Numbered from the stretch's first letter, positions 1 through 64,000 are shown. The stretch is 64,000 bases of DNA from Leidyana gryllorum EB-2025a (GCA_048772705.1 JBLWGC010000173.1:1-64000), one strand, 5' to 3'. Made by a program: numbers and translations. Notes: generated by a model from the letters alone, not told the origin.

Positions 1-465
1 TTCCGGATCGGGAGCACTAAGCAGTCGAATGTCAGCAGCTGTGAGGTCCACACTACAGTGATGTAAGTGGTTGCCGAAAGGCAATAAAGTGCCTCAAAGT
101 ATGGTGTTGACGAGGCTCGAGACCTCAAAGCATTGAGTACGGCACCTGATGGCTCTACTCAGTCTCTGTGCCTACTACAAGACTTACAGGCAGACTCTCA
201 GTGTCGTCTGGCACATGGCGTTAAGATCTGCGTCCGAAAGTCAGCCGCGGACCACAGGCTTTGTCGTATCTTTGCATATATCGAGCGCGACGCGGTCCGC
301 ATCTCTGTGCCCCATGTCTCGCTTCGTAAAGTGCTCGTTGCCAAGTTCATGTCGGGAAATCCTGACGACATCCCCTCCGGCATCACTGCACAACATTGCT
401 TGGGCTGGTGCTCCAGGTCGCACACGAGTGTGTGCAGACAAGCTTGCCGGTCTCGGTGCTGACCA

Positions 466-2514
466 ATGCTGAACGACGACATCTGGACCCAAATTCTGGC
501 TTTCTTACCGCTATGGGAGCTGACAAAAGCGGCAGGAATCTCGAAACAGCTACACAGTATTCTTCACTCTGAGAACTCATTATTGGTTTCTCAACGCCTT
601 TCTCTTGCACCCTCACAGTGGGCCTGGGTTCAGCGCGCCTCTTGGTTTGAAGCGTGGCTTTGCCGATCGTGCCGTCACCTGGAGTCCTTGACCTGGAGAG
701 GACGCACATTCAAACGGCTGATATTCACTGATCTGCTACAAAAGATGTCCCAATGGGGATTGCCGAGATTAACGGAAGCGACCATAGGCACCGTTTTCGA
801 AAGTGGGGGGTCGTGGCAGACCCACACTTTCAGTTTCCCCAACCTGAAGTTTTTGGACATCTCAATGTCAGACCTTTCTGAAGGGTCGCTGCTTATCGAT
901 GCTCCGGAGTTGGAATGTTTAGTCGTCACAAGAAACCAACTTCCTTTCATTCGCCACGATTTGGCCGTGGAGCTCCATAGGGCTGTGGGTGACGGCGGCA
1001 ACGACCTGATTGTGTCGGTGACAAAGCCACACTTCAGGCATTGGGTGTTCAAAATTAACGACACCGCAGCCTCTGTGGCGAACGGGGGATGGCAGACATC
1101 GCCGAGTCTGGTGCAATATTTACCCGAGGCGCAGGATTGGGCGAGCGATCCAGTGGAGTTCCGAATCGGATTCACATACACGTGGCCAAAGTGCGCGAGG
1201 TGAGGCTTCCTGGAAGCGCTGACTTACATTTCATTCAGAGGGTCACAGAGGCTGTGGGAGTACCTCAGACGAGAATGGAGCGATCGGGAGCGCCATATGC
1301 ATCCGCTGTGTCGCACTTTCCTGCGGAATGAGCCGTTCGTGACAGATATCTATTCACAACGGCTTGTGAACGAGACTCAAGAAGATGGCACTGTGCTGCG
1401 GCGCGTCTACTCGAACCTCGGATGGTTTCGGTTGGCCCGAACAAAGGATTTGGATTCACCCCCTCTCCGGTGGAGCGCACTCCCACTGACCGAACCTCCC
1501 GCTGTGTACCCTCCTCCGTACTTTGGATCGATGAGTGACAACACACTTTATCTGAGCGCAGCCGGCATTAAACATCCAGTGGAGTGGTCAGAGGTGACAC
1601 GGGTTCTCTATGTCAGCAACAACTCCACTCCGACTCTGACTGAAAGCGTACTCGAAGCTCTGCCCCTTCAGAATTTGAAGCGTATCGAATTACCTCTGGA
1701 GGGATGGGCGCTCGTTGAAGGACTGTGTGAGAGCGCGACCCCCGCCCATTGGCCCCCCGACTGTGTCCGGGTGCTATGCCTTCACACCCAACGGGATGGC
1801 TCACCGGAAGCGATGCGACGTTTGATTGAAAGGTGTCAAATTCAATATGTCGGTGTCACCGGAGTGCCGTCGAACATCGCGAAGTTGACTGACTGGTTTT
1901 TGGTTGGGCACTCCATTTGGCGACGGAGAGGCGTTCGGGTCCGTTTCGGTCTCCAAGCTGCAGCTCTTTTGCACTATCCGTGGCCTAAGGTCCAATTGGA
2001 ACTCGTTTCGGGACTCTATACCGATGCCACTCTCGAGGCTGTGCTGAAATACATCGGGTGTTCTGCTGAAGAGATCGGTCTGTGTCTGAGGGCTCAGACT
2101 GCCGACCATCCAGAAGAATGGACACAGCTGCGAGAAAGAAGTGTCCACGCTAAGTCAACACTTCCCTCAAAAACTCATTACAACAGCGTTCCAAAGGCCT
2201 TTGTCAGTCAGTGGTACGCTGAAATGTTGGAAGGGACATTGCGAGAGGCTCAGAGCTCCGTCGGCGGAGTGTTCGACCACATCGCCTATTTTTGCACAGA
2301 CGATTGGTGGTTCGGGCGTGCGTTGTTGAATCAGCGCTACAGAGAATTAGAGTATTTGGACCTTCTGTTAAGCTTACCGGCTGTCTGTCCAGCGTCGCTG
2401 TACGAAGAGGTGTTCCCGCGAAGGGAGAAGAAATCCAGAGCTTCCAGATTACTGCCTGCGGGGCTTTTACATTGTGCGAGTCATCTGTGGTCAAAATGGA
2501 AACAAGCTTCTTGA
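466..2514 (+). CDS. F-box/LRR-like protein, copy 1 (2 exons 466-1199, 1239-2514; ~669 aa)
   Basis: N-terminal LNDDIWTQILAFLPLWELTKAAGISKQLHSIL fits the F-box motif. LRR-like segments FPNLKFLDIS..IDAPELECLVV and LQNLKRIEL. ORFs 466-1203 and 1297-2514 share a frame and are joined by a 39-bp intron GTGAGG..CTGAC..CAG (1200-1238) that removes the only stop. Confidence 0.75.
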
Positions 2515-3131
2515 AGTTCCCCGGTCAACGGCTTTCTTTGCTTATCACTTCAGACAGAGTGAAAATCAGTGTCCCTGAGCTCTACGCTTGGACAAAATCA
2601 TGACCACTACTGCACGTGTAGTCAAATGTTGTGCAGATGAACACGAAGTAAGACTTCCGGATCGGGAGCACTGAGCAGTCGAATGTCAGCAGCTGTGAGG
2701 GCCACACTACAGTGATGTAAGTGGTTGCCGAAAGGCAATAAAGTGCCTTATAGTATGGTGTTGACGAGGCTCGAGACCTCAAGGCATTGAGTACGGCACT
2801 TGATGGCTCTGCTCAGTCTCTGTGGTCACTACAAGACTTACAGGCGAACTTTCAGTGTCGTCTGCTGTACACTGTGGCACATGGCGTTGAGATCTGCGTC
2901 CGAAAGTCAGCCGCGGACCACAGGGTTTGTTGTATCTTTGCATATATCGAGCGCGACGCGGTCAGCATCTCTGTGCCCCATGTCTCGCTTCGTAAAGTGC
3001 TCGTTGCCAAGTTCATGTCGGGAAATCCTGACGACATCCCCTCCGGCATCACTGCACAACATTGCTTGGGCTGGTGCTCCAGGTCGCACACGAGTGTGTG
3101 CAGACAAGCTTGCCGGTCTCGGTGCTGACCA

Positions 3132-5180
3132 ATGCTGAACGACGACATCTGGACCCAAATTCTGGCTTTCTTACCGCTATGGGAGCTGACAAAAGCGGCA
3201 GGAATCTCGAAACAGCTACACAGTATTCTTCACTCTGAGAACTCATTATTGGTTTCTCAACGCCTTTCTCTCAGAGCCTCACAGTGGGCCTGGGTTCAGC
3301 GCGCCTCTTGGTTTGAAGCGTGGCTTTGCCGATCGTGCCCTCACCTGGAGTCCTTGACCTGGACAGGACGCACATTCAAGCGACTGATATTCACTGATCT
3401 GCTACACAAGATGTCCCAATGGGGATTGCCGAGATTAACGGAAGCGACCATAGGCACCGTTTTCGAAAGTGGGGGGTCGTGGCAGACCCACACTTTCAGT
3501 TTCCCCAACCTGAAGTTTTTGGACATCTCAATGTCAGACCTCTCTGAAGGGTCGCTGCTTATCGATGCTCCGGAGTTGGAATGTTTAGTCGTCACAAGAA
3601 ACCAACTTCCTTTCATTCGCCACGATTTGGCGGTGGAGCTCTATAGGGCTGTGGGTGACGGCCGCAACGACCTGATTGTGTCGGTGACAAAGCCACACTT
3701 CAGGCATTGGGTGTTCAAACTTCACGACACCGCAGCCTCTGTGGCAAACGGGGGATGGCAGACATCGCCGTGTCTGGTGCAATATTTACCCGAGGCGCAG
3801 GATTGGGCGAGCGATCCAGTGGAGTTCCGAATCGGATTCACACACACGTGGCCAAAGTGCGCGAGGTGAGGCTTCCTGGAAGCACTGACTTACATTTCAT
3901 TCAGAGGGTCACAGAGGCTGTGGGAGTACCTCAGACGAGAATGGAGCGATCGGGAGCGCCATATGCATCCGCTGTGTCGCACTTTCCTGCGGAATGAGCC
4001 GTTCGTGATGAGAATATATTCACAACGGCTTGTGAACGAGACTCAAGAAGATGGCACTGTGCTGCGGCGCGTCTACTCGAACCTCGGATGGTTTCGGTTG
4101 GCCCGAACAAAGGATCTGGATTCACCCCCTCTCCGGTGGAGCGCACTCCCACTGACCGAACCTCCCGCTGTGTACCCTCCTCCGTACTTTGGATTGACGA
4201 GTGACAACACACTTTATCTGAGCGCAACCGACATTAAACATCCAGTGGAGTGGTCAGAGGTGACACGGGTTCTCTATGTCAACAACAACTCCACTCCGAC
4301 TCTGAGTGAAAGCGTACTCGAAGCTGTGCCCCTTCAGAATCTGAAGCGTATCGAATTACCTCTGGAGGGATGGGCGCTCGTTGAAGGACTGTGTGAGAGC
4401 GCGACCCCCGCCCATTGGCCCCCCGACTGTGTCCGGGTGCTATGCCTTCACACCCAACGGGATGGCTCACCGGAAGCGATGCGACGTTTGATTGAAAAGT
4501 GTCAAATTCAATATGTCGGTGTCACCGGAGTGCCGTCGAACATCGCGAAGTTGACTGACTGGTTTTTGGTTGGGCACTCCATTTGGCGACGGAGAGGCGT
4601 TCGGGTCCGTTTCGGTCTCCAAGCTGCAGCCCTTTTGCACTATCCGTGGCCTAAGGTCCAATTGGAACTCGTTTCGGGACTCTATACCGATGCCACTCTC
4701 GAGGCTGTGCTGAAATACATCGGGTGTTCTGCTGAAGAGATCGGTCTGTGTCTGAGGGCTCAGACTGCCGACCATCCAGAACAATGGACAGAGCTGCGAG
4801 AAAGAAGTGTCCACGCTGAGTCAACACTTCCCTCGAACACTCATTACTACAGCGTTCCAAAGGCCTTTGTCAGTCAGTGGTACGCTGAAATGTTGGAAGG
4901 GACATTGCGAGAGGCTCAGACCTCCGTCGGCGGAGTGTTCGACTTTATCGCCCATTTTTACACAGACGATTGGTGGTTCGGGCGTGCTTTGTTGAATCAG
5001 CGCTACAGAGAATTAGAGTATTTGGACCTTCTGTTAAGCTTACCGGCTGTCTGTCCCGCGTCGCTGTACGAAGAGGTGTTCCCGCGAAGGGAGAAGAAAT
5101 CCAGAACTTCAAGATTACTGCCTGCGGGGCTTTTACATTGTGCGAGTCATCTGTGGTCAAAATGGAAACAACCTTCTTGA
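3132..5180 (+). CDS. F-box/LRR-like protein, copy 2 (exons 3132-3865, 3905-5180)
   Basis: Paralog of 466-2514 with the same intron (3866-3904) and 32 amino-acid differences counted from the ORF translations. Confidence 0.75.
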
Positions 5181-6295
5181 AGTTCCCCGGTCAACGGCTT
5201 TCTTTGCTGATCACTTCAGACAGAGTGAAAATCAGTCTCGATGAGCTCTACGGTTAGATAAAAATACGACCACTACTGCACGTGTAGTCAAATGTTGTGC
5301 AGATGAACACGAAGTAAGACTTCCGGATCGGGAGCACTGAGCAGTCGAATGTCAGCAGCTGTGAGGTCCACACCACAGTGATGTAAGTGGTTGCTGAAAG
5401 TCAATAAAGTGCCTTATAGTATGGTGTTGACGAGGTTCGAGACCTCAAAGCATTGCGTACGGCACTTGATGTCTATTCTCGATCTCTGTGCTTACTACAC
5501 GACTTACAGGCGGACTCTCAGTGTCGTCTGCTCATAGCGTTCCATTCCGCGTCCGAAAGCCATTCGCGGAGCACAGGGTTTGTCGTATTTTTGCATATAT
5601 CGAGCACCACTGATCCCGGCGGGACATTACAGCTTTGGCTACCTGGTCGAGCAGGCAGGCGCACGGAGGGTGCGCGGTCCTCAGTTCGGTGACGATTCCA
5701 ATACAATGAGAGTGGCGTGTGTCAGCCTCTACCGACTCTGAAGGGCGTGACGGTGTCGGGTCGTCTCCACTGCCACATATCGTAGATATGCTTAACTTCA
5801 TCCGACCCCCCTCGATTGCGCTTTCCGAACTCCGCTGCAGGACACCGTCAACCCGCACAATCAGATCATTCGCGTTGTGCTGGAGTCCGTCGGCCGACGA
5901 GAGATCGAGTTTTAGGCCGCCAGGGAGACGGAGGAGTCGCGACAGCGGTTTCCGAAAGCAGTCTGAAAGGACGCGCTTCTGGCGTCAGGAGCAGACCCGC
6001 CCGCAAGCGTCTCCCCGATGCACAAAGCAACGCGAGTGAGACTCGGTGAGGCAGTTTGCCAAAGACGGCCGGTCACCTACTTGTGCCGACACCCCGAAGT
6101 CAGAAGGAAGTGGCCAGTCGGGAGCTGAGAGCATTCATAGTCGTGTGCGTCCAACATTTGTGGTAACAGTATGAGGGGACGAAGTTGTTCAACGTCACTC
6201 CTTCACATTCAATTTGTACATCCATCCAATATCTGGAGGCATTGTTGTGATCATTGGCATTAAATACGACTGGATTTGCAGTCGTAAATTTAATT

Positions 6296-6805
6296 TTATG
6301 CATCATTAGTTGCTGTACCAGTTCGACGGCCTTGGGCGTCCACTTCCGCAGTGGCCGCACCAATGATGCGCGCCGCTGTTACCTGTTCCGCGCCATTTGG
6401 GTTTTCAGCGGCCTGCCTCGCGTTGCGCACCATATCCCGACCGCAGATTTCTAGGCGCCTAAGCAGGTCTTCGAATTCATCTTGGGCTGGGTTTTGTTGC
6501 GTACACTTCTTCAGCAACCACTTCACCGAGTTAAAGAAGATGAAACGTACGTTATTAGAGCTGTTACCAATCAGATCAACCCGAACTTACAACTGGCCCA
6601 TCGCCGCGCTCAGGGCTGTCTGCGCGAGCATCGCCCACCAACTGTCGGCCGCCACCCCTCTCGACAGGGCTGGGCTGTGCTGACGGATATACCAGATCAA
6701 GCATCCCAGCAGGGCAAAGTACGACGCTCCCTCGATGACAAGTACGACGAGCGTCGTCCGATTCTCCCGCCATAGATCTTTGAGTGCTTGGGAACAGTTG
6801 CACAT
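6296..6805 (-). CDS. Small hypothetical membrane protein (~160 aa; exons 6805-6591, 6560-6296)
   Basis: Two same-frame ORFs joined by a 30-bp GTAAGT..CAG intron (6590-6561). Hydrophobic segment TLVVLVIEGASYFALLGCLIWYI. Confidence 0.5.
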
Positions 6806-8545
6806 GGCTGGCGGCAGTTGGCGTTATTGACGGTCTTTTCACTGAGGTTTTTTGACTACGAGCTTCAATTGGGTGAAGAGTCCTGCCCTCTCGCCGTCTC
6901 GGCATCGGTGATCAGATTTCAGGCGGGTGCTTTTTTACCTGGCTGAATGCTCTTTGTCGTGGCTGTCGGAAGTGTGGTGTCTATCGTCTCGCTGGTGCAC
7001 ACGGGCGAGGGGGAGAGCTTACGGAAGCTTTCGAACAATTGACAGATAGACCTATTGGTTCGTTATTGAGCACAAAGGCTAATCTCGCCCGGTTGACACA
7101 ACATTCCGATACCAATAAAGTTCAATCGCAGACGACAGACCTATCGTTCCACCGTGTTTCCGACTATCGGAGCAGATTCCGTTTCAGACTCTGATATCCG
7201 CCGCCATTTTGCCTCTTCTACCATCATGTTGCACTATTCTGTCGGGGGGCGGACAAGGCAGCCGATGGCCGGAAGGGCTAAAGCACAAAAATGGCTTGAT
7301 CGTCTCTTTGAGCTCACACAGTGATGTGGTGACAGTGACGAAGTTAAAAGACGACACCTCGTCTCTGTGACCACAAAGTCGGTCCCCTTCACGAGGCGAT
7401 AGACCCCCGAACTTGTTGTGTACTATATATGTTGGAGCCACACCAGACAGAAACAGGCAGGAATCGCCACTGCCCAGTTCCACATCGGCTTCAAAGACCA
7501 ATCACGATAGCCGTGATGATAGTGACGACACCAACACTCTTCTAATTCCCGCCCATCCTTGCGTCACCTCAACCAGTGTCGGGCCCTGCAACGGACCGTG
7601 GTACCTTAATTGTACTTAGTCTGCTGCCTCTGCCGCAATCCGAATGTCTTCCCAGCAGGAAGGAATTTGGAGTGGTGAAGCCGAGCATAAAGTTGAAGAA
7701 TGCCAGGCGGCTTGACGGCAACTCTCAGCAGGAGGTATGTGATATGTGCTTTGCCAATGCCCCAGATCGGCAATGCTTCCGTTCCAATCAATAGCCTCCT
7801 TAGCTTACCTCCAGCTGTAGCATAGTCTCTCGGCGGATTTGTGCATGTGTTCGCCCGCGTGTGTGTGGATGGGAGACACGACCTCGGGATTGAACTGTAC
7901 TCCAACAGATTCCGAGAAGAACTGTGTGCGGGATCGAGTTTGAATGAGGTGGCTACATGACGATTGCCTCGATTTATGGCTAGTCGGTCTGGTGGCAAGC
8001 TATATTCTTACTGGCAGCGAGAAGTCGGTTCTGTTGTGTTACTGATTCTGAGCCGACTTCGGGAGAGTGACACAGTCTACAAGCGTATTTGGGGAAGTTG
8101 TGGTGATTTCTTTTCCAGCTACCGTGTTATGTTCTCAGTTACTCAGTCAGACGCAACGAGTACAGACTCAGCGAACCTGGTCATATTAGTCAGCTGCATT
8201 GAACCTAAGTATGATCTTTATCGCCACAGATCGGCACTTGACGGTGAGGCGTCCAGGCGACATGACGAGCGCAGAGGAACCCGACCGTGCGTAAACTGTT
8301 TTTCGTAGACCATAAACGATATAGCTGGACTGACTAACGCCGTTTCACCTCATTCCCCTCAATGGGATCTTACATCTCAGTATCGGGAGTGTGTCACCCT
8401 CGCGAGACATGTGACCGTGACGAGTCTCGTGTATCTATCTGATCGGGTGCCGCGCGCAGGTCATGGGAGGGGTAGACACACCTGAAAAGACCACCTAGTA
8501 TAGCCTGGCCAATGCCACACCACACATTTGACAAATTTTAACTTA

Positions 8546-10237
8546 ATGATAACGTCGGCCGAGACTACAGCCCAAGAAGCTGCCAATTGGCAGGAGAACT
8601 CCTCCCTGTTGTATGACTTTTTGACTGTATATAATCTGGAGTGGCCAGCGCTCTCACTCCAGTGGCTGCCAGACATAGACTCGGATGACCGACATGCGCG
8701 ATTCCTTCTGGGTACTCACGCCGCAACGCCTGCCGACAATTATGTTTATATTCTCGATATGGAGATGCCGGATGAAGAGGTTATTTCAATGGAACATCGA
8801 AGATTCGATAAACACGTGAGACTCCCTTTCTTGTTGAAAAACGGGACCTCACTCGTGGACAGATAGATAGAAGCGGTTTCGCGTATGGGGATTCGGGCAG
8901 CCGCAAGTTCAAACTGGCGATGAAGATCCATATGCCCTTCGGCGAGATCCATCGGTGAGCAGTCGCGCGGTCTCGAGAAAGAGGCTCAGAGAGACACATA
9001 CATATTGACGACGGACTCTCTCTTTCTGTGTAGAGCTCGAGAGTCACCTATAGAGAACAATCCTTTGGGTGCCGCCATAACCGCGGATGGAAGTGTGATT
9101 TGCTATCGGACCGATACTGAGAGAGAGGCACCAGCCGTTGGGAAGGAACTGCGAAAGCACGAAGGATGGGATCGCATTATCGCCAAGTTGGATGGCCACC
9201 GTCTCAGCGGTTGGGGTCTGGCGTGGTCTCCGTTTGAACGCAGTCAATTGGTCACAGCCGCGGACGATGCGAGTATCTGCACGTGGGACGTCAATCGCAC
9301 TCCAAAGCCCAGTGAAAAGATGGGACCCGGAGACCTACGTGTGATGGCTCCAGTCAGAAGATTCACCGAGGGCCATTCTGCCGCTCCTCAGGTCGTCATT
9401 GGCAGTCGGGATCACCCCGGGGTTTTTATCAGTGGTGGAGACGATGGGAAGATTCTGGTTTGGGATACTCGGATCTCTGACAATGAGAAAGCCTACTTTC
9501 CAGCCTGTAAAAGCACCGAGGACCAGTCGTTCAATGCGCTCTCTCAGAATCCCCACCGCCCATGGCTCCTGGCCAGCGGTGGAGTCGATCACGACGTCAG
9601 TCTCTGGGATATCCGCACGTGTTCCACAGCCGTTGCCAAACTCAGTGGCCATTCTGACATGGTGAGATTGCGTTTGTCTGTGTCTCGGTGTGTGTGTGTG
9701 TGTGTGTGTGGCGATTCATTTTGTCGATAATGCTCATCACCAATGCTCGCTCTCTCCTCGCAGATCAACAGCGTTTCGTTCTGTAATAGCACTGAGCACT
9801 TTTTGGCTTCGGGTGGAGCCGACCGGCGTGTGAACCTGTGGGATCTGCGTGACATTGGCGCTGAGCAGTGTCAGGAGGCCGCTGCCGACGGAGCGCCTGA
9901 ACTATTGGTGAGAGAGAATTTCTGGCTGTTATATCTTTTGGCTTGAACAGTTCTCGCATGGAGGCCATCCAGCAGCAATTCAAGATTTGGATTGGAGTGA
10001 CAAGTCTTTGGTAAGGCATCTCGGTGTGTGGATCGGAGGTTCAAATGTCGATATTTTAAGATGATCGCAAGTGTCTGTGATGCTAATCAGCTTCAAGTGT
10101 GGGCTATGGTGAGGATTAGTTGGTGTTGTGTGTCATTTGGTTCATGAAATTAGGATCGGTCTGTCTTCCTGAGGGAGGACACTGACCAGGCCTCTGACGA
10201 TGAATCCTATCGTTTTGACACTTTTCCAGTTGAGTAG
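8546..10237 (+). CDS. Histone-binding WD40 protein, RBBP4/RBBP7/MSI1/HAT2 family (7 exons)
   Basis: N-terminus [29 protein letters not shown] matches the CAF1C/H4-binding domain. Spliced GEIHRARESP, WD repeats, and C-terminal [34 protein letters not shown]. Introns 8816-8862, 8955-9033, 9662-9763, 9908-9950, 10011-10060, 10109-10153 are in phase. Confidence 0.9.
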
Positions 10238-10260
10238 TGGAAATTGATAAATGAGTGGGA

Positions 10261-10893
10261 ATGTATTATGAGTTGAGTGAGGAGGGTGGGAGTATTATTC
10301 GGAGCGACAGCAACAACTCCATTGTATACGACGAGACCAACAGATCGGCCGATGATCAAGAGGAAAATGGCCAGGCGCCATCAGAGGACGACGAAGCAGA
10401 AGAGGAAGAAGAGTGGCGTTCATCGAGCTTCGACTCTGTGACCCTCAGCGCCGCCACGGCCGACGCACCCGACAACGAGGATAATGAACAGCACGGAGAA
10501 GACACGGGCGCCGACGAAGACGACGACCCGTGGCAGCCGCGACCATTCCCGAAACGCACCCAGAGTCTGATGGTCAGAAGGCCCACCAGCACTGATGAAG
10601 ACTGGGAAGAAGACGCAACATTCGCACGCCGGTGGCGTCATAACAGTATTTTGGTTCTTCCGACTTCCTCGTTGAAGTCTCCGAGATCTGGCGGAGGAGG
10701 CGGTCCCACTACGGCTCGCAGCCAGCCCGATCTCTTTACACCCTATAGGAGGCGACGGAAAAACAGGTTTCGGTCTCTGCTTAATTGGATGGTCACTCAA
10801 TGGAAACGAATGTTCAGACGGCGTCGTCGGCGGCGGAAAGGAAAGCGTGTGACGACTTTTGACGATGCATTCGTTCAGACAGCCTCTTTTTAG
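10261..10893 (+). CDS. Hypothetical protein with acidic N-half and Arg-rich C-terminus
   Basis: Open ~210-codon ORF with D/E-rich composition and RRRRRRRKGKR stretch. No recognised domain. Confidence 0.6.
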   Translation: MYYELSEEGGSIIRSDSNNSIVYDETNRSADDQEENGQAPSEDDEAEEEEEWRSSSFDSVTLSAATADAPDNEDNEQHGEDTGADEDDDPWQPRPFPKRTQSLMVRRPTSTDEDWEEDATFARRWRHNSILVLPTSSLKSPRSGGGGGPTTARSQPDLFTPYRRRRKNRFRSLLNWMVTQWKRMFRRRRRRRKGKRVTTFDDAFVQTASF

Positions 10894-11015
10894 TACATCT
10901 TGACGCCTTGACAAAAAACTTGACATCTTCTTAACCCTTGCTGATTGAAGCGTCTCTGTGTCGCCCTCTAATTTCGTGCGGTGTTGTTGCCACATTTTCA
11001 ATACTTAGATAGCCA

Positions 11016-13556
11016 ATGGCGAGTCGGATGCGTGATGACGTGAAGAAACGTCCGTTCCCCTCCGCCAATGATGCTCAGGTCCCGTTATTGGGCCGACTTC
11101 GCGACAACGCACAATATGGACAACAACAGCAACAACATTATCAACAGCAGTCACAGCAATATCAGAGGAACAAAGGTCGGTCTGGAAGTTTAGAATCGTA
11201 CAATGATGGTGCCGAAGAGAACCATCGTCCCTCCAACACGAACAATAACCAGGCAGCAAAGTATTACTCGCAGCGCCACTCTGCAGATGAAAACGTCGAC
11301 CCACAGTATAACCGACCCGTTCAATCCCAACACTCCAAGCGGGTCAAAGATGAACCACAGTCCCCACCCGTGAGTTTCCATACCAGCGACACACCAGTGT
11401 GCTGACACACCATTGTGTGCTGCCACACACACGCCAACTCCTTCTTTATTGTGCGTCTCTCATCAGGTGCCCGGAGACTCCAAACAAGGCGGTTTTATTC
11501 GCGGTGGTAACCAGCAGCAGCCTCCTGAGGCTCCACGAGGAGTGCATCGGACCTCAAGTTTGAGTCGACGATCTCAGGCTCCCCCCCAGCCTCCAGACAA
11601 CAGTAATCGGGCGCGAAGTCGTCAACCCGATGTCGACGGCCGGGAAGATCCACGATACAACGAGCGCGGGAGTCGACACGATCGAGGCGGCGGCAGCTCA
11701 GAGGACCCCCCGCCGGCGCGAGGAAGACGAGACTCGAGCATCAGCGCGCAGAACCGTCTTCAATCCCGCGACGGCGAAGCATTGTGAGTCAATTCAGTTC
11801 TCCTCTTTCATCGTTCCTCCCCTCTTTGTGCTCAGTGAGCGTAAAATCCGACAGATCCAATCCTTGGCGCCGCGTGTGAGCGACGAGGTACCCTCGGCGT
11901 CCACTTTGGAGAATCTGACAGAGTACGAGAGACGCGTTAAGTTGTTGGAGGAGAAGGAGGAGCTAATGTTACGGGAGATAAAGACGCGGACGACTGCTTT
12001 GCGTCAACGGGAGGCCGACTTGGAAGCTCAGATGGAAGAACTGCGGGAAAGAGACGACGCTCTGAAACGTCGACAACTTGAGTTGGAGAGTGAGATTGAA
12101 CGTCAGCGAAGCGAGTTGGCAGGTCAAGCGGAAGCGCAAAAGGCAATGTACAATAAGCAGACAGCCCGATTGGCGGCAGAGAGGGAACGTCTCCAGGCAG
12201 AACGCGCTGCGTTACGAGTGGAACAAGCGGAATTGTACAAACAGATCGAGAAGCTTAAGCTCGAACAAGAAGACTACGACAAACGGAACGGGGAATTGTT
12301 AGCGGCAACGGAATTGTTGGGGGTGAAACAGGCGAAGCTCGAAGAACGCATTGCCCATCAACGTGCAGTCGAGAAGGAAACGAAGCGGCGGATAAATGAG
12401 CTCCGACAGAAAGAGGACGAAGTGAAGCATATCTGCGACAAAGCAATGGAAGTCAACGAGCGGAAGGCGCTGGCAGATCGCATGCGGTCTGAAGCTCAAA
12501 AGGAGATGGCTGAGGCATTGGCTCTCAAGACTAAGGCGGCTGAGGAGATGGAAGACGCTAAGCGGATGCAGGCAGAGTATGGGAAACTCGTGGAGGTTCA
12601 CAATGAACTCGTGCAAGAGTTGGAACAGGAGCGTTCGGAGGTGGACAAACAATTGAAGGAGATCGAAGCGTCTCGAGAAGTCTTTGATCGGGAGGAAGCC
12701 GATCTGCAGATCGCCCGTCGCGACCTCCAAAAACAGGTTGACGATGCCGCGGTCGCTATTGCCAAACGTGACGAGAAACACCGCGAAGAATGGGACAAAT
12801 TAGAAGCCACGCGAGCCAAAGTCATCCAGATAACGCACGGCCTCCACGAGAAAATGGCTCAGTAAGTACCGATCTTTAGATCTGACAGCACTCACTCATC
12901 ACTGTATGTACAGCACGAGGGAAGACGCAGCCAGAATCCGCAAAGAGGCCCTCGATGAAGCCGAATCCACACTCCGCAAGGCTAAAGAAGACGCGCGGAA
13001 GATAAGGAGTGAGGCACACGAGCTCAGAAAGGAGATGGAGGCCCGAATGTCCGAAGAGGCACGACGGACGAGGGAACAGGCGCAAGCTCAGGCCGAGGAG
13101 TTCCGGAGACAGCTCATAGCAGAAGCTGAAGAAGAGGCTCAAAGACTCCGGGAGGACGCAGGAGCCCGCATGACTCAGCAGGAAGCCACGAGTCTCTCGT
13201 TGACCGAGAAGGAAAGGGAGTGAGTCTCGTCTCCGTCGCAATAATCCAAAGCACACTCTCTCCTCTCACAGATTGCGGGAAAAGGAGTTCAAGTTGAACG
13301 CGACCCAACAGCTCTTACAGAAACAACAAGAAGACATGGAGAAGGAGTTGGTGGCCAGACGCCGACAACAGGATCAGGATCTCGCACAACAGGCAGTGGA
13401 ACTCAGAAGCAAAGAACGGGAACTGGATGAGACTCACGAGGAACTCCGCAAGTTGGAGAGATGGCTCGAGGATCGAAGAGAACGACTGGACGAAGAGGAA
13501 ATGGGACTGAAGGAAAAGGCTGACGATCTCGAGAAACGAAATGGTAAGTGATCATC

Positions 13557-13621
<65 letters not shown>

Positions 13622-16600
13622 TGGTGTCATTCTCTCTCGTAGATATTCTGACTGCCGAGATGGAGAGGCTTCACCGCCGAGACGAAGTCCACACCAAAAC
13701 GATCGAAGAGAAGCTCGAGCGACTGAAAAAGTGGTCTGAGGAGTTGTCACAGCGAGAGGCCGAGTTGGGTGCCATCCCGCCGCCCGAGTTGCAGAAGGGG
13801 ATCCACATCCAAGAGAACTATGAGCAGGAGTTCGCCGGAATGCAGGCCATCATCGCCAAGACGGTCGAGGCTGAGAAACGAGGACGCGGAGGGGTAAGTC
13901 TGAATCGCTTTGCCCTCTTTGATCACATCCAACACAGGGAGACGAGCGAAAGACGTCAAGTTATCTGCCCATCGATCCGAATGACAAGTCGATAAAAGCA
14001 GTGTTGGCGAACCGGCCCGCGTGGCGGTCTTCGCAGAGGGCGACCGCTCAACATATGGAAAGGATGCAACAACGTCGCAGTGCCTCTCTCACTCGACAGA
14101 ATAGCATCAACAATAAGGCTCCGATCCGTATACAGTTGCCGGAAGCTCAAACGGTCCACCTCGGTGTCATGGACGACGCTCAGTTGGACGAAGCCGCCCA
14201 ACAAGTGGCAGCCGAAGCCTCAGAGCCCCTTGTCAGCAGCAGTGTGGTGAATAGACTCAATGCTGCTCAGCCTCAAATGAATCCGGGACGCCCGCCCAAT
14301 GAGGTCGTTCAAGTCGAGGATGAAGACGATTTGAGGAATAGCCGAACGGACGCCGGAACCGGTGGCCTTCATCAGGTCCAAAGGGAAACCTTCGGACAGA
14401 ATTACGGACTTGACGACCGCACTGACTCAGTACAGGTCCTCGAGCCTCGAGAGCAGCAGCAGGATGAGATGTACCACAATCCCAGTGGAGGATCCTCTCA
14501 ATATGCGCAGACCCGTGACTTTGAGTTACTGGGTGTGAGTGGTGGTCAAGAACGGCACGACGACTATAGCGCAGGATCTACGGGTGGATATCAGATTGGA
14601 AGCCGTGAGGCATCTGTCCGAGATCAGATGCAATCCCAATATGGTGGAGGGGACGAGCGATCGCATCGTGAGGAGCAGGCTGCGACGAGTGCTGAGGTGG
14701 ATGATGGCAACGCGCACTATGATAATCAAGTTTGGGCGAATGAAGAGGGTGCTGAGGGATGTGACGAGATGCCAAGCAGTGAGCAACACTTTGCTGACGG
14801 GAATTTGAGGATGCAAGGAGACAACGGAGGTCAGCAGGAAGATGAAGCTGGAATGGATCTTCGGAGCGAACGACCGAGTAGCGCATCTCAGGACATGGCT
14901 GGCCAACAACAGTATTCTTCCAATCCGACATCGTACTATGAGCCCCACAACCAGTATGAGAGCGGAAGGGACTCTGAACACGGTATGACATCAGATGTAT
15001 TCGCACACACACTATAGACGCACGTCGACCAGAAGAATACGGATATGGTGCTGAATATGGAGAGTCCCGACCTCATTCGGCGGAGGCCGAAGGCCCATTC
15101 TACCCCGTACAAGGCGAGTCTGGTAACAACAACCAAGACGGTCTTGCTCCTAATTATCAGGTAACGCGACTTCCCAAAGTCATGAGCGATGCCTACAAGA
15201 AGGCTTATCAGAATCAAATCCTGCCCTCCAGCAACAAGCAACCCCCCCATGGCTTCAACAGCAAGATACCAACACATTGCAGAACCGACCCCAAGCCACC
15301 GCCGCGACCCGAGGAGGACCCGGAGGACCCGCCGGACAATTCATACCAACCCAACCAAGGGGGAGAGCAGTACCGCTCGGGCAAGGGTTTGGGAGGCCAA
15401 CAATCCAACAAGAATGACGGGCGGTTTTATCAATCGTCCTCCCAATCTCAACAGCCGCCTCAATCGCAATATCAGCAACAAATGTCTAACTCCAACACCC
15501 AACAGCCTCCCCCACCACCGCAAGTGCCATATCAGCCGCCACCCCAACAAATGTCTTACTCCAACACCCAACAGCCTCCCCCGCCACCGCAAGTGCCATA
15601 TCAGCCGCCACCCCAACAAATGTCTAACTCCAACACCCAACAGCCTCCCCCACCACCGCAAGTGCCGTATCAGCCGCCACCCCAACAACAATATTTCCAA
15701 CCGCTGCCACAATATCCTCAGCAACCACAGCAACTACAGCAGCAGCAATATTATCAAGTGACATATCAGCTGTCACCTCAACAACAATATTCCCAACCGC
15801 TGCTACAATATCCTCCGCAGCAGCAGCAATATTATATAGTGCCATCTCAACCGCCATGTCAGCCCCAGCAACAGTATCGGCTATACCGGCAACCTTCACA
15901 GCATCCGCCTTCACCACCCCTACCGCCGCTACCGCCGCCAGCACCGCTTCCTCCAGCTGAAGAGTCTTTGCCAGTGGAATCACAAGAATCAGCGTGTGCG
16001 TCGAGTTCGCAAAGTAGGTGGGATGCTTCTGCTACGGAAACGCGTGCGAAATCCGGCGAAACTGAGCCCAGCAATCCAAACTTCCCCAATATTGCTCGTT
16101 TCATCCGAGCGTATGCACTGTCGCACCTGGAATTCGTGAGTATTGTTGAAAATATTCTGGGCACCCGCAGACGCGGAAACACTTGGTACAAAGTGTTCGG
16201 ACCGAAAGGAAGACTGAAGCAGTTCGTCCACAATATCACCCAAGATTTGCGCACCCGACCCAAATTCAATCTGGCCGATGCACGTGCATACTCTGCCAAG
16301 AGACTGGAGGAGCGATTGGTCAAAGCTCCTGGAGAAATAGATCTTACGATTCCGCCGTGGAACGCCACAGTCAGCGAAGCCTCCTCTGTGGCTCCAGCTT
16401 TGCAGCACCCGGATGATGAGTGTCTTCATCATGACACTGAATTACGCAAGAAGCCGTCCAACAAGTTCCCTATGGAGTACTACGACGAAGTTGTGGGGGA
16501 AGACAAGAACGTCTTTGCCTGGCTATGCAGCCCGTTCGAAGAGTGGCGTGTCTGTTCACTGGCTGGTTTATTCAGCGAGCCGAGTGAAACTGAGCTTTGC

Positions 16601-19600
16601 CACGAGTCTCCTGATCCTCGGCTCGGGTTTCATGGCTACTTACTAACACCGCCCCGTCGAGTGCCGAACGGATATGTGCGTGTGAGTCCCAGACCCTGTG
16701 ACCCGGGACTGCGTCCAGAGCGCGTCAACGAATTCGGACCGTTTCAAATCGGTGCTAAATTCATCATCCGGAAGTCTTGTCGGCCCTGTCCCTACGTATT
16801 TACTCTGTACGCCTCAATTGGGCAGAAGATCCTGGACCTGATCCGCAACGACTATCCGGATCAGCCCATTGAGTATCAGGAGCTTCGCAGGGAACAGCGG
16901 ACAGCCGTTGATGCGTGCATCCACCTCAAGTATCTGACAGCTATAAAGTTTGCTGATCCGGACCACAAAATCGAGTTGGTTGAGAGTCTCATTCGTCAAG
17001 GTTTCGAGGAAGATGTAGTCACCAGCGACCACGGGAGCCGCGAGATTCTGATGGAGCGAATATTGGCCGGTCTCGAAAAGATGTACGACGCGAGTGTCCT
17101 CGTCCTACCACCTTTGCCCACGCCAACAACTCTTCTGAGAGACGTTGCCATACAGGAATGGGGATCAGAGCCGATGATCAAATGTGACCACATCTGCTAC
17201 GATACGCCCGAGAACACTCCGCCAAAGGTTCCCAGGCTCGTCCTCCAAGACTTTGTTCCGGTCGAAGATCCGACTTCCGAGTTTGGGGTGACACGCCCAG
17301 CAACACCTGTGGTGAAGAAGCTACCCATCCGACCCCGAGGACGCGGCAACCAGTATGATATTATGGTTGAGGAAGCCAAACACATCGTTATGGGCATTCG
17401 GGGGCTGAGAACTATGGCCAACATACAAAGCCAAGAACATCGAGACTTAGTCAGAGCGGCTGTTATCATACTCCATGCCCGGGCGGCGTTCTGTAAGGAT
17501 AATGACGAACTGGACTACGACGCTATGTGTCAACTGACCAATGCCCCGCCCAGCAGCACCCCGCTGGAGGCGTTTAAATTGCAGGAGCCCATTATAATCC
17601 CCGCCATAGAGTTTGCGATGGCCAGACACCTCTTGTTGCCGGGCCCGGATGACGATCTCTCGGCACTGGTGCGCAACGAGCCCCCCCACGTCATGACCAC
17701 TGGCAAACGGTTACGACAGGGAATCCTGACTCAGCGAGGAGAACCCGAAAACGTCCCCTATCATCGTGTCAGAAAGGTCACAGTGCCTCGTAGCTCTGAA
17801 CTCCAGCCGTCGTCTGCTCGGTCATCCCTGACTACAAGTTCTCCGGTCGCTCCCTCGAGTCCGGATCCGGATCCGGAGGCACAGCCTCATGATGTCGGCA
17901 AGGAATGTCTGGGCAGACTACAGGCCCGTTTGGCAATCCGACGGACAGGTCCTTCGTGGCGGGAGGGCTTACGGATCAGATCCACCACATCTGGACTAGG
18001 CGGCCTGGCGAGTAGGAGTCATACTCCCACTCACCGGTCCCTACGATCCAATACGGCTTTCGATCCCTCAGACAAATTTGTTCGAGGGCTCTATGATGTT
18101 GAAGTTGAGCGACAATCTCCTATGGGGGTGGACGAAGTCAGCGACGTGGAGAACCGATCAGAACTGTATTCTGCAATTGAGAAGGTCGGAGTTTTGACCC
18201 GGGAGCAGGTCAATGACCCATTGTGCTCTGATGAGAGGATTCCATGGATGCTCTCGGACTACTTTGGGCCCGAACACAATGACTCCGGCCACCGTCGAAC
18301 GACAAACGCGCCCCCTCCGCGCCCCGCAGTCGCATTACTCGACAGTCCGACAGTATTTGAACTCGCCGAGGAGTTCCAAGCGGAGGGTCTGACTCGTACT
18401 CGGTCCATTTATTCGGATTCTGAGGAGTCTCGTTCCTCCACCCAAATACTGAGGCGTCAGGTGCCAAAGGCACTGAGTCGTCGGATGCGAAAGGCGGTCG
18501 CTGTCGCAAAAGCAGCAGATCGGAATCCAGTGGTCCGAGTTGAGAAAGTTTTCGCGAGCAGAAGGGCTGTTGGACCCGATCTGGCGAACGCCGATCTGAT
18601 GTCGATCATCTTCAAGTACGAAAAAGAACCGGAGAGGTGTGCGCCCATCGAACGTGTGGCTCTGTTCGGAGTTCGAGCTCGTTTCGTCAGTGTGTGGCTG
18701 GAACAACCCAAGACACTCCCCAAGATGCCCAAGAGAGACACAGACCAAGGAGCTGAGGAACCCGAACTGATTATTGCAGAGAATCCACAAAAGGCTTTGG
18801 AGCACATCCCTCATGTCACTCCGAGCATAGTGATGCGAATGGGGGACTACCCAATTGTGATGCAATACAAGTGGGATGAAGAGACAATGGAGGGGGTTCG
18901 CACCGGTGAGATAACGGACCCGCCTGGAGGTTACCCCGTGCCCGACATTGTACCTAAGGCATATCCGAAACCGAGATGGCCTTTCCAAATGCTCCCGTCG
19001 GCCTCGGATAACGAGGAGACGCGGCAACAGAAGATGCAATATTTGGAGGCGCTGAGGCAGAAACGTATCGAGAGGGAAAGCAACAAGATTAGATCGATGG
19101 GCGACACTACCGAGTGTGTTGGTCCGACGATCGTCGTTCTCCCTGACTACGATCAACTCTCGGCTGCCGATCGCAAGTTGCTTCCAGAGTCTCCTGACTA
19201 CAAATGTGGGGCCTACTTTGCGGGCGGACTGGCTCCAGTCCGATGGGTCGCCAAGTGTTTGCCGAAGCCGGAGCAGTCCCCGTGGGCAACGGCCATTCTG
19301 GGATTGATCCGCAAACGGGAGAAGGAATGGACGAATTATAGATACGACCGAGACGGTTTGGCCGCAATCGCAGGCACCGAGACGGGACCAGTTGAAGACG
19401 AATCCGAGCCGCAACACAGAGGAGTGATTTGTCCGGAGCCTCTGCCATACGATTGGCTGGTGAGTCATTGCTGCAGCTTACGGTTCCTGGAGCATCTTGA
19501 CAATCCGATGGTTTCGCGTGCCGTACTGTACCGTATTCAGAAGATGGAACGAGTGTTAATTGCGAGTATTGCACTCATAGTGCGCGTTCTGTGTACGCGA

Positions 19601-22600
19601 TTCGGAGAAGGGCGACCTAACGAGGTGTCGGAGATCGTTCGGGACAGTGTGCTCAAAGATAAAGAGGGCCCTCAAGACGAAGACTGGCGATCGTTGGTCC
19701 GTCGATTACTGCCCATTCTCCAAGCGACACCTCTGGAGGAGTCGGGAACCGTTCCGTTTGAACGAGGGAAGACGCGAGTGTCATTCGAGGACCTTCAACT
19801 GGCATTCGATATCGTTGAGACGGAGTTGGGTATCCAGCACCTCGCCGAAAGCGAAGAAGCCGACGCCTTTGTTGAGATGCATTTGACCAAATTGGAACTC
19901 ATCAACGCTTGGATGATTCTACGGAATGGTTACATTGAAGCTTTGGTGCCGATTTTGCGAGTTGCTCACCTCGAAGCTGCCTTGGATCACGAAGATTTCT
20001 GTCAGTACTATTTGGACTCCAAGCCTCCATCACAGCAGTGCAGAGGATTCACTGCTGACTACAAAGAGGTGAAGCGATGGGCTGACGACAGTGTGCCGTT
20101 GATCGCCAGCGAAGTGCCGAGGGCGGGTTTCGAGTGGATCCGCAAGAAAGTCGTGACTCACGCGACCTTCAAATCTGCACTGGAACGCGACCAGTCGTGT
20201 CCACGCTACATTTACACTCTCCAGGGATCTCTGGTCCGCTTCATAGCAACGCGTCTCCTTATTCAACTCAGTGGAGATTGCCGCGACAACTTTTACACAG
20301 TGGAGACTGCGGACCTGTTGGTGGAAGGGGCGAAGGAGTTTGTGGACACATACCGCGAACTGCTCTTCCACCCCGGTAGGGTGGCCAAACATATGGAATT
20401 CTACCACAATGAGCGTCTCGAGTACTTCAAACTCTGTCCGGCTCCGTTCGCGCGAATCAGATTAGCGGCCTGCAAGAGGGCCGTCACCGAGATGGCCAGG
20501 AGACAAGCGCCTCCGCTCGCTGGACGTGCTGAGCAGAGCTCTCATCCGGTGTCTCGAACCAGTGAGTTGTCTCGAGCGCATACACGAGACTCCAGTGGGC
20601 AAGAGGCAGCCTCCCACGCTCGAAAGTCACTGGAACCTCCTGCTGCTGCCGGTGATCGCTCAGCTTCACGACCGGCGAGTGCCTACGTGCTGATGAGAGA
20701 CAGTAACACTGTTGATTTCCTCCTTCAGTCTGACTCCGACAGCGATATGTCAGAGGAGGAGATCTCAGTCGACGACCGCCAGAACGACGACCCGCTGAGC
20801 AGAACCATTACTTCCATAGCGAGTCCTCTGCTGGGCGGAAGGGTCTCGAATGAGGTGTCGGACTGTGAGCAGAGCAAAGGTCGCCCAGGAGACACGGCGA
20901 GCCCAGTTCCCCCGGTTGTGGACCGAAGCGAACCGCCCCTCAAGCTGCCCTCACCCGACAGTGAGTTGGCAAAGAAGTTCGAGGTGATCAGGCGGCCGAG
21001 CACTCTGTCCTATCAACGGTCTCAGGACGCCGTCATCTCCCGCTCAAACAGTAACACCCTCGTCAAGACCGGCTCGCTTCCCGGAAGCGCCGAGATCTCG
21101 ACTATGGAAAAGACGGCGACACCTGTCACCCAAACGTGGTCTCGCGAACAGGCGTCTTCTGGAACTCCAAAGACGGCTGAATACGTCGTCGGGACAAAGC
21201 CTAAATTGGTGACCGAAAGTGGTCCTCCACGAAGTGCGGTTGTCGAGACTCAGCCGCCGGCAGCCGATCAGAAAGAGGCGGCCCAGACAGACTGGGTGAC
21301 GACAATGATTGATCTTCAGCGGAAGCTTATGTCGGGAGCTCTGAGTCGTCCGGTCTATGAGAAGACGAGATGGAGTGTCCTGAAGCCCTACTTTGACTTC
21401 CCGGCTCAGCCCCCTCCGGCCGCCTTCCGGCGAGTGGATGGGACTCGAGGCTCTGAGTTCCCCACCCAAGCGGTCCAAGAGAGAACTCAATATGAAGAGA
21501 GCATCTTTAAGCTGTTGTGGAGAGACGCGAAGGGTACTCTGCGCTTCAACGAGCCGGCGCGCGACTCCATTACCGAATGGCCGGAGGAGGATGAGATACC
21601 ATCCTACCCCACCTCCCTCCAGGCGTGTATAATGTTCATCGAGGGGATAGTGTTCATCTACAATCTGCACGTGGACCAGAAGGAATGGGCCAATCCCCAG
21701 CAGAAGGCCCATCAGCGACTGCGGTCTTACACCCCGATGATCTCCACCTACGTGGATCAAGCGGCAGAGCTTTTCGGACGGTACTTCTCGGACAGCATCA
21801 AGACGATATGGAGTGCGCGGGCCGACGTACCTACGACGGACCCCACGCCAATGATCACACCGCAAGAAACATTGATAACGCCGCAACCCTCTATCCAGCA
21901 GGCCGCTGCGGGACCCAATGACAGCAGACCGCCGTCGGCTCCGACACCCGGCAGCAAGGGGAAATCTCAAGAAGGGCACCGCCCTTCGCTCACCTCTTCG
22001 CCCCAATCGGCTCAGCGATTCCTGCGGACCACAAGCGGTCCCCAGGAGCCTTCGGGTAGTCACACAACGCCTGCGGTGATGAGTGACAGCACCAACTTTG
22101 GAACCATTCGATCGCAACTGTATAAACAGGGAGGTCGACCCAAAGAGACTCAGCCTTCTACGCAATCGAGTCCTCAGGACTCCCCACAAACGACACCGGC
22201 TGATCCGGCCCGGGCAGGCGGCGGCGGGTCGCGACCCACAAGTGGGGCTGACTCCAAGTTGGGCCGATCGTTTGGCCACTTTAGGAATTTCCTGATGAAA
22301 TCGTCGTCCGCGAGTCAGCGAACAGATTGGTCCAAACTGCCTCAGCCTGAGCCTCGGCAGGATGATCGGAACCCACTGCTATTTAGTCGGAGCCAAAGTC
22401 GCAGCTCCGCGGCTGAAACTCCCGACAATAAGTCTGTTGCTCCCCCCGCCAATAAGACTATTGCTCCCCCCGCCAATAAGACTATTGCTCCCCCCGCCAA
22501 TAAGACTATTGCTCCCCCCGCCAATAAGACTGTTGCTCCCCCCGCCTCCATCCCGAATCCACCGGATCCCCGCCTCCAAGTGGCCAGCGATAAAATGGTC

Positions 22601-25600
22601 CGGAGGGAAATGCTTCACTTTAATCCGTCTCCGCAGAATCGTGAAGCGGCGACGACGAAAAGTGCGAACAGTGAGGGCGTCGGTCAACAGAGTTCCCAAA
22701 CCCTCGCTGGCGGACTCGGGACCAATGTGACTCGGGAGAGCATTCCAAAGGCTCCTTCGAACAGATTCATGGGAATCCGAAGAGACAGTTATGACGGCCC
22801 TCTGTCAGCGACGCAGCTGGCGACTGCAATGCTGCAGAGAGTACGGAGTGACTCGTCCAACTCGCTGCGTCATCAGGTAAGCACCTTAGGTGGCGACTGA
22901 TTAGTGGTGCCCCTAACCCAACAATTGCCGGAAGATAATCCACAGAGCAGACCTCCCTCTGACCACTGCAAGTCATCATTTCCAGTGACGGACTCGGAAA
23001 TCAATGGTCGGGAGAGTGTCGGTGTCGTTGTCAAGTGTGGTAACCTTGACGAGGCTATGGACGCATTGGTGAATCACTTTGTCTTTCAATGGATAGCCTG
23101 TCGAGTTCAGGACTCAGCAGTCCTCGACCTCTTCTGGCAGATTCAGGACAACGAGTTGTTAAGTTGTGCGCGCTCTCTGTTGTTCAAACGGTGCAGAGGC
23201 GACTCTCTGATCGATGCGATCCCCAAACCGTCTCGCTGGGACGGTAGTGACTTCATCGATCTCTTCGCGTCTTTGGGTCAGGAATTCGTCATCGATGAGT
23301 GTCTCAAAGCCTATGCCCGCACAAAACATTTGGAACGACTCTGCACAGTGCAACTCGAAGACTGGCTCGACGCCTGTACCCTCGGAGACCGCAATGGGGT
23401 CGCTGGAGGATGGGTAAATGTCTTGATGGAGACGAGCAGTACTCAGCCTCGCTCGCCGATCCCTCCAGTGTTCCGCGCCATTTACGCTTATTCTCTCATA
23501 CTCACTCGAGTCGTCCACCGCGGAGGTGTGCTGACCGAAAGAATTCTCGAACGCGTCCGACCGGAGAGTCGCGAAACAATGTTAAGCAATATGAGGAACA
23601 TTGAGGAGAGAATCGACGATACCCTATTCGACGCTTCGTTCCTCATCGAGGATCAACACACTCTGCAGCAGCAGGGAGCCTTTGTGCCCAAAGATGGCTC
23701 CCGAACCGATTCTGCAATGCTCACCTTCCGACACGACTTCAATAAGCCCACCGCGGCCAATGTACGGAGAATTGAACATGGCATCATAAACACTCGCACT
23801 GCCACCTCACACTCTGTTGCCACAATCGCTTCTGATTATGCAGTGGTCGACGAGCTCAGTGTGGACGACCTCTTCTCGTGGTACCACGCGCCTGCAGTCA
23901 ATGACATACTCAGACTCATCGCCGAACTCGAGAAACCCAGAAACACACCGCCATCAAAAGAAAATCCGCCTTCCGCTCTATGGCCGCCTCTCTCAGTCGA
24001 GACAAAGTCGCCCGCTACTGTGAAACGGAATGACACTCCTTCGGCGGGCAACAAGGATCCACGCGTTCGAGACCCTCAGGACGTGGAGCTTCCGCGCGCG
24101 ACACCAGCGGCTGCACCGTCGGACGGCGAGGAGTCGTCGTCGTCTCACTCGTCGTCGCCGCATAGGGGAGGAGCGCCAGTGGGCGTCGCCCAACCCAAAC
24201 GCCGCCGGAAGCGCCACAATCGCAAACACCGCTACAGATCTCGATCCAAACACTCGCAACAGCCGTCAAACCCTCCCCCGCCGTCGCAACAGCCGTCAAA
24301 CCCGCCCCCGCCCCCGCCGGCTCAGCCACAAAGCAATAATAAGAGAAGGATGAGTGAGACGAAGCGAAAAGCCCCTCATAACCCCCCGGTTGAGAAGCCT
24401 TCCAGCTGTCGGTTGACCGCTGAGGAGTACGAAGATGGACGACGAAGGCTCCCTTTACGTCGGGGACGAAGCGATCGCGCGCCTTCTGAGGAGATTGTTC
24501 AGCGTCGAATGATAGTTATGAGTGCCGGACTCAACATACCGCTGTACCCATCGGGATGTTACGAGTGGATGAAACAGTCTAAGCGAAGGCCGAATGAGAT
24601 CCAGTTGACTCTGGGGTGTGATGGCGAAGCAATGATCCTATACGATCATTTGAATCGGGTCTACGCTCTTCCGTTCTACGAAAACTGTCCTCCCTATCGA
24701 CCTAAGGCCCAACTGTGCCATCAACTGCCCAAAGGGGACCCGTTCTCGTGGTGGCCGGTGATTTTGGGCTCTCATCGACAGGAGACACCGCTGGATTACA
24801 ACTTTGTCGAAACGTTGGTACCCGCGGAATACAGAATGAGACAAGTCGCGGCCAAACTGTTCCCTCAGCGCTCCTCGGAGGAGACGTACATTCCCGTTCT
24901 GCCCAAATTCCGTCTCTCTGCCCCACGCCCAACCACTGCTGCCGAAGTGTCTGACTCGCCCGTGTGCTCTCTGCCGACGAGGCCCCGCTTCGCCAGTGCT
25001 ATGGCACAAAGGGCGTCTCCGGTTCAAAGCCGCGAATACGTTCCGCGGTTCCGGCAAACCGAGAACTGTACAGACTCTCAGATACCCACAATGGTCTCTC
25101 GACTCGTTCCGAAACCGAAGCGCAGAGATGTGCAACGATCACAGATGCGTGTTATAACTCCCAAAGCCGCTCAACAGAAGCGACACAGCTCGCCAGAGCG
25201 ACTGCAATTTCAAACTCCGCTTCCACCTCCCACAGCGGGCCAGCGATTGCCCGCGGCGGGTGCACTGGCCCGAATGCATCAAGTGAAAGAAGAAGAGGAG
25301 ACGACGCATTCGTCGTCTCCGGGACAGTGCGATGGAGAAGAGATGATGAACGGCTTCTCATCTCCACTCTCCATTGTGTCGAGCGGTCATAGTGACAGTG
25401 CAGAAGACAGAGTCACCAGTATGTTGCAGCCTCTCCACCCGGCCGACCGACGACAAGATACAGCGGTATTCGACGACTTCCAGACGCCCGCTCTCGCTAT
25501 GGGACATCGTGAGAGGTGGAGTGGACAGACGGAGATGCAGACGCAGATGCAGCCTCAGCCTCAGACGCAGCCTCAGCCTCAGCCGCAGCCTCAGCTGCCC

Positions 25601-27413
25601 CGTCACGTCCCCAGAGGCCCCCGAATGAAGCGACAGAAGGTCGAGGACCGGAGATCAGTGCCGACGGTGTACGAGATGAATCGTCAGCAGCAAAATATGC
25701 AGACGACATTGGACCTCGGCGACTCTGTGAGCACTGCCAACGAGACTGACATTCTCGCTCGGGATTGTTTGATGAACGACGAGTTTGCGGAAGAGCCGAT
25801 TGCCAATGCTGTGTGGGAGCTGTTGTTACAGACGGCTAAGGAATATATGGAGGACCCGGCGGCATTCAGCAAGCGGACTTCAAAGGCAATGCACAGTCGA
25901 ACGCCCAGTGGTCAGCTGAGTTCAAAGATGCCAATGTTGCCGAGTGAGCACATGATGGTGTCTCTGGAGCAAAAGTATCGGAGTGAAGGCCTCCCGTCTG
26001 TGCGCGGCACTATAGTTGCGGCGAGGCGAAAGTTCTTTGAGGATCCGTCATTCAGAACGCGTATTATTCGGTACCAAAAGGCGTCACCCACCAGTTCACC
26101 CGCCGAGTCTGCGTTACCATCTCCTCGCACACCGCCCCCGCAGATAGCCACCATGTCGACGGCGGACACACCGGAGTTCCAGTCTCCTCTGGAGGAGTTG
26201 GAGAAGGACAAACTGTATGTCTACCAGGAGATTCGAAGACTAATGGTGAGTCCCTTTACGGTGATGACGACCATATTGCAATAGCCGTCTTCTCCGTCAG
26301 ATCGCTGTTGATAATTGTGGTTTGATTGAGGGGAAACTCCTCGATTGGCCACCAGCGGACCCTCACAGCATCAAGGAGGAACTCGCTCCGACGCGGATCC
26401 CATCTTTAGACGACGCTCAGACGATTGAATCATTCTCAAATCCCTCTCTGGAGGGGACAGCGACGTTGGACCGTCTGGGGCTCACATGTCGGGCCGGCAT
26501 GGAGACCTCCGAGTCGGTGGAAATGCCCATCTCGCCACAAAGATCATCAGAGTTTGTCATCAAGGTGGAACAGACTGATGACAGCCCGCTCGAGGAAAGC
26601 GACTATCTCTTGTCTTCCCGCTCGGGAAGCCAAGCTGCCGAGAGGCGCGTTAGCGCCAATCTGAGCGTCTTCGCGGCCTTAGTCAGCGTGAGATCTCTGA
26701 GCGAATCGGATTTTGAGGTGGCGCCAAAAGAAGAGAGCGGGGAGAGCGACAAGGGCGAAGAAGAGACGACCGCAGTGGTTATGGAGACCGTTAAAGAGGA
26801 GGAAGCTGCTGACGATCACAAAAGTGGGTCGTTCACCCCAATCCCTCACTTCAGATCGGAAGAGAAACCACCAAAGTTGGAGCAGCAGTCTCATATTGAA
26901 GCACAAGGGGACGTTCTGGACATCAAGCCGAACGATGTCCTGTTAGCTGCCAAAGCGAATACTTCTGCAGCCGCCTGTTCTGAAGTCATTGCTCAGAAAC
27001 CCTTGAAGAGTGCGCGAGTGTCAGTTGAAGAAGAACCTCAAGAGGCCATTGATGAGTTTATCGAAGTTCGAGAGGCCATTGAAGAGTTTGTCGAACCTCG
27101 AGAGGCCATTGAAGAGTTTATCGATCCCCTCCCCACGGCCCGCGAGCCTGTACTGCAGAGCGCCAAACAACCGGTCAGATCGTTTGGAACTGGAATGGGA
27201 ATTCTGGGAAACTATCGACGAGCACTTCTGAGTGCTCAAACGAGTGCAGGCGACCACCCGGGGCCGCCTGAGCGGAACAATACGACCACTCCTGCGCAGC
27301 CCGTCGAGTCTCCAACATTGCTGCAACGCGCTCGACAATACTATCTGACACCCAACATTTTACCTGCCTCGATCACTACCCAATCGTGGTTCTGTCTACC
27401 CACGCCCAAATGA
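11016..27413 (+). CDS. Giant multi-exon hypothetical protein (~5,280 aa if all junctions are used): N-terminal coiled coil, Q/P repeats, long low-complexity and globular segments
   Basis: Phase-consistent GT-AG introns at 11370-11466, 11784-11835, 12862-12913, 13220-13271, 13544-13642, 13894-13937, 14983-15017, 22877-22945 and 26246-26300 link all the + ORFs. 15018-22900 is one open frame. The 22877 junction is the least certain. Confidence 0.6.
13560..13620. repeat. (TG)n microsatellite, ~30 units, intronic
   Basis: Pure TG run inside intron 13544-13642. Confidence 0.95.
15473..15690 (+). repeat. Coding tandem repeat, 3 x 69 bp (QQMSNSNTQQPPPPPQVPYQPPP)
   Basis: Repeat visible in both DNA and translation. 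Confidence 0.9.
22428..22545 (+). repeat. Coding minisatellite, 5 x 24 bp (NKTIAPPA)
   Basis: aataagactattgctccccccgcc repeated in tandem. Confidence 0.9.
27042..27126 (+). repeat. Coding tandem repeat, ~3 x 30 bp (EAIDEFIEVR/EAIEEFVEPR/EAIEEFIDP)
   Basis: gaggccattga.gagttt.tcga recurs three times. Confidence 0.85.
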
Positions 27414-27486
27414 TAGAGACCGTTGGTTCATTGATTAGAGAATGTTTAGATTAGATCGCTAGATTACCGCCACCCAACTCAAATAC

Positions 27487-28747
27487 TCAATCAGACTTTG
27501 TCGACTCTGGTTTCTTTCTTCGAGCCGCTTGCTCCAACAGTTTATACTCAGATATGTCAGTGATTGGCCTTTCTGCCTCTGCGTCATAACGGGGAAACCC
27601 TTTGAGCAAAGTCACCATCTCCTCGCGAATCACGTCACACAATGCCACCACGTCCGTTGTCTACAGAGCGTCACACCACGTGGCCGGCCAGCCAAGACCC
27701 AAACCACTCACCTTTGACGGCAAAAGTAACTTGTCACTGAAGGCCACATTGATTTCTCCAGGATACATCAACGCCGAGTGCACTGGCCACACTCGCTCAG
27801 ACCCATGAATAGCTACTCGGTCACAAGGAGACACCAGTGTTTGTGTGTAAAACACTCAACTACGTACCTGCAACGTATAACGGATACTCGTTCTCAATGG
27901 CAAACTTGAGCATCCCGTGTCGGAATGGAGCCATACGTCCGAAAAGACGACGAACGCCTTCAGGGAAGACTACAAGCGGATAGTTACGATCGAGCACTTC
28001 GGCACATCGAACCAACAGCTCATCCTTTTTGTTGGTCCCCCAACCTCCGCGGCTTCGCGTGAAGTGAACGAGAGGCTCGTTAGAGAGCGATACCAACCAG
28101 CCTACGATTGGCACTTTCGTTAGAGCCGCCTTGATTATAGCTTTGCTGGCAGATGGGAAGAGGGCAGACTTGATTGAAAACCCATCAATGTTGGACATGT
28201 GGTTCGATAACACTATGCACCGCGGAGGCACCAATGTGTTCCCATTCTCTACATTCCGCGGGAGAGGTAGAATCCGCAGATTGGGATCCCGCCCGCACTC
28301 GTGTGCGTTGCTTTCCATATGCTTATCATACTGATCCTTGTTCAAAACGAATGAGGGCTTCGGACCAACTATCTGTACAGGGCAAAACGATCTGCAACAC
28401 CGCATTACATTCCAGACCGCATAGTCCACCACATAGCCCCGTACAGTCTCTTCCTTCAGGTCAGCCTCCAGACGGGATCTTAACTTGAATATGACTTGTG
28501 CTCGATAGTAACTCTTGATAGCCACCGCCGCCACACAGGCCGCACCCGATATAACAACAGTGACGACTGCGAACCATATTGTGATGAATAAACGTTTTGC
28601 AATAGCGACCTTCTGAATCACCAAAGGAGACGATGAGGGCTCCAGGTTGGTGGGAGTGAAGATCAAATCGGTCTGACCACCCGCACTTTGAGGACTCTGA
28701 TCGTCCCCAGTCCTGGTGGTGCTCAAGACCTGTAAACTATGTGGCAT
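27487..28747 (-). CDS. 1-acyl-sn-glycerol-3-phosphate acyltransferase (LPAAT/PlsC family), 3 exons
   Basis: Catalytic NHMSNID (HxxxxD), VFPEG motif and N-terminal TM helix. Two downstream exons give AIHGSERVWP..YPGEINVAF and stop at 27487. Confidence 0.88.
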
Positions 28748-28767
28748 CTTTATATTTCAAAATCGTG

Positions 28768-29655
28768 CTACTGAATGTCCACGTCAAATTTACGTTGTAG
28801 GGCAGTAACGTCAATGTCACTTTCCGCTTTCAATTCCGCCTGCTTCTTCCTCAAGGTCTCTTCAACATTCATCAAGTCTCCATTGTCATCGAACCAACCC
28901 AATTGGTCACTAATCAGATGCACTGAGGAGTGTGTGTGTATAGCAGCTAATCGAACCCCCCCGTTATCCAGTCTTACGTTTCCCACACTTGTCGCATTTC
29001 ACAATTACGACTCCGTGTTGGTATGCATGCTGAAGTATCACTTGCATAAACACAGTGTCTCATCACTCTAGCTCACCTTCGAAACGCTCTTCACCGCTTG
29101 CTGTTCGCAGACTTTGCACGTAAAACCCAGCAAGAAACTTGGATTAACAGCAGTGAGACCCCGAATGTCGCCGACCGGTTCAAATTCGTCCTTCGCCTGG
29201 AAGTCTGGATGCTTCATGGACACCCAAGGCACACGGTCCACTCTGTCAGCTGAGACAAGCAAAGGGCGATCTGCGGATGCTGTAGTCAAGTAACGAAAAA
29301 CAGCTGGTCCTCGAGCTGCTTGAAGAGTAGCCGCTGCCACCGCTGACCTGGGGATATCAGAAGGTCTAATAGTGTCCTTGGATACAGGTGAAAGCATTGC
29401 GGAGTCACTGTACATCAAAGCATACAGGTAAGCGATGGCAGCCCCCGCGGGGGTAGTGCTGTCAACACGCTCACTGAGGTCGGAAGTGTACTCGGCGGTG
29501 TCGAAAAGCACTGTCGAGTAGTCTTATAAGGGTCTTTGCCCCATATGACCCATCAGAGCCAGGCATTGTCGGCCGCATTCTCCTCCACACACGTGTGTGC
29601 TCATACGGGAAAAGGGGAAGATCAAAGGGGCTTGGGGCGCATTGGGAGTGGACAT
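28768..29655 (-). CDS. DNL-type zinc-finger protein (Hep1/Zim17/Tim15 family Hsp70 escort)
   Basis: Spliced FTCKVCEQQAVKSVSK-HAYQHGVVIVKCDKCGK-LHLISDQLGWF matches the zf-DNL consensus. Start codon tentative. Confidence 0.85.
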
Positions 29656-29821
29656 GGAGAGGTGGGGGCAAAGGTGATATACCGAGTATTTACATCGCTT
29701 TGGTTGACCTCGCGGGTCTGAAGAGAAATCCACCGAATGGACGCCACTTGGAACAGCTCGGAAGGGATGTGGCCATTGGGCTGTGACTAAAAAAAAAGGT
29801 TGGAAGTTGAAGAGTCTGAGG

Positions 29822-31413
29822 ATGACTGAATCAATCGATGTTGAGCGTCGTGCAGCCCTGCAGTCTTACATCAAGGCGGTTAAACAGCACAATGAAGTTG
29901 AGGCTCGGATAAAGCAGAGTGAGGCTTGAAAGCGTTTGTGTTCGGTATGTTGTGTAGTGCGGGAGCAGGTGAAGACAGCTAAAGAGAAACTTGACAAGAG
30001 CGAGGATGATTTGAAGGCCTTACAATCCGTTGGTCAAATGGTCGGAGAGGTTTTGAAAGAGCTGTCAGCCGATAAATGTAAGGCGGTTGCGGGATGACTT
30101 TTCCATTGTTGTCTCAGTTATCGTAAAAGCGTCGTCCGGTCCCCGATATGTCGTTGGATGCAAGCCGAAGGTTGACGTGACTGCATTGAAGCCTGGCACT
30201 AGAGTAGCCTTGGACATGACTACTTTGACTATAATGCGAAAGCTCCCACGCGAGGTGGATCCTGCTGTATACAATATGCTCAAGGAAGATCCTGGCAACA
30301 TCAGCTACACTGAGGTAAGTGCAATACCCTCCCATCACAGGGTTACATACGACCTCTGTTCCCAGGTTGGCGGGTTGAGCGAGCAGATCCGGCAACTCAG
30401 GGAAGTAGTTGAGCTGCCGTTGACCAACCCGGAGCTGTTTAAGAAAGTTGGAATCAAGACTCCAAAAGGTGTCTTGCTCTACGGACCGCCGGGAACCGGA
30501 AAGACTCTCCTGGCAAAGTACGTCAGGGACTGTAAATGCGTGTCGCGCTATGGATGTGTGTGCGTGTACCGGGTGTGTGTGTGTGTGTGTGTGTGTGCCG
30601 AGGGGTGTTGAGGTTGGTTTACCGATGTGTTGTCTTTCAGAGCTATGGCATCTAATATGCAGTGCAACTTTATGAAAGTTGTAGCGTCGGCAATAGTTGA
30701 CAAGTACATTGGGGAGTCGGCCCGTGTGATCCGCGATATGTTTGGATATGCCAAGGAGAACTCCCCCTGCATCATCTTTATGGACGAAATTGACGCAATC
30801 GGCGGGAGAAGATTCCATGAGGGAACCTCGGCCGATCGTGAAATCCAGAGAACGTTAATGGAACTACTCAACCAATTGGACGGTTTCGACGATTTAGGTG
30901 CTGTCAAGATCATTATGGCTACTAATCGTCCGGATGTGCTGGATCCTGCTTTATTGAGGCCAGGTCGTCTGGGTAAGAGTCCACGCGGAAGGGTTCCCAT
31001 ATTGACAACGGGTGATTGCAGATCGGAAAATCGAGATCCCCCTACCGAATGAGTCAGCACGTGTAGACATCCTCAAGATTCACTCGAATGGAATCACAAA
31101 GAAGGGTGACATTGGTGAGTCCCTGTTTTATCATTGGGCCGTTTCTGTATGTAACTGCTTCCTCTCATCGAGCAGACTTCGAAGCACTAGTCAAGTTGAC
31201 GGATGGCTTCAACGGGGCAGACATGAGAAATGTGTGTACAGAAGCAGGTAGGAATCTCAGGCTGTGGGAGGCTTGCACCTCACGTCTTGAATAGGAATGT
31301 TCGCGATACGGGCCGAGCGAGACTACTGTGTGGAAGAAGACTTCTTCAAAGCCGCTCGCAAGATTGCTGAAAACAAGAAACTCGAGGGTCGGATGGAATA
31401 TGAGAAGATCTGA
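29822..31413 (+). CDS. RPT4: 26S proteasome regulatory AAA-ATPase subunit Rpt4 (10B)
   Basis: [79 protein letters not shown] and [16 protein letters not shown] are Rpt4/PSMC6 signatures spread over several short exons. Confidence 0.96.
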
Positions 31414-31554
31414 TGTGGAAAAAGACACCATCCATAGTTTGTTGTTCGGTGCTGCCCGTCCGCCTGTGCCATCTAACCCGTCTCCCCACCCGCCCACCTG
31501 CCCCGAAACTGCAAGGAAACCTTGTCTGCCATCATTTTCATCGCTTTATGTCTC

Positions 31555-32889
31555 TCAATCATTCCATGTCACGCGTGCCTGCATCATGAGAGGCGGATTT
31601 GGTATTCTTGGTGGTCTGGGTGTTCCCATATCGCGAAGCTGAGGACCCAACCGGGAGGCGAGAGACCGGCTAGCCATAGTTTGCTGCTGGTAATACAGCA
31701 TGATCTCGGGAGGAATAGCCGGGGCTGCAGCTTTCCCTCCATGCGTGTGTCTGTACATTGAGTCCAATGTCTGTGGAGTATCCGCAAAAGTGACGTGCCG
31801 AGGAAACGAGGGTGGCGGAGGGAGTGTCACGTTGTGCTGATACGACTTGGATCGCTGCCGAGCCTCAAACTGACGCTTTGGGTCGCCAGGTGGCCGAGGG
31901 GGACGCACAGACGAATACCGCCTCGCCACTGACTGGGGTTGACGATTAGTCGCACACTTCGGATCAAAAATGGGCAGTCGAATGGGTGGTAAGTTGACCG
32001 ACGACATCGGGGGAGCTGCTTCGTGCCTCGAGGACCATTGGGCACCCTGCCCCTCCGCGCCATCGACGAGCTTCTTCCCAAATGTCGAGTCGGAAGATGA
32101 AACGGCTGAGGACGAGGTCGACACACACTTGGCCTGCCTCCGGGCCGCGCTGCTGCGCTCCGTTCGTCTTCGAGATCGCTTTGCAGCCGCACGAAGGTCA
32201 TTTAACATGCGTGGGCGCCGCGGTGTTTCTTTTGGACCGGAGGCGTCTGTGCCGACGGCGACGCGGGAGGCCGTTGATTGTCGTTGGCCTCTTCGCAGAA
32301 GACTGGCGGTAGTGGGTCGCATATAGCTGGGACTGGGTGTCCGGCGCACCTTTTTAGTATGGTGATGATTTGAGGTCGCTTTGAGTCCCAATGACGCCAC
32401 GCGGGGACTGGGCTTCGGCATTGTAAGTCTGGGGAGAGTTCATTCCTATCAGAGGGAAGATGGCCGAGTTGCTCACTTGTAAGCCTGAGGAGGAAGCATT
32501 CGCCGATCAAGTAGTGCCTCTGTCATTGGGCTCGCCACCGGAGGGCTCGACGATGGGCTGCCCGACAGGAAACCGCTAGCTGCTACAGGGGGTGGATCGG
32601 TTGGGTCGTAACCCTCCATTGACTCTTGCAGCTTTGAGCGCGCAAGCTTGAATCGCTGAGCCTCCAAATCCTTCCCAAGAGTCTCTTGAGCTGGGCGGGC
32701 AGGCCCAGAAGCAGAAGGTCTTGAACGGGATGATCGCGGAGGTCTCGGTGGCAGAGGAGGTAATGGCGATGCAAAGGCAGGGCTTCCCTCAGAGAAGCGC
32801 GAGTTAGTATCTACGATGCAGTGTCGCGCACCAGCGCGTCGTGGAGCTGGAAGCCTCCGTGGCTCATCGTCCAAGTCATCTACTGCCAT
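31555..32889 (-). CDS. Hypothetical Arg/Ser/Pro-rich low-complexity protein (probably 2 exons)
   Basis: ORFs 32473-32889 and 31555-32421 can be joined by a GTGAGC..CCCCAG intron. Contains PSYMRPTTAS, reminiscent of microtubule-associated motifs. Confidence 0.5.
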
Positions 32890-33516
32890 GTGAGCATGCT
32901 AGTCCGGCATGCATACCCAAAGTACAAAGGTCACCAATCACCCCACATCTAAGGTTTAGTGCATTTCCACTCATCCTCACTCCTCAACACTTCCTGCTGG
33001 ACCCGTTTAGAGCGCCCAAAAGTGAACCGGCACATAGCAAAATGAGAGACACAGTGTAAAGTTGCACAAGATCGTGACAGCACACACACTTCTTGATTTC
33101 AAAGGACACAGGTGGGGCAAGCACCACTGGGGGCGTGTGGCCTGTTCTGATCTACTTGTCTTTATCGCGCACACGTGTGTGGTTTAGCGTCGGGTAGGAT
33201 TACACACTCACACACCCACTGAGTTTCGAGTGGTGATGCAAATCTGCTTGTGCGAAAGCCTCATCGTGTCACACAGCACGGTGTCGAACAACACTGTCAG
33301 ACACCGTCTCCTTGCTGGGCGCACACAAAAAGGGACATCACGCCGTGTGCCGCACACGGAGTACCTCCACAAAATATATTTTATGAATCTCACGACTCGA
33401 GCCTTCTAGCTCTGATCTTTTGTATTTTAAAAGTTCTTCCTTTGGTAATACAAAGGAGGGTCTACAAGCTAGACCCATCCTATTACCTAGAATTTGTCTG
33501 TCTGGATTGGAGCCTG

Positions 33517-34828
33517 ATGTTGGCTTCTACCTTCATCGGTTCTACTTTGTATCACCTGACTTACATTTTCTCGGGATGGTGCTTCCAAGCCCTTCGGGCG
33601 ACATCAAAGAAGAGCAATGGAGGTCGTCCGAGCTGGTCCCAAGTCATTGTCGGTAAGGTTTGATATATTTTATTTCTGCAGAGCAACTAGTGGCGACGAT
33701 TTATGTTGTATTGGAGCCGGGGGAGTGTGAGCTGGTCACATCGAGAGCGCTGTCGTCCGCGATGAAGCTTTGTAAGAAGTCCGGTCAAGTTGGTATGGCC
33801 CATTCGAGTGTTCGAGGATTGTCGATGTGTTCTCGGGGTGGAGGGAGTTAAAGTTTGATTAGCCCAGGACACGGGTAGTAGTAGTAGGGGAGACGGGAGA
33901 CGGCGTCTCCCGTCTCCCCTACTACTACTACCCGTGTCCTGGGCTAATCAAAGTTCAAGTGAACGAGCAATGCTGCGACCTCAAGTGCAATGTCAGCAAC
34001 TCGAGGGTGTCTCGGAAGCTTGATAACGCTGACATGTTTGAAGTACACTGGATGAGGCATGAGCACTCACTGATGCGGTGGTGTGAGTGGAGCTGGTGGA
34101 AGTCTAATTGTTGGCGCGAGGAACCGGAAGCCGATGTCTTCTCTTCACCGCTTACATCCAACGCTTCGTTGTGTGCTGATCGTAGTTGTGGTGATACGGA
34201 TCGGGACGACGTGATTCCGGCGCTGGCGTATCAGAGCATCCGAGAAGATTGGGAGAGCACTGGTACTGGACGTCGAAGACGGTCAAACCTCACGTCGAAT
34301 CTTATGATTGTTGAGGTACAACTTGCGCCGGTGAGACATTTGAGGTACGTGGACCGCTACGCAGTCTATCGTTCGGCCACCCACTGTTGTCTGCTTGATC
34401 GAATCGTAGCGGATAAATAACACAGGAGGTGCTCTGCCCGTTTCGGCTGTCGCCAAGACACGGTCAATGATTCTCCTCATCATAAGGTTCGGAGATTCCT
34501 TTCCTGCTCGAACGCAGAGTCAAATGCAGAGGCGCCCCACATAGGTCAAAGAAAGAGGAGCGGAGGGGAGAGAAGGATGGTCCAGGATGGGCATCAGAGC
34601 CCTCTCAAGTGTGGTACTCGACACCTCGGCATCCACCTGGTAGTTTGCGATTGGGACAACAAGACAGCAAGTGGACCGGCGTCGGCCGCTGCAGCCTTCC
34701 CCGTTTGCAGCAAGCCCATCAAGCGGGAGACACGGGGGGTGCGGATGAGTCACTACCGGCGCGAGGAGAAGTGTACAGCGTTGGTGACTGGAGGCATGAG
34801 GTACTTCTCGCCGGCAATCTTGTACTAA
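33517..34828 (+). CDS. Hypothetical protein (4 exons), host gene of the palindromic element
   Basis: Phase-consistent introns 33653-33681, 33793-33959 and 34345-34425 connect four + ORFs. No recognised domain; start uncertain. Confidence 0.5.
33856..33950. mobile_element. 95-bp fully palindromic non-autonomous element (MITE/foldback-like), TG...CA ends, 5-bp TSD AAGTT
   Basis: 33856-33902 is the exact reverse complement of 33904-33950. It is flanked by AAGTT at 33851-33855 and 33951-33955. Confidence 0.75.
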
Positions 34829-35910
34829 TGGTCCACCGGACGGTCCCTCTCGATGCTGCTGCGCCGGTGGGCCTTTATGTACCCTTGCGTCCCCTATTGA
34901 GCTGCATTGGCGAGAACGCTTCATAAGTCTTCCCGGTCCAAGGTGCGGGCTAAGTGCGCTTGGAGCGTACCAGGTTGACCGCTGGATTGACCGCTGGGGC
35001 TCCGATAAAATCTTAAGACGAGAAGGGAGTCGGCACACAGCAGAGTGCTCTTCATCGCGTTGCGTGCGTCTTGCGAGCCCAGCCTCCTCGTGGCAACCGG
35101 GGGAAGGCAGCAGTGCACTAATGGGGTCGCAAGCAGCAGGGCGGCACTCGAGGCCGACCCTGAACTCTGTGCCATCTGGCTAACGGAGTGTGGAGTTTAA
35201 ACAATATCCTCAGCATCCTTGCTGGATCGAGAGGACTCGCTTCAGGTGGTACGAAGGTGAGCTCCATGAAGGGAGTCTATCAATACGGACATCGCTGAAT
35301 CAGGGCGGCTCACCCCCATGATAGGTGTTTGTCAGGGCCGGTAAGCTGCTTGGGCCCACACAGCACCTACTGCACCGTTAGGGCACTAATTGACATCCAA
35401 TCGCCCCCAGCCCAGGCGGTACCCTGACGAGCTGCGCACAAGTCACCCTCTCGTGCCGGCGCAAACAGATCAATCTGATGGAGAAAGAACTTGATGAGGC
35501 TGGTAGCTGGGCCTCCCCCGGCTAACCTATCTGGGTTCCACCAATAGGCCAAGTGTACATCCCGGTGCAACGTACCGCAAGCGATGAGACTGTCTTTCGC
35601 TTCGTCGGCACTTCCCGGCAACTCTCGTTACGTTGTTGGTCGGTCAATTGTACTTTACACCTCCCTGGAAGAGTATGATGATGATGAAATCGAGCGATAA
35701 ATCAGTATTGTGTGTTGGTTGAATCTCGGCCAGCATATGCCTCTCACTGGACGACAATAGTTCGAATGTAAGCACAATCTACATCATCAAACAAAACGGT
35801 GGAGGGACAGCATTTTGATGTGGTCGACTTTCAACTGTGATTTTTCATGACATCTACTTGATTAGATGGGACGGAGTGCTCCCTTTCATGGAGGGGGACA
35901 TCATCTAAGT

Positions 35911-37959
35911 TCAAAAACGCCAGCGAGGAACAACAAAGAAGGGCTGTTCATTGCCGACACTGTATGTCTCCGTGAGGTCGGAATCAACGTAGAAGAGAGT
36001 AAAGGTGTCACGTAATCCTCGAATTGGGTGAACTTTCAATGCTGTCTTGACACCTGTGGTGGTTTTCACCCAGACCCAAGACATTTCAGATTTGCGCTCG
36101 AGGGCCTCGGCACACTGCTCGGCGAAGGCCGCTGCGCGAAGGTATTGGGACACAGCCGGGGGTGGGATCAAGTGCCTCGCGGAGACTGTGGCCAGTGCGA
36201 CATCTGATGTCTGTTCAGAGACTGCTGATGCGTGAGCGATAGATTCCTTTGCGGTTTTCACTTCGTCTAGTGGGGCCGTCACTTCCGGGATGAACCATGC
36301 ATAGACTCGCTTGGCCATTCCAGGAGTTATCATAGGGAGCTTCAACATTTCTTCGTGTAACGCGTCGGCGAGGATCACCGATTCCGATGACAGGGACTCC
36401 GAAGGCGGCTTGGCCGCGAGCAAGTAAGCAATCAAGTCGATTTCGTCCTCGATCATATGTTTGAGTGTGTTAACAGTGAATTCGGTGGGGGAAGGTTGAG
36501 TATTGTAATACCTCTGAAGTACCCTGGCAGAAATCTGCTCACGAGTTATCTCCCTGAAAATCCAGTCGTCCGATTCGGTCTCCGATTCCCCCCCATTCAG
36601 TGAGTCCGATTTCGGCGTCTCGATTACCCATTTGTATTCCGAGACCCCATCCAGGGAGTCCGATTTGTCTATCTCGGCTACCCATTTGTCATGCAGGAGC
36701 TCCATGACATATTCGTGGATTCTGGTGTACTTGTGAAACACAAGTTGCTGAAGGAGGGCGGCCGGATCTTCTTCAACTGATTGGAGAGGGGCCACAACAG
36801 GACCAATACCCGCGTGGAAGTAGCGCACGGAACAGAGGCCGTTCCAATCCACCACAAGCTCAAAATCGGTCCCCAACACTTTGTTCGGCGCCGATAAGAC
36901 GATTTCTTCGAGAAGTCTCTCCCTTTCAACATCGGACAAAATCGCCAAGTCCTCATCTTGTGCGATGCGTCCGAGCACGGGGTCGTTCTCACTGAAGAAG
37001 AACGACAACGGCCAGACTTTCTGGGCAAATTCAGACATCTTGACGTGTCTGTAAAAAGATGCATTGAGCAGGAACAGGTCCTGTTCCGTGCCCTCCTCCA
37101 CCTGCAAACCCTTCTCGCCCGATGTCGCTATGACGCTACAACCCTTGGGCACTTTTTTCCAGACATTCTTGGGGACTTGTTCTCGGCAATGATCGACCTC
37201 ACTCGTGGAGAGGATTGCGACAACTTCTTTCGCTTGCAGCGGATTGTACGCCACAACTAAGGCCGTATCTTGGGCGGAATCCTTCACCACAAGTTGATGA
37301 ACGCCATCAGCGAAAGACTTGGTGTACCCCGCATAGTTCTTCCATGACCAAGCCTGGTGCTTCTCTCGACACAGTTTCACCCCGCTACCAGGTTTCGAAC
37401 CGGTCACGTCGTCTGCTCCAGATGGACAGAAGCCAGCGATCTCGGCATACAGAGCAAAACGCAACCGAACCACGTCAGGTATATTTGGATGAAACGTGTC
37501 GGCTAAGGACTCCATTGTGTTCTCATAAGCTTTCCAGCCCCACTTTGCCTTCAAAACGGCCATCATAGTCTCAGCCAATCCGCTAACTGAGCTCTCTCCA
37601 CGACCACTCGTTTGACAGTGCGAACTGATACTATCCCTCACCAGCTCCTTAATGAACTCGTGTGGAGGGGTTGCGGGTTCACGGCGCAGCTGCTGCAACA
37701 GAGCCCCGCGGACAGACGGCTTGATAACCTTATACGCGCCTGATTCACGAAGCCAAGTCCTAGTCTCCTCAGGTATCAAGTTCATCACATTCCCGGGCAG
37801 GGTGACCGCGCCGGTCTCCGCGTTGTTTGCAATGGTGGTCGCGTCGAAACCAAGTCCAAACACGTTCAAAAGCGATGACCAGAAGACCCCGGAAAGCTTT
37901 ACTTCAGCAACTCCATGTTGGACAACCTTCATCCCGCCAAAAAAAATACAGCCGTTCAT
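35911..37959 (-). CDS. Tandem-family protein, divergent member 1 (682 aa)
   Basis: Long single ORF. SLADTFHPNIPDVVRLRFALYAEI and RERLLEEIVLSAPNKVLGTDFELVVDWNGLCSV align by eye with FLADSLGPLIPARVRSRFCRYLEM and RVELFSEITHDLPDRMVDTKVGLRVAPNGSCKV of the 43309-45357 protein. Confidence 0.8.
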   Translation of the reverse strand: MNGCIFFGGMKVVQHGVAEVKLSGVFWSSLLNVFGLGFDATTIANNAETGAVTLPGNVMNLIPEETRTWLRESGAYKVIKPSVRGALLQQLRREPATPPHEFIKELVRDSISSHCQTSGRGESSVSGLAETMMAVLKAKWGWKAYENTMESLADTFHPNIPDVVRLRFALYAEIAGFCPSGADDVTGSKPGSGVKLCREKHQAWSWKNYAGYTKSFADGVHQLVVKDSAQDTALVVAYNPLQAKEVVAILSTSEVDHCREQVPKNVWKKVPKGCSVIATSGEKGLQVEEGTEQDLFLLNASFYRHVKMSEFAQKVWPLSFFFSENDPVLGRIAQDEDLAILSDVERERLLEEIVLSAPNKVLGTDFELVVDWNGLCSVRYFHAGIGPVVAPLQSVEEDPAALLQQLVFHKYTRIHEYVMELLHDKWVAEIDKSDSLDGVSEYKWVIETPKSDSLNGGESETESDDWIFREITREQISARVLQRYYNTQPSPTEFTVNTLKHMIEDEIDLIAYLLAAKPPSESLSSESVILADALHEEMLKLPMITPGMAKRVYAWFIPEVTAPLDEVKTAKESIAHASAVSEQTSDVALATVSARHLIPPPAVSQYLRAAAFAEQCAEALERKSEMSWVWVKTTTGVKTALKVHPIRGLRDTFTLFYVDSDLTETYSVGNEQPFFVVPRWRF

Positions 37960-38929
37960 GATGCAAACCTGGCAGCCCGCACGGTTGAGACTTTGACATT
38001 CAATTGTAGTGGCCTTTTTGGCTCAATAGAAGTATACCCAATACCCGCAGCTCACCCCCAAAGACCGATTGGAGTCCTTTCAGTGAGTTCCGCCATCGCC
38101 ATCACGAGCCATGTGATTAGTGAACAGGGAGTGTGTAGCCCTAGCTAGGTGTGACACAACCGTTAGGGTTAAACTACTGCTTTGGTAGAATTTTTGTTTT
38201 TGGATTGCATGCTATGATATGATCTAGTGTTCCGGCCGGGCTGACACGGAAACACCGCGTCGACAAACACGCACGTGTGCTTGGCACTGACTGAATCTAC
38301 TTCATTGATTGAACTGCAGGATGGCTAGAGATGGACTCAGAAGCAAGTCAGGAACTGATCCAGAAGCAGATCAAAGCCCTTCTGTTGACCTACCAGCAGA
38401 TCCGGCCGATAATCAACCGGTACAACTAATACCGGGCCAGCCATGTCTCCAAGTGATGGGGGATGTGTGTGCACACACACTCCAATCCCGCCCGCATCGA
38501 CGAGGAGAACACGCACCAATGTCTTGTGCTGCTCACTCGGGCCGCAGTCAGCTGGGGAGTGTTGAGATCTCGTCGCGATCATTGACCTGACCGTTGATTT
38601 CGCAGCCGCCGTAGATTGTCCAGTAGTTTTGCACTATGCGCTCTCTGTTTGACCAATGGACGGATTCTTCCACGCAGAGCTGCCGCTCAGATGTCAACAG
38701 AGAAGGGTCTCCATTATCGGTCACGCAGCCGAGCGCTTCTATCGTGATTGGGGAATTATCGGTTTTCGTGTAGCGTACTACTGAATGACGGAGAATAGAG
38801 CGACAATCTGATGGGTTGCCATTTCGGTTATATTTTGTGCACACATCACATATCTGAGGTAACAATTTTTGATTGATACTTGAGCTACATGCGTTAAGAG
38901 CAAACGTGTGTTGTTTCATGCGCCCGGGC

Positions 38930-41044
38930 TCATAAAATCGAGCATTTGCGTGGCCGGCTCTTCTTCGGTACTTCGAGCAGTAAGTGTTCTTCGCTTGAGG
39001 GATTATCGGATTGGTTGCCCTCGTGGTGGATGCTCGACGCACATTCGCTTTCAGTTTCTGCATATACCACCGGCTCGTAGTCAGGCGGCATCCGCTCGTA
39101 CTCGTGTTCCACGTGCTCATCTTCATGTAAGGTCTCCTCGCGGTCGGGAGGCAGACTTGGCAGATCGTTGTTAGTGTTTGACCTTCGCACTTTCCCATGT
39201 TTCCTTGCTGCTGTGTTAAAATCTATCTTACACCGCCAGGGTTGGGGTTCTGGTTGTCCAGGAGGCGTTATGATGCAGATTATTTCGTTATCCCTCCATG
39301 AACAAACTTCGCAGCTCAGATTGCTGCGACCGACGTCTTTTCCAAACTGCTGTAGATGCATTTTCGCGCAGTAGTCGAGAGTGGCCCGGTGCCAGGGGGC
39401 ATGTTTCACCTTGATGGTGAAAAGCACAGAGTTACCTGCCCCGTCCACCAACAGGATCTGTACATCGCCAGCAGCTGTCCGGCCACGTACCATCAGCCAT
39501 GGCTGATGGCCGTTCAGTCTCACTGGGGGCCGCCAGCCGACCTCGTCCAACGTTCGGAGGCTCATTCGGGGATGGTCGGCACCACGCTCGGGGTCATAAA
39601 CAAAATGGCTCATGACGGTGTGATAGACGGGTCCCGAGACAGCTCTCTCTTGCAACAGCGCGTCTTGGACTCTTGAGAAGAACGGGAGCTTACCATCCCA
39701 CGGCTGGCCAACCAACAGTAATTTTTTCTGTCGATTCAGTCCGTTCCAAGTTGCCTTGAGTGGCTTCCCGTTGGGGCCCATTTGGTACAGGAGATTCATG
39801 AAAGCACCGTTTTGCACAGCCTCTTTACCGCGTGTGATCGGGAAGCAAGTCAGCGCTCTCAATATCGCTAGTCTCCGGGATGCAATCTTTCGACAGATGA
39901 GAGGGGCCTGTGACACGTCTAAGAAGTTTTCCTCCCACTCGTTATGTTCATTAACGAATTGTACTTTGCAACGGCCATTTGGAAGTACTCTCAACCCCAC
40001 ACCCTCGTCCACCCTTCGATCATTGATGTTGTGGGTCAGTTCAGAGAATATGGCCACACGCGTCTCGGGAGTCATGCCCTTCGTCAGTCCACTCGGCAAA
40101 GAGCAGGTCGGCCCGAGGCGCTTCGACGAGCTCGACAATGCGTCAGGGTTGAGATAAATCCCGGCCTTGTGAGGTTTCTTCGCTCGCCAGCCCCACACCT
40201 TGTGGAAACGTACCTTCGCTGTCTGACCTTTCTCCAATTTTGTCCACACAGAACACATTGCCGCCGGCAGTCCATACTCTCTAGGAGAGTTGCGGAGGAT
40301 CACCTCCTTTTTCATCGTCTCGTTGTAGACCACAGCGAAGAGGTACTTATCATTATCCTCGTTATACACTGACATAACGTGGATCTTCGGCGGCCCCTCG
40401 CGGGTGTATGAGTAGTAATTCAGTTTCCTCCGATGGTCTCGCCATGGGCGATCCTTCACCTCGTGCAGCTGGGTTAAGAGCGGGTAGAAATCTCTGGGCA
40501 GCAACTCTATCATGTCGAGATATCGGCAGAACCGCTGCCGGATGTCCTTGGGAACCGATGGACCGAGTGAATCCCTAAGAAATGACATTGATAACCACTT
40601 GTTGATGTATCCCATTCGCTTCAGAGACAAAAGACGCAGTCGGTATCGAGCCCTCAAGTCTTCCGTTGCCTCAATGGGAGTGCCTCTTTGGTGCAATTGA
40701 TGAATATCGTAACCTTGATTGGTTATTGGCCGCTCCTGGAACCAAGGATTCTTATTGAACTCTTGCAGAAGCCGCACCATGTAGTTCTTTGGGGATTCTC
40801 GGCCTCCGAGCTGTCGCTTCTCCAACAGAAAGAGACCAGTGAGAGTGTTGCTCAGAGCCTTTCTATCCGCCAACCCGCCTGGCCTCAACGCGGAGTCTGG
40901 CACTTGCTCGAGCAAGTGTTGCCATTCCGAGGGATCCGCACCCACCTCGAACTGTGCTACCGCGAAGACAATCAGTTCCCTTAGACTCGTGAGTTGAGCC
41001 CCAGCCCGAGTCTCACGGCATCTTGTAAGCCTCACGATTGCCAT
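38930..41044 (-). CDS. Tandem-family protein, member 2 (~704 aa), polybasic + CaaX tail (PKKSRPRK-CSIL)
   Basis: ORF extends to 41161; start placed at MAIVRL (41044) by similarity to paralog N-termini. Clear block similarity to 43309-45357. Confidence 0.85.
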   Translation of the reverse strand: MAIVRLTRCRETRAGAQLTSLRELIVFAVAQFEVGADPSEWQHLLEQVPDSALRPGGLADRKALSNTLTGLFLLEKRQLGGRESPKNYMVRLLQEFNKNPWFQERPITNQGYDIHQLHQRGTPIEATEDLRARYRLRLLSLKRMGYINKWLSMSFLRDSLGPSVPKDIRQRFCRYLDMIELLPRDFYPLLTQLHEVKDRPWRDHRRKLNYYSYTREGPPKIHVMSVYNEDNDKYLFAVVYNETMKKEVILRNSPREYGLPAAMCSVWTKLEKGQTAKVRFHKVWGWRAKKPHKAGIYLNPDALSSSSKRLGPTCSLPSGLTKGMTPETRVAIFSELTHNINDRRVDEGVGLRVLPNGRCKVQFVNEHNEWEENFLDVSQAPLICRKIASRRLAILRALTCFPITRGKEAVQNGAFMNLLYQMGPNGKPLKATWNGLNRQKKLLLVGQPWDGKLPFFSRVQDALLQERAVSGPVYHTVMSHFVYDPERGADHPRMSLRTLDEVGWRPPVRLNGHQPWLMVRGRTAAGDVQILLVDGAGNSVLFTIKVKHAPWHRATLDYCAKMHLQQFGKDVGRSNLSCEVCSWRDNEIICIITPPGQPEPQPWRCKIDFNTAARKHGKVRRSNTNNDLPSLPPDREETLHEDEHVEHEYERMPPDYEPVVYAETESECASSIHHEGNQSDNPSSEEHLLLEVPKKSRPRKCSIL

Positions 41045-43308
41045 ATGGGCTGGGAAAATAATTTTCAGGTAACCGCTGCCGTGGCGGTCATACATGTCAC
41101 ACTCCAACTCTGGTCTATAAGACTTAACCCTTGACGTTACATATTGAACCATGATCACCACCCTTATTCAGCTTAGTCAACCGAAATGTCTCCCTTGGGG
41201 ACGGTAAAAGAGCGGCCGGGGATACACGGACACGTGTGTGCGACGTAATTACATGTTCGAGTGCTTCAGACTAGAACTATGCATCAGTCGGTGATACCTT
41301 TGATGAATAGCAATAAGAAGTCGGCGACTTGAATGTGCTGAGGAATGAACTTCCATGATCCAAATTTGATGTTTCGGCAATTGCGTGGAGTTCTACTCAC
41401 CAACAACCAAAACAAAAGTCCCGCTGACAGACAGAGTGCACATGACCCTTTGGATCACCCCATCTCGAACGTTCTGCAGGGTGGCATGCTGCCCTCCCAC
41501 ACTCGTGTTCACCTAATCGGCGTGCGAATATAACATCTGCTGTCTGCGCTGCTACGGAAGAACTGCACTTGTGCAGAATAGCCCATCTAGTTTTCTCACA
41601 GACGACCGACGGAGTCTCGTCATTGCTGCTGTTTCAATTCAATAACCACATTGAAGAGGATTGGACCGGAGACCGCTAATTTGCCGATGACCACTCTGCT
41701 TGTGGCCAGCTGCTCTTTACACTCAAGTTGGTACTTCCAACGGTACAATGTTAGTATACATGGGATTCGGGTGAGCTGTGGTTGAAGCAGCATTGACTTG
41801 GGAGGAAAACCTCGTCCCTGGTGCCGTCAAACGTTGTGGTTGTACGACAGTCGGCTGAAATCGAGGGTGCGGTGGTGATTTTTCCCAGTTGGCGGATGGA
41901 TTCGTTCCTCTTCATCATTTGTATCTTTTCGGAGGACGGTCGAAGTGTCGGACAACTCCGATGTTGAGGAGCGACACACCTGGTACCGGGGTGTGGATCA
42001 TGATTATCCCGGAGAAAGTATTTGGTGCCATGCCAGTCTTCTCCGGTCACCCTCATTTCTTGTCCTTTTTAATAAGTTCGTTTGAGATGTGACGGGGGCT
42101 CAGCGATAAGATTGACTATGTTTCAGGAAATTATACTGAGGGAAGAAGAGCTAGCCCCATGTAGTTGAGGAGTAAAGGACTACCTGCTGATGAGTTATTG
42201 AAATCGGGGTGACCAGAGTGTATGTAGCTACCAGAGGGGGACTTCAGTGGGTGGGAACGAGAGCCAGGCGTGGGGGCGGCGGAGTCAGAACTCTTCCCAT
42301 CCTCGGTTCTGGACCGCCCTCTCGCCTTCTTCGCCAGTACTACCTGTCCTGTTGACTGACTGAGACGCCTCCAGCTGTGGACCATCTTAATGCCAAAGAT
42401 CGGTGTTTACCTTCATTTTGGGAGAGTGTCTCAGGGCGCCTGTGGACGATATTAAATGCCAAAAATCGGTTGTTCACCTTCATTCCGGGAGAGGGTCTCA
42501 GGGCAGTGCTTGACGCTTCAACCTCAGAATGGCGGGGACGTGAGTCCCGAGCCATCAAATGGGACTGGGGATCATCTGTGTCGAATCACCCAATCGCAGG
42601 AGGAGCGGACACGCACTTGTCACCAGCATGCGCTCACATGGAAGGTGCATCTAGTTGCCGGGGTGGAGCGAGTGCGCCCAATGCTTGTGTCAGTGATGCG
42701 CAGCAGAGATAGAGGTCTCAGTGACATATCACCAGCGCCACTAAGAGTCGTGTAAGGCGGTGATAAGAATCGTGTAAGGCGGTGACTGACGTTCGGATCG
42801 ATTCAATCGATCTTCGCGCTGGGGGTGCCGATGAGCATCTGACAAATGCCGGCTGTCAGCAAACCGAGTACCGGCCAAGCACCTTGAACCCGTTTCCGTC
42901 TCTCAATCCCTCCCTCGTCGCAGTGGACATTGTGCTCGGAAGGCTGCCCGCCCAAGTGGGACAGCTGCGCCACAGACCCCTATCGGCTACCAATGCGGGC
43001 GAAGCCACGCGAGAAATCGAGTCGATGATTGTGAACTTCTCCAACGGCATGAGGCTGCAATCCGGGGCCAGCCGCAGTCGACTGAATACTGAATGATGGT
43101 TAGTCTCCCTTTGACCCAAGTGGATTGAGTTTTCTCATATCATAAAAGTAGCCAATCGGCAATGTTTTTGGGTCAACTGAGAGATGTTGTGCTAAGAGAT
43201 ACACTTTCTTGGCGACAAAGATGATGCCGGAGTATATATCCACAGGAAGACGCTATTCACGCTGTTCGAGTCAGTAACAATTAAACACCACTTTTCACCT
43301 CCATACAG

Positions 43309-45357
43309 TCACAAAATCGTGCACAAAGACGAACACGGACACGAGCAACCGCCCCCTCTTGGGGACTCAACCTCGTCGAACAACACGTTTCCCTCTCTCG
43401 TCTCGGAAGTCACTTCTACTGCCAGTAACGCAGGGGCGGCATGATCCCTCGTCACCGTCCAGCGCTTCACAGTCCACTGCTGCAATGGATCTGGGCTGGG
43501 ATAGGGTGTGAGGAGCACAATGCGGCCTTCCTCCCATTCGGTGATCACCCCCTCCATGTGAGGAACCTCTTCGTCGTTTGCCCGCGATATGTGGTGTCGG
43601 AATATGTGGTCAACTGCATCATCGAGGAGCTGCGACTTCAAAGGAGGATTGGAACTTGTCACCTTCAGAGTCATACTTTCACCCTTCTTATTGGCCAACA
43701 AGAGTTTCAAAATGCCCTGTGGAGTGCGTCCATGGACCATCAACCAACGCACGTCCTCCGAGATCTGTTTGGGCCGCCACTCTACTTCTAAATTTGAGAC
43801 ATTGAAAAAGGAGAGGGCAACGGCGGGTCTAGTGGCTCTGTGGCTCTCCTGAGACCCGAAGTGGCTCAACACTCTCGTGAAAATGTGGGTGTCCATGGAA
43901 GGTTGTTGGAGTAGTTGGTCACGGACATGAGCAAATTGAGGCTGCTGCTCCTTGAAGGTCCTGGCGACCTCAAGTAGGGCCCCGACCGCCAGAAGTTTAT
44001 CCAATCGCAGATCATCTTTCGGTGAGAAAGCGTCTCCGTGAAGGAGTTCCATACAAATCGCATTGGTCCAAATGTGCTCGGGGATTGATTTCGTGACATT
44101 AGTCGGTAGCGGCTTTGTGGCGAGCCATGCATTGACTCGCTGCCGTGTATCGTCTCTTTCTCGCTTCAGAAGAGAATTGATTGCCCGTGTCCTGGAGCGA
44201 TCCAACACTTTCTCTCCCCAGTCGTCCTCCGGGGTTTTAAAGAGCACTTTGCAGCTGCCATTCGGAGCAACTCTCAGGCCCACTTTGGTGTCGACCATGC
44301 GGTCCGGGAGGTCATGTGTAATTTCCGAGAACAATTCTACACGGTCTTCAATGCTCCAAGAGTCGAGCAGACTGCCCAGCACCCAATTGTCATTTTCGTT
44401 CGCCAACGAGACGAGATGACTGGGCCAGTCCTGGTGCATCTCCCCGCCAGGCGCGCTGGGCCCACTTTTCTCAAGGCCCTCAGGGCTCAGGTACAGTCCA
44501 TTTCGATTCTGGATGGCGGCTGCTTTGGTCCACCCCGCCATGTCATTGTGAGAGACCCCTGCCGCTTCACCTCTGTGCAGGCGACCCCACAACTCAGTAG
44601 AAGAGACGGGGAGTTCAGTCGATATGTGGTGATCACGAATGACAAGCTCTTTGTCGTCTGTCTCGTTATGGAGGACAGCGAAGACGTATTTCTGCTTCTG
44701 CCGACAGTAAACCGACATAACGTGAACCACAGGGGGGCCAAGGACACTGTATGAGTAGTAATCGAGGTTTTTGTCCATGTCTCGCCATGGAAGACCCGTT
44801 TTTTCATGCAGATGGAGTAAGAGAGGAAAGAAGTCCGTTGGCAGAAGCTCCATCATTTCCAAGTATCGACAGAATCGTGAACGAACCCGAGCCGGGATCA
44901 ATGGGCCAAGCGAATCTGCCAGGAACGACATAGTTAGGTATTTGTTGGCGTAACCCAATCGATTCAATACCGACAGACGCAGTCGGTAAGGACTCGTCCG
45001 CTCGGGTTGGTCAGCATATGTCTGCAACATCTCGGACACCTTTCGCTTATGGCGTGTGAGCGGGTGCCCCGAATTCATATTCTTCACCACTTGCTGTACA
45101 AATGTGGCAGGCGGAATCTCCGCGCGCTGTCGGCACTCCAAGACAAAGAGTCCTTGCAAAGTCTCGAGGAAGGGCCCCCAATTGTTGATGTGTTTATGTT
45201 CTTCATACCAGGATGTGCTCTTGAGTAACGTCATCCAATCTGGGGTCGTGGGTACAATGTCCAGACACTCTGCCATCATTGATATGACTTCTTTGAAAGT
45301 CGTCACTCTAGCGAGAACCGATGGTCCTCGGTGCGGCACTCTGACATGGCTCATCAT
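43309..45357 (-). CDS. Tandem-family protein, member 3 (682 aa), Cys-rich + CaaX tail (CSCPCSSL-CTIL)
   Basis: Long single ORF sharing YRLRL..GY.NK.L.MSFL.DSLGP, RFCRYL.M.ELLP.DF.PLL, YYSY...GPP..HVMSVY, VGLRV.PNG.CKV.F and WLMV.GRT..G with member 2. Confidence 0.85.
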   Translation of the reverse strand: MMSHVRVPHRGPSVLARVTTFKEVISMMAECLDIVPTTPDWMTLLKSTSWYEEHKHINNWGPFLETLQGLFVLECRQRAEIPPATFVQQVVKNMNSGHPLTRHKRKVSEMLQTYADQPERTSPYRLRLSVLNRLGYANKYLTMSFLADSLGPLIPARVRSRFCRYLEMMELLPTDFFPLLLHLHEKTGLPWRDMDKNLDYYSYSVLGPPVVHVMSVYCRQKQKYVFAVLHNETDDKELVIRDHHISTELPVSSTELWGRLHRGEAAGVSHNDMAGWTKAAAIQNRNGLYLSPEGLEKSGPSAPGGEMHQDWPSHLVSLANENDNWVLGSLLDSWSIEDRVELFSEITHDLPDRMVDTKVGLRVAPNGSCKVLFKTPEDDWGEKVLDRSRTRAINSLLKRERDDTRQRVNAWLATKPLPTNVTKSIPEHIWTNAICMELLHGDAFSPKDDLRLDKLLAVGALLEVARTFKEQQPQFAHVRDQLLQQPSMDTHIFTRVLSHFGSQESHRATRPAVALSFFNVSNLEVEWRPKQISEDVRWLMVHGRTPQGILKLLLANKKGESMTLKVTSSNPPLKSQLLDDAVDHIFRHHISRANDEEVPHMEGVITEWEEGRIVLLTPYPSPDPLQQWTVKRWTVTRDHAAPALLAVEVTSETREGNVLFDEVESPRGGGCSCPCSSLCTIL

Positions 45358-45763
45358 AACGGATCCAAATAAAAGAATTGAGTTTTGGCCGACAATCGAC
45401 GGTGAAGAACGACCCCGACCGCAGCTCGGTGCGGTTCACCACCCTCAATGATTTTGAGCACTTCCCAGTCATATAGTCAATAAATTGTCTCTTATTGTCA
45501 CCACCTTCAAAGTGTCTTGAGACTTACACATCTGCCAAAGACAGACTCAGCGGCCGATGGTCCGGGAGAGGAGGTAGGGGGAACTCGCACGTGGCCCTTC
45601 AATTGACGATACATATCTCGAAAGTGTTCGACGAGGTCAATCTCCAGGCGCTAGGGATTGAGTGTCGTATTTGAGGGTTCCTAGATCATTTGGTATGCCA
45701 GTAGTGAACTGGGCGCTGTCAGAGCTGGGTGCAACGAGCATTTGGTTTAAGTCGTTCTCTCCT

Positions 45764-47427
45764 TCAAGTTATAAAAAGGTCACAGCACACACGTGTTTGT
45801 ATGTTCCCCCGGTCTCCTACGAAATTGGGTGGCTGTCCGGTTGGCGCCCACGAGGCGTACAGTACTACCCTATGACTATTTTTACCATTAAGCGACGTCA
45901 CCAGTACTATTTCCTTGCGGAGATCAATCATTTCTACCCTGGGTACCTGATCATCATTGAGTGGATGCAGAGGCGCCAAAGGTCGATGTCGGAAGCCGAC
46001 CTCTAATAGCCTTGAGACCTCACCAATGAGTAAAATCTGGTGTAGAATGTATTCCCGCGCTCGTAGCCTAATCTCGCGTGATTGGTCCTCTTTGCCAGTC
46101 CAGCATGAGAGACATGTGCGTGTGCCACCTGCCCGCCATCTGGCTGCCCCATCGCTTTTGAGACCCAAGTCACAGTGCCCCATGTAATCAAGAGAAGCAT
46201 CTCCCGCACTCAGTAGCATCAGCTGCTCCAGCGGTGGGAGATGAAGGGTCACTTTCCCCAGAAAGTCAAGGCTGCTATCCTGCCCAATATGCCCGTGGGC
46301 ACATTCGAAGGGATTCCGATTGGGGGTGGAGCCCGATCTTGGCAGAATCCACAGCTTCTGGAATCGTTGAAAGGAATCGTTCCCGAGTCCGTTCCTACTT
46401 CCATCAACTCTTCGGTTTGGGCGACCGGCTCTATAATTCCTTTATGCTCGTGACCCTCCGTCAGATGACCCAGAAGGAGTCTCATTAAGGGAGCATGGAT
46501 TAGCAGGGCTCTAAATCCCGCCGAGTATTTATCAGGACGTGTATGGCACAAGTACAGAGCGAAATGCCTTCCCGTCTCCCAAGGAGCTTATCTAGCACAC
46601 CAACGCTGACTAATACTTTCTGAAGTACCCCTCTTTGTCTGTATCCACGACCAAAGCGCCCTCCAACGATGATCGGACCGCCTTTGGATCCAATGAGGTG
46701 ACGTCTGCTTTTGGCTGAGCCGAACAGCGTGATGTTGGAGTAGCACATCCCTCGTTTCCATTGAACCCGTTTGCGGGTAGCCTTGCGCAGGGACTCCAAG
46801 TTCACGTTAGCATACTCAACGAGAAGAAAGGACCGCGGCCGTATGGAGAGGTTGTCCAGCTGGCTCGGGGGAGGTGCTCCCCCCGCTTCTCTGTCTCGGG
46901 ATCAGAAATAACCTCACCCCTCCCACCATGTCGATGTATTGAACAAAGCGCATCCTGATAGGCTGAGGGATGTCGTAGGAGAGCATACCGGCCACTGCTC
47001 GTACGGGCAGAAGGCCAGCGGTCTCATCATAGTGTTGTTCGTCGACAGTCCATCTGCGCAGCCACCGGCAAAAGTGCTGACACGAGGAGTCCCGTGTTTC
47101 CGATATTGAACTCTCTGTTTCGAGCGTAACATTGCTATTGAGTTCCCCGAACTCCGAGTTGTAACGGTCAACTATGGCTCGGCGGAATTCCTGGGGATCG
47201 GTGTAGTGACCGCTATCATGTAACAAGCTGTAACATTCCGCCAATGTCGCCATTACAGGTTTGAACCGTTCCAAATCCATTCTGCCCGTTTGAATCCAAC
47301 TTTCAACATCAGCCGTCGTCAGCCAACACAATGCGTTCCCTATCTGCGCCACCACCATTGAGGCGACTTCTGTACCTCGCGCCAAGGCGCCTCTCCGTCT
47401 TGACCGTTGGACTCTGATGTGGGCCAT
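45764..47427 (-). pseudogene. Degenerate tandem-family member (frameshifts and stops after ~170 codons)
   Basis: MAHIRVQRS N-terminus and IPQPIRMRFVQYIDMVG motif. Downstream fragments in different frames include QTEELMEVG, which matches QTEELMAVA of 47985-49124. Confidence 0.65.
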
Positions 47428-47984
47428 AGTGCGTCAAAAATTTTTCCCATGGATCACTCTTCCCCTATGGCTTTGGGGTTTGGCGCGAGCGTCCTTCGGA
47501 GTGTGTCTAAGCTGAGCAATTCATCTCGGACCATTCTGCACAGAATCGTATTTCTCAGCAGTGAACCGGCTACGAATGTTTCTTTTGGCGTCACAGTAAT
47601 GTCGTCTGCAGTCAAACGTAAGTATCGAGGGCGGACATGTTCCATTTCGCGACTGAAAGGGCTCAAGGTACATCAGCGTGATGGTCACTGAACACCAATT
47701 GCAAAGAATGCACAATTCCAGCTCGGTTTGCACTCATCCGATACCTTGAAGTTCGTTCCGGGCCATAGACTGAATCGGGATTCACTTAGATTAGTTTCTG
47801 CAGAGCGCAGGTATGTGTTTGTTGGCCGGTGTCTCCGTGGTGACCGGCCCGTCAGTTCAAATGGGAGATGCATACCGAAATAAAAGAAGTCACACAAATG
47901 GTTCATCTTTTCAGAGTTGCCTGAACCTGTAGTTTGGTGTCGCTCTGAGATTGGGCTAACTGAGTTACACCCCATAACGATCTC

Positions 47985-49124
47985 TCAGCTCCGATCAATA
48001 GGCAAGAAACCTCCGGTGTAAGTATTCTCCGACGGATCCCACAGCTGCAACATTTTCCCGCGTCTCCTTCCGTTCGCAGTCCCCTCGACCCAGTCGTGGA
48101 TCCTGCCATGGGGGATCTCGTTCCAGCCCCTGTTGTGGACCACAGGGTGCGAAAGAGCCGCATCGAGGGTGTTCCATGTCCTGTTCTCGGGTGCATCCTC
48201 CAGATTGAGGGATACGATTCGTCCATAAGGCCCGATCACTAACATTTGGCATGGGCTCAATTTGCTTTCCCCCAAAATCGCCACATACGATCGGGGCAGA
48301 ACGTCGACCTGGAGTGGTCGCAAGTTAATGTTCCATATCTTGGTGAAGTTCGATTGGCCGTTTGGGTCTGATGTCGTCGTACAGCGTGACAGGACCAGCT
48401 TGAAGATCTCCGGTTTAATGTCGGGGACCAGCCGCAAAAGTGCATCCCTGACATGAAGAAAAACTTCGCCCCTTTCACGGTGTGGGAAGGCGTTGGCAAC
48501 AGCCATCAACTCCTCAGTTTGCGATATGGCCTCTGGTATTGTGATTGATGAAGCCTGTGTACCCTGTTTGCCCGCAAGCAGTTTCGCCAACACGGCATCT
48601 TCGAAAATTTCTCTAGACTGCGCGGACAACTTTCGCGTAGAGTTGTTGCGGTCGAGGGCGTCCTGAATTTCTAGTCGAACACTGTCCATTGTGTGAAGGA
48701 GGAGTGGGGCACAGTCAAGATTCAGTTGCGAAGTTTGGGGCCACTCAGGATGGGCATTCCATTCCGCCACGAGCTCGCCTTGTTCCGACAACCCGAGTCT
48801 GTATCGTAGTGGGGTGGACCCTCTCCCCGGTTTGGGCTTGAGACATTTCTCGATTTCCCAGTGGACTGTATCGTGGTCCAAAGGGTTAATCATCTTGAGC
48901 AGGAAGTCAGCATTCAGGTTCTTTGTCTTTCCGACCCCTGGCTCGACAAGATTTGGCACAGAGCGGAGGTGATCGTTCTGGACGGATTCCGGTGAAGTAA
49001 CTTCTTCAAGTGATACGGAGGGTACGGCACATCCGCTGCTCTGGGTGAACATGCCTGATGCAAGTCTCGCGCAATTCATAAAAGCATTTTGGCTTCTTCG
49101 CGGTTGCACTCTGATTGGTGACAT
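47985..49124 (-). CDS. Internally deleted tandem-family member (~379 aa: N-terminal peptide fused to C-terminal half)
   Basis: MSPIRVQPRR start, then ELMAVANAF..FLHVRDALL..EIFKLVLSR matches LLEVARTF..FAHVRDQLL..HIFTRVLSH of member 3. Lacks the RFCRY block and the CaaX tail. Confidence 0.65.
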   Translation of the reverse strand: MSPIRVQPRRSQNAFMNCARLASGMFTQSSGCAVPSVSLEEVTSPESVQNDHLRSVPNLVEPGVGKTKNLNADFLLKMINPLDHDTVHWEIEKCLKPKPGRGSTPLRYRLGLSEQGELVAEWNAHPEWPQTSQLNLDCAPLLLHTMDSVRLEIQDALDRNNSTRKLSAQSREIFEDAVLAKLLAGKQGTQASSITIPEAISQTEELMAVANAFPHRERGEVFLHVRDALLRLVPDIKPEIFKLVLSRCTTTSDPNGQSNFTKIWNINLRPLQVDVLPRSYVAILGESKLSPCQMLVIGPYGRIVSLNLEDAPENRTWNTLDAALSHPVVHNRGWNEIPHGRIHDWVEGTANGRRRGKMLQLWDPSENTYTGGFLPIDRS

Positions 49125-50666
49125 TGTGACTTCAGCAATTGGATAAATCCACAATAAATTACAATTTTTTGGATGTCGACGACAAATAAGACATAACAGC
49201 AGAATGCTCTCAAATTGCTCTGGACGACCGGAGTGGCACGGAACCGACCGCTAAACTCCACAGTGACACTTCACCGCCCCCCTCGAAGACACGTAGTGTC
49301 CACCGGCGTAGATAAGGCGAGCTTGCCACAACTGCTGCTCCACACCCTCCAAAGCGATGTCCCCCATCGGTACGTCGTAGCCGCAACGTCATCAAGGTGG
49401 TCACTAAAACGAGTTTCTTCTCGTCCAGAGGGCCCTCGTAGGGTCTTCTCCTGGTGTCCTCCCTCTCAGAGTGCGAAGGCCTCTGTCGGCTTTTCTGAGG
49501 TCCGAGTGAGTCGTCGAAACGCGACTCTTTTCTGAAGAAGCGGGTGGGTGGCCGGCCACCATCGTTTGTCGACTTGTTGAGACACAAAACACCTCTGCGC
49601 CGCCTTCAGGTCTCCCACTATCTCGATGTATCGGCAAAAGCTCGTTGAATCTCCTTTTTGGAGCCCCCTGGATGAGTATGTCGGCGGCCATAACCTACAA
49701 AGGGATCCAGCGGCCTGTATTCGTGGTATCCAGAGTCTGAGCCTCCCATCCATCCCAGAGCTACAGATGTTTCCGAGCACCCGTGAGCGGCCCTGTCCAC
49801 CGAGTATGTAGGCACAGAGCGGAGGTGATCGTTCTGGACGGATTCCGGTGAAGTAACTTCTTCAAGTGATGCGGAGGGTACGGCACATCCGCTGCTCTGG
49901 GTGAACATGCCTGATGCAAGTCTCGCGCAATTCATAAAAGCACTTTGGCTTCTTCGCGGTTGCACTTTGATTGGTGACATTGTGACTGCAGCAATTGGAT
50001 AAATCCACAATAATTAACAAATTTATGGATGTCGACGACAAATAAGACATAACAGCAGAATGCTCTCAAATTGCTCTGGACGACCGGAGTGGCACGGAAC
50101 CGACCGCTAAACTCCACAGTGACACTTCACCGCCCCCCTCGAAGACACGTAGTGTCCACCGGCGTAGATAAGGCGAGCTTGCCACAACTGCTGCTCCACA
50201 CCCTCCAAAGCGATGTCCCCCATCGGTACGTCGTAGCCGCAACGTCATCAAGGTGGTCACTGAAACGAGTTTCTTCTCGTCCAGAGGGCCCTCGTAGGGT
50301 CTTCTCCTGGTGTCCTCCCTCTCAGAGTGCGAAGGCCTCTGTCGGCTTTTCTGAGGTCCGAGTGAGTCGTCGAAACGCGACTCTTTTCTGAAGAAGCGGG
50401 TGGGTGGCCGGCCACCATCGTTTGTCGACTTGTTGAGACACAAAACACCTCTGCGCCGCCTTCAGGTCTCCCACTATCTCGATGTATCGGCAAAAGCTCG
50501 TTGAATCTCCTTTTTGGAGCCCCCTGGATGAGTATGTCGGCGGCCATAACCTACAAAGAGATCCAGCGGCCTGTATTCGTGGTATCCAGAGTCTGAGCCT
50601 CCCATCCACCCCAGAGCTACAGATGTTTCCGAGCACCCGTGAGCGGCGCTGTCGACCGAGTATGTA
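48955..50666. repeat. Direct tandem duplication, 2 x 856 bp (48955-49810, 49811-50666)
   Basis: Near-identical copies, each starting ggcacagagcggaggtgatcg and ending cgagtatgta. Confidence 0.95.
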
Positions 50667-50850
50667 GTCCGGTCAGCAGTGTGGTGAGAGGACGAATACT
50701 CTGTATGGGTTCAGCAATTACGGATCGATGCATAAATTAATAAGTGAAGACGATTGGTTGATGTGTGCGAGGCACGTTGGCTTCCATTTAGACGTTGAAT
50801 CTGAGGACGACTGTTGTCCCACAGGTCGTTTGGAAAGATTTCTTATCTTT
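49400..50850 (-). pseudogene. Fragmentary tandem-family pseudogene segments (approximate bounds)
   Basis: Frameshift-corrected reading gives AADILIQGAP-KEIQRAF-CRYIEIVG (family motif) in both duplicated units, and RPLTTLLTGL near 50690 resembles KALSNTLTGL / PFLETLQGL. Confidence 0.55.
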
Positions 50851-50990
50851 ATACAAAACAAGTTGAGATTGTTTGATTGATTGAGTGTCGTCAGCGGGCC
50901 GTGGAAGACGTGGAGGCAGTCAAGAAATGGTACCATTAGACAGAGAGGGATTTTGGTCTAAATAGAGCTCCCAATTCATCAAAGCTGGTA

Positions 50991-51401
50991 ATGCGCACGG
51001 CAGGAATACCTAAGCGCAACGTATCGTCACCCCCTGATTTACACAACTCTGCTATTGGAGACGACTGTTCTAGTCCGTCTCACCTCGTGGTAACAAGGTC
51101 GGGCATCGATCGGAAATTGTACAGGTCAGATGAAGACCTCGACGGAACCTCTCGCCGGATAGAGAATTATATTTGCAACATTCAACCTCTTGAAGACTCG
51201 GAGGATCAGTTCCTAGATCAATTCAGCCGAGAGAGTTCCTGTATCACACTGGAAGGTCCCAGAATGCGTACACGCTCTGAAAGCTGTTTATGGGGAGACG
51301 ATCAACTCGACCGCTTGAGGGACGCCAACTATAAGTCACCAAGACGTGGCGGCGAAGAGTCTAGACGCTCACTGCTGCTGATACCACCCCGCCACTCCTA
51401 G
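50991..51401 (+). CDS. Hypothetical protein (136 aa)
   Basis: ATG-initiated ORF with protein-like composition. No domain recognised. Confidence 0.4.
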   Translation: MRTAGIPKRNVSSPPDLHNSAIGDDCSSPSHLVVTRSGIDRKLYRSDEDLDGTSRRIENYICNIQPLEDSEDQFLDQFSRESSCITLEGPRMRTRSESCLWGDDQLDRLRDANYKSPRRGGEESRRSLLLIPPRHS

Positions 51402-51433
51402 AATTAAGTACGCTTTTTTTGGCGCCCCCACCC

Positions 51434-51925
51434 ATGGCCATTAAGAAAACGCGAGCCAAAACCCGCAAACCCGTCTCCAGGCGGCCTGTGGAGCTCCGCC
51501 ATAAGCGACCTCTTCATCGACGCACTGTGGAACCCACCATCCGCGAGCATTGGGATATCCGTAAAACTCTCAAACAGAATCTGAGCTCCATAAAACTGAG
51601 TGATTTTGCGCCACGTCTCCCGGATACCGACCACTACGAGCAAAAAGTGGTCAACAAGTGAGTCCACAGCCCCGACGCCCACAATATTTATCTGTACCCC
51701 ACAGTCTGAGCGAACCCGATGCCAAAATAATCAAGCGACTCATTGATAAATACGGACAGGATGACGTTAAGGTGAGCCCCAGCGCATGAGAAAGCCCGTC
51801 CAACCAAAATTTAGGCCATGGCCAAGGACATCAAGCGCAACAAATGGCAATGGACACCGGCGGAACTGAAGAAAAAGATTGCCAAGTACGCCGCCGGCTT
51901 AGTAGCAAAGCCCATCGGTGAATAA
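51434..51925 (+). CDS. NOP16: Ribosome biogenesis protein Nop16 (3 exons)
   Basis: Basic N-terminus, IREHWDIRKTLKQN, and spliced LSEPDAKIIKRLIDKYGQDDVKAMAKDIKRNKWQWTPAELKKKI match the Nop16 consensus. Confidence 0.8.
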
Positions 51926-52453
51926 AGATCATTTTGGAGGTTCGGGAAGCAACACTATGCCCACAACGCTTCGTCATCCCATCTTTCCATACAGCGATTC
52001 GAGCAACAAGTGCCGTTCCGGCGCCTACAAACAGACAAGGATAGCGAGGGAGTTATAAGTAATTACAAAGTCCTAACCGCAAACAACGATACATAATGTG
52101 CACAGATTTGATATTCAGTTGCCTAAACGATCGCTCTCCGGACAGGCGTCTCTCACTGAGTGTGTGTGCCTCCCTTCATCGTGTGTGTGCTTGATCGTTT
52201 GAATCATTGCTCTCTTGGCCGGGCCTCCTTTAGTCGCCATTGTACGTACAGCCTAGAAGATCGTTGTCAACGCCAGGCTTATCAAGGTATCTTCATGCAT
52301 GCGACCCGATCGACGCAAAAATGGCTGCTATCCATTAGAAAGACTGATAGGTGACGGTCGCGGGGTCCGAGCTGCTCCAAGTCTGAAGCAGAGGTCAGAC
52401 TTTCCAATCTCATGTGGATTGCTATATATACAGAGATAGTGAACCAATCGCTA

Positions 52454-53707
52454 TCACGTTCTGTTCTGAGTGGATTGAGAAGCAGGGGCGGCAGCACCCC
52501 TATTTTCTTGTGTGGCTTGCTCATCCCGACTTCGTATGAGATCGACAATGTTTGTACGGCACAGAGGGCAGTGCTGCGATCTGCCAAGCCAGACTTGGAC
52601 GCAGCTCGCATGGAACACGTGTCTGGCCGGGTCACAGGGTAGTTGTAGAATCTCATCCTCGGGCGCGAACTCTATCTGACAGATTGGACAGCTTGGCGCC
52701 GGTGGAGTACTGCCGGTAGACGTTGGCAGGCCTGCAGGAGAGACGCCCGGCATCTGTGTGGGAGCTTCTGCGGCTCCGATAGTGGTTGGGGAGCCAGCGT
52801 TACTACCAAAACGCGCTAGTAAGCCAGCAACAGTGTTGGTGATATTAGGCACTCGCATCTGGTTGAGTAGATGGCTGTCCTCGTGAGTGGGCAAAGTTCC
52901 TCCAGAGGTGGGCGGCACAGCAGGCGAGACAACTGGTTGAGCGGCTTGACTGATATGAATGCTCCCGGAGGCCATTGCTTCCCGATAAGTGGTAGGGACC
53001 AAGCGGGCCATGACGTCTTCCGGCGCCGGCGTCTGGTTGGTGGTGGCTTCAGTGGGTCCAACGACGAGCGGTATGAGCCTTTCTCTGACCCATCCGAAGC
53101 GGGTGAGACACATTAAACAGGGGACGCAGCACAGGAAGAGGATACAGGGGAAGAAGAGGACCAATGACTGAACGATCCAGCCAAAAAGAGACCAGGCCTT
53201 GGCAGCAGTGGTGGCTTCACACGACTTGGTGGGCCAATTCACAAATATGGCTTGAATTCCGTAGAGATACCATGCGAGCACAAAGACTTCAAGGAGCAGT
53301 TCCAAGCAAAAGATGGCTTTGGCCCCACCTCCACGTCGACGGAGGAACAAAACATAAATCAATGTGGTGATAGAGGAACGAATGACCATTGAGCTCATCC
53401 AGACTGTGGACCAAATCTTCAAGTCGTAGTCGTCGCAACGGTCAGTTAGACTCTCGCTCCAGTGGCCGCGGTACAGCAGCTGCTGCCAAATCAAGAGGCC
53501 GGTATTCAGAGCCAGGTCGACTAATCGGAAGTACAAAGCGTGAGTATATGCCGTTTGAGCTCTCCTAGTTGTGGCAGCATCAGGGGCTGTACCCACAGGT
53601 TGTTGTGAGTCATTTCGTACGTAAATAACAAAGTGGTCACTCTCCCTCCTCTCAGGAGCGGGAAAGTGGCCCCCCTCTTCCAGTCTTCCGGCCATCTTTG
53701 GGACCAC
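52454..53707 (-). CDS. Transmembrane RING-H2 E3 ubiquitin ligase
   Basis: About four TM segments followed by CPICQIEF..LPC...HVFHASCVQVWL...HCPLCR (C3H2C3). Exact start uncertain. Confidence 0.9.
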   Translation of the reverse strand: MVPKMAGRLEEGGHFPAPERRESDHFVIYVRNDSQQPVGTAPDAATTRRAQTAYTHALYFRLVDLALNTGLLIWQQLLYRGHWSESLTDRCDDYDLKIWSTVWMSSMVIRSSITTLIYVLFLRRRGGGAKAIFCLELLLEVFVLAWYLYGIQAIFVNWPTKSCEATTAAKAWSLFGWIVQSLVLFFPCILFLCCVPCLMCLTRFGWVRERLIPLVVGPTEATTNQTPAPEDVMARLVPTTYREAMASGSIHISQAAQPVVSPAVPPTSGGTLPTHEDSHLLNQMRVPNITNTVAGLLARFGSNAGSPTTIGAAEAPTQMPGVSPAGLPTSTGSTPPAPSCPICQIEFAPEDEILQLPCDPARHVFHASCVQVWLGRSQHCPLCRTNIVDLIRSRDEQATQENRGAAAPASQSTQNRT

Positions 53708-55583
53708 TCAGTACCCATATACTGACAGTCTCCAGGTCTGTGCACTTTTTATACCCGAAAAATGCCACGCATGGCCTCACTAATAGTCGGTGCACCACCC
53801 GCAGTTTGCTCCCACATTTCCCCTCCCAGGCAGTCGCGCGACCGCGCGGTGTGTTTCGCGTGCGAATGACTATTTAGTCTGTATCTAGCGATATGCGAAA
53901 GTGTGCGATCGAATTTCTTGAGATTGGTCTACCCACCGAATTGAGTGGGACCTCAGAGTGCACGCGTGTGTGGTCTTTGTGTTTGCGTGGTGATTCATAC
54001 CATAAGAAAAGTGAGGTACTCAGACGCCGCCAAAAACATGCATTGAGAATAGGACAGATGGTGCTTCTATATGCACAAGCGCAGTAGTTTTAGAGATATA
54101 TCAATGTCCATTGCACATTGATCAATGGTTGAATAGTAGAAGAGAGGAAACAAGTCCTAGTTAGTTTAGGTGGTCACGTTACGCGACCCCAGCGAGCGAG
54201 ATCGCACAATCTTCCTTTTGTTCAGTCAATTCGCACCTTCTGGTGTGCCGATTATGTGTGTCGGGAGGACATGACAGCACCATCAATATAAGAAGAAAGA
54301 GAAGTGAAGTGTAGTAGTAGCAGTGAGTAGTATTATTAGGTTGTCGGGACTGGCACTCTGGCCTCCAAGTGCCTCATTAGCCGACGACATGATTGGAGCA
54401 GGCGAAAGACAGCGAGTAGCAGATTTATATGACGCATTTGTCATTCAAGTTGTACAAAGGGGCGGCGTTTGGAGTCTATTGAGTTCTCGCTAGTGTGGTC
54501 TGTACAAATGACCGTTCCTACTTGCATAGTAAAAAAGTCTTGAGGGGGGGCTTCGTTTATTCCCAGAAAATGCGTGGTGGGCATCATCCTAAAGACAGAG
54601 CCACTCCCCCAGAAAGCGCGTCATAGCTGGTTGCGACAGTACTGCTCTTGGAATAAGCCACCTGACCTCTCTCAAGCTGTCCTCCGGAATACTTTTTGTT
54701 CTTCAGACGACGTCAGGTCCATCATTTCATGGACGTCATACGACATTCAGTACTTTTGGAGAAGGAAAAAGGCGTCCAATAGGTTGACTGGGTACGTCGG
54801 TTGGATCCACATTTCAGAACGTCAGATCGATTTTCATTTACCTGATAAGGCATCACACAGGAGACTTATCATTTTCCACCATATGTAACAGTGCTGAGTT
54901 TCAACAGGGCGGGCGACAGTTTCGGATCGTCGTCGTTGGCTACCACCAATTGTTGGGAGGCTCATTGACAGGGGTGGGTGGACGATAGACATTATGAAGC
55001 TATAAAGTGCGGACTCGGAAGGGAAGGTAAGGTAAGGGGAGGGCAGGGAGGAAAGGGACCGGAAGTGGAAGGGACATAAGATGACAGATAGATCGTCATG
55101 CTACGGATTCAAAACTCAGTACGAGCAGATCGCCGACTTCAGCAGCCACGTGAGATAGCAGCAGGAGCAGACAAAGACCAAGTGGGTTCTCGAACACACT
55201 TTATCCCCCACGCTACCACACTGAGAGGTACGGCCAGCGAAGGAGAAACAAGGAGCGTATGCAAATTGAGCTCGCAACCGCCCCATCACCATTACCATCT
55301 CTCCTTCGCCATTATCCACTCAGCCGTACCCGCCTGGGCGAAAATGCAAGACTTGCAACAGCCGAGGAGCTCTCGGCGATAGGTAGAGATAGCTTCTGCT
55401 GGAGACGTGGCTTGACTTGGCTCATCGAGAAGCAAGCGAGATCCACCCCGCCTAACGACCAATAATAACACCGGAATAGATCAACATTGGCATGCATCAA
55501 GTATGGTATTGGGTCATGAGCGAGACTCACGTGTTTGTTGAATGTCTGTGTTCCTCTACACACTCGCAGCCAATTACAAGACG

Positions 55584-57102
55584 ATGATGGCCACCTCCTA
55601 TCTTATTATCGCAGTTGTTGTCTCCGTGGGAGCGTTGGGAAGCGAATGCTATTGCCCGGACGGTTGGTTGGCCGGAGAAGTTCCGCTTGGTGGCGGGTAT
55701 GAGTGCTCTAAAGTCACCAAGTTCGACACTGTTCGCAACTTGGTCTGTCGGGTAAGTGACTGGGACTTAATTTAGCTGCTATGCATGATATCCCGCAGTA
55801 CGACGGACCCGACTCGGACATATGCAGAATTGCGCAACACATCGCTATGTGTCCCACGGTGAGCAGCGGTCTAGCGCTCTTCATTTTCACTTGCGCGTCA
55901 ATTTGTAGGGATTTGATGTAGTTGGGGGTCCCGCTGACGTTCAATTTTGTGCTCGCACCGAAAGAGTGGGGTGTGCAATGTCACCGTCACGCCGGTTGGC
56001 GACGGAGGGAGAGGGACCATCAGAAAGCCTGGTTGCACGGCTCCAGGCGAAGATCAAGGCGAGCAAGGAGAAGAAAGAGGCCAAGATGGAGGAGCTGCGT
56101 CAGCAGATCTCGTCTCGCAAGCAGGAACGTCGGGTCGTGTTCGTTGAGGGTAGCGAGGATGGTGGCGGAGACGGTATCGAGGTCCCAATAATTCCGTCTG
56201 ACGATAGCGGTGTCCTCCCGAAAGAGTCAGAGAGTTTGTCATCACTCAAGCGTGCCAAATATAGGTCCCAAGGGTTGATGTTAGCACGGACACCCCGCGG
56301 TCCGAGTCTTGTGACAGCGAGCGGCAGTCCCGTACAAGTGCGAGGACCAGGAGGAGTCAAGCTGGGGCCGAAAAGGAACGGCTCAGATCTCCTCCTGCAG
56401 CAGCAGCAGCAAGATGGCACTGTAGAGGTGATTGAGTCTTCTTCATCAGCAGCAGGATCGATGGACGAAGATCTGGCCACGGCGGCTTCGGCTGATTGGG
56501 TGGACGTTTTGCCCATTGATGCGTTCCCCAATGATAACGCTTTTGCCTCACAAGCGACCTTTCGCATTGAGCAATTGGCGGCCTCAGAAGACGACGCTCC
56601 CATGATGGTCTCAGTCGAGTCGTCGGCATCCATCGCCTCCGACTTTGACGGCATTCCAGTCCATGAGCACAGTGAAACAGTATCGACTCCCAATCTGGCC
56701 GAACAAGCCCGTGCCATCAATAATCTTCTGGAGGAGTATGTCGCTTTGGGTGGAGAGACTACTGACTTTGATGAACGGCTGGGTCAGTTCTTCAATTCCG
56801 TATTGGAATCTATTGAGCTTGCCCTCCGCTACAAGGAAGACGGAGCTGCCACCTCCCAGGCTGCAGAAGAAGACGCTGCTTTGGAGACTCTAGCGGAAGC
56901 AATTGTGGCCAATGAATATGAGAACCGCGAGGAGTATGTGGAGCCTTTGGCTGCTACGGCGGGGTACGATGATAACTGGCCCGCTGACGACAGTATACGG
57001 GACCTCCTGGCAGGCACATCACTGGACAAGACCAAGGAGGAGACCGACGTGGCGACGCTGATATACAGAGCGTGGTTCGGGAACCAATTAAATCGTAAGT
57101 AG
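55584..57102 (+). CDS. Secreted protein with N-terminal Cys-rich (CPxG) domain and acidic C-terminus (3 exons)
   Basis: Signal-peptide-like MMATSYLIIAVVVSVGALG. Introns 55752-55798 and 55859-55908 give CYCPDGW..C..C..C..MCPTGF..C..GC, in frame with the 378-aa ORF. Confidence 0.7.
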
Positions 57103-57428
57103 CATGAAGTTTGTGTGTGTGCCTGTAATATCGTCTTCACCCAGTGTGAAACCATTCAAGCCGCCCAAAGAGATAGGGCCGTTGGCGAAGATCGGGGCTT
57201 GGAACTCGGTCAATAGCTTCACTTTTTCAAAGGCCGGATACTTGCTGAAATGACATATTTTCCTTCTTCATGTTCAGAGAATACCGAACGAGATGGATTG
57301 TGGCACTGTGACATGACAGTAATATATTCTAGATACAGAGATATGAGCAATCGGAAAGCTTTTACTTGACACACTACGATAATGTATAGTGGTCAGTACG
57401 TCGGTCAATCAATCTCTTTGGCGATTAA

Positions 57429-59050
57429 TCAGCCAACTAAAAGCCTGTCCGCCGGGCCGCACACCCAGCGTAGAGTATCACTGATCGCACTGCAGTTATC
57501 AGTGCTGCCATCACCGTTATAGTATAGGTGAACACCGTTGCCAGAGAATAATGTCCATGGGGTGGGGCAACGAGACAGCTCCATATGAAGGCGCCGGACC
57601 ACGAAGCGGCACAACACAGTAATAAAAATGGTGGCCACGACCCTTTCGCTCTGCAACATGCGAGAATTCGCCAATTTCTTGACCACACACGTGTGTTCTT
57701 ACCGCGGATGTATAATCATCAGAGCCACCACTGACGGCCACGACACAGCTAGCAATCCATATTGTCGTGTCAAAGCGGCCAGGTGGGCGCAATAGGACGC
57801 GCTCATGAGGTAAAAGCACAGCAGAATTCTGTCGCCTGTCAGGAAGAACATATAATTTGGGCAAGGGTTGGTACCGGTGGTGATAGTATGGCGATGCAAA
57901 TGCGGAAGTCTCCCAGGACGCGCGATTGGGCGGCAAACCTCACCTATCGCTTCTCCGGCCATGAACATTGGCCGGGAGACAATGCAGACCGAGGTGCGCG
58001 TTACTCGCTTCAGGGCAAAATATGGGACGAGCTGTCGAAAGGAAGGGCCGCAAAGACAGATGGTCATACTACATCATAGAAGTACCCACCAACCAATAGA
58101 CAAAAGCAAGGGAGAATGTAATCATTATCACCGGCTCAACCGCGTCTGACGCGATACATCCGTGATGTGCAGGAAGCAGATCACCACCACAATAGCTCGT
58201 AGGATTAATTGCAGTTAGGTGGCTATCAGCGAACAGTACGATACTGGCCAGAGTCCCGCTGAACGACAAAAGGCAGAAGGATGCTGTGAGGGGCATCGCA
58301 CGTCAAGGGTTTGGTTCAGAGTGTTTCTTAACACTCACTGATCCATCGCTTGATCCAGACTAAGCGACTTGGCGTGACAATCTTCTTGTGCAGACGCGGG
58401 ATAGCGATTGCTATCAACATGGCTATCCCGAGATGAAAGAGGAGGCTATTGAGGAATTCCGGGTTGACTGCGAAGGCTCGCGACACCAAGCCACGATGAC
58501 AGTATCCACAACCGCTGTCCAGAGCAATGATTACGATGAAGGATCCGAGATGCAGGGACAGAGCAGAAGTGCTCCCCGCCAACAGCATCCAGTAGTTGAA
58601 TGGTTGGGGTACAAACAGAGCGGATGAGTGCGATTCTATAGGCGGGTGACGTGTCGGTTCAGGTCGAGCAAGCTTCACTCCGGACGGCGGCACACTCCAC
58701 TGACAGTATCCATTTGGGCTATCGTGACTGACAGCCACCAGGGGGACCGCGAACGAGTCTGCCACGCTTATCCGGGCACCATATTGGGGTGAAGTGGTAG
58801 ACGTAGCGTCGAGTGAAAGAAGTATATGCGAGTCCCGAGGTAACAAATCTCCCCCGGAAGCCAAGTGAGTCGTAAAAGTGCCTCTTCGACCACTGCATAG
58901 TTGGTGAAAGTCGTCAGCTCCAAGACGCTCCAACAAAGGTCCTTCTCCGCTGCGGCCTCCCGATGGCCCTGGTACCGTGGCTGATGCTTTCACTTCACTT
59001 CTAGCTGGACGCCAACCTGTGCGAGACCCCGGTTCCCCGACGCACTGCAT
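57429..59050 (-). CDS. Hypothetical multi-pass membrane protein (exon structure unresolved)
   Basis: Consecutive hydrophobic - strand ORFs. One clean in-phase intron (GTGAGT..CACAG near 58338-58286); other junctions not resolved. Confidence 0.35.
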
Positions 59051-59077
59051 TGACAAAAATCCAATTCTCTATGTTGT

Positions 59078-60794
59078 CTAAGCGCTCAGCCACTCGCTAT
59101 GTACCGGGCCTGCTGCTTCCTCATCTCGGCGCACGTACTCATGGGCTCCGAAACAATCTCTCTGTGCCTGGACCAAATTCAAAGGTAGTTCTGGGGCGCT
59201 CAATGTGTCCAAATAATTCAAACTCGCAGCCATTCCGGGAACTGAAGAGAAACAAAGGAACATGGAGTGCACAAAAAGCCTTTCGTACCCGGTACCCCGA
59301 CTGCTTGAGCAGTACACACAAGCTGACGGAGATACTTGACTCCCTGGCGCAACTCGTTCGCGAACCACGGGCTCACCAACAAGGTGTCCAGTCCTGGATC
59401 CGCCTTGTACGCTTCGTGGATACTCTTCAGAAAGTCCGCACGAATAATGCAACCACCAGTCCAGATCAGAGAGACCTTAGCCAGATCGATGCCGTACTGA
59501 TGCTTCTCACTTGCGGCCGACAAGAGCTTCATCCCCTGAGCATAACTGCAGATCTTGGCGGTGAGCAGAGCTGCGCCAATCTCCTTGTTGTCCAATCCGC
59601 AGCCCCTAGCCGTCATCTCCTCGGCTGTGGGTCGCACACCCTCCAAGGAGCCAACATCGGCTCGAGTCTTCCGCATCCCAGAAAGATATCGGCTATCCAG
59701 AGCTGCCGCAATCGTCGGACAGGGGATTGCTAACTCTGCCGCTTCCTGCACAGTCCATTTCCCGGTACCTTTGCTTCCAGCAACGTCCAAAACAGCATCA
59801 ACCAAATACTCAAATTTGTTCTTCGGGTCCTTCACCTTGAAAATCTCCGAGGTGATCTCAATCAGATATGATTTGAGCTGAGAACCGTCGGCATTCCAAG
59901 ACTCAAATACCCGTTGAATCTCGTCGTTCTTCCACTTCAAAACTTGTTTCATGAAATCGTAAGTCTCAGATATCAGTTGCATGTCACCGTACTCAATGCC
60001 ATTGTGGACCATCTTGACATAATTACCAGCACTACCCTTTCCCATGTATTCACAGCAAGTCATATCGTCTACGCCCTTGGCAGCAATCTTTGTCAATATG
60101 GGCTTCATGTGTTCATATGCTTCACTGTTGCCGCCAGGCATCAAAGAAGGCCCATGACGAGCCCCTTCCTCGCCACCGCTCACTCCCATAGCCATATAAT
60201 GGAGACCCGGATGTTTCTGAGCAATCTCCGATATCCGGCGGTCAGTATTCCGCCAATGTTCGTTTCCGCCATCGATCAGAATATCACCATCTTCCAAAAC
60301 GTTCACCAGCTGCTGGATCGTTGCATCGACACCCGCACCAGCTTGTACCATCATCAAAACCTTTCGCGGTTTCGTCAAACTCGCCACCTGTGCGGCACAT
60401 AAACAGGAAGACATGCCAAGAATTTCTTCTCAGGCAGGCACATGGCTCGATCATTTACCACAAGCAAAGTCCACATTCGCGTCGGAGACACAGAGCCCGC
60501 ACACGCACAAGCACAAACACGGGAACACATCACCAGCAACGGACGGGAGGGGGAGGACGATCCGTTGCGCTTAGGTCGGAAGGGTTTCGGAAGTTGTCAG
60601 CTTGCCGCCCTACTTACAAAATCAGTGATACTGTGGAAGCCGTGGAGCTCTAGGCCTTGTTTCTTAGCCTCCTCCACGGCCTCGTCGGTACGAGCTGCAG
60701 TGCGGTTGAAAGCTGCCACCTTGAAGCCTTTCTCAGCAGCATTCATGGCCAAGTTGCGGCCCATGACAGCCATGCCGATCACACCGAGATCCAT
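59078..60794 (-). CDS. PGD: 6-phosphogluconate dehydrogenase, decarboxylating (3 exons)
   Basis: DLGVIGMAVMGRNLAMN, DGGNE, GVSGGEEGARHGPSLMPGG, YVKMVHNGIEYGDMQLISE, KGTGKWT, GGCIIRA and NLVQAQRDCFGAH. Confidence 0.97.
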
Positions 60795-60855
60795 TTTTAC
60801 AGGGTGTTGTTGCTTCAAGTTCAGGTGAGGTCGGATTAAATTTTTTTCTGTAGTA

Positions 60856-61425
60856 ATGGGTGAGGTCACGATGGAGACACAGGAGTCAAAGAAGAGAGGT
60901 ATTATTCGGTTGCGTGGGATGCCAGCTGAGCTGCAGGAGCCCCAACTACGCAAGTTTTTCAGTCAGTTTGGCAAAGTAACTAATGCCGTGGTAATCCGTT
61001 CGAAGAAGGTGAGTAAGATTGGTTTTGACGGTGATAAAGTGGGTGCGATTATAGACTGCCAATTCACGTGGGAGCGGTTGGTTGGAGTTTGAGTTTGACT
61101 CTGTGGCTGAGGTTGTTGCTCGGAAAGTGCCGAAATATATGCTGTTTGGGACTACAATGTACCTGACCTATTGTCCTGATTTGAGCGAGGCTGACAGAGG
61201 TAAGGTGGATAAAGAGGTTTGCAGTTTTATTGGGCATCAGCTCGTATTTTTCGGTTGTCTAAGCGTCGTTGGACGAAGCCGAATTTGGCTAAACAGGCAG
61301 AGAGGGTATGTTCCACACGTTGCAAACGGTCTAAGGAAGAATGGGAGGAAATCGTCGCCACGAGGCACAAGAAGCTTCTGAAGAAGTTGGGCGAGCGAGG
61401 CGTTGATCTCAAATCTCTCCCTTAG
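60856..61425 (+). CDS. Nucleolar RRM protein, Nop15/NIFK-like (3 exons)
   Basis: GIIRLRGMP...EPQLRKFFSQFGKV..IRSKKTANSRGSGWLEFEFDSVAEVVA...YMLFG and C-terminal KKLGERGVD resemble Nop15/MKI67IP. Confidence 0.75.
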
Positions 61426-62333
61426 GAGCTGGGATTATAGTGGTCATATAAAGTAGCCACATCGTCGGCTTCAGTTAATATGGTCCAGCCCTTCTCGTTG
61501 ATCCAATATACTCGGACAACACCACCTGACGCACCATCACGATGTCCAGCATGGTAGATAGACCGCCGGGCCAGTTCGTGAGCATCTTCTTTGGACAGAT
61601 CCCATCTCCAGCCAGCGTCCAGAACACCATATGCATAAGTCGAACCTGATGAGAAACAACATGACCTCTATTCCTTCCTCCCTCCCTCGCTCCTGACTCA
61701 CCAGAGCCTACACTGAACAGGTCTCCCTTTATCCGCGAGCCGCTGTCGTCCACCATGAAGAGGGCAGACTCTTTTCTTTGCACATCGTAACCAGCGATCA
61801 TAGTACCACAGCTGAGTCCGTAGCCTCTGTAGCTGTAGAAGATGTTAGCCAAGAGTTTACTGGCGTGGGCCACCGAGATACGTTCCCCATTTTGGAGCTC
61901 GTAGATTCGACACATCTTCCCCAAATAGCGCTCCCAGAACGAGCAGTCAGCCGCACCGCCAGCCATTGTGCCCAACAAGAAGTCGTTGATCTCGATGATT
62001 TTACGCACCGTCTGAGATGCGATGAAACTACCTGCAGGCGGTGAAAGTTTGACGATGAGACAGGTGTGTGTGCGTGTGTGTGGACTGACCTTGAGAGGCA
62101 CGGGAGTCACAGGCGACCATGATGCCTTGAGCGAAGCGGAAGGCGAGCGTGGTCGTTCCCTTATCAAACTTGAGGAAGCGTTCGCGGTTCTGGGCCGGGA
62201 CCGCATTCTTGATAAAAGACATGGGGTCGTGAGGAGCCAACATGAAGCGGAAGTCTTGTGTTCGAGAGGAGGGTGCCGCTAACTCGGTGATGCTATCCTC
62301 CTCATGCTGGTCCCAGGCAGTCAGTACAGTCAT
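61422..62333 (-). CDS. PSMB5: 20S proteasome subunit beta type-5 (3 exons)
   Basis: Propeptide then [45 protein letters not shown] and HRDGASGG. Stop TAA at 61424-61422. Confidence 0.96.
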
Positions 62334-62451
62334 TTCAAAGTGTTTGTGAAATTCGGCTCCTACAACCTCACACGTTTTTTGGAACCATGGTTAGGAAGGG
62401 AAGGTAGAAAGGCGTAAAAAACGGAAATGGGTAGTGAGGGCTGGTGTGTCA

Positions 62452-64000
62452 ATGGGTAAGGCATGTACCAAGCACCAGCCGGCTACCTGCTGCGAACCCC
62501 ACCAAGCAGCGCCGGATGGCCTGCTTCCCACACAACCTCTCGAGGTCCTCAAGATACCCAGTTCGAACTGCCTCGACGACAATGGCAAAGAACTGAGGCC
62601 ACCACATTTGCTCAGGCCTGCGGTTTCCTCCCTGCCGCGTAGCTTCCAAGTGCGTCTAACCTCTATCACAATCTATCTGCGCGTAGTTCTTTGTAGTAGT
62701 GCACGGCATCCGTCTCAAGCATATCAGTTATGATCCTCTCAGCCGTGATGTGTCGAGAAGGTCTGTTCTCAGAGGCCGCTCGTCTTCCAATGGATCCGGC
62801 CTCCAGTACTTCTTCACCATTGACTGGGATGATGGCTTCCTCATGCGACGCACTACCGCTACGGTAAGCCCACACCTATGTGTGCTCTCACTAGATACGT
62901 GTGTGATACAACAATGTTAGTGTGTGAGTCTGTCTCTGACTGCCTGTGTCTGTGAGATGAACATGCTCAATGTCGGGGGAGTCCTCACTTTTGTGGTGTG
63001 TGTGTGGGTGTGTGTGTGTGTGTGTGAGTGTGGGCAAGATCTCCTTGCACTGCTGTTGTATCCAACATGTGACTGCCACGATAATCCACGCCTCGGATCA
63101 TAGAAAGCGGAAGCCGGACAAGTATCGTTCAAGAACTCCTTCGCCTTTTTCTGGAGTGTTGATAGCTTACAGCGCCTGGCGGATTGCAAATTGAGCTTAC
63201 GACTGTACGCGTTTGAGAGTCACCGGACGCCTGAGCATCTGGGCAGAGTAAAGGTGAGCAGAGTCGCTGCTGCTGTGTCCCCACCAATAATCTTTGTCCA
63301 GCTTGACATCCTCAGTATAGCGACAGGGCCCGTCCACAACGACCTGCCAGTCATCTCGCATCGCGGCGCTCGAGGGTCGCAAGCGCAGGTTCAAGAAGTG
63401 ACGGATTACTCGGGTTTACGATCATTTGTTCGAGACGCAAGAGTACAATTCGATGTTCGAATGTCTCAGGTGTGCGAGTTGTTAGTGACCCCGGTAGAAG
63501 TAGTGGCTCATGTCGAAGCATCCCAATACAATCCTCCGCCGGTATTCAATCCCGCTGTTGTCCCGAGCTCGCCGGGTCCGCCTCCGCGCAGCAAGAGTGT
63601 AGCTGAGCTCGACCGGGTGCGAACCCCCCCCAGTCAACACCAGGAAGCCCCATCCACGCCCAAGCAGTCGGATATGCCGGTCCCCCCTGTCAACGAAACG
63701 GACGAGGACACACAGATAGAGCGTGCTGCTGCAGGTGGTCACTCCGCGGACGACGCGAAGAGGCCCATTCTGGCCAAATGGCAACTCGACTTTGTCCCCA
63801 CAGTGAGTTTGAGAGTGTGGCTTCGGCGTGTGTTAGTCTCCAATACTTCAGGGGGTGCCGAATCCGTCTTCATACGCCTCTAACTGGACTGAACTGTGAG
63901 TTTCTTCCCATATATTGTGAGTGTGTATGCCCCGATTTTGCAGCACCGCAACTCCATGTTGGTCGCTGTCTACTTCACATTCGGAATTGAATGAGACCCC
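62452..64000 (+). CDS. Multi-exon hypothetical protein, possible C2-like domain, runs off the window end
   Basis: Exon fragments VSFKNSFAFFW..LSLRLYAF..HLGRVKLDILSIATGPVHNDL look C2-like. Several GT donors and an intronic TG tract. Start and exons tentative. Confidence 0.45.

Follow-up and report, generated by a model that had tools for sequence, protein, structure and literature searches.

The minus strand of the window (the whole 64-kb stretch of DNA analysed) carries, between positions 35,911 and 50,666, an array of three full-length intronless genes (m1, m2 and m3), a truncated ORF (m4), a decayed copy (psi) and a partial duplication. We put at roughly 55% the probability that these genes form an orphan family of a gregarine-like apicomplexan, encoding cytosolic proteins that in the case of m2 and m3 would be tethered to membranes by prenylation. 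The components of the array are as follows.

35,911-37,959, minus strand: m1, 682 aa; full-length and very divergent, lacking the conserved N-terminal motif and ending in ...PRWRF without a CaaX box
38,930-41,044, minus strand: m2, intact; 704 aa from the conserved start MAIVRL, with an acidic, low-complexity tail and then KKSRPRK-CSIL
43,309-45,357, minus strand: m3, intact; 682 aa, start M-MSHVRV, C-terminus GGGCSCPCSSL-CTIL (Cys cluster and CaaL box)
45,719-47,427, minus strand: psi, decayed copy
47,985-49,124, minus strand: m4, truncated ORF of 379 aa, start MSPIRV (conserved Met at 49,124; frame open to 49,154)
48,955-50,666, minus strand: two tandem 856-bp units (48,955-49,810 and 49,811-50,666) with 13 mismatches (98.5% identical)

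The preliminary description had placed an array of paralogues here, and the ORFs were located as claimed. The m2 and m3 proteins are 32% identical over 644 residues (E 1e-90), and both contain all three of the sequence blocks quoted earlier, LGPxxPxxxRxRFCRYLxM, YYSYxxxGPPxxHVMSVY and GLRVxPNGxCKV. An HMM was built from m2 and m3 and run against all stop-to-stop pieces in six frames of the entire window. Its best three non-self matches were m4 (E 7e-4), the N-terminal fragment of psi at 46,819-47,433 (1.5e-3) and m1 (1.6e-3), all inside the array and on the minus strand; the following match had E>2. Profile alignment with hhalign gave 295 collinear columns between m1 and m2+m3 (probability 79%, E 1.6e-5), and aligned m4 to the C-terminal half of m2+m3 (probability 62%, E 7.7e-5). 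The m2 and m3 genes are clear paralogues, and the remaining members (m1, m4 and psi), though distant, are collinear with them. The HMM and hhalign matches therefore make m1 a member of the family, though a very distant one (about 18% identity). Searches of the 15.5-Mb genome with m1, m3, m4 and the m2+m3 profile hit the family at this locus and nowhere else.

An Arg-rich start, M-x-x-[IV]-[RK]-[VL], opens m2, m3, psi and m4 as well as the duplicated m4 start; it had been described as common to most members and is absent from m1. The frame of m2 is open upstream of the conserved Met at 41,044 as far as 41,161 (ORF 38,930-41,161). In psi, the N-terminal part consists of 203 open codons (46,816-47,427) with the start MAHIRV and an IPxxIRxRFxxYxxM block, and over its first 170 aa it aligns collinearly to m3 residues 2-169. 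Beyond this the copy breaks into pieces in changing frames, one of which (46,252-46,587) matches m4 residues 175-220 (E 8e-4). The central RFCRY / YYSY-HVMSVY region is missing from m4, whose ORF retains the N-terminus together with the C-terminal half and ends without a CaaX box. The 856-bp duplication covers the m4 promoter region and the first 56 m4 codons, and so creates a second start, MSPIKV, at 49,980. The earlier count of two or more pseudogene segments thus comes down to a single decayed copy, psi, the other segment being the duplicated 5′ end of m4. Short pieces containing FCRYIEIV upstream of m4 were considered as remnants of another copy and rejected, as they are not significant alone (E 2-3). 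No internal repeats were found within the family protein, and no known RNAs or tRNAs within the array. The codon-position GC pattern of the members is native and resembles that of neighbouring genes.

We looked at the C-termini of the predicted proteins for lipid-anchor signals. In a CaaX box, a Cys at position -4 is followed by two residues that are mostly aliphatic and by one that sets the specificity, where Leu favours GGTase-I. The m2 ORF ends in CSIL (38,933-38,944) and the m3 ORF in CTIL (43,312-43,323); in both the a1 position is S or T, not aliphatic. The six frames of the whole window contain 176 open pieces with a length of 100 aa or more, and only these two have CaaX-type ends. Each box is preceded by a second signal: in m2 the polybasic KKSRPRK stands directly before it, and in m3 CSCPCSSL, with four Cys in the nine residues preceding CTIL. 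The boxes are kept in both proteins although the preceding 60-100 tail residues fail to align. In psi there is a premature in-frame stop at 45,764-45,766, and 10 codons further on a relic basic stretch (RRERLKPNAR) is followed by CTQL and a stop (45,719-45,733). The lipid anchors claimed in the preliminary description are therefore borne out as motifs for m2, m3 and, as a relic, psi. They do not extend to m1, the third intact member, or to m4, and anchoring is not family-wide. A CLMM box 40 codons downstream of m1 lies behind four in-frame stops and was taken as chance.

The genome encodes an FTase beta subunit (PDB match, E 5e-40), a RabGGTase beta subunit (3.6e-34) and, on contig C43, a third, divergent prenyltransferase beta subunit, which matches type-2 beta subunits in the PDB at 1e-18 and type-1 at 1e-10, so that its assignment to type I is not clear. 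In an exon-by-exon scan, an Rce1-like match was borderline and no ICMT gene was found, the scan being unable to show absence. Three beta subunits, including GGT-1, are also present in Toxoplasma (PMC10470541), and apicomplexans prenylate few CaaX proteins via FT, GGT-1 and GGT-2, with 27 candidates in Toxoplasma (PMC10470541). This genome resembles Toxoplasma in having three beta-subunit genes. The prenylome of Plasmodium falciparum is a similarly small set. Unlike the known non-GTPase members of these prenylomes, the present family has no sequence relationship to any protein in the public collections searched, and lipidation of m2 and m3 is a prediction.

The anchors can be compared with those of Ras and Rho GTPases, in which a two-signal logic is classical. 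The m2 end, with its basic cluster directly before CSIL, is like the K-Ras4B-type tail (polybasic plus CaaX), and the m3 end, with a Cys cluster before CTIL, is like the H-Ras/RhoB-type tail (palmitoyl-Cys plus CaaX). As in Ras and Rho proteins, the signals of m2 and m3 follow a flexible, poorly conserved linker. The body of the family, in contrast, is about 600 aa long and without a P-loop or other G-domain motif: GxxxxGK[ST] does not occur in any member, no metal motif is common to the members, and no Pfam Ras or GBP domain was matched. On this sequence evidence m2 and m3 are not GTPases, and their likeness to Ras and Rho appears limited to the anchor.

These features suggest a model in which each family protein would have a soluble body of about 600 aa, of alpha/beta type, and a basic N-terminus that is conserved. 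In m2 and m3, as once in psi, a flexible tail that ends in a CaaL box would follow the body. A cytosolic prenyltransferase would put geranylgeranyl (or farnesyl) on the Cys of the box, and the second signal, polybasic residues in m2 and palmitoylatable Cys in m3, would then fix the protein to the cytosolic face of a membrane. The different second signals suggest that the paralogues are on different membranes. By analogy with K-Ras4B and H-Ras/RhoB, the destinations might be the plasma membrane or pellicle for one type of tail, and a Golgi-derived or inner-membrane-complex route for the other. A role as scaffold or adaptor may be supposed, scaffold being our default guess. The Arg-rich, acid-poor N-terminus could alternatively be an organelle-targeting signal, which would be odd beside a CaaX end.

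To look for relatives, we compared the family with Pfam, NCBIfam and PHROGs profiles and searched PDB sequences with a profile; neither gave a match. No relatives were obtained in word searches with m3 and with m1, in an exhaustive HMMER profile search of 1.84 billion representative proteins, or in a metagenome contig scan, and an ESM Atlas feature search with the whole protein and with the central domain gave no match. The public collections searched include apicomplexan proteomes and gregarine transcriptomes; the genome's own proteins are not in them. The members thus have no recognised domain, as first described. Of the two observations named in advance as counting against the array, a match to a known family and a lack of significant pairwise similarity, neither was made, m2 and m3 aligning at E 1e-90.

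How much the absence of relatives says depends on the divergence of the genome. The 6PGD of the same genome, searched as one exon, reaches only 49-54% identity to the closest relatives in the databases, which include gregarine transcriptomes, and its branch measures 1.55 substitutions per site. The paralogues within the locus are already at only 18-36% identity. With 6PGD at about 50% to its closest relatives and paralogues this far apart, orthologues of the family would escape detection, and their absence therefore says little. The earlier description of the family as lineage-specific is accordingly not supported. The isolation and fast evolution of this genome also speak for another explanation, that the array belongs to a known family, such as the CaaX-bearing GBP/dynamin-like GTPases or another enzyme, from which it has diverged so extremely that sequence comparison no longer detects the kinship. 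Two AlphaFold runs (pLDDT 38 and 45) gave models too poor to exclude any fold, which leaves room for such a relationship. We regard it as rather unlikely.

The family had been thought to turn over rapidly. Intact, truncated and decayed copies, together with a 98.5%-identical partial duplication, do give the array a birth-and-death look. The 856-bp tandem duplication is recent, with just 3 differences in its 56 shared codons, all nonsynonymous. Comparison of m2 with m3, on the other hand, gave pS 0.74 and pN 0.46; synonymous sites are saturated, and dN/dS is therefore not computable for this pair. The main duplicates are thus ancient, and turnover is not rapid. Identity is 0.50/0.57/0.35 at the three codon positions, as expected of proteins under long-term constraint. 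The family would stem from old tandem duplications; today it comprises m1, m2 and m3 at full length, the truncated m4, the dead psi and the recent partial duplication.

The members had also been proposed to be host-interaction or immunity effectors. Under such an explanation the proteins would be secreted or delivered to the host and their CaaX boxes lipidated by host enzymes, as happens with some bacterial effectors. In favour of this, host-interaction genes typically stand in tandem arrays whose copies diverge and in part decay; here CaaX boxes persist on diverged tails, and the family is undetectable outside this genome. None of the members, however, has a hydrophobic or transmembrane segment: the maximal 19-residue Kyte-Doolittle mean is 0.99-1.36 in all of them, compared with 2.5-2.7 in neighbouring membrane proteins. 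No signal peptide was seen in any member, as judged by hydropathy, the conserved start being basic and not hydrophobic. A hidden upstream signal exon is unlikely, because in five copies conservation starts exactly at the start codon, with a motif that is basic and not hydrophobic. Processing of a CaaX box takes place in the cytosol and so points to a protein located on membranes of the parasite itself, which also encodes its own prenyltransferases. The duplicates are, moreover, old and constrained at the protein level rather than fast-evolving. Secreted effectors are accordingly improbable, and the proposal is not upheld. The array resembles var/rif/SRS-type families in its clustering, pseudogenes and partial duplications. 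The proteins of those families bear signal peptides and transmembrane or GPI signals, and their genes are frequently subtelomeric. The present array differs from them in having no such signals and in the age of its main copies, and the contig start, 36 kb from the array, shows no telomere repeat.

That psi and the truncated m4 show decay to occur here might also mean that the whole array is a gene graveyard, its ORFs decaying and non-functional. Three 2-kb frames are nevertheless still open despite saturated synonymous sites (the chance probability is about 7e-15 for each ORF of 680 codons, and about 1e-8 for one of m4 length), and the codon-position pattern is that of purifying selection. We therefore consider this very unlikely.

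Three further features lie between the genes.

38,113-38,439, minus strand: solo-LTR-like dispersed repeat of about 327 bp, with TG...CA ends and a 5-bp target duplication in several copies
41,213-41,236, minus strand: short motif, CACGTG then TCCGTGT...CCCGGCCG, about 170-190 nt upstream of the m2 start
41,758-42,070 and 42,241-42,437, no strand assigned: stretches of the m2-m3 spacer that match a region of tandem small genes on contig C82 at 75% and 69% identity

The solo-LTR-like repeat lies between m1 and m2, 154 nt upstream of the m1 start; it is 88-94% identical to copies on C204, C69, C7, C12 and C43, and is not part of the family. The motif upstream of m2 is common to two retroelement-associated repeat families of the genome (22-nt match, 95%, E 9e-6), and one repeat bearing it, on C38, adjoins a Ty3/gypsy-type RT-RNaseH-integrase ORF. 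The spacer stretches are relics or dispersed repeats and not family members. One CACGTG is present 187-313 nt upstream of each of m1, m2 and m3. It was rejected as a promoter mark of the family: the hexamer occurs 23 times in the window against an expectation of 20 and is thus not enriched, it is missing at m4 and psi, and in the case of m1 it lies within the young inserted repeat. The LTR-like repeat between m1 and m2 and the retroelement-associated motif upstream of m2 are all that would suggest mobile-element cargo or a domesticated element protein, an explanation that is barely credible for an old array at a single locus, with no RT, integrase or transposase domain in its members, no flanking long repeats, and an LTR-like repeat that is a young insertion with its own target duplication.

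Among the large branches of Apicomplexa, gregarines have been studied least, and their lineage-restricted genes must encode a peculiar cell biology of giant extracellular cells, folded pellicle and gliding. The array adds a family of large proteins without recognisable domain. Two of its paralogues have complete predicted two-signal prenyl anchors, of the two classical types, and would enlarge the very small apicomplexan prenylome. Beyond the orphan family of cytosolic, partly prenyl-anchored proteins that we favour, we tentatively raise the possibility that the family has a new fold and is a lipid-anchored component of the gregarine cortex, its paralogues sorted to different membranes by a swap of the second signal (polybasic in m2, a Cys cluster in m3, none in m1). 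If true, proteins other than small GTPases would offer a natural case in which an exchange of tails changes the target membrane.

The array lies on the 295-kb contig C173 of a 15.5-Mb assembly in 237 contigs (C numbers denote contigs of this assembly, L numbers excerpts of them); the window covers the initial 64 kb of C173. GC content is about 52% across the whole window. No telomere repeat was found at the contig start, and no known RNA or tRNA within the array. The array comprises the following features.

35,911-37,959, minus strand: m1, ORF of 682 aa
38,930-41,161, minus strand: m2, 743 open codons, 704 aa counted from the conserved Met at 41,044
43,309-45,357, minus strand: m3, ORF of 682 aa
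45,764-47,427, minus strand: overlapping ORFs of the decayed copy psi, 100-200 codons each, frames shifting
47,985-49,154, minus strand: m4, 379 aa counted from Met at 49,124
48,955-49,810 and 49,811-50,666, minus strand: tandem 856-bp units with 13 mismatches
49,980, minus strand: extra copy of the m4 start

These genes form a real and previously undescribed protein family. Formal alignment of m2 and m3 gave significant end-to-end similarity, with 32% identity over 644 residues (E 1e-90; 36% in a global alignment), and the three sequence blocks on which the preliminary description had based a paralogous family are all present in both. A profile of m2 and m3 was run on all stop-to-stop pieces in six frames of the whole window. 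After the query genes, the best matches were m4, a fragment at 46,819-47,433 and m1 (E 7e-4 to 1.6e-3), all on the same strand, within the array and collinear with the matched parts of the profile; the next match in the window had E >2. In hhalign, m1 matched the profile over 295 collinear columns spanning the IPxxVRxRF, YxxY...VH, NxxxxKE and NGxCxV blocks (probability 79%, E 1.6e-5). The array members first described are thus confirmed, with m1 only a remote one. Short FCRYIEIV pieces, considered as family relics, were rejected because their similarity was not significant.

In an alignment including m1 and m4, m4 is without a central region of about 215 residues, as follows from its falling on the C-terminal half of the profile in hhalign. 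The 856-bp duplication took in the m4 upstream region and the first 56 m4 codons. Psi is a single decayed copy (45,719-47,427); its first 170 codons are collinear with m3 residues 2-169, and a later piece in a different frame matches m4 175-220.

The chance probability of a 680-codon ORF is about 7e-15. Between m2 and m3, synonymous sites are saturated (pS 0.74), with pN at 0.46 overall and down to 0.36 in the central block, and identities by codon position of 0.50/0.57/0.35. This pattern argues for old duplicates retained as proteins, and against the rapid turnover initially proposed. GC by codon position in the array genes (0.57/0.41/0.60) matches that of neighbouring genes, so they are native to the genome.

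CACGTG occurs upstream of m1, m2 and m3 (38,272, 41,231 and 45,588); it is not enriched within the window. The m1 copy sits within a 327-bp dispersed repeat (38,113-38,439) that has TG...CA termini and 5-bp target-site duplications. As copies on C204, C69, C7, C12 and C43 are 88-94% identical to it, the repeat is a young, solo-LTR-like insertion. Many of these copies are on short contigs or close to the end of a contig. The 22-nt motif GTGTCCGTGTNTCCCCGGCCG, with eight exact occurrences in the genome and none for a reversed control, is found in two repeat families and also upstream of m2 (window 41,213-41,234; L018 of C38, about 5750-5771; L020; L022). It forms a core of the 327-bp repeat region, and the second repeat family carrying it adjoins a Ty3/gypsy-type pol remnant. 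On C38 the motif lies 253 nt ahead of a 770-aa ORF with reverse transcriptase, RNase H and integrase domains of Ty3/gypsy type.

Two stretches of the m2-m3 spacer (41,758-42,070 and 42,241-42,437) resemble the 3′ parts of small genes in tandem duplication at C82:102000-108200 (L025/L026), with identities of 75% and 69%. The C82 genes are a pair of 195-aa ORFs and a pair of 184/225-aa ORFs with a signal-peptide-like start and a single hydrophobic span. Another ORF on C82, of 416 aa (L025 3180-4430), contains a long PVQVQ(A/T) repeat run. Elsewhere in the window, tandem 405-aa ORFs (1297-2514 and 3963-5180) are 95% identical, each with CACGTG 118 nt upstream. They have no Pfam match, and are a young duplicate of a further, unassigned gene.

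The absence of a recognised domain was borne out. Members had no match in Pfam (up to E 1), NCBIfam, PHROGs or a profile search of PDB sequences, nor did word searches with m1 and m3, Atlas feature searches, a metagenome scan or an exhaustive HMMER run against 1.84 billion representative proteins find any. Within the 15.5-Mb genome, m1, m3, m4 and the profile matched the array locus only. Members contain no P-loop, HExxH or shared CxxC, and no internal repeat was found. Two AlphaFold runs gave pLDDT of 38 and 45, and searches with the better of these low-confidence models returned noise-level matches only. Predicted secondary structure is mixed: an N-terminal helical part leads to a four-strand meander covering the YYSY-HVMSVY block, after which the middle is helical, the C-terminal part alpha+beta and the tail disordered. 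By sequence, the proteins fall into no nameable family.

As a yardstick, a database search was made with the 6PGD exon at 59,218-60,414 on its own rather than with a joined model. Its nearest database proteins are just 49-54% identical. In the tree it clusters with transcriptome sequences of insect eugregarines (Gregarina sp., Protomagalhaensia; support 98/93), but its branch is very long, at 1.55 substitutions per site. No close relative is therefore present in the libraries searched. Because a family whose paralogues within the locus share 18-36% identity would go undetected in such distant species, the missing relatives carry little weight.

Six-frame reading of the window gives 176 open pieces of 100 aa or more, and of these only m2 and m3 have a C-a-a-X end. 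In m2 an acidic, low-complexity tail precedes KKSRPRK-CSIL; m3 ends in CSCPCSSL-CTIL. The tails ahead of the boxes do not align, and the box is retained in both. Psi keeps a relic: after the stop of its last frame (45,764-45,766), a basic stretch and CTQL-stop follow in frame. Selection has therefore acted on this end in three or more copies. The second signals of m2 and m3 are of the two classical types, those of K-Ras4B and H-Ras/RhoB respectively.

The genome encodes the beta subunits of FTase and RabGGTase, and a third, divergent one (C43:221464-222825; L011 823-2184; 453-aa open frame). In comparison with PDB entries the latter is about equally distant from FTase, GGTase-I and RabGGTase beta, and may be the organism's GGT-1 beta. 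In Toxoplasma the beta subunits are those of FT, GGT-1 and GGT-2, and the prenylome comprises 27 candidates (PMC10470541). Exon-wise genome scans, which cannot show absence, gave a borderline Rce1-like match and no ICMT match.

The proposal that the array proteins are secreted, host-directed effectors fares poorly. No member has a hydrophobic stretch fit for a signal peptide or membrane span, conservation in five copies begins exactly at a basic M-x-x-[IV]-[RK]-[VL] motif, and CaaX processing takes place in the cytosol. The most economical model is a cytosolic protein attached to the inner surface of membranes belonging to the parasite itself; a scaffold or adaptor role would be a guess by default. 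The anchor is an interesting and testable feature of the family, and membrane tethering is the sole lead to its function.
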